Shown here: piece after piece, positions 1 to 64,000 of the stretch
How positions within the stretch are numbered: the stretch's first letter is position 1
How the letters are laid out: each line of letters opens with the position of its first letter
NCBI GenBank assembly: GCA_043809145.1
Contig: JAZDED010000033.1
Coordinates: 18,196-82,195 of the forward strand
DNA from: Candidatus Omnitrophota bacterium
GTDB taxonomy: Bacteria; Omnitrophota; Gorgyraeia; Gygaellales; Profunditerraquicolaceae
Direction of reading: 5' to 3'
Length of the DNA stretch: 64,000 bases
Notes under the pieces: model-generated
Database searches by the model: none
What the model was told of the DNA's origin: nothing
What the model saw: only the letters and a program-made list of their open reading frames with translations
Made by a program: the position numbers and the translations under genes

Positions 1-569
1 TAGGCGGCAAACGCACTCAACTTATTCCTTTGGTAACCGAAGCCTTAAACTGGCAACATGGCGTATTTATGGGGGTAAGAAACGGTTCAGAAACTACAGC
101 AGCGGCCATCCATAAAGAGGGCATATTAAGAAGAGACCCTATGGCTATGCTTCCTTTTTGCGGATACAATATGGGAGACTATTTTCAACACTGGCTGAAT
201 ATGGGTAAACGTATGAAGCATCCGCCGAAAATATATAGCGTTAACTGGTTCCGCGTTGATGACGAAGGAAAATTCATCTGGCCCGGGTTCGGAGAGAATA
301 TCCGCGTATTAAAATGGATATTAGACCGTGTAAACAATAAGGTGGGAGCAAGAGAAACGCCCTTAGGACTAGTCCCGGAACTAAAAGACCTGGATTTAAA
401 AGGACTCGATATCCCACTGGCAAAGTTAGAGAAACTATTCCAGGTTAATCCGCTGGATTGGAAGGAAGAGCTACAAGATATCAAAAAATTCCTGGCAAAA
501 TTTGAAGGCAATCTACCGCAGGAAATATTAACTGAATATGAAAGCCTATCAGCCAAACTTAAAATATAG
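1..569 (+). CDS. pckG: phosphoenolpyruvate carboxykinase (GTP), C-terminal part; 5' end lies upstream of the window
   Basis: The frame is open from nt 3 (GGKRTQLIPLV...). Translation shows SETTAAA, RRDPMAMLPFCGYNMGDYFQHWL and NWFRVDDEGKFIWPGFGENIRVLKWI, typical of the GTP-PEPCK C-terminus. Confidence 0.85.
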   Translation, partial: GGKRTQLIPLVTEALNWQHGVFMGVRNGSETTAAAIHKEGILRRDPMAMLPFCGYNMGDYFQHWLNMGKRMKHPPKIYSVNWFRVDDEGKFIWPGFGENIRVLKWILDRVNNKVGARETPLGLVPELKDLDLKGLDIPLAKLEKLFQVNPLDWKEELQDIKKFLAKFEGNLPQEILTEYESLSAKLKI

Positions 570-648
570 CGCCTTGTAAGCCAACCGGTCATGACCTTTA
601 ACCTCTTTAGTAAAAAATTCAAAGAGGCACCCAGACCTATTAAGGGTC

Positions 649-1761
649 ATGCAAGTCCAAATCGACTTCGAAAGAAAACCGCTACTTTTTGACCAACCTG
701 AATATATCATATCCAGTTATAACAGCAAAACATTCTATAAAGCCTTTAACCAAATCGAAAAAGCATTAAGAGAAGGTTTATACGTTGCCGGCTTATTTTC
801 TTACGAAGCCGGATATTTTTTCGAGCCTTGCCTAAAACTTGACAAGAAGTTTGATTTTCCGCTTATCCTGACCGGAGCCTATAAGCAACCCCTTAAGCAA
901 AAATTAAAACAGGATAAATCAGAGGGGTTTAGTATTCAAAATCTTAAACTTAATATCTCCAGGGAAAAATACGCCTCCCATATAAATATTATCCGTAACC
1001 ATATCCGGCAAGGTGATGTCTACCAGATTACCTATTGCCTGAAGTTTAAATTTAATTATCGCGGCAATCCCCGGGAACTGTATTTGGAACTATTAAAGCG
1101 ACAGCCTGTGCCTTATCCGGCATATATCAGCACAAAGGATTTCTCCATACTTTCGCTCTCTCCGGAGCGCTTTATTAAAAAGAGTGATACTTTCTGCATC
1201 ACCGAACCCATGAAGGGAACCTGGATGCGTAAAAATGACCCTTTCTCTAACACTCTTGCCCGCAAAGAATTCTCAAACGACCCAAAGAACAGAGCAGAGA
1301 ATGTCATGATCGCCGACCTTTTAAGAAATGACTTAGGCAGAATAGGCCAAGATGTACGCGCCCCCAGGCTCTTTAAAATCGCCAAATATAAAACGCTCTT
1401 CCAGATGACCTCAATAGTAACGGCAAACATAAAAAAAGATGTTGGCTTATACAAACTTTTTTCCGCGATATTTCCTTCGGGTTCTGTCACCGGTGCTCCT
1501 AAAATAAGAGCCATGCAAATTATCAAAAATTTGGAGCAAGAGGAACGTAAAATTTATACTGGAGCAATCGGTTACATTACGCCCAGGCGCGACCTTTATT
1601 TTAATATCCCTATCCGCACTATTCTTATAAAATCCGGCCAGGCAGAGATGGGAGTCGGCGGAGGGATTGTCTGGGATTCTACAGCAAAGGGTGAATGGGA
1701 GGAAGGCCTGCTCAAAGCAAAATTCCTGACTGCCCTGGCAAGTACTCCTTATATAGATTGA
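649..1761 (+). CDS. pabB: chorismate-binding enzyme, aminodeoxychorismate synthase component I-like (short form)
   Basis: Motifs SPERF, PMKGT (Lys as in PabB PIKGT, not TrpE PIAGT), AENVMIADLLRNDLGR, FPSGSVTGAPKIRAM and ERKIYTGAIGY. Confidence 0.7.
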   Translation: MQVQIDFERKPLLFDQPEYIISSYNSKTFYKAFNQIEKALREGLYVAGLFSYEAGYFFEPCLKLDKKFDFPLILTGAYKQPLKQKLKQDKSEGFSIQNLKLNISREKYASHINIIRNHIRQGDVYQITYCLKFKFNYRGNPRELYLELLKRQPVPYPAYISTKDFSILSLSPERFIKKSDTFCITEPMKGTWMRKNDPFSNTLARKEFSNDPKNRAENVMIADLLRNDLGRIGQDVRAPRLFKIAKYKTLFQMTSIVTANIKKDVGLYKLFSAIFPSGSVTGAPKIRAMQIIKNLEQEERKIYTGAIGYITPRRDLYFNIPIRTILIKSGQAEMGVGGGIVWDSTAKGEWEEGLLKAKFLTALASTPYID

Positions 1762-1822
1762 CAGCCAGTGTACATGGCTGTATACTTATAACTATCTAAA
1801 ATATGCTAAAAGAGGAGTAGAT

Positions 1823-2050
1823 ATGCCTAAGAATAAAGATATTTTAACAGCCAAGCAAGTCGCTGAATACCTGCATCTGCACCCATTGACTGTGCACCGT
1901 TATGCCCGTGAAGGTAAGATTCCAGCTTTTAAAATCGGGACAGATTGGAGGTTTTACAGTAAATACCTGGAAAGGTGGATAAAACAGAAACACGGCGCCT
2001 CTTCCGTCGACAAAAAAAGCAAAAATAACGAATTGTTTGATAAAAAATAA
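1823..2050 (+). CDS. excisionase-family (MerR-like) helix-turn-helix DNA-binding protein
   Basis: LTAKQVAEYLHLHPLTVHRYAREGKIPAFKIGTDWRF matches the excisionase-type HTH pattern. AGGAG lies upstream of the ATG. Confidence 0.6.
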   Translation: MPKNKDILTAKQVAEYLHLHPLTVHRYAREGKIPAFKIGTDWRFYSKYLERWIKQKHGASSVDKKSKNNELFDKK

Positions 2051-2054
2051 CCTT

Positions 2055-2666
2055 ATGTGGTATTGGATATTCAGCATCTTATTTTCCGTAATCGGTAAAA
2101 CCTTTTTTCAATTAAAAGTAGAGGGATTGAAAAATATTCCCTCGCGAACCAATTTTATTATAGTGGCTAACCACTTTAGTTTTCTCGACCCACTGGTAAT
2201 CATGGCAGCGGTGCGCAAGAAGATTTACTGCATTGCCCTAAGGGACATTTATAAAATCAAGTGGATGGGGTGGTTTCTAAAAATGGTAGAGACCTTTCCC
2301 TGCGGAACAGCATCATCGATTGCGGTAAAACTCTTATCAGAAAATAAAAATGTGGGCCTTTTTCCCGAAGGCGGAGTCAGCCGCGACGGAAAACTTAAAG
2401 AATTCAGGCGGGGCGCGGCACTCTTAGCTTATAAGACCGGCCGCCCAATAGTCCCTTGCGCCATATTGGGCGCATTTGAATCTCTTCCTTTTGGCAACAG
2501 CTTCCCTAAGATGCGCCCGATTAAATTAAAGATTGGCCGGCCTATCTATCTGACTAAAGAGTTTGATGAACGTATAGACGAGCTGTATTTGCAAGACGGG
2601 ATTTTTCGTATCCGAAATTCTATAAAGGAAATGTTAAAATGCCCGATAACGAATTTATCGAAATAG
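2055..2666 (+). CDS. 1-acyl-sn-glycerol-3-phosphate (PlsC/AGPAT-family) acyltransferase
   Basis: HX4D block VANHFSFLDP and FPEGGVSRDG block, with an N-terminal TM segment. ATG at 2055 is preferred over TTG at 2037. Confidence 0.8.
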   Translation: MWYWIFSILFSVIGKTFFQLKVEGLKNIPSRTNFIIVANHFSFLDPLVIMAAVRKKIYCIALRDIYKIKWMGWFLKMVETFPCGTASSIAVKLLSENKNVGLFPEGGVSRDGKLKEFRRGAALLAYKTGRPIVPCAILGAFESLPFGNSFPKMRPIKLKIGRPIYLTKEFDERIDELYLQDGIFRIRNSIKEMLKCPITNLSK

Positions 2667-4234
2667 AAATATCAAAAATTATCCAGGCTGAAAAATGGAA
2701 AATTATCCGCCTCCTGACAAAAGTCTGGGAATTTCCTTCGTATGTACCCTGCGTAAAAGAATCATCGGTAATCCTGAAAAAACGCCATGTAATGCAAACC
2801 CGATGGTCAATCAAGCTTGAGAATATACCGATTAGATGGATTGAAGAAGACACTCTTTCGCTTAAGGAGAATGCAATTTATTTCAAGGCTATCGAAGGTG
2901 ACCTTGAAGAATTCCGAGGTATCTGGACATTCGCAAACCTTCCCGAAGGAACACTTGTAAAATTACATATCAGCCTTAAAGTCGGCATCCCGGCAATCAA
3001 TGAATTTGCCAATGAGTATGTACGCAAACTAATAACGAAAAATTTTGAGGCTATTCTTGATGCTATTGAACGCAGGCTTATATCAACGCGTTACAGCAGT
3101 TACCGCCAGGGCAATATAGAAAAAATATCCGGATTCGGCATTATTATTCATTTTTATAATTACTGCCACCTGGAGAAGGGCCTGCTTAAACTTAATCCCG
3201 AACTTAAGTTACCTTCCCGGGCATTCCTACAACAGCTCTATCAAATCGCTCCTTCATTTAAGCTCTGCGATATTGATAGTTTTACCTCCAAGAATAAAAG
3301 TTCGGTAAAGGGCTCATTTGTAATAGCTACTTTTATCCCGGATATGCTGGAACAGGACCAATGGGCAGCTTATTCAAAAGTCATCAAAGCCTGCAAGATA
3401 GCAGAAAAAAAAGGAGTAGGTATTGTAACCCTGGCTAATTTTTCTTCTATGGTGCCGCAGAAAATCGACCATAAAATAAGCGATGATATCTATGTCCCGG
3501 TAACTACCGGGAATTCTTTTACCGTAGCCACAGTCATAGAAAGCATTCTTAAAGCCAATATGGCCCTACAGCTGAACCTTAGCCAATCGACCTTGACAAT
3601 TGTCGGAGGAACAGGAGATATCGGCAGCGCCTGCGCCAGAATACTGGCGGATAGAGTGAAAGAATTGATCATAACCGGAAGGAACAAGGAAAAGTTAAAG
3701 AACCTACATGATGAGTTAGCCCGTAAATATAAAACAAAGATTATTGCAACTACCGATAATCTTGCGGCAGTCAAAGCCGCTGACATAGTCATCGCCTGCG
3801 CAAACTCCAGCGCGTCATTTCTGAATATTGACTGGTTCAAACCCGCGAGCATAATCTGCGATGTAGGATATCCTAAAAACGTCTGCTATTATTCCAGCCG
3901 GGAGGATATACTGATATTTTCCGGAGGCTTGGTAAAATCCCCTACTCCTATTGATTTTCCTATTGACCTGGGGCTGCCGGCTCAGGATATAATCTATTCT
4001 TCTTATGCCGAAGGAATAATCCTGGCCCTGGAGAAAAGGTATGAAAATTATTCTCCCCAGGACAAAAATATTACTCCGCAAAAAGTTGAAGAAATAAGGC
4101 AACTCGGGGCTAAACATGGTTTTGAGCCGGCGGATTTTTACTGGTCAGGAAAACCCATAACCGAAGACCATATCCAGAAGGTGCGCAAAATTAACCAACT
4201 ACTCGGAAAAAATGCTGAATATAAAATAATATAA
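2639..4234 (+). CDS. SRPBCC (cyclase/dehydrase, START-like) domain fused to an acyl-ACP-reductase (cyanobacterial AAR)-like domain
   Basis: The N-terminal ~145 aa have an SRPBCC pattern (W..F.SYVP..., GDLEEFRGIWTF). The rest aligns by eye along its length with Synechococcus AAR: FGIIIHF, TFIPDML, TTGNSFT, TIVGGTGDIGSACARIL, GRNKEKLKNLHDEL, DVGYPKN, AKHGFEP. The AAR catalytic Cys position reads Ser (YSSYAEG). Confidence 0.65.
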   Translation: MPDNEFIEIEISKIIQAEKWKIIRLLTKVWEFPSYVPCVKESSVILKKRHVMQTRWSIKLENIPIRWIEEDTLSLKENAIYFKAIEGDLEEFRGIWTFANLPEGTLVKLHISLKVGIPAINEFANEYVRKLITKNFEAILDAIERRLISTRYSSYRQGNIEKISGFGIIIHFYNYCHLEKGLLKLNPELKLPSRAFLQQLYQIAPSFKLCDIDSFTSKNKSSVKGSFVIATFIPDMLEQDQWAAYSKVIKACKIAEKKGVGIVTLANFSSMVPQKIDHKISDDIYVPVTTGNSFTVATVIESILKANMALQLNLSQSTLTIVGGTGDIGSACARILADRVKELIITGRNKEKLKNLHDELARKYKTKIIATTDNLAAVKAADIVIACANSSASFLNIDWFKPASIICDVGYPKNVCYYSSREDILIFSGGLVKSPTPIDFPIDLGLPAQDIIYSSYAEGIILALEKRYENYSPQDKNITPQKVEEIRQLGAKHGFEPADFYWSGKPITEDHIQKVRKINQLLGKNAEYKII

Positions 4235-4235
4235 T

Positions 4236-5276
4236 ATGGCTAAATTCGCATTTATCGTAAATCCGGTTGAGCTCAACAATATCTATCAGCAATTTCCTTT
4301 CTCCCGGATACTTCCGAAAATTATCCTAAAAAAAGCGCTGCGCCTGCTTCCGCCGTTAAAAATAGCGCAAACAAGAAAATTTCTATCCCCTGCAGGAGAA
4401 GAAATACAAGGTTATTTTATAGCGCTACCTTTACTCTCAGAGCAGATTAGAGAGCTAGATGAAACCGACGCCGTTAAAAGACTGACCCTCTGTATAGACC
4501 TATGCCGCAGGCTTCAGGTGGATATTATTGGAGTAGGCGCAGCAGCCGCAACCATAGGCAATGGCCTGGAGGAGATTTCCAAGCAATGCGAGATACCATT
4601 GACTAATGGCTCCAGCCTCGGCTCAGCCGCGATACTGGAAGTAATAGAAAAAGCGGCAATCCTAAAACATATTGACCTTAAAAATACGAAACTTGCGATT
4701 ATCGGCGCCACTAATGCAGTCGGACAAAACTGCTCGCTTGAGTTTTCCAGACAGGTGGCTTCGCTGAGTTTAATCGCTAAAAATGAACAGCGTTTAATTG
4801 AGTTAAACAAATATCTGCTCGCGCAGCATATAACAGCGCAGATAGAGATAAACCCGGCTAACGCGCCTGAAGCAGTCAAATGCGCTGACATCGTAATATT
4901 CACCGCTTCCGCAGGTGAAATTAACTTTAAGACAACGGCTGACTCATTTAAAAAAGGGGCAATAGTCTGTGATATGCCTGCTTCGCGAAATATAACCCGA
5001 AAGATAGCTTTAACAAGAAAAGACATTCTGGTCATTGATACCGACGTAATTAAACCGCCGCAAACAATTGATTTAGGCTTCAGCCTGCCACAAATAGGAA
5101 AGGGGAACCTGTTTGCCTGTATAGCCGAAACAATACTGTTAACACTTGAGAAGAAATTTGACCGGAATTTCTCTGTTGGCTTTAAACCTGACCTGAATAA
5201 AACAAAAGAGATACTAACGATTGCTAAAAAACATGCCTATAAAATCGCGTTTACGAGCTTCAACCAGGAAATTTAA
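4236..5276 (+). CDS. acyl-ACP-reductase (AAR)-like protein, paralogue of the previous gene
   Basis: FAFIVNP, LAIIGATNAVGQNCS, AKNEQRLIELNKYL and LFACIAETILLTLEK (Cys retained at the AAR FACFAE position). The glycine motif is degenerate (GATNAVG). Confidence 0.65.
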   Translation: MAKFAFIVNPVELNNIYQQFPFSRILPKIILKKALRLLPPLKIAQTRKFLSPAGEEIQGYFIALPLLSEQIRELDETDAVKRLTLCIDLCRRLQVDIIGVGAAAATIGNGLEEISKQCEIPLTNGSSLGSAAILEVIEKAAILKHIDLKNTKLAIIGATNAVGQNCSLEFSRQVASLSLIAKNEQRLIELNKYLLAQHITAQIEINPANAPEAVKCADIVIFTASAGEINFKTTADSFKKGAIVCDMPASRNITRKIALTRKDILVIDTDVIKPPQTIDLGFSLPQIGKGNLFACIAETILLTLEKKFDRNFSVGFKPDLNKTKEILTIAKKHAYKIAFTSFNQEI

Positions 5277-5943
5277 ATCCAGGAACCTGCAGCAACCAAT
5301 AAAATCATTACTGTTATTACTGATAATAATATGGTTTACCGCAGCCGTATCAATATCATTTTCCGATCCAAAGAATACCTTGCTTACCCTTGTTTTGATT
5401 TTAATCGCCATAGAGCGCTTTATAGAAACCTTCTTCACCAGCAAACAAAATATTTTGAAAAAAAATACCAGGTTCGATTGGATTTTTATCTCATTGACCC
5501 TTGGCTATATAATGCTTATGTATGGATCACTTCTAGAGGCGTTTTTTAGCCCACATAAACTTTCTCCGCTTATTTCAATCCAAGGTATTATAGTCTACTG
5601 CCTGGGCTTAGGCCTGCGATGGTGGTCGATTAAATCCCTGGGTTTTGGCTGGAACCTCTTTATATCAAAAAAGTCCATAAAAAAAAGTGTACATTTAAAA
5701 CTGGTTAAAAACGGTCCGTATGCGCTGGTGCGCCACCCCATATATATAGGGACCATTTTTGAAATACTAAGCATCCCGATAATTGCCAATGCCTTATTCT
5801 CCCTGATCTTTGCCATTGCCACAATAATCCCGTTATTGATTATTCGAGCGTTATTGGAAGAAGAGATCTTAGTCCGTTATTTCAAAAACCGTTACGCTGA
5901 ATACAAAAAAAGAACAGGTTTTCTTATGCCTAAGCTTTTTTAA
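5233..5943 (+). CDS. membrane methyltransferase of the ICMT/PEMT family
   Basis: Multi-TM protein with LVKNGPYALVRHPIYIGTIFE and the C-terminal LLEEEILVRYFKNRYAEYKKRT signature. Confidence 0.65.
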   Translation: MPIKSRLRASTRKFKSRNLQQPIKSLLLLLIIIWFTAAVSISFSDPKNTLLTLVLILIAIERFIETFFTSKQNILKKNTRFDWIFISLTLGYIMLMYGSLLEAFFSPHKLSPLISIQGIIVYCLGLGLRWWSIKSLGFGWNLFISKKSIKKSVHLKLVKNGPYALVRHPIYIGTIFEILSIPIIANALFSLIFAIATIIPLLIIRALLEEEILVRYFKNRYAEYKKRTGFLMPKLF

Positions 5944-5954
5944 AAAATATACCT

Positions 5955-8126
5955 ATGAATATTATGATTTTTTACTCCTTAAGCGGGTTATTCAGCGCGG
6001 TCATCGCTTCCGTGTTCGGCATATTCGTATTCATCAAAAAACCGCAAGGAGCAGTTAACCGCACCTACGCGGCCTTAAGCTTCTGGATTGCCTTATGGGG
6101 ATACGCCTATTTTTATTTTCCCATATCGCAAAATGATAAGGATACCGTACTTTTATCCTTCCAAATCCTACAAATAGGCGCTATTTTTATCGGCCCGGCA
6201 TTCCTGCATTTTGTCCTATCCCTTTTAAATATGCATAAAGAAAAGAGAGGGTGGGTTAACCTAGCTTATATACTGGGCATTATCTTCGCAATTTCAGACT
6301 TCACTCCGTTTTTCATAAAAAGAATGGTTCCAAAATTTGAATTTAATTACTGGGCTGAACCGGGTTTCATGTATCACTTATATCTTGTATTCTGGTCCTG
6401 GTGCATTATCTATCCCTGGAGTTTAATACTGCGCAGATACAGCCAACTATCAGAATTTAAACAGAACCAGTTAAAATATGTATTTATCGCCTCAATAATA
6501 GGCTTTCTGGGCGGAGCTACCAATTATCCTTTCTGGTACAATATAGCTATACCTCCAATAGGCACATTCCTGGTAGGAGTGCATGTGCTTATCCTAGCCT
6601 ATGCCATCATTAAATACCGCCTGATGGATATAAAAGTCACGATTACCAGAGCAGGTGTTTTCCTGGCAGTATATACCCTGGTGCTGGGCGCGCCTTTTAT
6701 CCTCTCTACATCCGGAAAATTGCTCCTGATTGAAATCCTGGGAAGAAATTGGTGGTTGGGCCCATTGGTTCTTATGGCGCTCCTGGGCACAGGAGGCCCT
6801 TTTATATACATCTTCCTCAAGAACAGCGCTGAATCATTGATATTACGCGAACAAAAAAAATGCCAGAAGGTTCTTAAAAACGCAGCTGTCGACCTGACCC
6901 GTATACGCAATATACAAAAACTGCTGGATTTTGTCTGTCAAACTATAACCGAAGCCGTGAATATAAAGAACGCGGCAATTTATTGTTTTGACGCCAAACA
7001 AAACGCCTTCATTCTGCAATCAGGAATGGACTTAAGTAAAAAACAGCCCAAATCCATACCTTGCCATAATAAACTCATTGAACTGATGCAGAAGAATAGA
7101 GACTCGCTTATCCTGGAGGAAATTATATACAACTCTCAAGAAGATAATACCTCCTGCCTAAAAAGCCTGGAAATAGAGATGCTTCAATTAGGCGCAGCCA
7201 TGGCAGTACCCTGTTTTCTAGAAGACAAACTCCTGGATGTCATCATCCTGGGCGAAAAGAAATCTGCAAAGATGTATGGGCAGGAAGATGTGGAAAATTT
7301 CAATATTCTGGCTCCGGAAGTGGCGCTAGCAACGGAAAATGCCCAGCTCTACGAAAAAATAGAAGAGGAGGTCCGCGAAAAAACCAGCGAACTAGGTGAA
7401 ACCCAGAAGCAGCTGGTACAGGCAGAAAAATTAGCCACCATCGGAACTTTGGCCGGAGGAGTAGCGCATGAAATAAATAATCCTTTAACCGCTATACTAA
7501 CCAATGTCCAGATGCTATTAGATAGCGACGAGCCGGATAAGGAATGTTTAGAAATGATTGAAGACGCCACCAAACGCTGCAAAACAATAGTCCAGAAATT
7601 AATGGCCTACGCCAAGAAACCACATGCGAATAACGAAGAGCTCGTCATGCTGGATTTACGCCAGACTACCGAGAAAACAGTCTCTTTTCTCAAATTTCAG
7701 ATGGATCAGGAAAGTATCACGCTAAATATAAAAAAAACCAAAAACGAATGCCTGATTATGGGCAATCCCAATGAATTAGAACAAGTGATAACCAATATCC
7801 TGATTAACGCAAAAGATGCTATTAAACAAATCCATAAAAGTGGTATAATTAATGTATCAGTTTACGAGCACCAGTCTTGGTCTAAAATAGAAATACAAGA
7901 CGACGGAGTGGGAATAGCAAAAGAACTGCTCCCTAGAATATTCGACCCTTTTTTTACCACTAAAGATGTGGGAAAAGGCCTGGGGTTGGGATTATCTATC
8001 TGCCAATCGATTATAGAAAAACATAGCGGCAGGATATGCGTAGATTCCGAGATTAATAAAGGCGCGAGGTTCACTATATGGCTCCCCCTGACTACAAAGG
8101 TAGACAGGAGCAGGAAAACAGTCTAA
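5955..8126 (+). CDS. sensor histidine kinase: N-terminal 7TM sensor region, GAF-like domain, HisKA, HATPase (HK1)
   Basis: About 290 aa of TM helices. H-box GGVAHEINNPL, N-box ITNILINAKDA, DDGVGI and GKGLGLGLS. Confidence 0.85.
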   Translation: MNIMIFYSLSGLFSAVIASVFGIFVFIKKPQGAVNRTYAALSFWIALWGYAYFYFPISQNDKDTVLLSFQILQIGAIFIGPAFLHFVLSLLNMHKEKRGWVNLAYILGIIFAISDFTPFFIKRMVPKFEFNYWAEPGFMYHLYLVFWSWCIIYPWSLILRRYSQLSEFKQNQLKYVFIASIIGFLGGATNYPFWYNIAIPPIGTFLVGVHVLILAYAIIKYRLMDIKVTITRAGVFLAVYTLVLGAPFILSTSGKLLLIEILGRNWWLGPLVLMALLGTGGPFIYIFLKNSAESLILREQKKCQKVLKNAAVDLTRIRNIQKLLDFVCQTITEAVNIKNAAIYCFDAKQNAFILQSGMDLSKKQPKSIPCHNKLIELMQKNRDSLILEEIIYNSQEDNTSCLKSLEIEMLQLGAAMAVPCFLEDKLLDVIILGEKKSAKMYGQEDVENFNILAPEVALATENAQLYEKIEEEVREKTSELGETQKQLVQAEKLATIGTLAGGVAHEINNPLTAILTNVQMLLDSDEPDKECLEMIEDATKRCKTIVQKLMAYAKKPHANNEELVMLDLRQTTEKTVSFLKFQMDQESITLNIKKTKNECLIMGNPNELEQVITNILINAKDAIKQIHKSGIINVSVYEHQSWSKIEIQDDGVGIAKELLPRIFDPFFTTKDVGKGLGLGLSICQSIIEKHSGRICVDSEINKGARFTIWLPLTTKVDRSRKTV

Positions 8127-8141
8127 GCAGGAGGCAAAAAG

Positions 8142-8534
8142 ATGTCTAAGAAAATCCTCATAATCGACGATGAAACAATGATTACCAAAAGCCTGAAAAA
8201 ACTGCTCACTAAAGAAGGATACCTTCCGACAATCGTCTCAAGCGGAAACGAAGCGCTTGACCAGCTCAAAACCGATAATTTCGATCTTTTGGTATTGGAT
8301 ATGCGCATGCCCCAGATGGACGGTATTGAAACCATCCGGGCTATCCGCCAATACCTGGCAATAGAGCAAAAAGACCCCATGCCGGAAATAGTCATTACCG
8401 GATACGCAGACGAAAATAAATATAAGTGCGCCGTAGACCTTAAGGTGGCAGCCTACATTTACAAACCTTTTGACACTAAAGATTTTATGGCTACGGTAAA
8501 AAAAGCCCTGGGAGAAGATAATGCTGCAAAATAA
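8142..8534 (+). CDS. single-domain response regulator (REC)
   Basis: KILIIDDE, LLVLDMRMPQMDG and YIYKPF. GGAGG lies upstream. Confidence 0.85.
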   Translation: MSKKILIIDDETMITKSLKKLLTKEGYLPTIVSSGNEALDQLKTDNFDLLVLDMRMPQMDGIETIRAIRQYLAIEQKDPMPEIVITGYADENKYKCAVDLKVAAYIYKPFDTKDFMATVKKALGEDNAAK

Positions 8535-9264
8535 AACAGCGATTATTAGCGGAGCTTCGCGCGGAATAGGAAGAGCGATTGCTTTGGAGTTAGCTGCTAG
8601 CGGATGTAATATATCTTTCAGCTACCTAAAAAATGAAGCGGAAGCCAGAAAACTGGAAGAAGAAATCATAAAGATAAAAGTTAAGGCTATGGCTTTTCAG
8701 GCAGATATTAAAGATTATGAAGCGGTGTGCGCCTGGGTAACTAAAACCAAAGAAGTATTCGGTTCTCTGGATATAGCCATAAACAATGCCGGAGTAATTA
8801 AAGACAAAGCCCTAGTTTTTATGGAAAAAATAGACTGGCAGGAGGTCATGCAAACTAACCTAGACGGAGTATATAATCTAAGCCGGGCAGTGATCACCGG
8901 ATTCTTAAAACAAAAAAGCGGCAATATCATTAATATCAGCTCCGTAAGCGGGATTATCGGGCTGCCACGTCAAACTAATTATTCTGCCTCCAAGGCAGGA
9001 GTAATCGGTTTTACCAAAGCCCTAGCCAAAGAAGTTGCCGGATACAACATCCGAGTTAATGCAATAGCCGCGGGTTTTATCGAAACAGACATGACTAAAG
9101 AACTCAAGGATTCGCTGCGGGAAAAGATGCTTAAAAATATCCCCCTGGGCCGCTTTGGAAAAACTGAAGAAGTAGCTCTTGCAGTTAAATTCCTGGCCAG
9201 TGACGTATCGGAATATATTACCGGAGAAACCCTGGTCATTGACGGCGGATTATCAATGTTATGA
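8521..9264 (+). CDS. fabG: 3-oxoacyl-ACP reductase (SDR)
   Basis: SGASRGIGRAIA, NNAG, YSASKAG and GETLVIDGG. Confidence 0.85.
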   Translation: MLQNKTAIISGASRGIGRAIALELAASGCNISFSYLKNEAEARKLEEEIIKIKVKAMAFQADIKDYEAVCAWVTKTKEVFGSLDIAINNAGVIKDKALVFMEKIDWQEVMQTNLDGVYNLSRAVITGFLKQKSGNIINISSVSGIIGLPRQTNYSASKAGVIGFTKALAKEVAGYNIRVNAIAAGFIETDMTKELKDSLREKMLKNIPLGRFGKTEEVALAVKFLASDVSEYITGETLVIDGGLSML

Positions 9265-9301
9265 GACGAAGTAACCGAATGCTTGGTTATTAAATAAATA
9301 T

Positions 9302-10543
9302 ATGGGTAATAATAAAGTAGTCATAACCGGAATCGGAGTAATTGCTCCCAACGGCATCGGCAAGGATGAATTCTGGAAAGCATTAAAGAATGGTATATCC
9401 GGAATCCGGCCGATTACTATCTTTGACTCTACTCTATTTAAGACACACCAGGCAGGAGAGGTGATTAATTTTGATCCGGTGACCTACTTGGGAGAAAAAG
9501 GCTTGCGCAATTTAGACCGCAGCACCAAACTTCTGTGTTCTGGCGCAAAGTTAGCCCTGGATGATGCCCGCCTGGATACAACAGGTGATAATGCCGATCA
9601 TATCGGAATAATAACCTCAACCACGCTTTCAGTTATCTGGAATATCGCGGAATTTAATAAAGAGGCAGAGGACTCCGGGCCGCAGTTAGTCAATCCGGCT
9701 ATGTTTCCCGGAACCACTATTAACGCGCCCTCAAGCCAAGTTTCAATCAGGTTTAATATTAAAGGTTTTAATACCACTATCTCCACAGGTTATACTGCCA
9801 GCCTTGACGGCCTTAAATATGCGGTTGATTTCTTAAGGGCAGGACGGGCAAAAGCGATATTACTTGCCGGAGTAGAAGCGCTATTTTTCCAAACTTTTGT
9901 CGGGTTTAATAAATTGGAATTCTTAGCCGGGATAAAAGGAGAGGAACTTTCATGCCCATTTGATTTACGCAGAAATGGAATCATAGTCGGTGAGGCAAGC
10001 GCGGTGCTGGTTTTAGAAAATGAAGCTTACGCGCACCAAAGAAAAGCAAGAATTTACGCCGAAGTAAAAGCCGTGGAAAACTTCTTTGATCCTTTCCGCA
10101 GCGGAAGATACAACCCCAAATCCGAGGGCCTCAAACGTTCTATGACCAAAACCCTCAAGGATAGCCGCTTAAAAGAATCCGAGATAAGCTATATTTGCGC
10201 AGCAGCAAACTCCGTGCCTCTTCAGGATGCCCTGGAAACAGCAGCCATTAAAGAGGTATTCGGTGCAACAGCCGCTAAAGTACCGGTGAGTTCAATTAAA
10301 TCCATGGTCGGAGAAACCGTAAGCGCCGCCGGCGCATTGCAGATTGCCGCGTCTATCGGAGCTATGGAGCAAGATTTTATTCCCCCGACAATAAATTACC
10401 AAAAACCTGATCCGGCCTGCGACCTGGATTATGTTCCAAATAAATGCAGGTTTCAAAAAATAAATAATGTTTTGATTAATAATTTTGGCCCGGGTGGAAA
10501 CAATGCTTCCTGCATAATAGGAAAATATGAATGCTTGCAATAG
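9302..10543 (+). CDS. beta-ketoacyl synthase-like protein lacking catalytic Cys/His/His (chain-length-factor-like partner)
   Basis: KS fold motifs (VVITGIGVIAPNG, GFNKLEFLA). The active-site block reads ISTGYTAS instead of TACAAG, HGTGT is replaced by AAANSV, and the Lys/His block is KSMVGETVSAAG. Confidence 0.75.
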   Translation: MGNNKVVITGIGVIAPNGIGKDEFWKALKNGISGIRPITIFDSTLFKTHQAGEVINFDPVTYLGEKGLRNLDRSTKLLCSGAKLALDDARLDTTGDNADHIGIITSTTLSVIWNIAEFNKEAEDSGPQLVNPAMFPGTTINAPSSQVSIRFNIKGFNTTISTGYTASLDGLKYAVDFLRAGRAKAILLAGVEALFFQTFVGFNKLEFLAGIKGEELSCPFDLRRNGIIVGEASAVLVLENEAYAHQRKARIYAEVKAVENFFDPFRSGRYNPKSEGLKRSMTKTLKDSRLKESEISYICAAANSVPLQDALETAAIKEVFGATAAKVPVSSIKSMVGETVSAAGALQIAASIGAMEQDFIPPTINYQKPDPACDLDYVPNKCRFQKINNVLINNFGPGGNNASCIIGKYECLQ

Positions 10544-11744
10544 AGTAGTTGTCACCGGCCTGGGAGTTATTTCGGCCATCGGCACCGGTAGAAAAAAATT
10601 CTGGGAAGCCGCCCTAAGCGGGGCCTCAGGAATAAATGAAGTCTCCTCGTTCGATACGAGCAGTTTTAAATGCCACCGAGCAGGAGAAGTTAAAAATTTT
10701 AATCCTGAAGAATTCATCCCTAAAAGAAAGGTCAAATTTTTAGGCCGCTCTTCGCAATTGGCCATTGCTGCTGCGTCTTTAGCCATTCAGGACGCTGGTT
10801 TTGAATTAAAGACTCTGCCCAAAAATAAATTAGGCGTACTCATAGGCACTACCATGGGAGAAAAACCCATTGAAGAGCTGGCGCAAATCTGGGCCAAGGG
10901 AGGACTAAAAGATATTGACCGCCGCAGAATCCTGCAATCTTCAGCAAATAATATATCAGCCAATGTAGCCATGTACGCCAAAGCTCGTGGCCAAAATTAT
11001 TTATTTCCCACAGCCTGCGCAGCTGGAAATTATGCCATTGGTTATGGATTTGATTTAATCCGCAGCCGCGATATAGATTATGCCCTAGCCGGAGGAGCAG
11101 AAGCTTTTTCATACACTGCCTTTGTAGGCTTCCAGCGTCTTTATGCCATGGCTACTGATAAATGCCAACCCTTTGATAAGAACCGCAAAGGCATGATGTT
11201 AGGAGAAGGGTCAGCAATGCTGCTTTTAGAAAGATTAGACCTGGCTCTGGAAAGAAAGAGAGAGATTTACGCGGAAATCATAGGCTACGGATTATCCTGC
11301 GACGCACATCATGCTACAGCTCCGGAAGTCAGAGGCGTATCCCAAGTAATGGAAAAAGCGCTAAAGGAATGCAGTATCTCTTATAAAGATGTGGATTATA
11401 TCTGCGCTCACGGTACAGGAACGCCGATGAACGACAGGATAGAAGCCCAAGCAATCAAAAATGTGTTCAAAGAACGCGCTAAAGAAATCCCGGTCAATGC
11501 CCTTAAATCCATGCTCGGGCACAGTATGGGCGCTGCCTCTGCTATAGAAGCAGTGTCCTGCTGCCTCTCCGCAAAATTTGACACAATACCCCCAACTATA
11601 AATTACGAAACCCCTGACCCGCAATGCGATATTGACTGCGTGCCAAACACTAAGCGGGAAAAAATAATAAATATTGCCATGAATAATGCCTTTGCTTTCG
11701 GCGGAAATAATTCCAGCCTGGTAATAAAAAAATTTATAAAGTAA
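10527..11744 (+). CDS. beta-ketoacyl-ACP synthase (FabF/KS-alpha-like), catalytic triad intact
   Basis: PTACAAGNYAIG (Cys), CDAHHATAP (His), AHGTGTPMND (His) and KSMLGHSMGAAS. Overlaps the preceding KS-like gene by 17 nt. Confidence 0.85.
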   Translation: MNACNRVVVTGLGVISAIGTGRKKFWEAALSGASGINEVSSFDTSSFKCHRAGEVKNFNPEEFIPKRKVKFLGRSSQLAIAAASLAIQDAGFELKTLPKNKLGVLIGTTMGEKPIEELAQIWAKGGLKDIDRRRILQSSANNISANVAMYAKARGQNYLFPTACAAGNYAIGYGFDLIRSRDIDYALAGGAEAFSYTAFVGFQRLYAMATDKCQPFDKNRKGMMLGEGSAMLLLERLDLALERKREIYAEIIGYGLSCDAHHATAPEVRGVSQVMEKALKECSISYKDVDYICAHGTGTPMNDRIEAQAIKNVFKERAKEIPVNALKSMLGHSMGAASAIEAVSCCLSAKFDTIPPTINYETPDPQCDIDCVPNTKREKIINIAMNNAFAFGGNNSSLVIKKFIK

Positions 11745-11759
11745 TTATGCATAAATTAC

Positions 11760-11788
11760 TTGTAAAATCCTGGAAAAAAAGCTATACT
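11760..11788 (+). promoter_or_regulatory. candidate sigma-70 promoter upstream of the ACP gene
   Basis: TTGTAA (11760-11765), a 17-nt spacer, then TATACT (11783-11788). Followed by GGGAGGGTG and the ATG at 11823. Confidence 0.35.
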
Positions 11789-11822
11789 AAATATCGCGCG
11801 CATATAACAGGGAGGGTGAATA

Positions 11823-12074
11823 ATGCCCAAGACGGATTTTGAGCAGATAAAAAAAGAAGTCAAAAGAATGGTGGCTGAAATAACCGAGCTAACAGAAACT
11901 AAGCTCAAAGACGAAGCAAAGTTTGTGGATGACTTAGGGGTTGACAGCATGATGGCCCTGGAAATCGTAGCCAGCATTGAAAAGAAATACAAAGTTACAA
12001 TTCCTGAAACCGAAATTCCTAAGATGCGCTCGCTTAACGATATTTACGCGTTGCTTGAAAAGGAAATGAAATAG
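11823..12074 (+). CDS. acyl carrier protein
   Basis: 83 aa with DDLGVDSMMALEIV (phosphopantetheine Ser). Confidence 0.85.
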   Translation: MPKTDFEQIKKEVKRMVAEITELTETKLKDEAKFVDDLGVDSMMALEIVASIEKKYKVTIPETEIPKMRSLNDIYALLEKEMK

Positions 12075-12078
12075 GCCA

Positions 12079-12522
12079 ATGAACGCTATCTGGGATATAA
12101 CCAAAATCCAGGAGATCTTGCCGCACCGCTACCCATTCCTCTTCATTGATAGCGTAGTTGAAATTAACGAAGAGGAGAAACGGGTTGTCTGCCTAAAAAA
12201 CGTTACCATAAATGATTATTTCTTTAAGGGCCATTTTCCTGGTAATCCGGTGATGCCGGGAGTAATTATCATTGAAGGCATGGCCCAATCCTGCATCATA
12301 CTTTACGCCGCCATTAAGCCCGAGATAGCCGCTAAACATCCTATCTATTACCTGGGCAACGCCGATATTAAATTCCTTAAACCCGTATTCCCGGGCAGCC
12401 AGCTTATGCTGGAAGCAACCCACCGCAAGATCATGGAGAAGGTCGGTATTGCCAGCGTCACAGCCAGGGTCAACAATGAAATCGTAGCCAAAGGCGAAAT
12501 CATCTTTGGCATCAAACTATAG
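12079..12522 (+). CDS. fabZ: 3-hydroxyacyl-ACP dehydratase
   Basis: LPHRYPFLFIDSV and GHFPGNPVMPGVIIIEGMAQ. Confidence 0.85.
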   Translation: MNAIWDITKIQEILPHRYPFLFIDSVVEINEEEKRVVCLKNVTINDYFFKGHFPGNPVMPGVIIIEGMAQSCIILYAAIKPEIAAKHPIYYLGNADIKFLKPVFPGSQLMLEATHRKIMEKVGIASVTARVNNEIVAKGEIIFGIKL

Positions 12523-12554
12523 ACATTGCGCGCAACTCTTTATATCTTAAAGAA

Positions 12555-12609
12555 TTACAAAGTAAATATTTCTGCCCTAAAGTCTTATAAAAAAATATTT
12601 ACTTTGTAA
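12555..12609. repeat. perfect 17-bp inverted repeat (terminator or operator) at the fabZ / AT-rich block junction
   Basis: TTACAAAGTAAATATTT (12555-12571) and AAATATTTACTTTGTAA (12593-12609), separated by 21 nt. Confidence 0.6.
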
Positions 12610-12649
12610 CATTTTAGGCTACAATAAGTTATGTAAAGCGTCTACAAAT

Positions 12650-13738
12650 ATGACAAATCACAAACCACATCAGCCGACCATATTTTTAACCGGGGCAACA
12701 GGATTCCTGGGATCCTATCTATTAAAACTTTTCCTTGAAAATAATCATAAAGTATATGCCTTGTCCAGAGGAAAAAAAAGCCAGGATACCAGAGGGAGGA
12801 TTATTTCGGTATTAGAATTCTGGGGAGGCCCATGTTTAAAAAAGATCATCAACCTGATTGTCCTAAACGGTGACGTAACCCTAAAAAACCTGGGTTTAAG
12901 CAGGCCTGATAGAAGCCTCTTACAAGCCAAGACTGAACAAATCTTTCATTCAGCGGCAATTACCGACCTAAAAACAGAATCAAAACAAATCAACAAGGTT
13001 AATATTGAAGGTACGAGAAATATCTTAAACCTGGGTTTAGAATGGCATAAAAAAGGATGCCTTAAAAAAATTAACCATATCAGCACTGCTTATATCTACG
13101 GAGATTATCAGAAAACTTTTAAAGAGAGCGACTTTTACAAAAGGCAGAAATTCTATACCAATTACGAACAGAGTAAGTTTGAAGCTGAAAAAATTGTACA
13201 GCAATTCAGAAGGAAGGGGCTATGGATAGATATCTATCGCCCATCCATGGTCTTGGGCGAATCCAAATCCGGAAAAACCTTTCAACTAAAACATATCTAC
13301 CAATTCCTTAATCTTTGTAAAGTTGAAATATTTCAATCCCTGCCTATCAAAAACGGCTATGTCAGCCTGGTGCCTATTGATATAACCTGCAAAGCGATCT
13401 ATCTCTTAAATACCATGAATAAAGTTAGGAATATGGTCTTTCACCCTTTCCCTAGAAAACTGACATCTATTGAAGAAATCCTCAATATTGGAGCAAAGCT
13501 TATAGGCTTTGACCCCCCTCAAGCAGTAGAATTAAAAGATTTCCCCACCCTAAACCTGACCCCAGTCCAAAGGATGTTATTAAATGATACAGTGCTTTCG
13601 GTTAATTTTAAGACCAAAATTAACTCGGATATAACTAATAATTTATTAGAAAAATACCGTTTTAAGATACCGAATATGGACAATAAAATCTTATCACTAA
13701 TCCTCAGATACTCCATCAATAAGAAGAGAGGAAAGTGA
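12650..13738 (+). CDS. thioester-reductase-type extended SDR (fatty acyl reductase / NAD_binding_4-like)
   Basis: IFLTGATGFLGSYLL, ALSRGKK, FHSAA, NIEGTRNIL, HISTAYIYG, YEQSK (YxxxK) and YRPSMVLGESKSGK. Confidence 0.65.
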   Translation: MTNHKPHQPTIFLTGATGFLGSYLLKLFLENNHKVYALSRGKKSQDTRGRIISVLEFWGGPCLKKIINLIVLNGDVTLKNLGLSRPDRSLLQAKTEQIFHSAAITDLKTESKQINKVNIEGTRNILNLGLEWHKKGCLKKINHISTAYIYGDYQKTFKESDFYKRQKFYTNYEQSKFEAEKIVQQFRRKGLWIDIYRPSMVLGESKSGKTFQLKHIYQFLNLCKVEIFQSLPIKNGYVSLVPIDITCKAIYLLNTMNKVRNMVFHPFPRKLTSIEEILNIGAKLIGFDPPQAVELKDFPTLNLTPVQRMLLNDTVLSVNFKTKINSDITNNLLEKYRFKIPNMDNKILSLILRYSINKKRGK

Positions 13739-15009
13739 TGCAAGAAAGATATGATTATATTATTGTAGGAGCAGGGCTCTGCGGCCTGGTCTTAGCCAAG
13801 GAACTTAGCCAGAAAAATAAAAGAGTCCTTATTCTGGAAAGGGGAGGATATATACGCAACCTTGGAAGTATCATGTACGTGGCTCCGTTTTACGATAAAA
13901 TTGGATTAGCCAAAAGCCGCCAAGGAGTAATTAATCTGCGTGTATTAGGAGTTGGCGGAACAAGTGTGGTCAGCTGCGGCAATGCTGTAGAATTTCCCGA
14001 AGAAGAAACAAAGAAAATAGGAATAGATTTTAGCAGTGAAATTGAGTCATCAAAAAAAGAATGCAATGTAAGTACAGACCATGTAATTGGAAGAGCCTCT
14101 AAAAGAATCATGGAAGAGGCTAATCGATTAGGGTATGGAATGCGCTCCATGCCAAAACTTCATTTAAAAAAATGTGTTTCTTGCGGTAACTGCATCTGGG
14201 GATGCGCTCATCAAAATAAATGGAGTTCTATAGATTTCCTGAAAGATATCAACACTAAAAATATTCAGATTATAACCAGCTTCAATGTACGCAAAGTAAC
14301 CTCCTCCAATAGCAAGGCCCTGGGAATCGAAGGAACTCGTAACCTTAACCCAAAGAAATATCTTGCCGAAAAAATAATCCTGGCCGCTGGAGGCTTAGGA
14401 ACACCGGTAATCCTGCAGAATTCAGGTATTGAAGAAGCAGGAAAAAATCTTTTTCTCGATTTATTCAATATTATATATGGCCTTAATGAACAATACAACC
14501 AGGCTAAAGAATTAACTATGTCAGTAGTTTGCGATAAATTCCATAAAAATGAGGGCTTCATACTTTCACCGCTAGTTGATAGCTCAATTGGGCTTCTTGC
14601 CTGTATAGACTTAAAATACATTGGAAATGTATTCAGGCTAAATAATCTTATGGGCTTAATGAATAAGATTAAAGATGAAAACATGGGTCGGGTTTATCCT
14701 AACGGCGCTTTTGACAAAACACCCACTGCCAATGATCGAAAAAAACTAAATAAAGGCGCAGAAGTTGCCAAAGAAATACTTATCCAATGCGGAGTTAGGC
14801 CTAAAAGTATTTTTGTAACCCGTCCCAGAGGGGCGCATCCCGGCGGCACAGCAGCAATCGGGAAAGTCGTGGACAAGAATTTAGAAACGCGGATTAAAAA
14901 TCTTTTTGTTTGCGACGCAAGCATACTACCAGAAGCGCCAGGCCTACCGCCCATATTGACCCTTGTAGCTATATCAAAATGGTTTGTTAAAAATATTTTG
15001 GAGAAATAA
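13735..15009 (+). CDS. GMC-family FAD oxidoreductase with an internal Cx2Cx2Cx3C motif
   Basis: YDYIIVGAGLCGLVLA...ILERG (FAD ADP-binding) and C-terminal GAHPGGTAAIGKVVD...LFVCDASILP. Internal motif CVSCGNCIWGC. Confidence 0.7.
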   Translation: MMQERYDYIIVGAGLCGLVLAKELSQKNKRVLILERGGYIRNLGSIMYVAPFYDKIGLAKSRQGVINLRVLGVGGTSVVSCGNAVEFPEEETKKIGIDFSSEIESSKKECNVSTDHVIGRASKRIMEEANRLGYGMRSMPKLHLKKCVSCGNCIWGCAHQNKWSSIDFLKDINTKNIQIITSFNVRKVTSSNSKALGIEGTRNLNPKKYLAEKIILAAGGLGTPVILQNSGIEEAGKNLFLDLFNIIYGLNEQYNQAKELTMSVVCDKFHKNEGFILSPLVDSSIGLLACIDLKYIGNVFRLNNLMGLMNKIKDENMGRVYPNGAFDKTPTANDRKKLNKGAEVAKEILIQCGVRPKSIFVTRPRGAHPGGTAAIGKVVDKNLETRIKNLFVCDASILPEAPGLPPILTLVAISKWFVKNILEK

Positions 15010-15594
15010 ATGGATATATTAAAACTTATTAAAAAAAGATGCACAACAAGAATATATTTAAATAAAAAGATACCTCACAAAATAATAAATAAAATAATTG
15101 AAGCAGGGGTATGGGGACCATCCATACACGGTTTCCAACCTTGGAAATTTATAATAGTACAAAATCGGAAAATAATTAACAGATTTTCTAAAACCATTCT
15201 TAGTAAAACTCAAATAACAGAAACTTATGCAAATACTCTAATGACCATTACAGCTAGGACAATTAAAAACGCTGGCACAATTATAGCTATATATAACTCT
15301 AGAAATTTTACAAATTTTGCACATCAATTTAAAAAAAGAAACTACACTAAAATATCTGAATTATCAGAAGTTGAAGCCATATCTGCAGCGATCCAAAATA
15401 TGTTACTTACTGCAGAGACATTAAGAGTTGGTAGCTGTTGGACAATAGTACCATTATTTTACGAACAAGAAATTAATAGAATACTAGATACAAAAGATAG
15501 ATTATTAGCCATTGTTACATTGGGTTTTCCTGCAGAAAAAGGCAGAAGAACAAAGCGTAAACCTAATAATATAGTTACTAAATATATAGCTTAG
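15010..15594 (+). CDS. nitroreductase-family flavoprotein
   Basis: CTTRIY, IIEAGVWGPSIHGFQPWKFIIV and AIQNMLLTAETLRVGSCW. Confidence 0.7.
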   Translation: MDILKLIKKRCTTRIYLNKKIPHKIINKIIEAGVWGPSIHGFQPWKFIIVQNRKIINRFSKTILSKTQITETYANTLMTITARTIKNAGTIIAIYNSRNFTNFAHQFKKRNYTKISELSEVEAISAAIQNMLLTAETLRVGSCWTIVPLFYEQEINRILDTKDRLLAIVTLGFPAEKGRRTKRKPNNIVTKYIA

Positions 15595-15595
15595 A

Positions 15596-17032
15596 ATGCG
15601 TAATAGATATGATGCTATTATAATCGGAGCGGGAATTGGAGGCTTAGTAGCTGGATGCTACTTATCTAAACTCGGATCCAGGGTATTAATCATTGAACAA
15701 CAAAATAAACCAGGAGGATGCTGTACCTCATTTGAAAAAAACGGATATAAATTTGATGTAGCTGTTCACTATTTAGGAGGAATCAATAAAGGAATACTAG
15801 GAACTATATTTGATGAGTTGGGGTTAAGGGGTGATTTAAAATTCAATCAATTTGATCCTGTCGATAAAATCATAACACCAAAAATTATAACTTATATAAG
15901 AAACAAATCGACTTCTACAATTAAAGAGTTAAAGCACAACTTTTCCAAGGAAAGGAACAATATTGATAAATTCTTTTCTTTTGTATTACATGAAAATATT
16001 TATAATATGTATAAGAAGGTAGGTGCTTTAACAACAAAACAATTGCTTGATACTTTTTTTGAAGATAGATGTTTGAAAAGCACTTTAAATGTTACCTTGA
16101 GAAACATTGGATTATGTGCAAATGAATCATCTTCACTTGCATTCATTACTCTACTAAAAGATTACATATTAGATCCTGGATACTACCCTATTGGCGGCAT
16201 GCAAGAATTACCAAATAAATTGGCAGATAAATGCATAAACTTTGGAGGAAAGATTATCTTAAATCATTCCGTAAATAAAATTGTTCTTTCCAATAAAATG
16301 GTACAAGGAGTTAGGCTTGATGATGGGCAAGAATTCAAAACCAATACAGTTATCTCAAATATTAATGCAACAGATACATTCTTTAATCTATTAAAAATTA
16401 AAACGAGAGAACAAAACATAATAAAGAAACTTGTGCCCTCCCCATCTCTTTTTCTCGTATATGTCGGTCTCAATAATAAATTTAAGATTTCTTCAAAGGC
16501 GTCCTATAATATCTGGCCTTTTTTAAGCAATAATTTAAACAGATCTCCTGTTGTTTCAAAAAAAGAGATTGAAAGGGGAAAAGCATCAATAACAACAATA
16601 ACCTTTCCCTCCCAGCACGATAATTCAGTATCTAAAAAAACAGCAACTATTTTTTCTACTGTAGAGATTAGCAATAAAATATTCTGGGACAAATATAAAA
16701 ATATATATGCAAATAGTCTAATAAATAAAACAGAGAAAATAATTCCTTTTTTTAGTAATTTTGTTGATTTAAAGATAGTGGCAACACCATATACCTTTCA
16801 AAAATACACCTCAAATAAAAATGGCTCCGCATACGGCTGGGCTTCAAATGTTAAACAAATAAGCACAGCATTAATATCTCAGAAAACATCGATACCTGGA
16901 TTATTTCTAGCTGGACATTGGTCTATGGTCGGAACAGGACAAGGCGGGGTATCAAAATCAGCTTTTTCAGGAAGAAGAGTTGCTAGTTTAATATTAAACG
17001 AGAACAAATCTTTAATTAATGAATTTAAGTAA
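15596..17032 (+). CDS. CrtI/phytoene-desaturase-family NAD(P)/FAD oxidoreductase
   Basis: YDAIIIGAGIGGLVAGCYLSKLGSRVLIIEQQNKPGGCC, IGGMQELP and C-terminal GLFLAGHWSMVGTGQGGV. Confidence 0.75.
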   Translation: MRNRYDAIIIGAGIGGLVAGCYLSKLGSRVLIIEQQNKPGGCCTSFEKNGYKFDVAVHYLGGINKGILGTIFDELGLRGDLKFNQFDPVDKIITPKIITYIRNKSTSTIKELKHNFSKERNNIDKFFSFVLHENIYNMYKKVGALTTKQLLDTFFEDRCLKSTLNVTLRNIGLCANESSSLAFITLLKDYILDPGYYPIGGMQELPNKLADKCINFGGKIILNHSVNKIVLSNKMVQGVRLDDGQEFKTNTVISNINATDTFFNLLKIKTREQNIIKKLVPSPSLFLVYVGLNNKFKISSKASYNIWPFLSNNLNRSPVVSKKEIERGKASITTITFPSQHDNSVSKKTATIFSTVEISNKIFWDKYKNIYANSLINKTEKIIPFFSNFVDLKIVATPYTFQKYTSNKNGSAYGWASNVKQISTALISQKTSIPGLFLAGHWSMVGTGQGGVSKSAFSGRRVASLILNENKSLINEFK

Positions 17033-19237
17033 TAGTATGAATATTTTTGCTTTTTCATCAATTTTAATTATTGTATCTAATCTACTTTGCGCAATCTTTC
17101 TTCTAAGAATCCCTAAACAAAGATTGAATGCAATATGGGCTGTGGTATGTATAGCTGTTTCTATCTGGGGCGTTGGATCCTACAAGTTTTCAACTGCTCA
17201 AACTAAAGAAGTGGCGTTCTTTTGGTGGCAAATAGCACACATAGGCACAATATTCGTACCTGTATTTTACTATCATTTTGTACATTCATATCTTAAATTA
17301 AATAAAATATACCAAAAACACCTACTTATTGTAGTCTATCTATTAGGTGTATTCTTTCTTGTATGTACTTTTTATCCGAAAAAAATATTCATAGGTGAGC
17401 TTAGACTTATATTTAATCAATACTACTCACATGATTGGACAATAAAAAAAATATACTTTACTTACTTTTTTATATTAGTTTCTACTGGATACTTTTAATG
17501 TATTCTTTTTGCTTAATCTTAAATAGGTATCTTCATTCTAGTGGACTTATTAAAAATCAACTAAAATATTTCTTTGTTGCTATGATAGTTGGTTGGTTTG
17601 GTCCCCATGGAGACTATCTTCCAGTATTCGGAATATATATTTATCCATATTCAAATTTTCTTATGACCTTTTACACCATCATTATAGCCTATGCGATTTT
17701 TAAATACCGGCTTCTGGATGTAAGAGTTGCCATTACCCGCGCTGGCCTTTTTATTGCGGTTTATACTCTGGTTTTAGGCGTTCCATTTGCCATTGCCAAT
17801 CTTTACAAACAGACATTAGTAGATTGGTTAGGGGCAAACTGGTGGATGCTTCCTCTAAGCTTAATGGCAGGCTTAGCTACAATCGGGCCATTCATCTACA
17901 TCTATCTTGACCGCAAAGCAGAAGAGGCGCTTTTAAGAGAACAAAAGAGATACCAGAACACCTTAAAGCAGGCATCGGTAGGAATGACCCGCATTCGCAA
18001 TTTAAAAAGGCTCCTGGAATTAATCGCCCATATCGTAACCAAGACCGTCAAAATTTCCTACGTAGCTATCTATATCTACGATAAGGATAATGATGAGTAT
18101 GTCCTGCAGGTCAACCGAGACAAAGGGAGGATTCCCATTGCCCGATTAAGCTCATCCAATATCCTTTTAGATTTTCTATTTAGAAAGCGCGAACCAATTA
18201 TCTATGAAGAAATCAAACGCCTTAGCGAAGACTCTACAAACCCAATTTATAAAAGTATAGAAGAAAATATGGCGCAATTAACGGCTTCAGTTATTATTCC
18301 CAGCCTCTTAGAAAGAAAACCCATGGGCTTTATTGTCCTGGGAGACAAAATGTCAGGACAGATTTATACTCCGGATGATTTAAATGTCTTCCAGGTCTTA
18401 GCCAGCCAGGCAGCATTGGCTATTGAAAATGCTAAATTTATAGAAGAGGCTAAAGAAATGCAGGCGCAGATTGCCCACGCGGAAAAGATGGCTACCGTAG
18501 GAACCATGGCTGATGGATTATCGCACCAGATCAATAACCGTTTCTACGCCTTATCCCTAATCGCCGGAGACGCGCTAGATAGCTTAAAAATCACAGATAC
18601 CACTAAATGCACTCCCGAAGTCCAGCAGATGCTTCAGGATATTAACCACGCCTTAGAGCGCATTGAGGTAAATGTAATGAAGGGTGGAGAGGTTGTTAAA
18701 GGTATCTTAAAATACACCCGCAAGGAAAAAGAGGTCTTTGAATCCTTAATCCTGGATGAAATAATTGACGGCACCCTGGACATGGTACAGTATAAAGTAA
18801 AGCTTTCGGATATAGACATTATCCGTAGTTACCGCAAAGACATTCCCGGGATACAAGGTAACCTGGTCCAACTTCAGGAGGTCTTCTTTAATTTTATCGA
18901 TAACGCCAATGACGCGATGGCTGAACGCAAAACCACCCTTAAGGAGCCGGGATACCGCGGAAAGATTACTATCTCAGCGATAGATGAAAATAACTCCCTG
19001 CAAGTTATTATCCAGGATAACGGCATGGGTATTAAAAAGCAGGACACCAAGAAAATATTCACTCCTTTTTTTACCACCAAAATCTCCTCCCGCAAAGGCA
19101 CCGGGTTAGGGCTCTATGTGATTAATAAAATCATTACAGAAAACCATCACGGCAAGATACTCTTTGAATCCGAACATATGGCCGGAACGCGCTTTATCAT
19201 CGAGCTGCCGATAGCTCAACCGCCTGCAGCCCAATAG
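17019..19237 (+). pseudogene. sensor histidine kinase HK2 (paralogue of HK1) split by a frameshift in an A8 run. It may be a real pseudogene, a slippage switch or an assembly error.
   Basis: ORFs 17019-17498 and 17435-19237 together reconstruct the HK1 architecture. The frame change maps to AAAAAAAA at 17444-17451. Downstream motifs: AYAIFKYRLLDVRV, LSHQINNRF, FIDNANDAM, DNGMGI, GTGLGLYV. Confidence 0.7.
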
Positions 19238-19333
19238 CATTTTCTTTTCATGGAATAGCGAATATGGAATTACTTCTTGCAAAGTCGGAAATAGTTTAAT
19301 AGAATGTAAGCCTGTGTTAAAAGAGGAGGTAGA

Positions 19334-19699
19334 GTGCCAAAACTGATGATTGTAGATGATGAAGATGACGTGCGCGAGTTTGCCGCTAACTTCTTCCGCA
19401 AGCGCAAGATAGATGTAGTAACCGCGAAAAGCGGAGAAGACGCCCTGCGCAAGCTGGAAAAAGAAAAACCCACCCTGGTTCTTTTGGATATCCAGATGGC
19501 CGGGCTAGACGGTATCCAGACGTTGGAATCAATTAAGAAAAAAAATAAAGATATCAAGGTGGTCATGGTCACCGGGCGCAGCCCTTCGGAAAATAATACC
19601 CTGGAAAAATGCAAGAGCCTGGGGGCAATGGATTATATCCATAAGCCGCTGCGCCTTGATGAGCTGGAACGTGTAGTGCTATCCGCCTTAACTTCATAA
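19334..19699 (+). CDS. single-domain response regulator (REC)
   Basis: GTG start after AGGAGG. LMIVDDEDD, LVLLDIQMAGLDG and YIHKPL. Confidence 0.85.
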   Translation: MPKLMIVDDEDDVREFAANFFRKRKIDVVTAKSGEDALRKLEKEKPTLVLLDIQMAGLDGIQTLESIKKKNKDIKVVMVTGRSPSENNTLEKCKSLGAMDYIHKPLRLDELERVVLSALTS

Positions 19700-19706
19700 A
19701 TACAAT

Positions 19707-20873
19707 ATGGCCATAGATTATAAGAAAGAACTAGAAACCGCCGCCAAAAACATGATTCTGGTGCATGAGCCTGACCTGCTCATCAAGATGATTGTGCGCA
19801 CTATTGTCCAAAAAATCAAGGTCAGGCATGCTGGGATCCTTCTGCGCGACAAAGAAAAAAATAGCTATGTCCTTAACGTATCCGGAGGCCCCAAAGGAAT
19901 ACGCGTGCCTGCAGGATTTGCCCGTATGGATCCGGACAACCCCTTAATCCGCTTCTTTACCACTAAGAGACTCAGTTCTGTAATGAAAAACGGGGCATTC
20001 TTCTATTCTGACGGAGAAAAGATGATAAAAAACAGCAGGATCCCCGCAGAACTGCGCGAAATTATCCGACAATCACTTTACCAGATGGATATATTCGATA
20101 GCGTGGCCGGCGTGCCGAGTTATTTTCAAGATAGCCTTCTGGGAGTCTTGCTTCTGGGTAAGAAAGCCAACGGCCGAAACCTGCGCCACAGGGAGATAGA
20201 TTTTCTGGTAGCCCTGGCTTCAGACGTAGCCATGGCCATAAGAAACGCCCAGCTCTTTAAGGATTTAGAGCAAGAATTAATTAAGAAACATAATATGTTT
20301 ATTAATACTACCGTAGCCCTGGCTGCAGCGGTTGACGCTAAAGACCATTATACGCACGGACATATTAATCGGGTGACCAACATCTGTATGGAAATTGTCG
20401 CTAAACTAACCCAAAAAAACAAAGTAAAATTCAGCGACAAATTCATGGAGAATCTGCATATCGCAAGCCTCCTGCATGATATCGGAAAAATCGGTATTCC
20501 GGAGGCAATACTAAACAAGCCCGGCCCTCTGACCGACGAAGAAAGAAAGATAATTAATGGACACACCTTGATCGGAGTAAATATCCTGCAACCGATAAAA
20601 GAGCTTGAAACCGTAATACAGGGAGTAAAATACCACCATGAAAGATACGACGGCGCAGGTTATCCGGAAGGATTAAAAGGCGACGCCATTCCTATTCTGG
20701 CAGCAATCATCGCGGTTGCCGACAGCTATGACGCCATGACCTTGGACCGGCCCTACCGTAATGGCCTCTCCAAGAATGCGGCAATGGAGGAAATAGAAAC
20801 TCAGAGCGGCAAACAATTTCACCCCATGATAGTCCAGGCTTTTAGTGAACTATATAGAGAAGGTAAAATATAA
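19707..20873 (+). CDS. GAF-like domain + HD-GYP c-di-GMP phosphodiesterase
   Basis: HYTHGHINRV, LLHDIGKIGIP and HHERYDGAGYPEGL. Confidence 0.85.
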   Translation: MAIDYKKELETAAKNMILVHEPDLLIKMIVRTIVQKIKVRHAGILLRDKEKNSYVLNVSGGPKGIRVPAGFARMDPDNPLIRFFTTKRLSSVMKNGAFFYSDGEKMIKNSRIPAELREIIRQSLYQMDIFDSVAGVPSYFQDSLLGVLLLGKKANGRNLRHREIDFLVALASDVAMAIRNAQLFKDLEQELIKKHNMFINTTVALAAAVDAKDHYTHGHINRVTNICMEIVAKLTQKNKVKFSDKFMENLHIASLLHDIGKIGIPEAILNKPGPLTDEERKIINGHTLIGVNILQPIKELETVIQGVKYHHERYDGAGYPEGLKGDAIPILAAIIAVADSYDAMTLDRPYRNGLSKNAAMEEIETQSGKQFHPMIVQAFSELYREGKI

Positions 20874-20875
20874 CC

Positions 20876-21988
20876 ATGCCCAAGCGTGTTTTGCTCATGC
20901 ACATATCCAAGGTTTCAGGGCATCGCAGTGCAAGCATAGCCCTTGAAAAAACCCTGAAAATATTGGCTCCTGACACACAGGTGTTGAATATCAACGCCTT
21001 CCAATATACCAGCCCCATTGCCGAGAAGATTGCTAACCGCATTTATATGACGGTAATTAATAAAGCTCCGGGTATATGGGAATATATTTACGACAATCCG
21101 GCCTTTGCCAGAAGGCTGGAAACCTGGAAAAATCTGGCGCATAAGATAAATAACCCGAAGTTAAAAAAACTCTTTGATAGTTTCCGGCCTGATGTAGTAG
21201 CCTGCACCCAGGCATACCCTTGTGGAATGGTGGCGGATTTCAAAAAAACCTACCGCGTAGACACCCCCTTAATAGCAGTACTCACGGATTTCTCTCCGCA
21301 CCGCTACTGGATATACAACCAGGTTAATTATTTCATAACTCCATCGCACGAAATATCACAGCAATTTATGAACGCAGGCATACCGGAAAATAAATTAAAA
21401 TGTTTAGGAATACCATTTGAGCATAAATTTAACGAACCAGTTGATAAAGAAGAGGTACATAAAAAACTGGGTTTAAACTCAAAAGTGCCCACCATCTTAA
21501 TTATGGGTGGAAGCCACGGCTTGGGCCCCATAAAAAACATGCTGCAATCATTAGACAAGGCAAACCTTGAATTCCAAATGCTCATCGTAGCCGGCGCGAA
21601 CATGAAACTCTACCAATCCCTCTCCAGAGACATCCGGACATTTAAGAAAAAATGCGCACTTTTCGGCTATACCGACAAAGTTCACGAGTTAATGAGTATC
21701 TCAAGCCTAATTATCACCAAACCCGGAGGCATAACCACTTCGGAAGCGCTGGCCAAAGGGCTCCCCATGCTAATAGTAAAACCTCTGCCGGGCCAAGAAG
21801 CCAACAATACCGCATTTCTTACCCTAAAAAACTCAGCTATAGAAATTGAAGAAATTAAAAAGATAAGTTTGGTTATCGAAGAGCTGCTAAAAAATCCCAT
21901 TAAATTAAAACACTTAAAGGATGCGGCTCTAAATTTAAGTAAGCCTAATGCCAGCATGGATATTGCCAGGCTTATACTCGGCTTATAA
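20876..21988 (+). CDS. MGDG-synthase/UgtP-like (GT28) diacylglycerol glycosyltransferase
   Basis: RVLLMHISKVSGHRSASIAL at the N-terminus and C-terminal ITKPGGITTSEALAKGLPM. Starts 3 nt after the HD-GYP stop. Confidence 0.75.
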   Translation: MPKRVLLMHISKVSGHRSASIALEKTLKILAPDTQVLNINAFQYTSPIAEKIANRIYMTVINKAPGIWEYIYDNPAFARRLETWKNLAHKINNPKLKKLFDSFRPDVVACTQAYPCGMVADFKKTYRVDTPLIAVLTDFSPHRYWIYNQVNYFITPSHEISQQFMNAGIPENKLKCLGIPFEHKFNEPVDKEEVHKKLGLNSKVPTILIMGGSHGLGPIKNMLQSLDKANLEFQMLIVAGANMKLYQSLSRDIRTFKKKCALFGYTDKVHELMSISSLIITKPGGITTSEALAKGLPMLIVKPLPGQEANNTAFLTLKNSAIEIEEIKKISLVIEELLKNPIKLKHLKDAALNLSKPNASMDIARLILGL

Positions 21989-22005
21989 TTTACGCAACTC
22001 AGAAA

Positions 22006-22863
22006 ATGTTTAATTATATCCTCTACAGAATAGGACAATTTTTAGCCTTATCTCTGCCGATAAAAATAGCCTACGCGGTAGCCGTATTCTGCTCAGACCT
22101 GCACCAGATTTTTGCCGACAAGGACCGGGCAAATGTTACTGCTAATCTTAAGGTAATATTCCCGGATAAACCCTTAAACGAAATACGCAGGATAAGGCTT
22201 AAAATGGCCAGGAACTTCGCCAAATACCTGGTGGACTTTTTCCGTTTTTCTTTAATAGATAAAAAATATATGAGAAAAATGGTTAAATTGGAGAACACCC
22301 ACTACCTGGATGAGGCATTGGCCAGGAAGAAAGGGGTTATAGCCCTAAGCGCGCATTTGGGTAACTGGGAATTAGGCGGGGCAGCTGTGGCGCTCTTAGG
22401 TTACGATATCTGGGCAGTAGCCTTAACACACAAGCACAAGATAGTTAATGATTTCTTCAATAAACAGAGGGGAATTAAAGGGCTTAAAGTAATACCCCTG
22501 GGTAAAGCGGTAAGAAAATGCCTGGAGGTGTTTGGCCAAAACGGGATAATCGCGCTCGTAGGCGACCGTGATTTTTCGGAAAAAGGAGCGGTTATTGATT
22601 TATTCGGCAAGCCCGCTATCTTACCCGAAGGCCCGGCGGCATTCCACTTAAAGGTCGGAGCGCCCATAGTGCCTGTTTTTATGGTCCGCAACCCCGATGA
22701 CACCTTTACATTAATAATTGATAAGCCTATTGAATTCATACCCAGCGGAAATAAAAATAAAGACCTGCCGGAACTTATGTCAAAATACAACATCACCCTA
22801 GAACATTATATAAAGAAATACCCTGACCAGTGGTATATGTTCAGGAAATTCTGGATTAAATGA
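22006..22863 (+). CDS. LpxL/HtrB-family (lysophospholipid/lipid A-type) acyltransferase
   Basis: GVIALSAHLGNWELGG, LVGDRDFS and the C-terminal YPDQWYMFRKFW signature. Confidence 0.75.
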   Translation: MFNYILYRIGQFLALSLPIKIAYAVAVFCSDLHQIFADKDRANVTANLKVIFPDKPLNEIRRIRLKMARNFAKYLVDFFRFSLIDKKYMRKMVKLENTHYLDEALARKKGVIALSAHLGNWELGGAAVALLGYDIWAVALTHKHKIVNDFFNKQRGIKGLKVIPLGKAVRKCLEVFGQNGIIALVGDRDFSEKGAVIDLFGKPAILPEGPAAFHLKVGAPIVPVFMVRNPDDTFTLIIDKPIEFIPSGNKNKDLPELMSKYNITLEHYIKKYPDQWYMFRKFWIK

Positions 22864-23519
22864 AAACACTCATAATTATCCCCACCTTTAACGAATCCCG
22901 GTCAATAGTTAAACTTTTATTAAAAATTAAGGAGAGCGGGTTAGAAGTATTGGTTATTGATGACGGCTCCTCTGACAAGACTGCAGAGAAAGCTAAAGAG
23001 CAGGGGGTTATAGTCATAAAAAATGATACCAACCAAGGCAAAGGCGCAACGCTGAAAATTGGTTTTACCTATGCTTTAGAAAACGGTTATCAGGCCGTGA
23101 TTACCATGGACGGCGACGGACAACATTCTCCCGACGAGCTGCCTAGATTAATTCATGCAGGAGAAAATTCATCTTCCGGAATCATTGTAGGCAATCGTAT
23201 GCAGGCGGTAAAAAATATGCCCCTTATCCGCATCCTGACCAATAAATTCATGTCCTGGTTTATCTCCAGAAAAACCGGACAGTATATTGCTGACACGCAG
23301 TGCGGTTTACGGTTGATTAAAAGAGAGGTCCTGGAAAAAATCAGCCTGGAAACCAAAAGATTTGAAATCGAATCCGAATTATTAATCAAAGCTTCTTTAG
23401 CGGGTTTTAAAATAGAATCATTGCCTATTACCAGTATTTATTACGACGAAAAAAGCCAAATTAACCCTTTCACTGACACACTTAGATTTATAAAATTCAT
23501 CCTACATAGTGGAAATTAG
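22860..23519 (+). CDS. family 2 glycosyltransferase (polyprenyl-phosphate sugar synthase-like)
   Basis: IIIPTFNES, VLVIDDGSSDKT, MDGDGQHSP and QCGLRL. Has an ATGA overlap with the previous gene. Confidence 0.8.
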   Translation: MKTLIIIPTFNESRSIVKLLLKIKESGLEVLVIDDGSSDKTAEKAKEQGVIVIKNDTNQGKGATLKIGFTYALENGYQAVITMDGDGQHSPDELPRLIHAGENSSSGIIVGNRMQAVKNMPLIRILTNKFMSWFISRKTGQYIADTQCGLRLIKREVLEKISLETKRFEIESELLIKASLAGFKIESLPITSIYYDEKSQINPFTDTLRFIKFILHSGN

Positions 23520-23573
23520 GGACAGCGACTATTTTTTTTAGAGTAGCTATAAAAAAAAATAGTCGCTGTCCCT
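23518..23573. terminator. long perfect hairpin closing the plus-strand cluster (bidirectional intrinsic-terminator-like)
   Basis: AGGGACAGCGACTATTTTTTTT, an 11-nt loop, then AAAAAAAATAGTCGCTGTCCCT. Overlaps the GT2 stop codon. Confidence 0.6.
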
Positions 23574-23586
23574 AATAAAAGATAAT

Positions 23587-24231
23587 ATGGATTATGTGGC
23601 TTTAAGAAAAAAGATGGTTGAAGAGCATATTATCCGCAGAGGCATCACTACAAAACGCTTGCTGGATGTATTGCTTAAAGTCGAAAGGCACAAATTCGTT
23701 ACACAAGACTTATCTGACAGCGCATACTCGGATTTTCCTGTTCCTATCGGAGAAGGACAAACTATCTCCCAGCCATATATGGTGGCATTAATGACGGATC
23801 TGTTGAATTTAAAGGGAGAGGAAAAAATACTTGAGATAGGCACCGGATCAGGTTATCAAACAGCCATACTGGCAGATTTAGGGAGAGTAGTATATACTAT
23901 CGAAAGAATGAAAAATCTGGGAAAAAATGCTTTTTGCCTGCTTGATACATTACAGTATACTAATATAAAAACTAAAATAGGGGATGGAAGCCTGGGTTGG
24001 CCTGAAGAAGCGCCATTTGACCGCATCATCATTACTGCAGCTACTGCCAGAATGCCTCTACCGCTTACCGAACAGCTAAAAGAAGGAGGGAGGATTATCG
24101 CTCCTTTAGGGCAAGACTTCAGCCAAATCCTAACCCTAGGCGAAAAGACCAAGGGAAATATAGACTATAAACAGGTTTGCGGCTGTGTATTCGTGCCTCT
24201 GGTGGGAAAATTCGGGGAAAAGGAAAAATAA
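23587..24231 (+). CDS. pcm: protein-L-isoaspartate O-methyltransferase
   Basis: QTISQPYMVA and LEIGTGSGYQTAILA. Confidence 0.85.
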   Translation: MDYVALRKKMVEEHIIRRGITTKRLLDVLLKVERHKFVTQDLSDSAYSDFPVPIGEGQTISQPYMVALMTDLLNLKGEEKILEIGTGSGYQTAILADLGRVVYTIERMKNLGKNAFCLLDTLQYTNIKTKIGDGSLGWPEEAPFDRIIITAATARMPLPLTEQLKEGGRIIAPLGQDFSQILTLGEKTKGNIDYKQVCGCVFVPLVGKFGEKEK

Positions 24232-24234
24232 AAT

Positions 24235-24732
24235 ATGCTCGACATTATTATCAACTGGTTAAAAGATATACCCAAGGAATATTTAGTAGTTATTATCGGG
24301 GCGCTGCCGGTCTCAGAATTAAGAGGAGCAATACCATTTGCTTTATACCAAGGTATACCTGCGGTTAAGGCCTTCTGGCTCGCAGTATTGGGCAATATCC
24401 TGCCGGTTGTTCCTGGGCTAATTCTCCTTGAACCAATAACCAAAGCCTTGAGAAAATTCGAGCTGTTTAGAAAATTCTTTGACTGGTGGTTTGCCAGGAC
24501 CAAGAGAAATTCAGATACCGTGCAGAAATACGAGGCCCTGGGACTTGCCCTTTTTGTAGCTATTCCGCTTCCGATAACCGGAGCTTGGAGCGGAATAGCT
24601 GCCGCGTCATTATTTAAAATACGGTTTCGTTACGCGGTAATCTCAATTATTGCAGGAATAATCGGCGCTGGATTAATAGTTTCGTTCTTATGCGCCTTAA
24701 GTATTTTAAGCTGGAAGGCGGTTGTCCATTGA
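24235..24732 (+). CDS. small multidrug-export-like membrane protein (COG2426-type)
   Basis: ALPVSELRGAIPFAL and four predicted TM helices. Family assignment is from memory of this motif. Confidence 0.55.
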   Translation: MLDIIINWLKDIPKEYLVVIIGALPVSELRGAIPFALYQGIPAVKAFWLAVLGNILPVVPGLILLEPITKALRKFELFRKFFDWWFARTKRNSDTVQKYEALGLALFVAIPLPITGAWSGIAAASLFKIRFRYAVISIIAGIIGAGLIVSFLCALSILSWKAVVH

Positions 24733-25229
24733 TTCAGGTATACACCGGAAGCGGCAAAGGCAAAACTACCGCTGCCCTGGGCCTGGCCTTAAGGGCAGCA
24801 GGGGCGGGTTTACGTATTTATATTGCACAGTTTGCCAAAGGCAAAAAATGCAGCGAATTTGTGTCGCTTAAAAAAATAAAAAAAATAACTGTCCAGCAAT
24901 TCGGAACCTGCCGTTTTGTGCGCAGTCCAACTTCCGCAGATATTGCCCTGGCCAAAAAAGGCATAGATAGTGTTAAAGAAAAAATTAAATCAAAAAAATT
25001 TGACCTAATAATCCTAGATGAAATAAATAACGCCCTAAACCTGGGGCTTCTTGAAATCAATCAAGTCCTAGAGGCTATCAAAACTGGCATTTGCGGGCCT
25101 GAAATAATCTTAACCGGACGCAACGCTCCAAAGAAGATTATTAAAATTGCGGATTTGGTCAGCGAGATAAAAGAAGTAAAACATTACTACGCCCGGGGCA
25201 TAAAAGCAAGAAAAGGAATAGAATACTAA
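24690..25229 (+). CDS. cobO: cob(I)yrinic acid a,c-diamide adenosyltransferase (CobO/BtuR type). The true start is probably TTG at 24729.
   Basis: IQVYTGSGKGKTTAALGLALRA, LIILDEINNAL and ILTGRNAP. Confidence 0.8.
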   Translation: MRLKYFKLEGGCPLIQVYTGSGKGKTTAALGLALRAAGAGLRIYIAQFAKGKKCSEFVSLKKIKKITVQQFGTCRFVRSPTSADIALAKKGIDSVKEKIKSKKFDLIILDEINNALNLGLLEINQVLEAIKTGICGPEIILTGRNAPKKIIKIADLVSEIKEVKHYYARGIKARKGIEY

Positions 25230-25233
25230 ACTT

Positions 25234-25907
25234 ATGAATTCTGAAAATAGAATATTTAAGATTACGCTCATCATATCCCTAGCCCTGCATGGAGCGCTGT
25301 TAATCTTTAATCCGTATTGGAACTCTGCGCTTAGAAAAAATGAGGTTAAGGAAACAGAAATAAATTATGTACGCCGGCCGGAGACAGACAGAAAAAATCT
25401 GTTCAAAGTCGGCAACCTTTGAAAGATATTCCTTCCAGGGCCAATATGCAAAAGATAAACCCTCCGCCTTACGTACAAAAAGATTCCGGGATTAAGAAAG
25501 TCGGCGCCCCGGCTCCCGCTAAGCCCGATTTCGTAAAACCCGAATTCAGCAAACCCGATGTAACGGCCTTAAAAAGAAAAATAAACCTACCAGCTCTGGA
25601 GGCAGGCAAAATAAACAACCCCTCCTATATGAACTATTACCAGCTGGTGCGAGAAAAAATCCGGCGTTCAGCATACCAAAACTATACGCGCGATCAAACC
25701 GGAGAAGTTTATATCTCCTTTGTCATAAGCTCCGCGGGAAACCTCAAAGATATTCAGCTTATTGAAAACAAATCCTCCCACAATGAATACCTTGGAGAGA
25801 CCGCCTTAAGAAGCGTAAGGGGCTCAGCCCCATTTCCGGCATTCCCAAAAGAACTCGATTATGCACAGTTGTCCTTCAATGTAATCATATCATTTGAAAT
25901 AGAATAA
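25234..25907 (+). pseudogene. TonB-family protein split into an N-terminal TM anchor ORF and a Pro-rich + TonB_C ORF by an apparent frameshift near 25415-25422
   Basis: ORF1 (25234-25422) has the TM helix ITLIISLALHGALLIF. ORF2 (25419-25907) is in another frame and carries PPPYV..APAPAKPDFVKPEFSKP and C-terminal GEVYISFVISSAGNL...APFPAFP. Confidence 0.5.
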
Positions 25908-25958
25908 CTATTGAGAATAACCTATATCCTGTCCTAGAATAAAACAATGAATACAGTA

Positions 25959-26030
25959 ATTCCGCGCAGAGCGCGGAATAGAATCAAATATAGCCGAATA
26001 TAGCGGAATATACTTTGCAGAGCAAAGTAT
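25959..26030. repeat. two tri-loop hairpins of the GC-AGA-GC family
   Basis: ATTCCGCGC-AGA-GCGCGGAAT (25959-25979) and ATACTTTGC-AGA-GCAAAGTAT (26010-26030). The first is the exact reverse complement of the hairpin at 61366-61386. Confidence 0.7.
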
Positions 26031-26091
26031 AAAATTAAGCAAAACACCAGAGGTTACTTAATTTTACACCGGAGGCATATTTGATTTTAAG

Positions 26092-26119
26092 TTGACATAA
26101 TAAATATATATGCTATACT
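26092..26119 (+). promoter_or_regulatory. candidate sigma-70 promoter for the PilZ operon
   Basis: TTGACA (26092-26097), a 16-nt spacer, then TATACT (26114-26119). Confidence 0.4.
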
Positions 26120-26171
26120 CACACTTAAGAAGAAGGAAAGCCACGGATTCTTTCAAATAATTGGATTATAA

Positions 26172-26510
26172 ATGGTTTTTAACCGGGTAGAAAAAAGAAA
26201 GTCACCTAGAATTAATGTGGCTTTTCCCATCCGTTATCAGATTCCAGGCACAGCAGAAGTAATTAGCTGCCTGACTAATAACATCGGAATGGGCGGAGTA
26301 GGTTTTATGAGTAATAATTTCATACCTACTAAAACTCCTCTAAAATTAGAGATCAACCTGCGTAACAGAATCCTGAACCCGGAAGCAAAGGTAAGCTGGG
26401 TTAGCTCCATACCTCATTCTGATAATTATTATTCGGGTATTGAATTTACGCAGTTAACCGTATTTGACAAAGAACGCCTGGCGGATTACATTGAGTTAAA
26501 ATCATATTAA
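26172..26510 (+). CDS. PilZ domain protein
   Basis: RKSPR (RxxxR) and NNIGMGGVGF. Confidence 0.75.
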   Translation: MVFNRVEKRKSPRINVAFPIRYQIPGTAEVISCLTNNIGMGGVGFMSNNFIPTKTPLKLEINLRNRILNPEAKVSWVSSIPHSDNYYSGIEFTQLTVFDKERLADYIELKSY

Positions 26511-26528
26511 TTTATAAGGAGTGCCAAA

Positions 26529-26699
26529 GTGGCTACAAACGAAAGCGCAGAAGCAGCAAAAGTGCAGGAAAAGCAGACCAATTGCCTGGCGTGCAATAAA
26601 CCGCTAAAAAAGATTAAGCAATATTATCGTAACCAAAAATACTACTGCAGCAAAAAATGCTGGAAAAAATCATTAAAGCCTAAGGAAGAACAGCAATGA
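26529..26699 (+). CDS. small (56 aa) Cys4 zinc-ribbon protein, FCS/TRASH-like. Not in the supplied ORF track.
   Basis: GTG start 7 nt after AAGGAG. Translation is VATNESAEAAKVQEKQTNCLACNKPLKKIKQYYRNQKYYCSKKCWKKSLKPKEEQQ. The stop overlaps the next ATG (ATGA). Confidence 0.45.
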   Translation: MATNESAEAAKVQEKQTNCLACNKPLKKIKQYYRNQKYYCSKKCWKKSLKPKEEQQ

Positions 26700-27061
26700 C
26701 AAGAAAAGTTATGAAATCCGAAAGAAGACGCCATACGCGCATTGATACAGCCCTGCCTATAAGGCTGGCAGTAAACGGCTATGACTTTTCCACATCCACA
26801 AAAAATTTAAGCTGTGTCGGAGCATATTGTCTCATTAATAAATATATCCCGCCTTTCACCAAGGTCTCGGTTAAAATGATGCTCCCCATAAAAAATGAAT
26901 ATTGCGACGCTAAATGCACCGGAGTAATCGTCAGGACCGAGGATGAACCCGCCGGCGGCTTCAACATCGCCATCTTCTTTAACGGCATAAGGGACATTAC
27001 CCGCCAGAAAATCTCGCGCTATATCACCCAATTATTACCAAACCACAGCGCATCTTTTTAA
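26696..27061 (+). CDS. PilZ domain protein
   Basis: RRHTR (RxxxR) and NLSCVG (DxSxxG-like). Confidence 0.7.
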   Translation: MTRKVMKSERRRHTRIDTALPIRLAVNGYDFSTSTKNLSCVGAYCLINKYIPPFTKVSVKMMLPIKNEYCDAKCTGVIVRTEDEPAGGFNIAIFFNGIRDITRQKISRYITQLLPNHSASF

Positions 27062-27072
27062 ATCATCTCTTT

Positions 27073-27597
27073 ATGGGTAAAATTCAATCCCTGCAACCGG
27101 TAAAGCTAATCAGCGGTTTTATTTTTAAAGATGAACTTATCTATAAAAAGACAAAGGGTATCCTGGAGAGGCAATACGGGAGTATTGATTTTGAAAGCCA
27201 GGCAATTGATTTTATTCACACTGATTTTTATAAAAGCGAGATCGGAACCAATTTAAAAAGAAAATTCATAAGCTTCAAAAAACTAATTCCTCCTAATCAC
27301 CTTTCTTCAGTAAAAACCTTCGCGAATAAAATTGAAAAAAAGTTCTCAAGCAATAATAAACGCGCGGTAAATATCGATCCGGGTTACTTGGATTTGAGCA
27401 AAATGGTACTGGCTACCACCAAGGATTTTACACACCGCATCTATCTGGATAAAGGAATATTCGCCGAAGTAACTCTTTTTTTCCAGGGTAAATCTTATAA
27501 ATGCTGGCCTTGGACTTACCCGGATTACCAGACGCCGGAACATATTGCCATATTCAATATTATCCGGGAACTCTTCCGCCAGCAGCTGACACGATAA
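27073..27597 (+). CDS. DUF4416-like protein
   Basis: N-terminal PVKLISGFIF and VNIDPGYLDLSKMVLATTKDFTHRIYL. Family assignment is from memory only. Confidence 0.45.
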   Translation: MGKIQSLQPVKLISGFIFKDELIYKKTKGILERQYGSIDFESQAIDFIHTDFYKSEIGTNLKRKFISFKKLIPPNHLSSVKTFANKIEKKFSSNNKRAVNIDPGYLDLSKMVLATTKDFTHRIYLDKGIFAEVTLFFQGKSYKCWPWTYPDYQTPEHIAIFNIIRELFRQQLTR

Positions 27598-27599
27598 TA

Positions 27600-28559
27600 A
27601 TGCCGGCATCTTACCTAAAATCTTTCAAATCCGGAAAACTAAAAAAAATAACTAAAAAAATATACCAAGAGCTAAAGTCCTGTGCTATCTGCCCCAGAAA
27701 GTGCCGGGTGAACCGCCTTAAAAATGAGATGGGTTTCTGCCGTACCGGGTTAAAAGCAAGAATTTACAGTTTTATGCCCCATCACGGAGAAGAGCCTCCC
27801 ATATCAGGAAAAATGGGCTCAGGAACAATTTTTTTCAGTAACTGCAATATGTCCTGCGCCTATTGCCAGAATTTTAAATTCAGCCAAGAAGGAGAGGGCA
27901 GGGAAGTTGATGACCATGAACTATCCTCTTTTATGCTGGAATTGCAAGAAATGGGCTGCCACAATATAAATCTTGTTACCCCTACACATGTCCTGCCGCA
28001 GATACTAAACGCCTTACTCTTAGCGATTCCTCAAGGGCTTAAATTACCCATAGTTTACAATACCGCAGGCTATGAACTCCTGAAAATAATCAGGATGTTA
28101 GAAGGAATCGTAGATATATACCTTGCTGATATGCGCTACGCAAGCGAAAAAAAAGCCAAAGAATATTCCCTGGCTCCGGGGTATCCAAAATACAATCAGC
28201 AATCTCTAATTGAAATGCACAAACAGGTAGGCATGGCTAAATTCGACCTTTGCGGTATAATAGTTCACGGGCTAATTATCCGCCACCTGGTCCTTCCCGG
28301 GCGAACGTCAGGAACAGAGCAAGTTATGCGCTTCATCGCAGATAATATCTCACAGGAAACTTATATAAGCCTTATGAGCCAATACTCGCCCTATTATAAG
28401 GCTTGCAAACACCAGGAGATTAATCGCCGCATTTCACTTGAGGAATATGCAGAAGCAAAAAAAATAATGCAGGAATGCGGGCTTCATAATGGTTGGACGC
28501 AAGAAGAACACGGGCTAGAAAACCTTGCCGGTATCCATATAAAAAGCAATTTTTTATAA
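27600..28559 (+). CDS. radical SAM enzyme, PflX-like (putative activase family)
   Basis: CNMSCAYCQN (Cx3Cx2C) preceded by CAICPRKCRVNR...GFCR. ATG at 27600 is preferred over 27501. Confidence 0.8.
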   Translation: MPASYLKSFKSGKLKKITKKIYQELKSCAICPRKCRVNRLKNEMGFCRTGLKARIYSFMPHHGEEPPISGKMGSGTIFFSNCNMSCAYCQNFKFSQEGEGREVDDHELSSFMLELQEMGCHNINLVTPTHVLPQILNALLLAIPQGLKLPIVYNTAGYELLKIIRMLEGIVDIYLADMRYASEKKAKEYSLAPGYPKYNQQSLIEMHKQVGMAKFDLCGIIVHGLIIRHLVLPGRTSGTEQVMRFIADNISQETYISLMSQYSPYYKACKHQEINRRISLEEYAEAKKIMQECGLHNGWTQEEHGLENLAGIHIKSNFL

Positions 28560-28564
28560 AATAA

Positions 28565-29041
28565 ATGGATAACATAAAAAAAGTATGCCTAAAACTATTC
28601 CGCACCAATGATTCAGCGCAAAAAATTGCCATTGGATTTGGCTTAGGCGTATTCCTAGGCATCCTACCGGGAACCGGGCCACTGGCGTCGCTATTCCTTG
28701 CCACCCTCTTAAAGGTCAACCGGGCAGCAGCCTTTGTAGGAAGCCTGCTGGTAAATACCTGGTTAAACATTATTACTTTTTTATTGTCAATTCAAATAGG
28801 TTCTGCTATAATGCAGCTTCATTGGCAGGATGTTTATGACGGATGGTCTATCTTTATTAAGAATTTCAAATGGCGCAATTTATTTGAACTACCTTTACTT
28901 AAATTTATTCTGCCGGTAATCCTGGGGTATTTCGTAATCGGTTTGGCCCTGGGGGCTCTGAGTTACCTAACGATATTAGTTATCATGAAACTAAGGAGGC
29001 AAAATGGAAAAATCTATAAAAGGAACGCGGACAGAAAATAA
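28565..29041 (+). CDS. DUF2062-like membrane protein
   Basis: IAIGFGLGVFLGILPGTGPL plus further TM helices. Confidence 0.55.
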   Translation: MDNIKKVCLKLFRTNDSAQKIAIGFGLGVFLGILPGTGPLASLFLATLLKVNRAAAFVGSLLVNTWLNIITFLLSIQIGSAIMQLHWQDVYDGWSIFIKNFKWRNLFELPLLKFILPVILGYFVIGLALGALSYLTILVIMKLRRQNGKIYKRNADRK

Positions 29042-29582
29042 CCTACTTAAGGCTTTTGCCGGAGAATCCCGGGCCAGAAACCGCTATACTTATTTTGCCA
29101 GCAAAGCCCGCAAAGATGGCTTCGAACAAATCGCCAATATTTTTATGGAAACTGCTGAAAATGAAAAAGAGCATGCCAAGGTCTTCTTCAAATACTTAGA
29201 AGGCGGAGATCTGGAAATAACTTCAGTTTATCCGGCAGGAGTAATCAAAGACACCAAGTCCAACCTTGAAGAGGCCGCCGCCGGAGAAAATATGGAGTGG
29301 ACGACTATCTATTCTGATTTCGCCAAAAAAGCCAAAGAAGAAGGTTTTGCGGACATATCGCGCTCATTTGAACAGATCGCTAAAGTAGAAAGATTCCACG
29401 AATCCAGATACCGTAAATTAGCCAATAATCTGGCCAATAAAGAAGCCTTTAAGAAGAAACAAACAGTCAAGTGGCACTGTATAAACTGCGGTTATGTCAT
29501 TGAAGCAGACGAAGCCCCTAAGGAGTGTCCAGCATGCAAACACCCGCAAGGCTTTTATGAAGTGCTGGCGGAGAATTTCTAG
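29004..29582 (+). CDS. rbr: rubrerythrin
   Basis: NLLKAFAGESRARNRYTYFA, ENEKEHAK and the C-terminal rubredoxin-like CINCG...CPACKHP. Confidence 0.85.
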   Translation: MEKSIKGTRTENNLLKAFAGESRARNRYTYFASKARKDGFEQIANIFMETAENEKEHAKVFFKYLEGGDLEITSVYPAGVIKDTKSNLEEAAAGENMEWTTIYSDFAKKAKEEGFADISRSFEQIAKVERFHESRYRKLANNLANKEAFKKKQTVKWHCINCGYVIEADEAPKECPACKHPQGFYEVLAENF

Positions 29583-29584
29583 CC

Positions 29585-29917
29585 ATGATGCTCGACAAAA
29601 TAAGTACCTGCTTAAAAGAAATTGAATGCGTAGAATTAAGAAAAGACACGGCCGGCAAATACTATGAGGCTGTTTTTCTGCAAAGCAAAATCCCCTCAAT
29701 CATGCAAACCCTGGAATCATCATTAGGAAAACCAATTCCCCGAGCCAACTTTACCCCTTTAATAGAAAAGACTATTTCCGAATACGGAGGGGTTGGCGAT
29801 GGACAAACCCTCTACTTCCTGAAACAGGATAAAGAAATATTATTTGCCATGCTTTGGCCATGGCAAAGCGGCCAATTCACTACAATAAAATTAGCAACCA
29901 AAACTACTTCGGTATAA
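29585..29917 (+). CDS. hypothetical protein
   Basis: ORF tightly following rbr. No motif recognised. Confidence 0.4.
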   Translation: MMLDKISTCLKEIECVELRKDTAGKYYEAVFLQSKIPSIMQTLESSLGKPIPRANFTPLIEKTISEYGGVGDGQTLYFLKQDKEILFAMLWPWQSGQFTTIKLATKTTSV

Positions 29918-30028
29918 TAGAAGCTACTATTATCTCCTTGTATTTTAGATGCTTTATAGTAAAATAAAAAAAGATAATGTCACCAAAAACAAGTTCCTTA
30001 GCATAGGAACACTAAAAGGAGGGAGTAA

Positions 30029-31309
30029 ATGAAACGAACTGGGTTAAAAGGAACGCTTAGTTTATTTCTTGTATTTGTCTATGTCTTATCTTTTAGCGTG
30101 CTTTTAACAAGCAATCTCTTTGCGGCAGAGCGTCCGGATCGGGATTACATCCTAATCGGCCATCCTAATCCTTCTACCGGTAAGGTCGGCGCTTTTGGCG
30201 AAGTCTCTCCGTGGGTAGATGATGAAATTGTTGCTGCAATTAACGCAGAAGGCGGTATATACATTAAGGAATATGGCAAAAAGATGCCTATCAAGGTTAA
30301 GGTTGTAGACGTTCAAAGCAGCTCCACAATTACCGCAGATGTTACTACCAAGTTAATCCTTGAAGATAAAGTAGACATGATTGTAGTTATGCATACGCCG
30401 GACATAGTCATTCCAGCAAGTATGGTCTGCGAAAAATTCAATATCCCTTGCATAGTTACTAACTGCCCGACCGATGCCTGGACATCGGCGGCCAATTACA
30501 AGTGGGTTTATGATATCTTCTGGAATTATCAGACAGCCGCAGAAGTTCATACCGGATTATGGAAAAAATTCGAGGGACAAACCAATAAAGTCGTGGGCGC
30601 GTTTGCCACTGATGATATAGCTGCTAAGATGTGGATAGCGCCAAATATTAAAATAGCGAAGGAGATGGGATACAAAGTAGTTGAGGCATTAGATATACCC
30701 GGCTCAACAACAGACTATAGCGCTATAGCCGAACTTTTTAAGAAAGAGAAAGCAGAGATATTTATCGGCAACACAGTTCTTCCTGTTTTCAGCCAGGCCT
30801 GGAAACAGTTTAACCTCATGGGTTATAAGCCTAAGTTTGCGTCTATTGCCCGGGCTATGCTCTTTCCCAGCGCCGTAGAAACGCTCGGAGAAAATGCAGA
30901 CGGAATAGCCGTAGAAATATGGTGGCATCCGGAATTTCCTTTTAAATCGTCATTAAACGGTATGAGCGCCAAAGAATTCGCAAATGCATATGAAAACAAG
31001 GCTGGAAAACAATGGAACATGGCACTTGGGTTTGTTCACGCCGCATTTGAAGTCGCAATTGACTCTTTAAAGCGCGCAGGAACCCTGGATAAGGAAAAAA
31101 TCAACCAGGCAATTAGAGAAACTGACCTTGACACCATTGTCGGGCATATTAGATTTAACAAAGATCAATATTGTTTGACCCCAATAGTTGGCGGACAATG
31201 GACCAAGGGGACTAAATGGCCTTGGGAGTTAAAGATAATCTCCAATGACGGACACCCGGAAATACCTTTAACCGGCGAATTAATGTTTCCGCTTCCCGGT
31301 TCAAAATAA
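30029..31309 (+). CDS. periplasmic substrate-binding protein (LivJ/Peripla_BP_6-like)
   Basis: Signal peptide ...LLTSNLFAAE. Size and alternating alpha/beta pattern are typical of type I SBPs. GGAGGG lies upstream. Confidence 0.65.
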   Translation: MKRTGLKGTLSLFLVFVYVLSFSVLLTSNLFAAERPDRDYILIGHPNPSTGKVGAFGEVSPWVDDEIVAAINAEGGIYIKEYGKKMPIKVKVVDVQSSSTITADVTTKLILEDKVDMIVVMHTPDIVIPASMVCEKFNIPCIVTNCPTDAWTSAANYKWVYDIFWNYQTAAEVHTGLWKKFEGQTNKVVGAFATDDIAAKMWIAPNIKIAKEMGYKVVEALDIPGSTTDYSAIAELFKKEKAEIFIGNTVLPVFSQAWKQFNLMGYKPKFASIARAMLFPSAVETLGENADGIAVEIWWHPEFPFKSSLNGMSAKEFANAYENKAGKQWNMALGFVHAAFEVAIDSLKRAGTLDKEKINQAIRETDLDTIVGHIRFNKDQYCLTPIVGGQWTKGTKWPWELKIISNDGHPEIPLTGELMFPLPGSK

Positions 31310-31428
31310 AGAACATTTTTTAATACTCTCTGCGCGCTACTGCCTCTGTAAAAAAAGTGGTAGAAGCGCGCATAGATAAATAAAAGCCTGGTCTTAAAGA
31401 ATCACTCTAGAATGGAAGGCGTTTAAGC

Positions 31429-33570
31429 GTGAGAAAATCGCTCAAGAATAAGATGCTTATCGGCGTGCCGCTGGTAATTATTACTGTCATGCTAATTGTC
31501 ATGACAGTCGTCACATTTATTATTAGCAAACAAAACCAAAGATCAGCCACCACGCTTCTGCAGAACGCCCTTGCTATAGTCACCAATTTTCTTACCGAAA
31601 GACAAGATAAACTAAAATTTGATACCGCGCAAATCGCCTCATTGGGGGATATGGGCGAGAAAATAAAGTACGTTTCCGACAATAAGGTTAATTTCCAGTA
31701 TAGCTTTATCAAACCCACCTATACCGAAATTGCCGGGCTTATGTATAATACCGCGACTACCGCCGGAATATGGCAGGTCTATATTTATAGTTTAAGCGGC
31801 GATTTAGTATCTTTTACTGTTATTGACGAGTCGGGAAGCAAAATAGGTTTTGTGTATGACCAGAATACGGTAGAATTAGCCCAACTAAAACCGGAAGAAA
31901 AATTGGGCCACGATGCCTGGAAAAGCCAAAACAGTTTGCCTTCAGGAATTGCCTACAAAATTGGTAATGAGATACCTGATAAAGAAAATATAGATTTTAA
32001 AGTCATTGGTAAATACTTATGTTTGGTCGCCAATGTACCGATTGTGGGCCTGGATTATAATACTAAAACCGGAAAGATGGAATTAAAACAGGTTGGTATC
32101 GCTGTAACAATTCAGAGGCTTGGCGCAACTTTTACCAGAAAGCTAGCAGAATTATCCGGAACATATATAAATATATTCGGTTTAGACGGATTGATTACGG
32201 GAACGCAACTGCAATACAGAGTATTAGATATTGCCAGATTTCCTGAATCAAAACAAGAATGGAACCTAACAGAGCAAAAGTTAATATTTAACGATATCCA
32301 GATAGATAAAGAAATATACTACCAGGGGATTCTTCCTATTTATTCCGGCTCAAAATGCATAGCCGCCATATCAAGCTTATATTCCAAAGAGACCGCGCGA
32401 GCCAATACTACTCAAATAATCAACACCCTGATCCTGGTCTGCCTTATCGGCATTATTATTATCGTGCCCATAACATTTCTTTTGGTGCGCGGCATAATCA
32501 GCCCCCTGGAGAAAACCGCCAAAATGATGCATGACATCGCCGGTAAAAAGGGCGACCTGACCATGCAGCTGGATATTAAAGGAGAGCAGGAAATAAAAGA
32601 TTTGGCTTCAGCCTTTAACGGCCTCATTAAAAGCATATCCGAAATTATTGGCATGATCCGCGCAACCTCTGACAAGATTACTACTTCAAGCCAAGGAGTA
32701 GCTACCAATGCTCAAGAGATGAATTCCTTAACCGTCAAAGAAGCCTCTACTATTCAACAGGTATCCAAAGGCGTATCCGAACAAGCAAGTAAAATCGAAA
32801 GTACCGCGCGCATTATGGGCGAAATGACTGTTTCGGTAAAACAGGTTTCACTTAATGCCCAGGCTGCAGCTAATGCATCTAAAAAAGCTGCTGACATTGC
32901 CAATAAAGGAGGCGAATTATCCATGCAAGCCGTAGAAAGGATAGCAGAAATAAACAAAGCCATCAGCTCCTCGGCAGAAATGGTCAGCAGGCTTGCAGAA
33001 CGCTCCAGGCAGATATTTGCCATAGCAGATGTCCTGACTAAAATAGCCGACCAGACCAATCTATTAGCCCTGAATGCAGCTATTGAAGCAGCGCGCGCAG
33101 GAGAATCCGGGCGCGGTTTCGCAGTAGTAGCCGAAGAAGTAAGAAAACTTGCTGAAGGCTCATCATCCTCAGCCAAAGATATAGGCAAACTAATTCATGA
33201 AATACAAAAGGAAACAGTGGAAACTGCCAATTCCATTGGTTCAGGAACACAGATGTTATCTGAAGGTACTGTAATCATAAATGAACTGGGAATTGCTTTG
33301 GGTGAAATAGTCAAATCTGCCAAAGAAGCATCCAATATGGTTTACCAGATAGCTGCTGCAAGCGCGCAACAGCAGGAAGGTACTCAAAAGGTAGCTCAAA
33401 CTATAAGCGAAATTGCCCTAATTGCAGAAGAATCTGCTGCAGCCGCTCAAGAAGCAGCTTCATCCACAGAGGAGCAAACCTCTTCGATGCAGGAAATGGC
33501 TGCCAGCGCTCAAGAATTATCTAGCATGTCTGAACGCCTAAAGGAAGTTGTTTCCAGGTTTAAACTATAA
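31429..33570 (+). CDS. methyl-accepting chemotaxis protein with a large periplasmic sensor domain and HAMP
   Basis: Two TM segments and the signalling hairpin core [34 protein letters not shown]. Confidence 0.85.
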
Positions 33571-33701
33571 TAAAACTTATCAATTTACGTTATACCCTTG
33601 AAAAACCTACCAAAAAACAACTTATTACTCTTTAATGAAGGTAAAATAAGCTTAAAAAACAGCAGGGGAGAGGCTAAAAAGAGAGCAGAGAGGAAGCAAA
33701 T

Positions 33702-34451
33702 ATGCATAAATTAGTACTTTTAAGGCATGGAGAAAGCACCTGGAATAAAGAAAACCGATTTACTGGCTGGACTGATGTAGACCTGTCAGACAAAGGGCTT
33801 ATAGAAGCCAAACATGCCGCAGAAACCCTCAAAAAAGACGGTTATATATTTGATTTAGCCTATACTTCGGTTTTGAAAAGAGCCATTCGCACACTCTGGA
33901 TAGCTTTAGATAAAATGAATCTAATGTGGATACCGGTATTACGCTCCTGGAGGCTTAATGAAAGGCATTACGGAGCCCTACAAGGCCTAAATAAAGCTGA
34001 AATGGCTGCTAAGTACGGAGAAGAGCAAGTCCTTGTCTGGCGCAGGAGCTACGACACCAGGCCTCCGGCATTGGATATTAATGATGATAGATACCCCGGA
34101 AATGACCCGCGTTATGCTGAACTAGACAAAAAAGAGCTTCCCCTGACAGAATGCCTGAAAGATACTGTGGACAGATTCCTGCCTCACTGGCACGAACAAA
34201 TAGCCCCTGCGGTAAAATCCGGCAAAAAAGTGATTATTGCAGCTCATGGCAACAGCTTACGAGCGCTGGTTAAATACCTGGACAAGGTTTCAGAGCAGGA
34301 TATCGTAAACCTTAACATACCCACGGGAATTCCTTTAGTCTACGAACTTAATGCTGACCTTACGCCAATTAAACATTACTATCTGGGAAACCAAAAAGAA
34401 ATAGATTTAGCTATGCAAAAGGTAGCCTCCCAAGGCAAAGCCAGAAAATAA
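33702..34451 (+). CDS. gpmA: 2,3-bisphosphoglycerate-dependent phosphoglycerate mutase
   Basis: [26 protein letters not shown] and [11 protein letters not shown]. Confidence 0.9.
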
Positions 34452-34456
34452 ACATC

Positions 34457-35230
34457 ATGAACAGGATAAGATTAGGTATTCTTTTCTTTATTTTTCTGGT
34501 TCTGCTTTTTATCATAATTAAATTTGGCACACCGATTAAAAATAGCAGCCCGGCCAAACCAAAACCTATCAGTATAACATTGCAAAAAAAGACTGCTTCA
34601 AATATTAATTTTTCAAAAGAAAAAATAATTTATGATGTAAAAATAGGAAAAATCAATCTGGGTATAGCCGAATTCACTTATCTTGGCCAATCCTTAAATA
34701 AAGGTAGACTATTGAATGAGATGTTGATGAAAACCAGGCTAAAAAAATTTACCGATACAGACCGGATTTTTAGCGACCCGATTACACTGCTACCGGTGAT
34801 CGTGGAAAGAGAAATAAGTAAGTTATTCAGCCGGGAAAAAATAACCGAAGAATACGATCAGAAAAACTTTACAGTCACTATAAATAAAACCGTAGGATTA
34901 GAAACTGAAACAACAGTTATACAAAAAGACGGGCCTATACACAACGTAATACTTCTGCCGCATTATGTGCGCAAGAATAAAGACCTTAATATAGGTAAAA
35001 CTATAACCGTAAATCTACCTACCCGTAAATTAGAGTTAAAATTAACCTCAATAGAGAATATCAAAACCCCCGCAGGACTCATTCAGGCATACCACTTTGA
35101 AAGCACTCCTAAGCAAATTGAAATCTGGGTAAGCGCAGATAGCCGCAAAATTCCTTTAAAAATTGAAAGTAGCGGCTTGCTCGGATACACTATGTTAATG
35201 AAAAAGTATATAGCTGACTTTACCAATTAA
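34457..35230 (+). CDS. hypothetical membrane-anchored/secreted protein
   Basis: N-terminal hydrophobic helix LGILFFIFLVLLFIII. No catalytic motif recognised. Confidence 0.4.
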   Translation: MNRIRLGILFFIFLVLLFIIIKFGTPIKNSSPAKPKPISITLQKKTASNINFSKEKIIYDVKIGKINLGIAEFTYLGQSLNKGRLLNEMLMKTRLKKFTDTDRIFSDPITLLPVIVEREISKLFSREKITEEYDQKNFTVTINKTVGLETETTVIQKDGPIHNVILLPHYVRKNKDLNIGKTITVNLPTRKLELKLTSIENIKTPAGLIQAYHFESTPKQIEIWVSADSRKIPLKIESSGLLGYTMLMKKYIADFTN

Positions 35231-35445
35231 ATTATGTTTGTATAAGAACTGCATCTAGATGTAGAAGTTACCAAAATAAAGTAAGTCCAAGTAAATCCAA
35301 AAACGCTTATCCACAGAAAAATCCCAAAACAACATAACTCATTGCAGTACAACATGTTAAGCATACTTCTCTCCATATGCTCAAGTTAACATAAGATATA
35401 TTATAGGCACTTGTACGACATTCAAGATTAAATAAAAAACACTGC

Positions 35446-35658
35446 TTATAAGGCCGATTCCTGCTCTAAACGACTTTTATTAAGATACTCCCTGATTTGA
35501 GCCATTTCCTTATCATCAGGGTCACTTTTTTCTTTAAGCCATCTTTGAATTGTCCGGGTGCTTACACCAAGATATTCCGCCAGATCCTTAGTTTGATACC
35601 CACCAGAGTTAAGGTGAAATTGATGCAGCTTGTGCCATTCCTCAAGCTCTCTATTCAC
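35446..35658 (-). CDS. small helix-turn-helix protein
   Basis: TKDLAEYLGVSTRTIQRWLKE. The GTG start overlaps the stop (TAAGTG) of an unlisted 42-codon ORF at 35659-35787. Confidence 0.5.
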   Translation of the reverse strand: MNRELEEWHKLHQFHLNSGGYQTKDLAEYLGVSTRTIQRWLKEKSDPDDKEMAQIREYLNKSRLEQESAL

Positions 35659-35849
35659 TTAAATACCTCCCTCAAGTACATACATAAATCGCTGTCCGAG
35701 AAACCCCGTATAACCCTGCAATATCATCCAGGGATTTCTTTTCACTACTATACATTCTTGTTTAGTCAAACCAGCTAATTTTACCATTTTCTGCTTTATT
35801 TAAGCGAGCTAAATTACTTGTTAGTTATTTTTGACTGGTTATTCTATAG

Positions 35850-36155
35850 CTACTCACTCTTGTACTCAAAGTTACCGCCATGGATACGAATTAGCTTACC
35901 GTTTACCAAGGCATCAGCAACGGTCTTATGACCATGTTTAAGGATCCTGCTTAAGGTCTGCTGGGATATTCCCATGGATTTGGCTGCCTCTTTTTGGCTC
36001 AATCCCTTAAAATCAACTAACCTCAATGCCTCTACCATGTCTAGGGTCAAATACGCCTCATCCGGCCTGCCAGGGCGTCCCCTAGGGCTAAATTGGCTAA
36101 TTTTACCTATATCACGGATTATCCTGGATTTCTTTGGCCTTCCCCGCGGAAACAT
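35850..36155 (-). CDS. DUF134 (UPF0251) family DNA-binding protein
   Basis: PRGRPKK, F.PRG, LTLDMVEALRLVDFKGLSQKEAAKSMGISQQTLSRIL. Confidence 0.7.
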   Translation of the reverse strand: MFPRGRPKKSRIIRDIGKISQFSPRGRPGRPDEAYLTLDMVEALRLVDFKGLSQKEAAKSMGISQQTLSRILKHGHKTVADALVNGKLIRIHGGNFEYKSE

Positions 36156-36371
36156 AATTAATTATCTTTTTACCTTGATTTACCTGGCTTTAACGCCCAA
36201 GTTATTTTGAGTACTTACTCATACTTCAGCCAAATTAATTAGGGCTCTCGTCGAGACAAAAGCCCTTATATAAATTTACTTGAGTTTACCTGTGTTTATC
36301 GTGATTATAATTATACCGCAATCAATTACAAAATCAAACATGAATTTGTTCTATATATATGTATCAATAAA

Positions 36372-36824
36372 TTATGCTTTGACCACCAAGTCTCTTCTTC
36401 TCACCCGGGATTTAACCAATATGCCGATCTCATCGCCTTTTTTAGCCTGTTGGATAGGAGAACGGTCAATCTGCATGGAGTTAATCGTCTGGTTAAAATC
36501 CGTAGTATGGCCTTTAATCCTTATGGTGTCACCTAAAACTAACGGCGCCTTGAGCTTGACCACTCCGGCCTGGACATGGGGAAAATAATGGGTTACTTCG
36601 CCGATGATGTCGGAAGCAGCTATCCCTTTGGGTAAACCTTTCTTTGCTGATACCCGCTTGGCAGAGGACTTTTTCTTGGGCTTAATTGACTTTTTCCCTG
36701 CCTGGGGTTTTTTTCTTACTACCTTTTTTGCTACTTTTTTTACTAACCTGATCTTTACGACCTTCTTTTTTACTACTTTCTTCGTTGCTGCTTTCTTAGC
36801 TTTCTTTTTTTTATTTAGAGGCAT
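36372..36824 (-). CDS. protein with a histone-H1-like Lys/Ala/Val-rich N-terminal half and a C-terminal EF-Tu-domain-II-like beta-barrel ('translation elongation factor-like')
   Basis: MPLNKKKKAKKAATKKVVKKKVVK...KPKKKSSAKRVSAKK, then IGEVTHYFPHVQAGVVKL...GDTIRIKGHTTDFNQTINSMQID...AKKGDEIGILV. AAGGAGG lies upstream. Confidence 0.6.
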   Translation of the reverse strand: MPLNKKKKAKKAATKKVVKKKVVKIRLVKKVAKKVVRKKPQAGKKSIKPKKKSSAKRVSAKKGLPKGIAASDIIGEVTHYFPHVQAGVVKLKAPLVLGDTIRIKGHTTDFNQTINSMQIDRSPIQQAKKGDEIGILVKSRVRRRDLVVKA

Positions 36825-36869
36825 TTTAAAACCTCCTTATGTTTTAGCGGTTTCTTAATGGCCGCTAAT

Positions 36870-37961
36870 TTAGCCCTTCACCTCAATCAAGGAATCTTTC
36901 TGGCCGTAGGGATTAACTGTCGTATTTGGATTATTCGGATCTTCAACCCAATCTCCGTCAACCACAAATTTGTAACGGTATCTTCCTGCCACCAGGTCAA
37001 TTTTTTTACCCCAAGAACCTTCTGCGGACTGTTCCATGCGGCTATCTTCATTGACCTTCCAATCATTAAAATCTCCCACCAGATGCACTTCTTTAGCCGC
37101 GCTATTCTTAAGCGAAAATACCATTTCGCTAAACTTAGGGATTTCTTCCTTAAGAATCTGCTTCATCTTTTTATCCAGCGCATCCATAACCTTGGCCGGA
37201 CCCTCTTCCATGGTAATAACCTCTCTGGCCAGGCTGAAATAATCTTTTGCCCCCCGGCAATATTTGTCAAATTTCCAGATATGCAAACCTTGGTTCTGGG
37301 CTTCCTTAAGTTTGACATTAACATGAATAATCGTAGAATACATCATCTTTTTAAAAGCGGACTTAATCCTATCCAGCATAATGAAGGAATGGCGCAGGCG
37401 CGAGTCGAAATTGGTAACCAGGACTTTGGAATCAACTTTATGGTCAAGCCTTTCCTTGACCAGTTCGATTATACTGGTCAACTGAGATAATCCTTCCAGG
37501 GAAAAGCGACTGGCCTCTACAGGTATAATTATCTCATCAGTTGCCCGGACTGCATTAATAGTCAGGATCCCTAAGTTTGGCGGACAGTCTATCAAAATAT
37601 AATCATAGTCAGCCTTAAAACCGCTCAAGATATCAGATAGCCGGGATTCTCTGCCAATCTCATAGGCCATCTCCTGCTCCAGGGTACTCAAAATAATGCT
37701 TGATGGCGCAATATCAAAATTTCCATCGACCTTTTGAATAATCTCGGGTAGTGCCGCGCTCTTACTGGTGAGCTTGGACAAAACATTATAGATACTTAAG
37801 TCAACCTTAATATCTAATCCTAAAGTAGCGTGCGCCTGAGGGTCCAAATCAATAAGCAATACCTTCCTGTTATTCTGCGCTAAAGTTGCAGCCAAATTCA
37901 CCGCAGTAGTGGTTTTGCCGCATCCTCCCTTTTGATTAGTAATGGAAATTATGCGCATCAA
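36870..37961 (-). CDS. Soj/ParA-type ATPase fused to a C-terminal CBM48 / AMPK-beta glycogen-binding-type domain
   Basis: [21 protein letters not shown] (deviant Walker A), [12 protein letters not shown] and [11 protein letters not shown]. The C-terminus [12 protein letters not shown]...[20 protein letters not shown] parallels AMPK-beta VYLSGSFNNW...HQYKFFVDGQWTHDPSEP. AAGGAGG lies upstream. Confidence 0.85.
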
Positions 37962-37975
37962 TTGCCTCCTTTTAA

Positions 37976-38545
37976 TTATTTTAACAACACAACGTTATCT
38001 ATATATAAAGCGCCGCTTTTATTTTCTACATTCCATTCTTCTAAAATAAATGCCAGGTTCAACATGTCTGTCCAATCGGTTATGCCCTTAAAATCATCCA
38101 TGAGTATCCGGTATGCTTTCCAGCGAAATGGTATATTCTTAAGATAGAGCTCTGACTTCTCCTTAAAGGAATTGACAAATTCAGTCCTCACAGACACATT
38201 ATCCTTAAGGTCACTCTTTCTAAATGAAACCCCTAAGTATTTGTATTTACTTAAGTTTAATCCTTTTAAATTTATGGCGTATATTTGTTTCTTACCTGGG
38301 TCAAATTTAAACCCAACCTTAACCGAATCTGACAGAAGCACATAGGTGGACTCTGTGTTTATTGGGTTACTCCGCACCTGGGCAATAGTAAAATAGAGCG
38401 ATAACGCCAATAATATAATAAGGATAAAGCTCGGATATAAATATTTGTATTTTGTTTTAGGCGGAGAGACAACTTCATTCTTTTTTTTTAACGAATTATC
38501 GAGATAAACATTTGCCAGGTGTTCGTAGATATCCTGTTTGTTCAT
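37976..38545 (-). CDS. hypothetical single-pass membrane-anchored protein, possible beta-sandwich (CBM-like) ectodomain
   Basis: TM helix [21 protein letters not shown]. The C-terminal ...[19 protein letters not shown] resembles the last strand of carbohydrate-binding beta-sandwiches (weak). Confidence 0.4.
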
Positions 38546-38594
38546 ATTGCCATAAGTATATCACAGAGCTTTACCAAATGTCAACATTTTCGTA

Positions 38595-40154
38595 TCAAGC
38601 AACCAAAGGATGATGTAAATACTCCGGAACAGCTTTACCTATAAGTTTGTAAAAATTCTCTAGATGCATGCGGTATAAATAATCAAAGCTCGCTTCATTA
38701 TCTCCGTACCACCAAAACCAGTCACTGCCTTCTAAGATATACATCTGTTTCCAAGCCAAGTCTGGAATTACCTTACCCTCATCTTCCAGTTTCTTGATTT
38801 CTTTTCTTGCTGCGGCCAACCACTCCCAAGCCTTAACTTTATGGGGATTGCCGATCCATTTACCAAACTCCCCGTATATCCAGGAGCCGGCAGCCAGGCG
38901 CTTGATATTCCTTTTTTTAGCTTTGGGGTTGTTTTCAAAATATTTTTTGAGAGTTGTAGTCTTTACAAAATCCGTTTCCATTAATCTTTGATATAAAAGA
39001 TTCAGGAAATCATGCCCGTCATTAGCGTAATATTCCCAGGCATTCTCACCATCCATAGCAATTACTACCAGTATGTCCTCTTTTTTGAAAGCGGAATTAA
39101 TATTCTCTAAATGCCGCATAAAATCCGTAACTGCATCATTAGCTTTCCAGGTATGATATATAAAACCCAGCATGTCGGACAAATTCCTATCGCGGAAAAT
39201 TATATTTAACTCCCCCTCCTCTCTCTTTAATATATATGGCTGATAGAGTAACCGGGTGTCTCTTTTCTTTGCTTTTAGCGATTTAAAAAGTATAGCCTCA
39301 TCCGTAACTATCCATTTAACCTCGGATTCAATGATAAAGGGGAGAATGTGCTCACTAACCGCTTCCTCTGAAGGCCACATCCCAGTCAGGCTATCCCCAA
39401 ATCTTGCGTGGTAAAACTCTACCGCCATATCTATCTGGGCCTTAGCATCAGAAGGATAAGCGAATAATTCCTTAGGCAAGACAGTCTTATTATTGGCCTC
39501 CCGGGCAATGCGGTTATTGTAAAGTAACGGCAGTATGGGATGGTAATACGGGCTGACAGTCACCTCTACCTGTCCTTTATCCACGAATTGTTTATAACAC
39601 GGGATAATCGAATTTAATAGTTTAAGGTGCGCATCTAAAACATGGTTCTTATCATCTTCGTTAAAGAACCTGGCTTTCTGGATTATTTTTTGCAAGCCAG
39701 GATCGCTATCTCTAAAAATCGGGTCAATCCAACTTAAATTAAACCATACCACCAAGTCCAGGTAATCTTTTAACTGAAAATCCTTTCCTGCCTGTTTCAT
39801 ATAATAAAGTTCCAGGTAACGCGGATGCATATCAATTACCTTGGACCGATTAATCATAAAAAAATTATCTTTAATAAAATTCTTCTCTTGCGCATTCAAA
39901 TCCACGTTTTCTTTACGGGACAACTCCAGGAATTTATCTTTTACCTTTCCCTGGCCATAGTCTTCAATTTGTTCAACCAGAGACGGAACTAAATTAAAAG
40001 TCTGTTGGATGCCGGGATACTTTTCCAGGATCTTGACCATATCCAGATAATCCTTGGTGCCGTGCAAACGCACCCAAGGAAGGCCGGATTCCTGGGTCAG
40101 GAGGTTTTTATAATACGGCTGGTGCATATGGAATATAAAGGCGAGATTAAGCAT
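38595..40154 (-). CDS. glycoside hydrolase family 57 alpha-glucan enzyme (amylase/glucanotransferase/branching type). An alternative upstream ATG lies at 40202.
   Basis: LAFIFHMHQPYY, HGTKDY, VSPYYHPILPLL, GMWPSEEAVSE (nucleophile Glu block), IAMDGENAWEY (acid/base Asp block) and GSDWFWWYG. Confidence 0.85.
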   Translation of the reverse strand: MLNLAFIFHMHQPYYKNLLTQESGLPWVRLHGTKDYLDMVKILEKYPGIQQTFNLVPSLVEQIEDYGQGKVKDKFLELSRKENVDLNAQEKNFIKDNFFMINRSKVIDMHPRYLELYYMKQAGKDFQLKDYLDLVVWFNLSWIDPIFRDSDPGLQKIIQKARFFNEDDKNHVLDAHLKLLNSIIPCYKQFVDKGQVEVTVSPYYHPILPLLYNNRIAREANNKTVLPKELFAYPSDAKAQIDMAVEFYHARFGDSLTGMWPSEEAVSEHILPFIIESEVKWIVTDEAILFKSLKAKKRDTRLLYQPYILKREEGELNIIFRDRNLSDMLGFIYHTWKANDAVTDFMRHLENINSAFKKEDILVVIAMDGENAWEYYANDGHDFLNLLYQRLMETDFVKTTTLKKYFENNPKAKKRNIKRLAAGSWIYGEFGKWIGNPHKVKAWEWLAAARKEIKKLEDEGKVIPDLAWKQMYILEGSDWFWWYGDNEASFDYLYRMHLENFYKLIGKAVPEYLHHPLVA

Positions 40155-40234
40155 GGAATTATAATGTCGTTTGATAATGCCGACTTTTACAAAATTCGGC
40201 ATATTCGTCTTTAATTGTAAAACGCTATGGACGA

Positions 40235-40268
40235 ATAAAAAACCCCTGAGGGATTGCTCCCCCAGGGG
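40235..40268 (-). terminator. intrinsic terminator after the porin-like gene
   Basis: The minus strand reads CCCCTGGGGGAGCAATCCCTCAGGGG followed by TTTTTT. Confidence 0.55.
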
Positions 40269-40292
40269 TCATTTAATTACATAAAAGAATAC

Positions 40293-41606
40293 TTAGAACG
40301 CTACTTTCATTGAACCGATCAACTGGGTTGCGTCATTATTAGCATCCTGAAATGCTTTACCTGGTTTAAACCAACCCCAATTAAGCGCCATCTGGACATC
40401 TTCTGTGTAGTCATAGGTTGCAGATAAGTCAAGTTCCTGTCCGGCTTCTTTATCATCATTAAACATCAGGGTCTGGCCGGTATAAATATTGGTAAAGCTC
40501 GCCCTTTTGGATGTAAGATAATACAAACCTAAGTTGGCCTTAAGAGCAAGGTCATCCTTTGGTTTTAATTTGCCGTAAACATTAAAGACTGCAACGTTGG
40601 TGCCGGCAAATATGGCATTGGTGAGATCATTGGGTGCCTGGCCTTCAAACATAGGGTCCCACTCCGCGTGTGTATTATCCGTAGCTGATTGGTCACCGGA
40701 TAAATAGGTATAAGCAACTCCTACCATGGGATCCAGCTTGGTCTTGAACATGTAATCAGCCATGGCCTGTATGGCAAATGCGCGGCGCCTGGTGGCGGCA
40801 TCTGTGGCAGTAGATCTAAAAGCACCAAACTGATATGCAAATTCCAACGAAGTCATTAATTTTTCAATAGGATTAACTGCCAATAAAGCACCTATGGTGT
40901 AGAACTTCTCTTTCTTGCCTAGGCCATTCTTATCATTCTTGGCATAGAAGTAACCGTCAACAGAAGTCTTGTTATCAATAACATAATGAGCATTTAATCC
41001 AGCAACATCCACATCATCGCTAACATTCCTGGTGTTCTCTTCTGCCTTGGCATAAATCAAATCCACCATCAGGGGGTCATAGTTCAATGTTGCCCTGATC
41101 GCGTCAAACGCTTTTCTTAGGCTTAAATCATTAGGCACATTGGAAGCCTTGGTAGTAGAAAAATCGTAGTAATTTGTGCCATCAGCAATAATCAGACCTT
41201 TGCCGAAAAATATCTCCTGTCGCCCTAAGGTCAAGGTCAAAGGAGAATACAGGAACTCTTTTAAGGTAATATAGGCAAGGTCAATATCGATATTGTTGGT
41301 ATTATTGGTTGCAGTATTAACTGAATTCTGTTCACCCCAAAGACGCTCATTGATCAATCTCATGGTAGTAGAGACATTATCCGTTAAATCAGCATCCACT
41401 TTCACGCGCACCTGCGAAGAGATAAAACTTTCACGATAATCGCGCTCATTGGCAGTTGAGCCTGCCTTAAGACGAAAATCATCGCGGGAAACTCCCTGCA
41501 TCAAGATATCTCCGCCAACTTTCACATTCTGTACCTCAGCATAAGCATTAAAGAATAATCCCACTACAAATGCCAGGGTCAAGGTTAATATTAATCGCTT
41601 ATTCAT
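40293..41606 (-). CDS. outer-membrane beta-barrel (porin-like) protein
   Basis: Signal peptide ...FFNAYA. Alternating amphipathic beta-strand pattern, many aromatic girdle residues and C-terminal ...MKVAF. Confidence 0.6.
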   Translation of the reverse strand: MNKRLILTLTLAFVVGLFFNAYAEVQNVKVGGDILMQGVSRDDFRLKAGSTANERDYRESFISSQVRVKVDADLTDNVSTTMRLINERLWGEQNSVNTATNNTNNIDIDLAYITLKEFLYSPLTLTLGRQEIFFGKGLIIADGTNYYDFSTTKASNVPNDLSLRKAFDAIRATLNYDPLMVDLIYAKAEENTRNVSDDVDVAGLNAHYVIDNKTSVDGYFYAKNDKNGLGKKEKFYTIGALLAVNPIEKLMTSLEFAYQFGAFRSTATDAATRRRAFAIQAMADYMFKTKLDPMVGVAYTYLSGDQSATDNTHAEWDPMFEGQAPNDLTNAIFAGTNVAVFNVYGKLKPKDDLALKANLGLYYLTSKRASFTNIYTGQTLMFNDDKEAGQELDLSATYDYTEDVQMALNWGWFKPGKAFQDANNDATQLIGSMKVAF

Positions 41607-41803
41607 GTTTTACTCCTCCTTTTTCTACTACTTTTACCATCATTTTTTTGATTTATATTTATAGGTTACCCTAAGAGAAATGTAAGGACTGCTACTTTTA
41701 AATTTGTCTTTATTTTATCCCTATGCACCCCCTTCGCACTCGCTGTATATTATTGTTTTTTTTATCATATATGCGGATGTTTGTCAAGCATTTTTTAGCG
41801 CTC

Positions 41804-42165
41804 CTACACCTTCAACAGCCTCCGGGCATTACCGGAAAATATGCCTTGAGTTAACCCTGGAGATAAACACAAGCCCCGCAGGTAATCTATGTCTTTCTTT
41901 TGATCTGCCAAAGGAAAATCCGTGCCAAAAAGCAAACGGTCTGGGCGATGTTTTAATATGAGGCAACGAGTCCTGCTTTTAGATAAAAAACCCAGGAAGA
42001 AATGGAAAAAACCTTCTTGTCATCAATATAAAAATTCTGAAATTCCGGCTGAAATTTAACTCCGTCTGCTCTTTCCTTTATTCTCTCTAATTCCCTGCAT
42101 TTTGACCTTAAAAAATTTTTCCAATTGACTCTTGGCTTTGAGCGATATCTTGACCGGCCAGGCAT
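41804..42165 (-). pseudogene. remnant of an amidohydrolase (Amidohydro_2/TIM-barrel metal hydrolase) gene, internally deleted and frameshifted
   Basis: The minus frame from ~41955 to the stop at 41804 reads ILKHRPDRLLFGTDFPLADQKKDIDYL...GNARRLLKV. ORF 41953-42165 carries GVKFQPEFQNFYIDDKKVF. The ~100 aa normally separating these blocks are missing. Confidence 0.45.
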
Positions 42166-42208
42166 GAGTATGGATATTAATTATCATAAAATTTTCCGTT
42201 AATCTTTT

Positions 42209-42838
42209 CTAAAACTTCCTTATTGCTCCCAGGATAAACCAAAAACCAAAAAAAAGCAATAATACAGAGCATGTCCCGATTATCCCGGATTGAACTTTAA
42301 GACTCCAAAGTCTACGGGACTTAAAAGCGGCCCAGGAGACTGTCAGATAACAGATAGCATCGCAACACCAATGAGTAAAGGCAAATAGAATAAACCCCCT
42401 TATGCCAAACCTGCGCGTATTCAATACTAAAGCCGCGCCTATAGTTGACCACCATATTAAAAAATAAGGGTTAGCAGCTGTACTTAACAATCCGGCAAAC
42501 ATGGATCCGTAAGGGCTATCCTTAAGTAACCTATAATCCTGGCTTCTATTAATAAACATGTTAATGCCCATAACAATGAGCATAACTCCGCCAGATATGC
42601 TGATAATCTTTTGCACAATATTCAAGCCAAATATTCGGCTCATTCCAGCATATAGGAGAACCATTAGGGGGATTTCAATAAGCCCGTGGCCCAGGGATAA
42701 AAATAGGCCGCTAAACTTATTCCTTTGACCTTTGGTTAATGCAAGCGCAAAAACAGGTCCGGGCATGAGGGCCCCGGAAAGAGAAATGACAAAAACAGAA
42801 AAAAGAAATACAACTAACTCCTGCGGAGAATTGGACAT
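42209..42838 (-). CDS. LysE/RhtB-family amino acid exporter
   Basis: SGALMPGPVFALALTKG and six TM helices. Confidence 0.8.
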   Translation of the reverse strand: MSNSPQELVVFLFSVFVISLSGALMPGPVFALALTKGQRNKFSGLFLSLGHGLIEIPLMVLLYAGMSRIFGLNIVQKIISISGGVMLIVMGINMFINRSQDYRLLKDSPYGSMFAGLLSTAANPYFLIWWSTIGAALVLNTRRFGIRGFILFAFTHWCCDAICYLTVSWAAFKSRRLWSLKVQSGIIGTCSVLLLFFGFWFILGAIRKF

Positions 42839-42850
42839 GCTCTATCTTAA

Positions 42851-43315
42851 TTACTTTACAATCTGCCTATCCCTATTTTTCCTGATTATATTCTGGGATT
42901 TAGGTCCCAAAGATATGGATACGGTTATATACTTACCTTTAACAGAGAGGGTTACAATACAGGTCTCATTTTCCTTATCAAAGTTAAGCATTCTTTCACC
43001 GTATTCCACAATATTGATAAGATTCCAGTTATACATCATCATCTGCTCTTTGTAAAAATTAACTAACTGGTCGGGATTAGCCTTACCAAGGTACTTTAAA
43101 AGGCCAACCCGGGTAACTCCGCTTTCAAAGGAATATGAACCATTAGTTAACTGCCTAAAACCTGCAGGAACCGGTATATCGGTAAATTTCAACATAACTC
43201 CTGGCTCTAATAATGTGCCATCCTTAGTCATACTAGACTTATCTAAGGTAGTGGCGCAACCTAAAAAAACCAACAGGCTTAAACATAATAAGAAAAAAAG
43301 GAACCTTTTACACAT
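42851..43315 (-). CDS. hypothetical lipoprotein
   Basis: MCKRFLFFLLCLSLLVFLGC lipobox. ATG at 43315 is preferred over 43351. Confidence 0.5.
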   Translation of the reverse strand: MCKRFLFFLLCLSLLVFLGCATTLDKSSMTKDGTLLEPGVMLKFTDIPVPAGFRQLTNGSYSFESGVTRVGLLKYLGKANPDQLVNFYKEQMMMYNWNLINIVEYGERMLNFDKENETCIVTLSVKGKYITVSISLGPKSQNIIRKNRDRQIVK

Positions 43316-43967
43316 TATACATCCCCCTTTCTTTAAGAAAAAAATCCACATTTTGATTAATTTTAACTATCTCTTTTTTATTTAAACCTGCTTTCTTTCC
43401 TATATATAACAAATTCTCAAAATTAATAATATCCTCCGGTCTATGGCTATCCGTACTAAAAATAAGATTGGCTCCAAACTTTAAGGCTTTTCTTACAACC
43501 AGGTTGTTAGTCCGGCAGTGGCCGGGACGGCTGGTTATTTCAAGGAAAACTCCCCTCTCCTTTGCCAAAACCACATCCTCATCATTAATATTTCCCGGAT
43601 GGGCTAATATATCAATATCCGAAAGCAACGCCATCCTATTCGTACCCTTTACCACCGGCTCCACCGGGCTTTCACCATGAGCGACGATAATCTTGGCTCC
43701 TTTTTTGCGGGCATATTCAGCTAAGGGTTTAAACTGAACAGGCGGTAAATGTGTCAATTCTACTCCCGGAATAACACAAATTTGAGAATCTAAAGGCCAG
43801 TGCCTGGTAAATTCAGATATTGCTTGAATAATAGAATCAATATTACTGTAATCGGCGTGGTCTGTAATCCCTAAAATCTTGTACCCTTGGGCTTGATATC
43901 GCATCGCCAATTCCGAAGGAAGCAAACATCCGTCACTTAATAATGAGTGGCTATGCAAATTATACAT
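43308..43967 (-). CDS. PHP-domain metal-dependent phosphoesterase
   Basis: YNLHSHSLLSDG, GITDHAD and VAHGESP. Confidence 0.75.
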   Translation of the reverse strand: MYNLHSHSLLSDGCLLPSELAMRYQAQGYKILGITDHADYSNIDSIIQAISEFTRHWPLDSQICVIPGVELTHLPPVQFKPLAEYARKKGAKIIVAHGESPVEPVVKGTNRMALLSDIDILAHPGNINDEDVVLAKERGVFLEITSRPGHCRTNNLVVRKALKFGANLIFSTDSHRPEDIINFENLLYIGKKAGLNKKEIVKINQNVDFFLKERGMYNV

Positions 43968-44055
43968 TGAGCACCTTAATACGCCTGCCGAGGGCAGGCA
44001 TTAAACGAAACTTCGACGTAGTCGAAGCTAGAGCGCCTTAAAGTACGAAAACAAA

Positions 44056-44185
44056 CCATTGATCTTCCTGCCTATAAACTTAACCCAATGGCATAGATAT
44101 CGACTATGACCTAATCTAGAAATTTCTACTGCCATTGTGCGATTTCGAGCGACTAAACTATAGAAATCGTGCGCCTGGCAGGAAT
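44056..44185. repeat. direct repeat copy 1 (130 nt), ending with a copy of the last 16 nt of tRNA-Arg
   Basis: Matches 44324-44452. The last 77 nt are identical, including TGCGCCTGGCAGGAAT, and there are about 6 differences in the first ~55 nt. Confidence 0.85.
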
Positions 44186-44200
44186 GGAGCACAAAAAGCT

Positions 44201-44324
44201 TTTGTTTAGTCCGAAATACCCCGCAGGGGAACGAACACCTTAATCCTTTATCCAGGGTGAAATACCCCGGAGGGGTACGAACACCCCCTTTATCCAGGGT
44301 GAAATACCCCGGAGGGGTACGAAC
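44201..44324. repeat. three tandem ~42-nt repeats, each with a TACCCC-GGA-GGGGTA hairpin
   Basis: TTTATCCAGGGTGAAATACCCCGGAGGGGTACGAAC(ACC) starts at 44247 and 44289. A degenerate copy lies at 44201 (TTTGTTTAGTCCGAAATACCCCGCAGGGGAACGAACACC). Confidence 0.85.
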
Positions 44325-44452
44325 CATTGGTCTTCCTGCCTGTAACTTAACCTAATGGCTTAGATATCGACTATTACCTAATCTAGAAATTTCTACTGCC
44401 ATTGTGCGATTTCGAGCGACTAAACTATAGAAATCGTGCGCCTGGCAGGAAT
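44324..44452. repeat. direct repeat copy 2 (129 nt), running into the 3' end of tRNA-Arg
   Basis: See copy 1. Nucleotides 44437-44452 are the genuine tRNA 3' end. Confidence 0.85.
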
Positions 44453-44510
44453 CGAACCTGCCGCCCGCGGTTTAGGAAACCGCTGCTCTATCCTTATGAG
44501 CTACAGGCGC
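44437..44510 (-). tRNA. tRNA-Arg (anticodon CCT)
   Basis: The reverse complement GCGCCTG-TA-GCTC-ATAAGGATA-GAGC-A-GCGGT-TTCCTAA-ACCGC-GGGCG-GCAGG-TTCGATT-CCTGC-CAGGCGC-A folds as a cloverleaf. CCA is not encoded. Confidence 0.9.
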
Positions 44511-44705
44511 GTAGTCTAATCGCATCCGCCGTGTCCCCTGCGCTTAAATTTACACAGTAAATTTACAGGGGGCTAGGCGCTCAACTTCTATCACTTACTT
44601 ACATGAAGTTCACTCCGAAAACTGCAGACAAATCTAGAGCATATTAACGCAACAAATAGTTTTCGGAGCAACCGCTATTTCGCATCCGCCGTGTCCTAAA
44701 AAAAA

Positions 44706-45236
44706 TTATTTCCCGTGGAATTTTATCAAAGAATGAACAGAGTGAACTCTTAGATTCTGCCGGCCTTTTAGGTCTACTAACTCAACCAAACAAACAATAC
44801 CGAATATTTTACCCCGTAACTGCCGAACAAGCTCCGTAACCGCCTTCATTGTACCTCCGGTAGCCAATAGATCATCTACAATCAATACTTTAGCTCCTGG
44901 AGTAATCGCATCTTTGTGGATTTCTAAAGTATCTGTCCCATACTCTAATTCATAAGAAGCGGAAATTGTCTCAGAGGGAAGTTTACCTTTCTTACGTACC
45001 GGTACGAATCCTGCGCCTAATTTATAAGCTAACGCGCTTCCAAATATAAAACCGCGCGATTCAACAGCAACCACCAGGTTAATCTTCTTCTTTTTATACT
45101 TCCTTACCATCTCATCCACAGAAGCACGAAACGCCTCAGGATCTTTAAGAAGAGTAGTGATATCCCTGAATAATATCCCCTGCTTGGGAAAATCAGGTAT
45201 GCTTCTTATATGAGACTCCAGATTTATTCTGCTCAT
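44706..45236 (-). CDS. apt: adenine phosphoribosyltransferase
   Basis: [18 protein letters not shown] and [13 protein letters not shown]. Confidence 0.9.
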
Positions 45237-46045
45237 CGCCTCCCCTCCTGATTAACAAATCTTCTTAATTTAGCAAGAGCTTCCGCTTCAATTTGACGCA
45301 CTCGTTCGCGCGATATTCCTAATCTTTTAGCCAGTTCTCTTAGGGTGTAGATCTTGCTTTTAACCAACCCGAAGCGCATATCCAATATTTTCTTTTCACG
45401 CTTAGTCATCAAGCCCAGCAGATCATTAACCCTCTCCTTATCCATTACTCTTTTGACCTCAGTATCAGGAGAAGCAACTGTCTGATCTTCGATTAAATCC
45501 GAAACGCGGCTCTCCTCTTCTTCACCGATGGGCGATTCCAAAGAAGAAGTCGTACTGGTAAGCCAGAATTTAATCTCATCAATATCATTCGCGGATAATT
45601 TCAGGCGTTTGGCAATTTCCTGATCATCCGGATCGCGTTTAAAACGTTGAGAAAAACCTTCTCTTATTTTCTTCCATTTAGTTATCCTCTCATTGATGTA
45701 TACAGGTAAACGCACCATCTTACCCTGCTGGCTTATAGACCGTATGATGCCCTGCCTTATCCACCAGGCCGCATAGGTCGAAAACCTGTAACCTTTCTTA
45801 TGGTCGAATTTATCCACCGCGCGCATTAAACCGAGATTACCCTCTTCAATAAGGTCCAAAAGGGGTATTCCAAGGTGAGAATACTTTTTAGCAATATTAA
45901 TTACCAGGCGAAGATTTGAACGAATCATTTCTTTACGCGCCTTCTCATCGCCCTTCTTTATTCGCTTGCTTAACTCCACCTCCTGTAAGGGGGTGAGCAG
46001 AGATTCTTTTCTGACATCTTGGAGATAAACTTTTAAGGCTTCCAT
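45233..46045 (-). CDS. sigma-70 family RNA polymerase sigma factor (compact RpoD/RpoS-like)
   Basis: [46 protein letters not shown] and region 4 [23 protein letters not shown]. Confidence 0.85.
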
Positions 46046-46122
46046 AGTTTTTCCTTAGAATAATCTTAGGTACATGCGTAGGTAAAGGCAGAGAATGATA
46101 ATCTTTACCTTTATCTACACCT

Positions 46123-48867
46123 TTACCTAGTTTTTTTATTTTTTTCTCTTAATACTGCCTGCGCAGCCGCAAGCCTGGCAATCGGCACTCTAAATGGAGA
46201 ACAGCTGACATAATCCATTCCTATCTTGTGGCAAAATTCCACTGACCGCGCCTCGCCTCCATGTTCACCGCAAATACCAACCTCCAGATTCTTGCGCGCC
46301 TTTCTTCCTCTTTCAATACCAATCTTTATTAACTCTCCGATTCCCTCTTGATCAATGGACTGAAATGGGTCTTCTGGCAATATCCCCTTTTTAATATATT
46401 CGGGGACAAATCCGCCTATATCATCGCGGGAAAAACCAAATCCCATCTGGGTCAAATCATTGGTGCCAAAAGAGAAGAACTCGGCAATAGTAGCAATTTT
46501 TCCGGCAACTAATGCTGCGCGGGGAATTTCTATCATCGTCCCAAGCATATGTTTAATTTTCTTTAAATTATATTTCTTTAAAACCTCGGCATAAATATTT
46601 TTTGCAATTTTGAACTGGTCCTCAATCTCCTTAACATCGCAGACAACGGGTATCATAATTTCAGGATAGGGTTTTTTGCCTTCCTTAATCAATTCTGCGG
46701 CTGACTCAAATATAGCTCGTATCTGCATGGAGCTAATTTCTGGATAAGTAACCCCTAAACGCACTCCTCTATGCCCCATCATAGGGTTAGATTCATGCAA
46801 GCCGTCAGCGCGATGCTGCAACTCACCAAGAGTAATATTCAGGTCTTTAGCCAACTCTTCTAACTTTGCCGGCTCGCGCGGAACAAATTCATGTAACGGT
46901 GGGTCAAGCAAACGGATAACAACCGGATAACCATCCATAGCTTCAATGGTACCCTTAATATCCCTCTTAACAAAAGGAAATAACTCATTGAGCGCCTTTT
47001 TTCTTTCATCTTCGGTTTTTGATACAATCATTTTCCGTAAGATAAATAGAGGCTCATCAGAACCTTTACCATAAAACATATGTTCTGTTCTAAAAAGGCC
47101 AATCCCCTCTGCGCCAAACTGCCTGGCCTTCTGGGCGTCGCTAGGGGTATCAGCGTTAGTCCTGATGCCCAGTTTCTTTATGCAATCACATAACTTTAAG
47201 AAATCATTTAAGACTTCGTTCTCCTCAGTAGCATCCATCATGGGAAGCTGGCCCTCATAAACATTACCCTTTGTCCCATTCAATGTAATCCAATCGCCTT
47301 CGTTAAGAACCTTATCCTGGACACTGAGCTGCTTCTTAGAATAATCAATATACATACCACTGCAGCCGACAATACAGCATTTTCCCCAGCCGCGCGCTAC
47401 CAGCGCAGCATGAGAAGTCATGCCGCCCCTGGCAGTAAGAACCGCTTCTGCCGCGCGCATACCCTCAACATCTTCAGGATTTGTCTCTTCCCTGACCAAG
47501 ATGACCTTCTTGCCCTGATTTTTCCATTGCACAGCTTCATGGGCGCTAAAAACAATCTGGCCTGTTGCGCCTCCCGGCCCTGCAGGAAGGCCCTTAGCCA
47601 ATGGCTTATTAGTGGCTTCTACCTTTGGGTCGATTATCGGATGAAGTAATTCATCAAGTTGAGCAGGAGTAACCCGTAAAACTGCCTCCTCCTTAGAGAT
47701 AAATTTCTCCTTATACATATCAACTGCCATGCGCACTGCCGCAGGACCATTACGTTTTCCTACCCGACACTGCAACATAAAAAGTTTACCCTTTTCAATG
47801 GTAAACTCAATATCCTGCATGTCGCGATAGTGTTTCTCAAGGCGATTGCGATACTCAAATAACTCCTTATATAACTTAGGCATCCCCTCTTCCAAAGTAA
47901 GCTGGCTCTTATTATGCGCGGATTTGGAATATTTGTTAATCGGCGCCGGAGTCCTGATACCTGCCACCACATCTTCGCCCTGGGCGTTAATCAGATATTC
48001 TCCGTAAAAATTATTTTCTCCGTTACCGGGATTACGCGAAAAAGCTACACCTGTAGCTGAATCCTCACCCATATTCCCAAAAACCATGGTTTGAACATTA
48101 ACTGCCGTACCCCACTCATCCGGGATACCTTCAATACGGCGGTAACTTATGGCGCGCTTGCCATTCCAGGAAGAAAATACAGCCCCTACTCCACCCCAAA
48201 GCTGCTGTATCGGCTCATCCGGAAACTCCCTGCCTAAAACATCTTTAATTTTTTCTTTAAATTGAGCGCATAATTTCTTTAAATCATCAGAGGTTAAATC
48301 CGTATCCAGCTTATAACCTTTTTCCTTTTTCACTTTATCCATTATCTTTTCCAGCTGTTTACGGATACCTTGTTCATCCTTCGGTTCAATGCCAGCAGCT
48401 TTTTCCATAACTACATCGGAATACATCATAATCAGCCTACGGTAGGCATCATAAACAAAACGCTCATTATTTCCACTCTGTTTAACTAATCCCGGTATTG
48501 TCTTCTGGGTTAATCCTACGTTTAATACTGTCTCCATCATCCCGGGCATGGACTTTCGCGCTCCGGAGCGCACAGAAACCAGTAGCGGATTATCAGCATC
48601 GCCAAATTTCCTGTCCATAAGTTTTTCTACGTTAGCTAAAGCCTTCTGCACTTCTTCCTTCATGCCTTGAGGATAATTCTTTTTATGTTGATAATAATAA
48701 ATACACACTTCCGTGGTTATGGTAAATCCCGGCGGGACCGGCAGCCTTAAACTCTTATGCCCGGCCATCTCAGCTAAATTGGCGCCTTTTCCGCCGAGAA
48801 GATTTTTCATGCTCTCATTACCTTCTGCTTTACCGCCCCCAAACGAATAAACATATTTCTTTGCCAT
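46123..48867 (-). CDS. ppdK: pyruvate, phosphate dikinase
   Basis: LLGGKGANLAEM, GGMTSHAALVARGWGKCCIVG, FRTEHMF and SFGTNDLTQ. Confidence 0.95.
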   Translation of the reverse strand: MAKKYVYSFGGGKAEGNESMKNLLGGKGANLAEMAGHKSLRLPVPPGFTITTEVCIYYYQHKKNYPQGMKEEVQKALANVEKLMDRKFGDADNPLLVSVRSGARKSMPGMMETVLNVGLTQKTIPGLVKQSGNNERFVYDAYRRLIMMYSDVVMEKAAGIEPKDEQGIRKQLEKIMDKVKKEKGYKLDTDLTSDDLKKLCAQFKEKIKDVLGREFPDEPIQQLWGGVGAVFSSWNGKRAISYRRIEGIPDEWGTAVNVQTMVFGNMGEDSATGVAFSRNPGNGENNFYGEYLINAQGEDVVAGIRTPAPINKYSKSAHNKSQLTLEEGMPKLYKELFEYRNRLEKHYRDMQDIEFTIEKGKLFMLQCRVGKRNGPAAVRMAVDMYKEKFISKEEAVLRVTPAQLDELLHPIIDPKVEATNKPLAKGLPAGPGGATGQIVFSAHEAVQWKNQGKKVILVREETNPEDVEGMRAAEAVLTARGGMTSHAALVARGWGKCCIVGCSGMYIDYSKKQLSVQDKVLNEGDWITLNGTKGNVYEGQLPMMDATEENEVLNDFLKLCDCIKKLGIRTNADTPSDAQKARQFGAEGIGLFRTEHMFYGKGSDEPLFILRKMIVSKTEDERKKALNELFPFVKRDIKGTIEAMDGYPVVIRLLDPPLHEFVPREPAKLEELAKDLNITLGELQHRADGLHESNPMMGHRGVRLGVTYPEISSMQIRAIFESAAELIKEGKKPYPEIMIPVVCDVKEIEDQFKIAKNIYAEVLKKYNLKKIKHMLGTMIEIPRAALVAGKIATIAEFFSFGTNDLTQMGFGFSRDDIGGFVPEYIKKGILPEDPFQSIDQEGIGELIKIGIERGRKARKNLEVGICGEHGGEARSVEFCHKIGMDYVSCSPFRVPIARLAAAQAVLREKNKKTR

Positions 48868-48957
48868 TTCCTTTAAAACCCTCGCTTTCTAATGTGAGCC
48901 GCGCTCAAACGGCTAATGTTTACTCCTCAAACTAAATAATGATTATAGCTGATGGAG

Positions 48958-50274
48958 CTAATTATTCAACTTCTCTAGCAAATACCCTTTTAACTGTTCA
49001 ACCCCGATTCTCTCCTGCAGCATCGTATCCCGATCACGCACAGTCACCAATTTATCTTCGAGAGACTGCACATCCACGGTAACACAGAAAGGTGTACCTA
49101 CCTCATCCTGGCGGCGATACAACTTACCGATAGAAGCAGTGTCATCATAAGTAGTATAAAAACATTTTTTTAAATCATCGGCTATGCGCTTAGACACTTC
49201 TACAATCTCTGGCCTATTCTTCAAAAGAGGCAACACTGCCACTTTTACCGGCGCAAGAGATTTATGAAGTTTTAAAACTACTCTTATATCATCTTTTACC
49301 TTCTCCTCGGCAAAAGCATCAACCAAAATAGCCAGAACACATCTATCTACGCCGCCGGAAGGTTCAATAATGTAAGGGTAAAATTTTTCTTTTTTTACAT
49401 CATCAAAATATTTCATCTCCTTTCCGCTATATTCAGCATGCTGTTTTAAGTCAAAATCCGTCCGATTAGCAATACCCTCCAGTTCGCTCCAGCCAGCGCC
49501 AGTGGAAAATGGAAACTTATACTCAAGGTCAGTGCAGGCTTTAGCATAGTGGGCAAGCTCATCAGCAGCATGCGGCCTCTTCCTTAAATTTTCTTTTTTT
49601 ATCCCTAACCCCAGATACCAGTTAAATCTTTCTTCAACCCAATATTCAAAGTATTTATCCGCCTCTTCGGGGCGCACAAAATATTCAATTTCCATCTGTT
49701 CAAACTCGCGCGTCCTAAAAGTAAAGTTGCCAGGGGTAATCTCATTACGAAATGATTTACCAATTTGCGCCAGGCCAAATGGCAGTTTTGGATGGCGAGA
49801 ATCCAGAATATTGGAAAAATTAACAAACATACCCTGGGCAGTTTCCGGACGAAGATAAATAAGGCTCGCCTGTTCATCCACTGCCCCTTGATGCGTTTCA
49901 AACATAAGATTAAACTGCCTTGCCTCGGTAAGCTCACCGGAACACTCCGGGCATTTATTATTATCCTTGAGGTCCGCGGTCTTAAAACGTTTTTTGCAGC
50001 TTTTGCAATCACTTTTTAAATCATAAAAGTTCTTTACATGTCCCGAAGCCTCCCAAACCTTAGGATGCATAAGAATTGAGGCGTCTAATCCTAAAATATC
50101 GTAACGGCGGTGGACATTATTCTTCCACCAGGCAGATTTTAGATTATTCTTAAGTTCAACACCAAAAGGCCCGTAGTCCCAGGTATTGCTTAAACCACCG
50201 TAAATTTCCGAAGACTGAAATATAAGGCCGCGGCGTTTACATAACGAAACTATTTTTTCCATTGAATCATTCAT
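48958..50274 (-). CDS. glyQS: glycine--tRNA ligase (homodimeric GlyQS type)
   Basis: CKRRGLIFQSSEIYGG, YLRPETAQG, FRNEITP and PSGGVDR. Confidence 0.9.
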   Translation of the reverse strand: MNDSMEKIVSLCKRRGLIFQSSEIYGGLSNTWDYGPFGVELKNNLKSAWWKNNVHRRYDILGLDASILMHPKVWEASGHVKNFYDLKSDCKSCKKRFKTADLKDNNKCPECSGELTEARQFNLMFETHQGAVDEQASLIYLRPETAQGMFVNFSNILDSRHPKLPFGLAQIGKSFRNEITPGNFTFRTREFEQMEIEYFVRPEEADKYFEYWVEERFNWYLGLGIKKENLRKRPHAADELAHYAKACTDLEYKFPFSTGAGWSELEGIANRTDFDLKQHAEYSGKEMKYFDDVKKEKFYPYIIEPSGGVDRCVLAILVDAFAEEKVKDDIRVVLKLHKSLAPVKVAVLPLLKNRPEIVEVSKRIADDLKKCFYTTYDDTASIGKLYRRQDEVGTPFCVTVDVQSLEDKLVTVRDRDTMLQERIGVEQLKGYLLEKLNN

Positions 50275-50280
50275 AGGACT

Positions 50281-51666
50281 TTAAATATAACGCGCAAACT
50301 CTTGCGAATAAAAAACTGCCGTTTCCGTATCTATAGTATTATCTTCTAAATATCTGCGTATAGCGTCCTGCATAAGCTGCATCTTACTACTCACGCCCGT
50401 CTGCATCACTGTGGCAAGCTGGAATAATTCATCTTTGCGGATTATTCGCTTGACCGCGTCTGTCGCCATAAGGACTTCGGTAGCCAGAACCCTTCCTTTT
50501 CTATCCCTGCGCGGAATGAGCACTTGGGCAATAATACCCTTTAAGCAATTTGACAGTTGGGAGAGCATCTGCCTGCGGTTCTCCGCGGGAAACATGCTAA
50601 TCAGGCGATCAATAGCCTGTATTGAATCCGGGGCATGGAAGGTCGCCACAACCAGATAACCTGCTTCCGCGGCGATTATCGCCGTCTTAATGGTCTCGTA
50701 ATCATCCATCTCCCCAACCACAATTACGTTCGGATCCTGGCGCAAGCTGCTCTTTAAAGCGTCAGAGAAAGAATCCGTGTCAACTCCAATTTCGCGCTGC
50801 TTCACAATGCTTTTAATATTTTTATGCATATATTCAATAGGGCGTTCCAGAGTAATAATAACTACTCTTCTCTCGCGATTGATTAAATCTACCATAGCAG
50901 CAATGGTCGTAGTCTTGCCCGAACCAGTGGGGCCGGTAATTATGATAAGGCCGTCTCTTTGCCTGGCCAGGTCCTGCACTATATCTGGAATTCTCAATTC
51001 CTCAAATGAAAATGTTTTGGTCGCAATAAGGCGCAGCGCCGCTTCAGTGAAACCGCGCTGTTGATGCACATTAACCCGGAAGCGGTTTGAAATATCAAAC
51101 TGGATACCGAAATCGATCTCCCTCTTCTTTTCAAAAGCCCTTACTTGCTCCTTGGACATAAGGCTAAAAACCAGCTGCCGGATATCCTCAGCATGCAAAG
51201 CTTCACCTTCCAACGGGCGTAACTCCCCGTTAATCCTCATCACCGGAGAATATTCCGCCAATAAGTGCAAATCCGAAGCCCCTTTATCAATTGTAAGTTT
51301 AAGAAAATTATTTATATTTGAACGCTCGACATATTTACCGATATCTTCCTTATCCTCTTCAGCGATATGGGTAAATCTTGCCCCCACGCCAAATACATCC
51401 TTAGCTAAAGATTCTATACGCACCACCATAATCGTGGCACTAGTCATTTTATTTGAACGCGGTAACTGAAATTTGATATTTATTTCGCTGCGCAAAGCAA
51501 CAAGCTCGTCAATCTCAAAATAGAGGCCGTTAGGGCTTACGTTCTGGCAGATCGCAGTCTTGCTGTGGGAGATGCGCGAAACCGGATCAGTAAGTTCGCA
51601 CAATACGGTACTACGCAAGAATACCCGGGTATTAACCCTTCTCTCAGTTTCGAATCCGGGCTGCAT
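50281..51666 (-). CDS. N-terminal PilZ domain fused to a PilT-type type IV pilus retraction ATPase
   Basis: RVNTR (RxxxR) and NVSPNG (DxSxxG-like) in the first ~110 aa. Then ASDLHL, GPTGSGKTTT, ITLERPIEY, VVGEMDDYETI and TFHAPDS. Confidence 0.8.
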   Translation of the reverse strand: MQPGFETERRVNTRVFLRSTVLCELTDPVSRISHSKTAICQNVSPNGLYFEIDELVALRSEINIKFQLPRSNKMTSATIMVVRIESLAKDVFGVGARFTHIAEEDKEDIGKYVERSNINNFLKLTIDKGASDLHLLAEYSPVMRINGELRPLEGEALHAEDIRQLVFSLMSKEQVRAFEKKREIDFGIQFDISNRFRVNVHQQRGFTEAALRLIATKTFSFEELRIPDIVQDLARQRDGLIIITGPTGSGKTTTIAAMVDLINRERRVVIITLERPIEYMHKNIKSIVKQREIGVDTDSFSDALKSSLRQDPNVIVVGEMDDYETIKTAIIAAEAGYLVVATFHAPDSIQAIDRLISMFPAENRRQMLSQLSNCLKGIIAQVLIPRRDRKGRVLATEVLMATDAVKRIIRKDELFQLATVMQTGVSSKMQLMQDAIRRYLEDNTIDTETAVFYSQEFARYI

Positions 51667-51730
51667 AACTATTCTCCTTGTTATAATTGGAAATTTTTAT
51701 TATACCACAATAAAGTATCATTTCAAATAT

Positions 51731-52573
51731 TTAGAGAGCCTTTTTTACTTTATCAAATTCCGCATCTTTAATTTCATAAGAATGTTCCCGGGAAGGAAAA
51801 ATACCTTTACGCACCTCTTGCGCATATTGCTCAATTGCTGCGAGAATAACGGATCTGGCATCAACGAATTTCTTTACGAATTTCGGCAGATGTATTCCGG
51901 ATAAACCGATAAGGTCATGAATAACCAAAACCTGCCCGTCGCAGTACCTACCTGCGCCAATACCTATAGTAGGTATGGATATCCCTTGAGTTATTATACC
52001 GGCAATCCGCTCAGGGACACACTCTAAAATCAGGGCAAAACAACCCTCTTTTTCTAAGGCTTTCGCCTGACGAATCAATTCAACAGCCTGTTCTGCATCC
52101 TTACCTTGAACTCTAAAACCGCCCAATTTATCCGCAGTCTGAGGAGTTAATCCGATATGACCCATTACCGGAATTCCGCTTTTTATGATCTGTCCGGTTA
52201 TCTGGGCGCATTTGGCAAACCACTCCAGTTTTACAGCATTGCAACCAGCTTCATCTATAAAACGCCTGGCATTATTTAGCGCATCTGCAGAATCAAGCTG
52301 ATATGCCTCAAAAGGCATATCCCCTACCAAAAGCGCGTTTTTTACAGCCCTTCTTACAGCCTGGGTATGATAAAGCATTTGTTCCAAAGTCACATCTTTA
52401 GTTGAATCCAAGCCCAAAACAACATTAGCCAGAGAATCACCGACTAAAATAATATCAATACCTGCTTCATCTGCTATACTACCTAGAGGATAATCATAAG
52501 CCGTAAGCATGGTAATTTTGTGCTTTCCTTTGCTATCTGCAATTTGTTGAAAGGTTACTTTGTCTTTAGGCAT
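51731..52573 (-). CDS. panB: 3-methyl-2-oxobutanoate hydroxymethyltransferase
   Basis: ITMLTAYDYP, ILVGDSLANVVLG and VKLE. Confidence 0.9.
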   Translation of the reverse strand: MPKDKVTFQQIADSKGKHKITMLTAYDYPLGSIADEAGIDIILVGDSLANVVLGLDSTKDVTLEQMLYHTQAVRRAVKNALLVGDMPFEAYQLDSADALNNARRFIDEAGCNAVKLEWFAKCAQITGQIIKSGIPVMGHIGLTPQTADKLGGFRVQGKDAEQAVELIRQAKALEKEGCFALILECVPERIAGIITQGISIPTIGIGAGRYCDGQVLVIHDLIGLSGIHLPKFVKKFVDARSVILAAIEQYAQEVRKGIFPSREHSYEIKDAEFDKVKKAL

Positions 52574-52576
52574 GAG

Positions 52577-53815
52577 CTATTTAATAAAAACCAGCACAAA
52601 GAGAAAAATAGATAAAGAAACCATCCCGATAATCACTGCTATGGATATAAAATTGTAAAACTTGGAATTAGTATATTTGCCCATCAGCCTTTTGTTATTC
52701 ACCAATAAAAGCATAAAAAAAAGGACAAAAGGCAAGAGTAGACCATTAAAGGCCTGGGAAACCAACATAATCGGGATCAGCTTTACTCCCGGCAATAATA
52801 TAATTGCTGCGCCGATTATTATTATTGCGGTATAAAGAGAATAAAACTGCGGCGCCTCGCGAAAACGCCTGTTTACTCCCACTTCCCAGCCCATCCCCTC
52901 ACAAACTGAATAAGCTGTAGACAAGGGAAGTATACAGGCTGAGAAAACCGAAGCATTCAATAACCCAAAAGCAAAAAGATAAAAACAATACTCCCCTGCC
53001 AATGGCTTTAAAGCCAGAGCTGCATCTTTTGCCGATTCGATTCTTATGCCATTTGTAAAAAGGGTGTTGGCGCAGACAACCACAATAAATATAGCCACAA
53101 TGTTAACCACAAAAGAGCCCACTATAACATCTAATCTGCAATATTTGTAATTTTCTATTTTTATCCCTTTTTCTACTACCGAGGACTGCTGGTAAAATTG
53201 CATCCAGGGAGCAATAGTTGTCCCGACAACTCCGATAAGCATAAATACGTAAGTCTTGGTCCAGGTAATCTGCGGCCTGATAACGCTCAACCCCACCTCT
53301 TTCCAATTCGGATTAGACAAATAACCCGAAATAATATAGGAAATATAAAATATACAGGCAACCAGAAAAACCTTTTCTACTGTCTTGTAGGTCCCTTTTA
53401 CGATCAACCACCAGACAAAAACAGCGCATAGCGGAACAAGTATATATTTACTTATGCCCAAAAGCTCGGCGCTAGCCGCGATCCCGGCAAATTCAGATAT
53501 AGTATTGAAGATATTGGAGAAGATAAGCACGACCATGGCATAAAAAGTCACCTTCACCCCGAATTCTTCGCGGATTAAATCTGCCAAACCCTTACCGGTA
53601 ACCACAGCCATACGGCTACACATCTCCTGAATTATGGTTAGAACGAGTATTATCGGTATAAACGACCAAATCAGGGAATAACCGAAATGCGCTCCGGCAA
53701 CCGAATAGGTTGTAATGCCTCCGGCGTCATTATCAACATTGGCGGTAATAATCCCCGGCCCCATGATGGACAAAAAGAGTACTATTTCTCTCCAATATTT
53801 TTTCAGTTTACTCAT
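52577..53815 (-). CDS. NRAMP-family transporter with a non-canonical metal site
   Basis: GPGIITANVDNDAGG (canonical DPGN absent) and TTIAPWMQFYQQS (canonical A..MPHN Met absent). About 11 TM helices. Confidence 0.8.
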   Translation of the reverse strand: MSKLKKYWREIVLFLSIMGPGIITANVDNDAGGITTYSVAGAHFGYSLIWSFIPIILVLTIIQEMCSRMAVVTGKGLADLIREEFGVKVTFYAMVVLIFSNIFNTISEFAGIAASAELLGISKYILVPLCAVFVWWLIVKGTYKTVEKVFLVACIFYISYIISGYLSNPNWKEVGLSVIRPQITWTKTYVFMLIGVVGTTIAPWMQFYQQSSVVEKGIKIENYKYCRLDVIVGSFVVNIVAIFIVVVCANTLFTNGIRIESAKDAALALKPLAGEYCFYLFAFGLLNASVFSACILPLSTAYSVCEGMGWEVGVNRRFREAPQFYSLYTAIIIIGAAIILLPGVKLIPIMLVSQAFNGLLLPFVLFFMLLLVNNKRLMGKYTNSKFYNFISIAVIIGMVSLSIFLFVLVFIK

Positions 53816-53824
53816 ATCTCTAAC

Positions 53825-55216
53825 CTATATCTTTATCTCTTCCTGAGATTGAGCCTGTTGTTTAGGCAATACCTTGATTTTCTTTAACCTGCGCCAAGCA
53901 ATAGAAATAATCTGGCTCAAGACATCGTCTACAGTAACGATCCCCTGCAAAACATTATTATCATCAACGACCGGAATAGCATAATATTTATATTTTTCCA
54001 TCAGGTATGCCACTTCTTTAACGCTTGAATTAAGGCGAACATAATAAGTCTTGGGAAACATGACCTTTTCTATTAATTCATCGGGATTAGCAAAAATCAT
54101 CCTGCGAAAATTAGTCGAGCCGACAAGACGGTAATTCTCGTCAACGATATATACAAACTGAGCGGGTTCAGTTTTAAAAGACCGTATTTTTAGCTGGCTT
54201 AATACAGCATTGATTGAAGTTCCCTTAAGAAACGCCATGAATTCGGTAATCATTAACCCGGCTGCCGAATCGCTGGAATAACCCAAAAGCTCAGATAATT
54301 TCTTGGAGGTCTTACTCTCCATAAGCTTTAGGATTTTCTCGGTTTCATCCTTAGGCAGCTTCTCCAGAAAATCAATTGTTTCATCCGAAGGAATAGAGTT
54401 TAATAACTCTACGACATCCTTATCGCTAAGCTCTTCTACTAAAGAATTCTGTGTCTTGAAATCTATATTCACAAAAGTCCTGGCCTTGGTATTTATATCC
54501 AGTGATTTAAATAAAGCAACCTGGTGTTTAGTGCTTAAGTCCAGGAATATTTCCCCTAAATCTGCGGCAGGAATATTCGATAACTGGCTTTGAGGGGCGT
54601 CAATCTTAATAGTCATGCTCACCGGATTTATAGATAAAGGCTGAATAAATTTCCAGGATATCAGGTATTCAGCTTTGAGGTAACGGGCATTCTTATTAAC
54701 GAATCTGACTAAGAAATCCACGCTCTTCTCTAAGCCTAACCTGCGCAATAGGCCACGCGTACTTATATCAACATGCGCCAACATTAAGGAATCATCAACC
54801 AACAAAAGATGAATATCGTTTACCCTGATGACCTTATGGTTATAAGTATCCACAACCTGCTGGTCTAGAATATCCCTTCTTAAAGTAAATTCTGCTTTTT
54901 CATCATGCTTTTCGTAAAAATTAAGAGATTTGCCGTCGATCTTAAGCCTGACTTCTCTTTCATCTATTTCAGAGATATCTGACCATTTTACAAGGGCATA
55001 CTTACGGTTGGGATACCCGCGACGAATAATCAGGCTATCTGACTGCGGGTAAATTGCGCTCTTTTTAACCACAATGTCATATAATTCTCCAGCCTGGATG
55101 CCAAGATTATCTATAACAGGCTTATCCATAAGCTGAGACAAATACACAAACATCGGTTTAAACTTGGGATTATTAGCAATACTCTTATTAACGTTTTCGT
55201 TTGGCATCATTCCCAC
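53825..55216 (-). CDS. soluble MgtE_N + CBS-pair protein (no transporter TM domain), with an N-terminal PRC-barrel-like region
   Basis: LFKSLDINTKARTFVNIDFKTQNSLVEELSDKDVVELLNSIPSDETIDFLEKLP (MgtE_N-like), then YAIPVVDDNNVLQGIVTVDDVL (CBS). Ends without TM helices. Confidence 0.65.
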   Translation of the reverse strand: MGMMPNENVNKSIANNPKFKPMFVYLSQLMDKPVIDNLGIQAGELYDIVVKKSAIYPQSDSLIIRRGYPNRKYALVKWSDISEIDEREVRLKIDGKSLNFYEKHDEKAEFTLRRDILDQQVVDTYNHKVIRVNDIHLLLVDDSLMLAHVDISTRGLLRRLGLEKSVDFLVRFVNKNARYLKAEYLISWKFIQPLSINPVSMTIKIDAPQSQLSNIPAADLGEIFLDLSTKHQVALFKSLDINTKARTFVNIDFKTQNSLVEELSDKDVVELLNSIPSDETIDFLEKLPKDETEKILKLMESKTSKKLSELLGYSSDSAAGLMITEFMAFLKGTSINAVLSQLKIRSFKTEPAQFVYIVDENYRLVGSTNFRRMIFANPDELIEKVMFPKTYYVRLNSSVKEVAYLMEKYKYYAIPVVDDNNVLQGIVTVDDVLSQIISIAWRRLKKIKVLPKQQAQSQEEIKI

Positions 55217-56150
55217 ACTTAATATGCAAATTACCCATAATTATTTTTGCCTGCGCGCCTTTAAAATTACTAACAAGCTGACAGCCGGCTTTATCACCCA
55301 TGATAAATACTGATGTAGCTAAGGCATCCGCGCTCACGCAATCATCGGCAATTACAGTTACCGAACTTATGCCATTATTCACAGGGCTTCCGGAGCGAGG
55401 ATCAAAGATATGAGAGAAACGCCTGTTCTTATTTAAAAAATACTGTTCGTAATTTCCCGACGTAGCAATAGCCTTATCCCTTAACCGGACATACTCGCGG
55501 ATACGATTACTTCCTGGCTGCCTTACTCCTACACGCCAGGGCTTGCCTGATTTATTACCCAAACAATAGATGTCTCCGCCGGCATTTATCAAACAACTTT
55601 TAACCCCTGCTTCTTTTAATTCCCTTACGGCGGAATCTACAGCATAACCCTTGGCTAACCCTCCCAAATCCAGGGTCATTCCCGGAACTTCGAATTTTAC
55701 CACAAAGTTGTCTTCATCCAAAATAATCTTTTCATATCCAACCAAAGCCAAAGCTTCTTTTATCTGAGCTGAATCAGGTATTCTATATTTCTTATCGGTA
55801 AAACCCCAGACTTTTAATAGCGGGCCAACCGTTATGTCAAAAGCCCCTGCGCTGAGCTTATAGAACCTTCCCGCTTCATTTAAGAGATATAATACCTCTG
55901 CCGAAACCTTTGACTCACCATATTTATTTAATCTAAATATCTGGCTTTGGGAATCATATTTACTGAATAATCCCTCTACCCTTTTAATTTCCTGAAAAAC
56001 TATTTCCGACGCTTTTGGTTCAGGTGAAATAACCTCCACCATAGTACCCATCATCAAACGGTTATTTATATACAAGTTCTCATCTGCACACCCTGTCAGC
56101 AGGCAATATACCGCGCAAATGACAAAAAATAAAATTTTATTCACCAACAA
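55188..56150 (-). CDS. apbE: FAD:protein FMN transferase (ApbE) lipoprotein
   Basis: Lipobox LLTGC, MGTMVEV, FDITVGPL and LDLGGLAKGYAVD. Confidence 0.8.
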   Translation of the reverse strand: MLVNKILFFVICAVYCLLTGCADENLYINNRLMMGTMVEVISPEPKASEIVFQEIKRVEGLFSKYDSQSQIFRLNKYGESKVSAEVLYLLNEAGRFYKLSAGAFDITVGPLLKVWGFTDKKYRIPDSAQIKEALALVGYEKIILDEDNFVVKFEVPGMTLDLGGLAKGYAVDSAVRELKEAGVKSCLINAGGDIYCLGNKSGKPWRVGVRQPGSNRIREYVRLRDKAIATSGNYEQYFLNKNRRFSHIFDPRSGSPVNNGISSVTVIADDCVSADALATSVFIMGDKAGCQLVSNFKGAQAKIIMGNLHIKCGNDAKRKR

Positions 56151-56412
56151 TCACCTTAACCATATTCTTAAGCTCGGCAGGAGGTAGGCGGTATTTAACC
56201 AGACAATCAAGCGCTCCCAGTTCTACAGCTCTTTCTTTTTCCTCGCGGGAATCGCGCGATGTCAGAACTAAGACTGGTATATCCTTTAAGGCGGGGTCGC
56301 TTTTAACCATGGTAAGGAATCCAAACCCGTCAAGCCCAGGCAGGCTTAACTCAATAATAATAAGGCTGACGGGAAGGCTGTATTTTATACGTTCTAATGC
56401 CTGGCTACCCTT
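56137..56412 (-). pseudogene. N-terminally truncated receiver-domain copy (tandem partial duplicate of the upstream response regulator)
   Basis: Directly after the stops TAG TAA the frame reads KGSQALERIKYSLPVSLIIIELSLPGLDGFGFLTMVKSDPALKDIPVLVLTSRDS... This aligns to residues ~36-125 of the 56416-56793 protein. There is no start codon, no acidic pocket, and the phospho-acceptor Asp position is Glu. Confidence 0.5.
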
Positions 56413-56415
56413 TTA

Positions 56416-56793
56416 CTAACCAGCCATTAATTCAGTGACCATATTATATACCTCGGCAGGAGAAGTCTTCTGTTTTATTAAACAATCAACTGCGCCAAGC
56501 TTAACTACCTCCTCCCTGGTCTCTTCCGAGTCTCTGGAAGTAAGAACTAATACAGGTATATCTTTAGTAGCTGCGGAATCCTTAACAACCGCTAAAAAAC
56601 TTAACCCATCTAACCCCGGAAGAATAAGGTCAAGGAGAACAAAATCAACCTTGTTGGAATTTATCTTTTCAAGCGCTTCGTTACCATCCTCGGCAGTTAT
56701 AGTAGAATAACCATTCTTCTCAAAGACATCCTTAAGCATGCTCAGATTTAATTTATCGTCATCGATAATCATGACTACTTTATTGTCGGGCAT
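56416..56793 (-). CDS. single-domain response regulator (REC)
   Basis: VVMIIDDD, FVLLDLILPGLDG, VLVLTSRD and LIKQ. Confidence 0.85.
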   Translation of the reverse strand: MPDNKVVMIIDDDKLNLSMLKDVFEKNGYSTITAEDGNEALEKINSNKVDFVLLDLILPGLDGLSFLAVVKDSAATKDIPVLVLTSRDSEETREEVVKLGAVDCLIKQKTSPAEVYNMVTELMAG

Positions 56794-56807
56794 ACCCCCC
56801 TCCTTTT

Positions 56808-57749
56808 TTATTTATGCTTAAATGTTATATTATAACTTAGCTCGATAGTCCTGACCAAGTCTAATAACAGCGTATTAACTGGCGTAGGTATAGCCATCTC
56901 CTGGGCAAGACGCACAACTACAGAATTTATAAAATCTACCTCGGTGCGCTTCTGGGACAAAACATCCTGAAGCATAGAAGAAAGATTATTTGCCGTTGCC
57001 TCACAAACCGCCTCAACTTTAGCTAAAGGGTCATCATAAATAAGTTTTATCCTCTTTCTTTTGGCAACCCGGGTGGCCTCGGCTACCGCATTCCTAAGAA
57101 TCCTGCGCGTACCCTCAAATTCAAGCAATTTTCCGTTAGGTAGGCCAGTTATCGCAGTCAGAGCATTTATCCCGACGTTAATCAAAAGCTTTGACCAGAG
57201 AAGTGAACGGATATCCCGAGACACGCGAACATTTAACCCGGCGGACTGAAATAACTCTCTTATAGAGCGTAATTCAACCGGAATCTTTCCGTCTATCCTG
57301 CCGATAATGGTCTCGCCTTCTCCGCAGTGCCTGACTAATCCTGTCTCAATAAGCGTTGCCCCTAATTCAGTAGCCCCTCCAATTACCCTCTCTTCGCCGA
57401 CAATCTCAGAAATAATTTCCAAGCTCCCTATCCCATTCTGCAAAGAGAGAACTCTTGTATTCTGGACTAGCAAAGGACGGATAGAAGGAACTGCCTGTTT
57501 TGTATCATAAGCCTTAACACAAATAATAATCAGTTCACATGGCGGAACCTGTTTGATATCAGAAGTTGCTTTTACCTTAGCCTGCCAGTTTCCAGAAACC
57601 CCTTCGATCCTAATCCCTGAATTGTTTAGCTGGTTGGCTCTAAAGCAGTCCTTATCCAAGAGCCAGAGCTCCTCTTTAGTTTTAGATAAAAATCCGGCCA
57701 ACAAACAACCTAAAGATCCGGCCCCCAGAATCGCAACCCTCATAACCAA
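56808..57749 (-). CDS. panE: 2-dehydropantoate 2-reductase
   Basis: MRVAILGAGSLGCLLAG, VKAYD, LQNG and C-terminal ...PTPVNTLL. Confidence 0.8.
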   Translation of the reverse strand: MVMRVAILGAGSLGCLLAGFLSKTKEELWLLDKDCFRANQLNNSGIRIEGVSGNWQAKVKATSDIKQVPPCELIIICVKAYDTKQAVPSIRPLLVQNTRVLSLQNGIGSLEIISEIVGEERVIGGATELGATLIETGLVRHCGEGETIIGRIDGKIPVELRSIRELFQSAGLNVRVSRDIRSLLWSKLLINVGINALTAITGLPNGKLLEFEGTRRILRNAVAEATRVAKRKRIKLIYDDPLAKVEAVCEATANNLSSMLQDVLSQKRTEVDFINSVVVRLAQEMAIPTPVNTLLLDLVRTIELSYNITFKHK

Positions 57750-57759
57750 ACCTCCTAGT

Positions 57760-58533
57760 TTAAATACCCAATGGCAGAAAATTATCGATCTTATTCAATA
57801 CTCTTTGGGAATTTAATTCTTTTTCCAGGTGAAAATTAAAAAATGAGTCCAACAATAAATCCAGTTCTTTCTTAATCACAGGATTGATGCCCAAATTCAG
57901 ATTGGCTTTAAAATCATTCTTTTGAATATGCAGTATCGTAGCCACAGTACCCTTAAAGATGTTCCTTAAAGATACGCTCCTTTTACTTCTGGTGCATCCC
58001 GGGCATACCAACCCGCCCAGGCTCAGAGAAAATTTCATCTCTCCCGACATCTTTGCGTCGCATAGAACGCATGCATCCAAATTTGGTTTAAAACCCGACA
58101 GAGACAGTATCTTGATTTTAAAAATAGCTAATATTTTATCCGGATTGCTACTGACGCCTAAATGCGTAAGCAGGTTAAGGAATAAATCAAAAACCTCAAT
58201 ATTCTTCTCCTCTACCGGCATAACCGCATCTACCAACTCTGTAGCTAAGCTCACCATGCCTAGTTTACGTAAATCTAAACGTAGAGGACTGAAACTATTT
58301 ATTAAATCACACTGGCTCACCAGATGAAACGCAGAGTTCCTTCTGGGGTAAAAAATTATCTCATTATGAGAGAATAGCTCCAGGGTGCTGGCGAATTTAG
58401 CCGGCTCTGTCCGCGCCCCCTTCAATACGCCAGTTAACCTACCAAAATCCCGGGTGTAAAAATTAACCAAAAAAGAGGTCTCTCGTAACTCGCGCCTCTT
58501 AAGAATAATAGCTTCACTGCGCTCTATAGGCAT
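57760..58533 (-). CDS. recO: DNA repair protein RecO
   Basis: AIILKRRELRETSFLVNFYTRDFGRLTGVLKGAR and the zinc motif CVLC...CPGC. Confidence 0.85.
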   Translation of the reverse strand: MPIERSEAIILKRRELRETSFLVNFYTRDFGRLTGVLKGARTEPAKFASTLELFSHNEIIFYPRRNSAFHLVSQCDLINSFSPLRLDLRKLGMVSLATELVDAVMPVEEKNIEVFDLFLNLLTHLGVSSNPDKILAIFKIKILSLSGFKPNLDACVLCDAKMSGEMKFSLSLGGLVCPGCTRSKRSVSLRNIFKGTVATILHIQKNDFKANLNLGINPVIKKELDLLLDSFFNFHLEKELNSQRVLNKIDNFLPLGI

Positions 58534-58541
58534 AACTAATT

Positions 58542-59030
58542 TTATTGTTGAATACCTAATCTTTCTAATAAATTTGCTGACATTGCATTCATCCGCTTGC
58601 GCTGACCAAGCGTAAAATCATTATAACCTAAAATGTGCAGTATACCGTGAGCAATATACAGATAGGCTTCATAATCCAGACTGGTTTTAAAGACGCGTGA
58701 ATTGGTAACACAAGTCTCTGTAGAAATAACTATATCCGCATGAATATTCTCTTTGCCGCGGCTAAAATCAAATGCCAAAACATCCGTAGGGCTATCTTGA
58801 CCCAAGTATAAACGATTGAGCTTTCTCATAGCGCCATCGCCGGTAAAACAAACCAAAATTTCCGCGCCACCTTTAAAACCTTGCTGCTTGAGCGCGTAAG
58901 AAACAATTTCTTTAATTTTTTTGTCACTCAACGATACGCAAGAAGTTAACCTAACTCGCCCCTTGTTCTTGGTTGGGGCCAAGGTCAAATTCTTTCGCAG
59001 TCTTTTTATGGTCACGCAGCAGTTTTTCAT
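58542..59030 (-). CDS. ybeY: rRNA maturation RNase YbeY. The real start is probably an internal alternative codon near 58950-58980.
   Basis: PTDVLAFDF and HGILHILGYND (HxxxHxxxxxH-type). Confidence 0.85.
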   Translation of the reverse strand: MKNCCVTIKRLRKNLTLAPTKNKGRVRLTSCVSLSDKKIKEIVSYALKQQGFKGGAEILVCFTGDGAMRKLNRLYLGQDSPTDVLAFDFSRGKENIHADIVISTETCVTNSRVFKTSLDYEAYLYIAHGILHILGYNDFTLGQRKRMNAMSANLLERLGIQQ

Positions 59031-60396
59031 CCGGGTAATTTATGCGCGTATGATAGATTCCGGTTAAGATACGGATAAAAACATTAGAGATCTTCTCTAA
59101 ATCCTTTAACGTCAAATCGCACTCATCAAGCTGTCCGTCTATAAATTTATTATTAATAATCTTGTGCACAATTTCTTCGATTTTCGGTACATTGGGCTCT
59201 TTCATTGCCCGGGTAGCCGCTTCTACGGAATCAGCCAATAGGACTATAGCGGTTTCTTTAGTATTGGGTTTAGGCCCGGGGTAACGAAAACCCTCCTCTT
59301 TTACCTCCTGGTCTTCCTCCAAAGCCTCTAATGCCCGGCGGTAAAAATAATAAACCAAACCGGTACCGTGATGCTGCTGAATAAAATCGATTATCCGCGG
59401 ATTTAATCTATGGGCCTTTGCTAACTCAAAGCCTTCCTTGACATGATTTATAATAATGAGTTTGCTCATATTCGCAGGAAGGCTTTCGTGTTTACTGACT
59501 TTAATGGCCTGGTTTTCGCTGAAATATTCAGGTTTTTCAAGCTTTCCTATATCATGATAATATGCCCCCACCCTGGCCAATAGGGTATTGGCCCCCACTG
59601 CCTCACAGGCAAGTTCAGAGATATTGCCTACAATTAAGCTATGATGATATGTGCCGGGCGCCTCCATAATCATCCGGTTTAAGAGCGGATGATGAAAATC
59701 TGCTAATTCTAAAAGGCTGATATTGGTAATCGTATTAAAAAGGTATTCAAAAACCGGAGTACTGCCTAATACAACAACGCTACACAAAAAACCATTAGCT
59801 ACTAATAGTAGATACCCTTGGTGATTAGAAATAATAAAATTATCCATAAATAATAAAGAAAATGCCTGGATTATGCCTGTAATAATTCCTCCGCGGATAA
59901 CCGTATTACGTGTACGGGCATCAAAAACCAGGACGCTGGAAACTAATCCGCTAATTAAAAAAAGTATCCCTATGAGAACGTTATTAGCCGACATAAGAGA
60001 AACGCTTAAAGACAAGGAGATAGTAATGATAAGGCTAGTTATAAGATCATTAAAGAGCAGGGTAATCAACATCGGAGCAATAGAAAATGGAATAAAATAA
60101 ATCGAATACCCTCTAGATATCAAAAAGAAACTCGAAACAAAGATAAGAACAAAGATCAAAATCAGATAAAGCAGGTTTTGTGGTTTACAAAAGAGATTCT
60201 TACGATATATAAAATCTATGTAGAGAACAATCGACAAAAGCAATAATACTATAATCGGATTGATTTTGAGGCTAAAGCTCACAAAGAAAAGAAACAGCCC
60301 AAGCAACAAAATAACAAACAATCTCCTGAGATCCAGCGAAAAATCCGAGAATTGTATTACAAACTTAAATTTATTGATTCCGGTTAGCTTTTTCAT
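58951..60396 (-). CDS. 7TM-HD membrane phosphohydrolase (PgpH/YqfF-like HDIG protein)
   Basis: Seven TM helices, then [17 protein letters not shown] and LADSVEAA. Confidence 0.75.
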
Positions 60397-61330
60397 ATGC
60401 TTGAACGATCTTTTGTACTAATTCATGCCTGACCACATCCAGGCCGCTGAAACGGGAGATTTTTATTCCCTCTATACCCTTTAAAATTTCTAAAGCCTGT
60501 AATAGGCCCTGAGGCTTTCCTCCCGGTAAATCACTCTGAGTTATATCACCGGTAATAACTACCTTAGAATCAAAACCCAGCCTTGTCAAAAACATCTTCA
60601 TCTGTTCCTGAGTTGCATTCTGGGCTTCATCTAAGATAATAAACGCGTCATTGAGCGTTCTACCCCGCATGTAGGCTAAAGGAGCGACTTCAATAATACC
60701 TGATTCTATATATTTTTCAATTCTATCGCCTTCTATCATATCATAAAGCGCGTCATATAAAGGCCTAAGATACGGAGAAATCTTTTCATACATATCCCCG
60801 GGCAAAAACCCCAATGATTCTCCGGCTTCAATAGCCGGACGGGTAAGAATAATCCTGCGTACCTGCTGTTCTTTCAAGGATTTTACGGCGGCAAACATAG
60901 CCAAATAAGTCTTACCGGTACCGGCCGGGCCTACGCCAAAAACAATATCGTATTTCCGGATTGCCTCAACATATTCCCTTTGCCCCTTTGTCTTAGGCTC
61001 AATTATCCTTTTATTAGTAAAACCCATCCTTCTATTATTAAACATCGCGGCCTGAAGGCCGTTTTGGACATCCTTCCTGCCCTTGTTAAGATTACCCGCA
61101 TCTCTCATTTCCAAACTACGGAAGTCATTATGAGTAAAATCATTCAAAAATTCCTGAATAAGGTTCGCTGCTTTTTTAACCCGGGCAAAAGACCCGTTGA
61201 TCCTTAAGTTCTCCCCATCCAAAGACAAAGACACCTTTAAATCTCTCTCTAATCTCTTGGCATTTCTATCATGCAAGCCAAATAAACCCTGCGCCTGATT
61301 AAGACTGTTAACCCGAATTATCTTTTCCAT
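60371..61330 (-). CDS. phoH: PhoH-family ATPase
   Basis: [30 protein letters not shown] and ILDEAQN. Confidence 0.9.
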
Positions 61331-61335
61331 AAATC

Positions 61336-61539
61336 AAAAATGCCTCTGGCGTTTATTTTTGATTTATTCCGCGCTCTGCGCGGAATTACTACCTTAAAAT
61401 TTGATTTGCCTCTGGCGTTTTGTTTAATTTTATCCTGCCTTCAAACAAACCATACCTTTGGTGTATATGGTTTGTTTGATACCGTGCTCTGCACGGTACT
61501 GGCGCTTAGGATTAAATTTATCCCGCATTATGTGCGGGA
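61336..61539. repeat. intergenic block of four hairpins and two 'TGCCTCTGGCGTTT' boxes
   Basis: Hairpins are ATTCCGCGC-TCT-GCGCGGAAT (61366-61386), a 13-bp stem CAAACAAACCATA/TATGGTTTGTTTG (61442-61478), TACCGTGC-TCT-GCACGGTA (61480-61498) and TCCCGCA-TTATG-TGCGGGA (61521-61539). The boxes lie at ~61341-61354 and ~61408-61421. Confidence 0.75.
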
Positions 61540-61540
61540 C

Positions 61541-62101
61541 TTATTTCATTGTATCTTTTTTAACTTTAACAGCCTCGTCGCTTTGATAGACAGAATCCAG
61601 CACTACATTAATAACCTGGCCAGGCAATATTTTATCCGGTCCTTTTAGAACTTCGGAATTGGCTTCGTAAATTTTAGTCCATTTACGGCTTGACCCATAG
61701 AACTTCTTGGATATACTTTGCAGGGTATCATTTTTTTGTACAGTATATTTTTCTATCCTTTGAGTAACCTCTACCTCCGACGGCAGAGAAGATTCTGTCA
61801 GATTGCCTTCTTCAGCTTGAATCACCGGAGAAACTGTCCGTATATCCTGCGCCTGTTTTAATTCAGGCTTTTCTCTGGGTTTAGCCAATGAGGGAAACTC
61901 GAATTCAATAACCTGTATTGTGCGAGTAGTCTTCCTGGGCTTGTCTTCAGGCAATTGCTGATTAGCCTGCAGGTATCCCCGGTTTCCCGGTAATTCCTGG
62001 TCGACCCTCTCTCTAGTTACCTGGTAGGTTCTGGCAACACAACCTGATAATAAAAGAACAATAAACAGAATAAGCAAATTAAATCTATTCTTTAAGAACA
62101 T
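61541..62101 (-). CDS. LysM-domain lipoprotein
   Basis: Lipobox LLSGC and C-terminal YTVQKNDTLQSISKKFYGS...WTKIYEAN...PGQVINV. Confidence 0.7.
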   Translation of the reverse strand: MFLKNRFNLLILFIVLLLSGCVARTYQVTRERVDQELPGNRGYLQANQQLPEDKPRKTTRTIQVIEFEFPSLAKPREKPELKQAQDIRTVSPVIQAEEGNLTESSLPSEVEVTQRIEKYTVQKNDTLQSISKKFYGSSRKWTKIYEANSEVLKGPDKILPGQVINVVLDSVYQSDEAVKVKKDTMK

Positions 62102-62158
62102 CTAAGCCTCCATTATTTATTCGCTGCGAATAACACAAAAGCAATCTGATAACCATAT

Positions 62159-63562
62159 TCAATCTTTTTTTTGATTGTCAGGTTCTTTTACGATTAAATG
62201 TAATTCTTTTAATTGTTTTTTATCGACAACTGAAGGAGCGCTGGTTAAAGGACAGAAGGCCTTCTGTGTCTTAGGGAAAGCAATTACCTCCCTGATACTC
62301 TGCTCGCCTGCAATCATGGCTAATAACCTGTCTACGCCAAAAGCAAATCCTCCGTGCGGAGGCGCCCCGTATTGGAAGGCTTCCAAGAGAAATCCAAATC
62401 GCCTATAGGCATCCTCTTTCTCAATACCAATAAGTTTAAGAATCCTCTCCTGTAGTTTCGGGTCATGGATTCTTATTGAACCTGAACCAATCTCAGCCCC
62501 ATTCAAAACCAAATCATAAGAACGCGAGCGCACCTTCTCCGGAGAACTCTCAAGTATCTCAATGTCCTCCTGAACCGGAGCAGTAAAAGGATGGTGCTCG
62601 CTCTCCCAGCGCTTCTCTTCCCCATTATATTTCAAGAGTGGAAAATCGATAATCCAGACAAAAGCAAATTCCACATTCAACTCTGCGCGCAGGTCCGGCT
62701 TATCACTCTTAAATTTAGCTACCGCATCCTTATATTGCATACGCGGAAAAGGCCTCTTTAATTCTACTCCTTTTAGCTCTTTAAATATGATCTGCATTAA
62801 TTCTTCAAAAACAGTAAAAATATCCTCCTCCTGAATAAAAGACATCTCTAAATCCAACTGCGTGAATTCGGGCTGGCGGTCAGCCCTAAGGTCCTCATCC
62901 CGAAAACATTTAGCAATCTGATAATACTTCTCAATACCCGCAACCATGAAAATCTGCTTAAACAACTGGGGGGATTGAGGCAAGGCGTAAAATTCACCCG
63001 GATTAAGCCGCGATGGCACCAGGTAATCCCTAGCGCCTTCAGGAGTAGATTTTGTCAAAATAGGTGTTTCGCATTCAATAAATCCATGGTTGTCAAGATA
63101 GGCTCGGATAACTCTAAAAAGATCATGCCTTAGCCTAAAATTACGCAATACCTTCGGCCTGCGCAAGTCCAGATAGCGGTACTTAAGACGCATCTCCTCT
63201 GTAATATCCAAATCGTCTTTAATTTCAAAAGGCGGAGTCAGGCTGGAATTAAGAATTTCCAATTCCAGGCCCAATATTTCGATTTCACCAGTCGGTATTT
63301 TGGAATTAATCATTCCGGACGGACGAAGATTAACTATCCCTTTTACCCTAACCACAAACTCAGAACGCAACTCCTGGGCTTTCAGGTAAGCACCTTGTGA
63401 CTGCTTAGGAATAAATACAATTTGGGTAATACCAGACCTATCCCGAATATCTATAAAAATAAGCTTCCCATGGTCACGCCTAGTATCTACCCATCCGCAT
63501 AAAATAACTTCCCTTGCGGCATCTTTACTATTTAATTCTCCACAGGTGTGAGTCATCAGCAT
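62159..63562 (-). CDS. aspS: aspartate--tRNA ligase, bacterial type but lacking the GAD insertion domain
   Basis: GWVDTRRDHGKLIFIDIRDRSG, FRDEDLRADRQPEFTQLD, GAPPHGGFAFGVDR. SDKPDLR is followed after 9 residues (AELNVEFAF) by VWIIDFPLL. Confidence 0.9.
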   Translation of the reverse strand: MLMTHTCGELNSKDAAREVILCGWVDTRRDHGKLIFIDIRDRSGITQIVFIPKQSQGAYLKAQELRSEFVVRVKGIVNLRPSGMINSKIPTGEIEILGLELEILNSSLTPPFEIKDDLDITEEMRLKYRYLDLRRPKVLRNFRLRHDLFRVIRAYLDNHGFIECETPILTKSTPEGARDYLVPSRLNPGEFYALPQSPQLFKQIFMVAGIEKYYQIAKCFRDEDLRADRQPEFTQLDLEMSFIQEEDIFTVFEELMQIIFKELKGVELKRPFPRMQYKDAVAKFKSDKPDLRAELNVEFAFVWIIDFPLLKYNGEEKRWESEHHPFTAPVQEDIEILESSPEKVRSRSYDLVLNGAEIGSGSIRIHDPKLQERILKLIGIEKEDAYRRFGFLLEAFQYGAPPHGGFAFGVDRLLAMIAGEQSIREVIAFPKTQKAFCPLTSAPSVVDKKQLKELHLIVKEPDNQKKD

Positions 63563-63570
63563 AAATACTC

Positions 63571-64000
63571 CTATTTGATTCGTGATTCGTGGTCAGTGCC
63601 TGCCTTACGGATAGGCAAGGTCCGCGGTTCGCGGTTAATTAGTAATTCCTGCACAACAGTAGAAATCGCAACTTCTCTCTGATTTCCTGTAGTTAGATCT
63701 TTTAAGGTTATGCTCTTATTCTGCAGTTCGTTATCGCCTAAAATTAAGACGGATGCAGCGCCAAGGTCATTCGCCCTCCTCATCGCTCCTTTTAAAGACC
63801 TATTCTCGTAATCTGTATCGGCCGAGATGCCAGCCTGACGCAAATCACGTAGAATAGTAATCCCTGTCTTCCTTGCGGCTTCCCCCATGGTTATTAGATA
63901 CACTAGATCATTACTTTGGGCCGTTGGCAGTGGGCCACTAACCATCAAAAGCCTCTCCATACCAAAAGCAAAACCTATTGCGCCTGCGGCATTACCTCCT
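63571..64000 (-). CDS. hisS: histidine--tRNA ligase, C-terminal part (continues beyond the window end)
   Basis: The frame is open to nt 64000 (..GGNAAGAIGFAFGMERLL = motif 3), then the anticodon-binding domain VYLITMG...VLILGDNE. Confidence 0.85.
   Translation of the reverse strand, partial: GGNAAGAIGFAFGMERLLMVSGPLPTAQSNDLVYLITMGEAARKTGITILRDLRQAGISADTDYENRSLKGAMRRANDLGAASVLILGDNELQNKSITLKDLTTGNQREVAISTVVQELLINREPRTLPIRKAGTDHESRIK

Follow-up and report, generated by a model that had tools for sequence, protein, structure and literature searches.

The minus strand of the window, by which we mean the whole stretch of 64,000 nucleotides of Candidatus Omnitrophota DNA analysed here, encodes a 150-aa protein (36372..36824; ATG start, stop codon included) in which a lysine-dominated tail precedes a small beta-barrel. 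Its gene lies directly 3' of the gene for a ParA/Soj-type ATPase that carries a C-terminal glycogen-binding module (ParA-CBM48), and this almost constant place suggests that the barrel protein probably belongs, as an accessory component, to a positioning system not described before. The reading we prefer, and hold tentatively, is that of a dedicated accessory subunit of the Omnitrophota ParA-CBM48 module, in which the tail would tether and the barrel would dock.

The product is 100% identical to the NCBI entry "hypothetical protein ABIG46_08905" from a Candidatus Omnitrophota MAG, and a sequence search found 578 homologues. A Shine-Dalgarno sequence, AAGGAGG, can be read 7 nt 5' of the ATG (36832..36838, minus strand), and 45 nt separate the ParA-CBM48 stop from this ATG. 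About 105 nt past the barrel-gene stop, a consensus scan located a terminator-like hairpin (36241..36266, minus strand; a pattern match only), which is likely the end of the transcription unit. The short gap, the strong Shine-Dalgarno sequence and the hairpin 3' of the barrel gene form an operon-like arrangement in the window. A phenylalanine-rich ORF on the plus strand (36604-36858) is the mirror of the lysine codons and was rejected as a gene, since homology, the Shine-Dalgarno sequence and synteny all back the minus strand.

The tail (residues 1-66; 36627..36824, minus strand) starts with MPLNKKKK and contains 28 K, 3 R, 9 V, 7 A and 4 P, with no D or E. Given the window background of 8.3% K, the probability of at least 28 lysines in 66 residues is 8e-14, and the best 40 residues of the protein hold 21 K+R, against at most 13 in any other real ORF of the window. 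AF2 assigns the tail a pLDDT of about 50 and no secondary structure, so that it is predicted to be disordered. Tail and barrel are both kept in 116 of the 120 homologues listed, which identifies the tail as a selected feature and not an artefact of A-rich DNA. Across these 116 sequences it has a median length of 51 aa (family range about 35-70 aa), 52% K+R and a median of 0 acidic residues; the composition is K 42%, A 13%, V 8.5%, R 8.4%, P 8.2% and acidic residues near zero, and it is this composition that is conserved in the family, not the sequence. The N-terminus follows the pattern M-[PA]-x-K-K-K-K, lysine occurring at positions 4-7 in 86-111 of the 116 sequences (K4 in 111), far above the expectation from tail composition. 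In main-clade tails, V, I and L are scattered between the lysines. A composition-conserved, acid-free tail is what would be expected of a non-specific polyanion binder. For polycationic tails in general, anionic membranes, RNA and polyphosphate are no less suitable binding partners than DNA. Tail composition resembles that of the chlamydial Hc2/HctB and Burkholderia NF038053 proteins, which differ in lacking the barrel; the corresponding model matches are composition-driven and far below threshold (HC2, PF07382, 15.9 bits against a cut-off of 40; NF038053, 18.7 bits against 80). TRF found only weak repeats in the tail DNA (12-nt x2.9 and 15-nt x1.9), which rules out an AlgP-like repeat protein.

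The barrel (residues 67-150; 36375..36626, minus strand) is of the translation-protein/U32 C-terminal type, as indicated by alignment, AF2 (pLDDT 95-98) and Foldseek. The closest structures are those of the U32 C-terminal domain (4he6/4he5), with a target-normalised TM score of 0.87-0.91, an rmsd of 1.0-1.9 Å and 18% identity, followed by domain II of EF-Tu, mtEF-Tu and IF2 at a probability of 1.00 (E about 1e-5 to 1e-3 for EF-Tu domain II). The predicted fold, a closed barrel of six to seven strands that superposes on EF-Tu domain II, is the same in all of these, and a G-D-x-x-G turn is shared. Composition, AF2 and Foldseek thus bear out the initial annotation, which had described a lysine-dominated N-terminus on an EF-Tu-domain-II-like barrel. 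Pfam matches remain under their gathering thresholds, both for PF03144 GTP_EFTU_D2 (15.5 bits, E 0.024; threshold 30.3 bits) and for PF16325 Peptidase_U32_C (13.4 bits, E 0.087; threshold 28.2 bits). Matches of the full protein in Pfam, NCBIfam and PDB sequences are likewise sub-threshold and partly composition-driven, and were not used for family assignment. Unlike in U32 proteases and translation factors, the barrel stands alone or behind a polycationic tail. No U32 catalytic domain precedes it in the 150-aa protein, where only the K/R tail does, and there is no GTPase domain; both identities are therefore ruled out. The invariant motifs in the family alignment are KKGDEIG and, as features of its own, THYFP, GHTTDF, SMQID and SRVR.

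The tail+barrel family has no Pfam model, a few relatives have a precomputed PF16325 hit, and some members carry the NCBI name "translation elongation factor-like protein". The barrel family as a whole comprises 2157 representatives of 50%-identity clusters, most of them with K/R-rich tails, and is annotated as "hypothetical", "putative protease" or "translation elongation factor-like"; a cluster look-up of distant relatives returned almost no names. Barrels of relatives occur stand-alone, in tandem or fused to TIR domains, and behave there as a portable binding module. These distant TIR fusions are the sole hint of defence: neither the tail+barrel protein nor the membrane protein described below matched a PADLOC family (0 matches), and a defence system at the Omnitrophota locus was ruled out.

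The neighbouring ATPase (36870..37961, minus strand; 363 aa) combines an AAA_31 domain (9.7e-55) with a CBM48/AMPK-beta-type module (AMPK1_CBM 4.9e-12, CBM_48 2.4e-6). The claim that the barrel gene directly follows a ParA-CBM48 gene holds with regard to both the gap and the domains of the neighbour. Its best PDB match is the M. xanthus ParA structure 8RAY (3.9e-53), and the hydrophobic partner-binding pocket mapped in that ParA is retained (L130/G131/I132/I135/L167/L172). Three of the four residues of the nsDNA patch are kept (R188, K200, K217) and V214 is lost, while the sugar-binding positions FNDW, YKF and DGDW of the CBM48 are all retained. A MinD-type C-terminal membrane helix is absent. 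These features give ParA-CBM48 the look of a functional ParA of the nucleoid type that carries a module for binding alpha-glucan.

The arrangement of the two genes recurs across genomes. Searched from the barrel side, ParA-CBM48 lies 5' of the barrel gene in all loci (36/36); searched from the ParA side, the barrel gene lies 3' of ParA-CBM48 in 36 of 38 loci at 49-70% ParA identity, being absent from that position in two Omnitrophota loci. Co-occurrence across genomes had been named beforehand as a check, and these counts show that the gene is indeed co-conserved with ParA-CBM48. The linkage outlasts the local gain and loss of a GH57 gene and of an intervening DUF4870-like gene. The strict synteny spans one large Omnitrophota lineage; near more distant ParA-CBM48 genes (at most 47% identity), no barrel protein was found. 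The barrel is about 66-76% identical family-wide, the ATPase 62-70% and the membrane protein 39-52%. Such conservation, similar to that of the ATPase and above that of the membrane protein, fits a specific interaction surface.

The conserved cluster, which lies on the minus strand, begins with an Alginate_exp-family outer-membrane beta-barrel (40293..41606; Pfam 4.7e-28, synteny), after which the consensus scan placed a terminator-like hairpin (40241-40270). It continues with a GH57 alpha-glucan enzyme without an evident signal peptide (38595..40202; Pfam Glyco_hydro_57 4.3e-61, synteny), which the main clade of the cluster has and the deep clade lacks. The third gene encodes a 189-aa bitopic membrane protein (37976..38545), defined by alignments, AF2 (pLDDT 83), Foldseek and synteny, which consists of an invariant N-terminal helix (IYEHLAxIYLD), a poly-K linker, a TM helix and a CBM11/30/28/16-like beta-jelly-roll. 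In the large Omnitrophota lineage with strict synteny, this TM protein is always 5' of ParA-CBM48. It also accompanies ParA-CBM48 in lineages without the barrel protein, and the IYEHLAxIYLD-type motif is common to the TM proteins adjoining distant-type ParA-CBM48 genes. On the other side of the barrel gene, a DUF134 HTH protein (35850..36155, minus strand; Pfam DUF134 3e-25) is a frequent 3' neighbour in many loci; its gene is probably a separate transcription unit, and a promoter-like site was found at 36304-36337 by consensus scan.

The core of the proposed module would consist of the AlgE-like outer-membrane barrel, the membrane-anchored CBM-like protein, ParA-CBM48 and the barrel protein, joined in many members by GH57. 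The tail would attach electrostatically, without specificity, to a polyanionic surface. The likeliest such surface is nucleoid DNA, judging from the H1-like tails of PhaM (C. necator), PhaF (P. putida) and AlgP (P. aeruginosa). Specific docking, either to ParA-CBM48 or to something on its alpha-glucan cargo, would fall to the highly conserved 80-aa barrel. In this way, the protein might hold or gather the complex of ATPase and cargo on the nucleoid, or tune the ATPase cycle there. A precedent exists in the H1-like tails through which granules of PHB and polyP are positioned at the nucleoid (PMC13052382). PhaM, PhaF and AlgP likewise combine a Lys/Ala/Pro-rich, acid-free, disordered tail with a separate binding part and associate with a storage polymer, here represented by the alpha-glucan context of CBM48 and GH57; the same non-specific DNA tethering is, for the barrel protein, a proposal from analogy. 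However, their tails are C-terminal with regular AAKP/PAKKA repeats, whereas that of the barrel protein is N-terminal and weakly repetitive, and their folded part is a phasin or PhaC-binding region instead of an EF-Tu-D2/U32-C barrel. None of them is encoded with a ParA ATPase (PMC13052382), unlike the barrel protein. We infer every binding partner and every activity in the accessory-subunit model from what was observed directly, namely the architecture, predicted fold, conservation, synteny, ParA pocket, most of the DNA patch and the CBM48 sugar residues. Several observations argue against the model. The ready binding of polycationic tails to partners other than DNA and the possible membrane-targeting helix of deep-clade members are two of them. 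ParA-CBM48 keeps most of its own nsDNA patch and may thus not need a separate DNA tether. The more distant ParA-CBM48 genes manage without the barrel protein, whose gene is also missing from its usual position in two Omnitrophota loci. In Margulisiibacteriota, proteins with a K-rich tail and the barrel occur without ParA nearby, in the context of polyamine genes and a YgiQ radical SAM gene, so that a ParA-independent core function is possible.

The barrel protein had also been proposed to be the ATPase-activating partner of ParA-CBM48, of the McdB, ParB or ParG type. Its basic N-terminal peptide would then stimulate hydrolysis at the interface of the ATP dimer, while the barrel would hold cargo or oligomerise. 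This is an unlikely explanation, although part of the idea stands. The position directly 3' of the ATPase gene, the strict co-conservation and the retained partner pocket all agree with it, as do the lysines at positions 4-7, conserved beyond composition, and a basic N-terminus is characteristic of ParA/MinD ATPase partners (PMC12139897, PMC11407121). Like the ParB peptide, ParG, McdB, MinE and PomX, the protein is also small, partly disordered and encoded beside a putative ATPase. What failed is the search for the ParB motif, on whose hydrophobic residues the binding of ParB to ParA depends (PMC12462528). N-termini of the main clade, that of the window protein included, are not amphipathic (z = -0.5 vs shuffles), and the ParB-type hydrophobic and basic spacing occurs in 1 of 60 sequences, with 1.3 expected by chance. 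Only among the deep-clade homologues, which open with an amphipathic helix, is the spacing phi-x-[KR]-x-phi-x-x-phi-phi enriched (8/16 sequences against 1.25 expected). Moreover, activating peptides known so far measure about 20 aa, and a 35-70-aa tail with 50% K/R greatly exceeds them in both length and density. Its length, density and composition agree better with the alternative from the initial annotation, an H1-like protein that binds polyanions or tethers to the nucleoid, than with a ParA-activating peptide. The protein differs from ParB in lacking a ParB/Srx CTPase domain and an HTH (no match in Pfam or NCBIfam), and from ParG in lacking the RHH fold. It has neither the central coiled-coil of type 1 McdB nor the invariant C-terminal Trp of type 2, ending in ..VVKA or ..VYKV. 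A further departure from known ParA/MinD partner systems is that the putative cargo-binding domain, CBM48, sits on the ATPase itself. The cluster also holds a second, better conserved candidate partner in the TM protein, whose invariant N-terminal helix and wider co-occurrence with ParA-CBM48 make it the stronger candidate; the activating peptide proper is more likely this helix than the tail of the barrel protein. The absence of a link in the distant ParA-CBM48 and Margulisiibacteriota cases also speaks against activation by the tail, and an activating-peptide role of the window protein is weakly supported.

It is rather improbable that the protein is a peripheral membrane adaptor, with the polybasic tail, and in the deep clade the amphipathic helix, binding anionic phospholipids. 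The barrel, and hence ParA-CBM48, would then be put at the inner membrane beside the TM-CBM-like protein and the outer-membrane barrel, and the remaining conserved partners are indeed envelope proteins. The deep-clade helices contain aromatics and reach a mean muH of 0.63; examples such as MSFLKKISDVIKEVFWIK and MAILRKVIRVLKKIFFGKK resemble the membrane-targeting sequences of MinD, FtsA and MinE and could have that function. Even the main-clade tails have V/I/L among their lysines, but they lack amphipathic periodicity, and the ATPase retains the greater part of the Soj DNA patch and has no MinD-type membrane helix.

Quite unlikely, too, is a general H1-like protein associated with the nucleoid or with RNA and ribosomes, acting independently of ParA-CBM48, for which the gene order would reflect only inherited co-location or co-expression. 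The large barrel family, mostly K/R-tailed, does occur in contexts unrelated to ParA, such as those of Margulisiibacteriota and, elsewhere, LarA/GlnA, and the HC2 and H1-like composition matches point the same way. The fold is that of domain II of EF-Tu and IF2, which contacts tRNA and the ribosome. However, the gene order persists over a wide range of ParA identity despite local indels, and no translation or nucleoid genes were found to recur near the Omnitrophota loci.

Least of all is the tail expected to bind another polyanion, such as polyphosphate or a phosphorylated glucan, and so to link a granule of that kind to the ParA system, since glycogen is essentially uncharged and no polyP-metabolism genes were found in the cluster. 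In its favour speaks the case of AlgP, likewise H1-like and associated with granules of polyP (PMC13052382), whereas the locus itself yielded nothing specific for it.

Polysaccharide cargo is absent from recent reviews on how ParA/MinD systems position their cargo and on how organelles are organised, and literature searches on ParA with CBM48 or glycogen, on McdA with glycogen granules and on Omnitrophota glycogen with ParA found nothing relevant. The accessory-subunit reading touches on a question raised in one review, namely whether H1-tail tethers such as PhaM, PhaF and AlgP work with an ATPase not yet known (PMC13052382). Here, one operon encodes both kinds of component, a ParA ATPase and a protein with an H1-like tail, side by side. 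Since the parts are short and easily expressed (150 aa for the protein, 363 aa for the ATPase and 20 aa for the peptides), the question could be addressed directly, both in vitro and with E. coli as host. The large, Pfam-less barrel family gains a genomic context. Omnitrophota are an uncultivated phylum with very small cells. It is conceivable, if doubtful, that their cluster is the first polysaccharide-granule system of the ParA/MinD family, in which ParA-CBM48 would grip alpha-glucan granules and ride the nucleoid, the helix of the TM protein would activate it and the barrel protein would be an H1-like nucleoid adaptor. If so, one operon would merge two ways of positioning organelles that have so far been seen separately, active movement by a ParA ratchet driven by ATP and passive tethering by an H1-like tail, and the barrel would represent a new kind of docking domain, widespread and portable, which also occurs in fusions with TIR effectors.

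The K-tail barrel protein is encoded by a 150-aa open reading frame (ORF) on the minus strand (36372–36824). Its ATG lies 45 nt past the stop codon of the preceding gene, ParA-CBM48 (36870–37961, minus strand), with a Shine–Dalgarno sequence, AAGGAGG, 7 nt upstream, and a terminator-like hairpin (36241–36266) follows the gene. An identical NCBI entry, from a Candidatus Omnitrophota MAG, is named "hypothetical protein". Its tail, residues 1–66, comprises 28 Lys, 3 Arg, 9 Val, 7 Ala and 4 Pro and is devoid of Asp and Glu. Against a background of 8.3% Lys, the mean of the window's long ORFs, this Lys excess has a P of 8e-14, and no other real ORF of the window contains a comparable Lys/Arg tract. 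The F-rich plus-strand ORF opposite is not a gene, being the mere complement of the Lys codons. The Lys-coding 5' third (36714–36812, minus strand) harbours five A runs (A8, A6, A7, A6 and A7), at which transcriptional or translational slippage could occur.

A query with the barrel only retrieved 578 proteins, nearly all of 115–151 aa. Among the 120 listed members, 116 carry an N-terminal tail of 34–70 aa (median 51), with 38–60% K+R (median 52%) and a median of zero acidic residues. The composition of the tail is kept (K 42%, A 13%, V 8.5%, R 8.4%, P 8.2%) but its sequence is not, apart from the start M-[PA]-x-K-K-K-K, with K4 present in 111 of the 116. The barrel is 66–76% identical across the family and has invariant THYFP, GHTTDF, SMQID, KKGDEIG and SRVR motifs. 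Pfam assigns nothing to family members save occasional weak D2 or U32_C matches. When 1.84 billion cluster representatives were searched exhaustively, 2157 clusters proved to be related to the barrel, 672 with E<=1e-10; most of the best 150 have a K/R-rich N-terminus, and the other architectures among them are stand-alone barrels (83–89 aa), tandem barrels and TIR_2 with two barrels. In the distant relatives P0134 and P0155, where TIR_2 is fused to two tandem barrel copies, PADLOC reports TIR-effector matches, which suggests that defence-like proteins can use the barrel for sensing or binding; PADLOC matches neither the window's barrel protein nor its membrane protein.

Profile matches to the window protein were all sub-threshold: GTP_EFTU_D2 (15.5 bits vs a threshold of 30.3), Peptidase_U32_C (13.4 vs 28.2), and, through composition, HC2 and a Burkholderia H1-like model. 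AlphaFold2, given a 32-sequence alignment, predicts that the N-terminus is disordered (pLDDT ~50) and that residues ~70–150 fold into a beta-barrel (pLDDT 95–98). The top Foldseek match of this barrel in the PDB is the C-terminal domain of the Geobacillus U32 peptidase (4he6/4he5; TM 0.87–0.91 on the target, rmsd 1.0–1.9 A), followed by many domain II structures of EF-Tu, mtEF-Tu and IF2. Because of this predicted barrel and its matches, the description in the initial annotation, a Lys-rich tail on an EF-Tu-domain-II-like barrel, is right.

Three homologue look-ups on long contigs revealed a common gene order: an Alginate_exp outer-membrane barrel, GH57, a membrane protein of ~188 aa, ParA-CBM48, an optional DUF4870/MamF_MmsF-like gene, the K-tail barrel gene, one or two ORFs of ~60 aa, and DUF134. 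The window follows this order without the optional small genes. The ParA side was surveyed with one genome per GTDB species, using the 80 best of 593 confirmed ParA-CBM48 matches. In the near group (42 loci, ParA 49–70% identical, mostly labelled Omnitrophota with some Planctomycetales/Planctomycetia), the membrane protein is encoded upstream in 42/42 loci and the barrel gene downstream in 36 of the 38 that extend far enough on that side; it is genuinely absent there from L032 and L043. The barrel side was surveyed on metagenome contigs (80 loci), and in all 36 with >=1.8 kb upstream, ParA-CBM48 immediately precedes the barrel gene; shorter contigs that reach far enough contain the 3' end of ParA-CBM48. 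The linkage persists in a deeper clade that has lost GH57 (L036–L049, L062), and it holds whether or not a DUF4870-like gene intervenes. Within the lineage, co-conservation with ParA-CBM48, the lack of which would have told against the earlier proposal of a ParA-activating partner or nucleoid tether, is thus clear from both sides. The 38 distant-group loci (ParA <=47% identical; other Omnitrophota, Myxococcota, "delta proteobacteria", Eisenbacteria, Margulisiibacteriota, Spirochaetes) all lack a barrel gene beside ParA-CBM48, and no neighbour in them is K/R-rich; one of these loci, L055, has a barrel fragment at its end, ~6 kb off and on the other strand.

The Alginate_exp gene (40293–41606, minus strand), first in the cluster, is co-conserved even in the GH57-less deep clade of Omnitrophota, the barrel proteins of which have tails of ~50–150 aa. 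The DUF4870/MamF_MmsF/Tic20-like membrane protein of ~103–107 aa follows ParA-CBM48 in many related loci (L007:5667–5978, L001:5663–5983, L043:7106–7417) and is absent from the window. The conserved ~60-aa ORFs (L007:6422–6607 and 6604–6789, L004:6529–6915), one with a weak Rho_N (SAP/HeH-like) match (E 0.006), are missing from the window's 217-nt spacer, and the window likewise lacks a 23S_rRNA_IVP/bAvd-like four-helix-bundle gene that some related loci have between porin and GH57 (L001:1939–2310, L004:1841–2197). The frequent downstream neighbour DUF134 (35850–36155, minus strand), an HTH protein and possible regulator, has a promoter-like site (36304–36337) that is seemingly its own.

Known bacterial H1-like tails anchor granules on the nucleoid: those of PhaM and PhaF hold PHB granules there, and that of AlgP holds polyphosphate granules (PMC13052382, PMC3556143). 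The barrel-protein tail agrees with these tails in length, charge density and composition. The functions of the barrel protein and of the module are inferred throughout, and the favoured reading, held tentatively, is that the barrel protein serves the ParA-CBM48 module as an accessory subunit: its conserved barrel would dock specifically on ParA-CBM48 or on the cargo of that ATPase, and its tail would bind a polyanionic surface, of which the nucleoid is the likeliest.

The ATPase domain is nearest to chromosomal ParA/Soj (M. xanthus ParA 8RAY, E 3.9e-53; T. thermophilus Soj, 3e-36). The AMPK beta CBM can be aligned with the C-terminal module, in which the FNNW, YKF and DGxW positions are kept; in the AMPK beta1–cyclodextrin structure these positions carry W100, K126 and W133. 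Of the M. xanthus residues defined as the ParB-binding pocket by Schnabel, Osorio-Valeriano et al. (PMC12462528), L150/G151/L152/L155/L187/L192 map to L130/G131/I132/I135/L167/L172, and V116 to Q96. Three of the four basic residues of the non-specific DNA patch of Soj (TtSoj R182/R194/R208/R211; PMC6393308) are kept (R188, K200, K217) and one is lost (V214). From the pocket, DNA-patch and sugar positions that are kept, ParA-CBM48 looks like a functional ParA, probably nucleoid-binding, suited to a helical partner peptide and able to hold alpha-glucan itself. The fusion is widespread: tblastn confirmed 593 stretches among the species representatives of GTDB, and the records that gave the 80 best (L010–L089) bear the labels Omnitrophota, Myxococcota, "delta proteobacteria", Thermodesulfobacteriota, Eisenbacteria, Margulisiibacteriota, Spirochaetaceae and Planctomycetes. 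An ORF family of ~280–330 aa found 3' of several distant-type ParA-CBM48 genes (L057:4476–5462, L061:7131–8048, L064:3339–4277, L085:6024–6875) looks, from an example read by eye, like a second P-loop (MinD/FlhG-like) ATPase.

That the barrel protein activates the ATPase, as first proposed, seems unlikely. ParB binds ParA through four hydrophobic residues around a central R/K on a short N-terminal helix (PMC12462528), and other ParA/MinD partners also use basic N-termini (PMC11407121, PMC12139897). Main-clade proteins, the window's own among them, show no amphipathicity over their first 24 residues (mean muH 0.39, z = -0.5 vs shuffles), and in this clade phi-x-[KR]-x-phi-x-x-phi-phi occurs in 1/60 proteins vs 1.3 expected. 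Deep-clade proteins possess a clear amphipathic N-terminal helix, e.g. MSFLKKISDVIKEVFWIK and MAILRKVIRVLKKIFFGKK (mean muH 0.63), with the motif in 8/16 vs 1.25 expected; this aromatic-containing helix resembles the membrane-targeting sequences of MinD/MinE/FtsA and matches the ParB motif spacing. A role as a polybasic membrane adaptor is rated lower still. Alignments and AlphaFold2 (pLDDT 83) indicate that the bitopic membrane protein (189 aa; 37976–38545, minus strand) has an N-terminal helix (3–16), a TM helix (36–58) and a beta-jelly roll (67–188) resembling CBM11, CBM30, CBM28, CBM16 and CIA30. The N-terminal IYEHLAxIYLD segment hardly varies, and a poly-Lys linker comes after it. Membrane proteins of 240–300 aa upstream of nine distant-type ParA-CBM48 genes, in loci without the barrel protein, share the E-x-L-A-x-x-Y-[FL] motif with it and have a comparable C-terminal domain. 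Because of this near-invariant helix and the motif shared with barrel-less loci, the membrane protein is the more general ParA-CBM48 companion and a stronger candidate than the barrel protein to supply the peptide that fills the pocket.

An independent nucleoid- or RNA-binding protein, merely co-located with ParA-CBM48, is about as improbable as the membrane adaptor, given the linkage within the lineage; relatives away from ParA speak in its favour. Margulisiibacteriota have a clade with K-rich tail, barrel and a C-terminal extension (L170:5001–5564, L172:5001–5567; conserved end ..KKF[FL]x[F]) terminating in ..KFLSF or ..KFFRF. Upstream in these two loci lie polyamine-biosynthesis genes (Sacchrp_dh, Orn/DAP/Arg decarboxylase) of the carboxy(nor)spermidine dehydrogenase/decarboxylase type and a YgiQ-type radical SAM gene, with no ParA nearby; Margulisiibacteriota ParA-CBM48 does exist elsewhere (L084). 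Short-tailed and stand-alone barrel genes adjoin LarA/GlnA or acetolactate decarboxylase. Judging from these ParA-free contexts, the tail–barrel unit predates its association with ParA, and the barrel is a portable module, not a "ParA-partner domain" as such. Binding of the tail to another polyanion is highly improbable.

Polysaccharide is absent from the ParA/MinD ATPase cargoes in two recent reviews (PMC11407121, PMC13052382), and targeted literature searches found no published description of ParA-CBM48 or the barrel family. The parts (ParA, CBMs, H1-like tail, translation-type barrel) are recognisable; their combination appears undescribed. Within it, the membrane protein is likely the true ATPase partner, and the barrel protein would be a lineage-specific third component.
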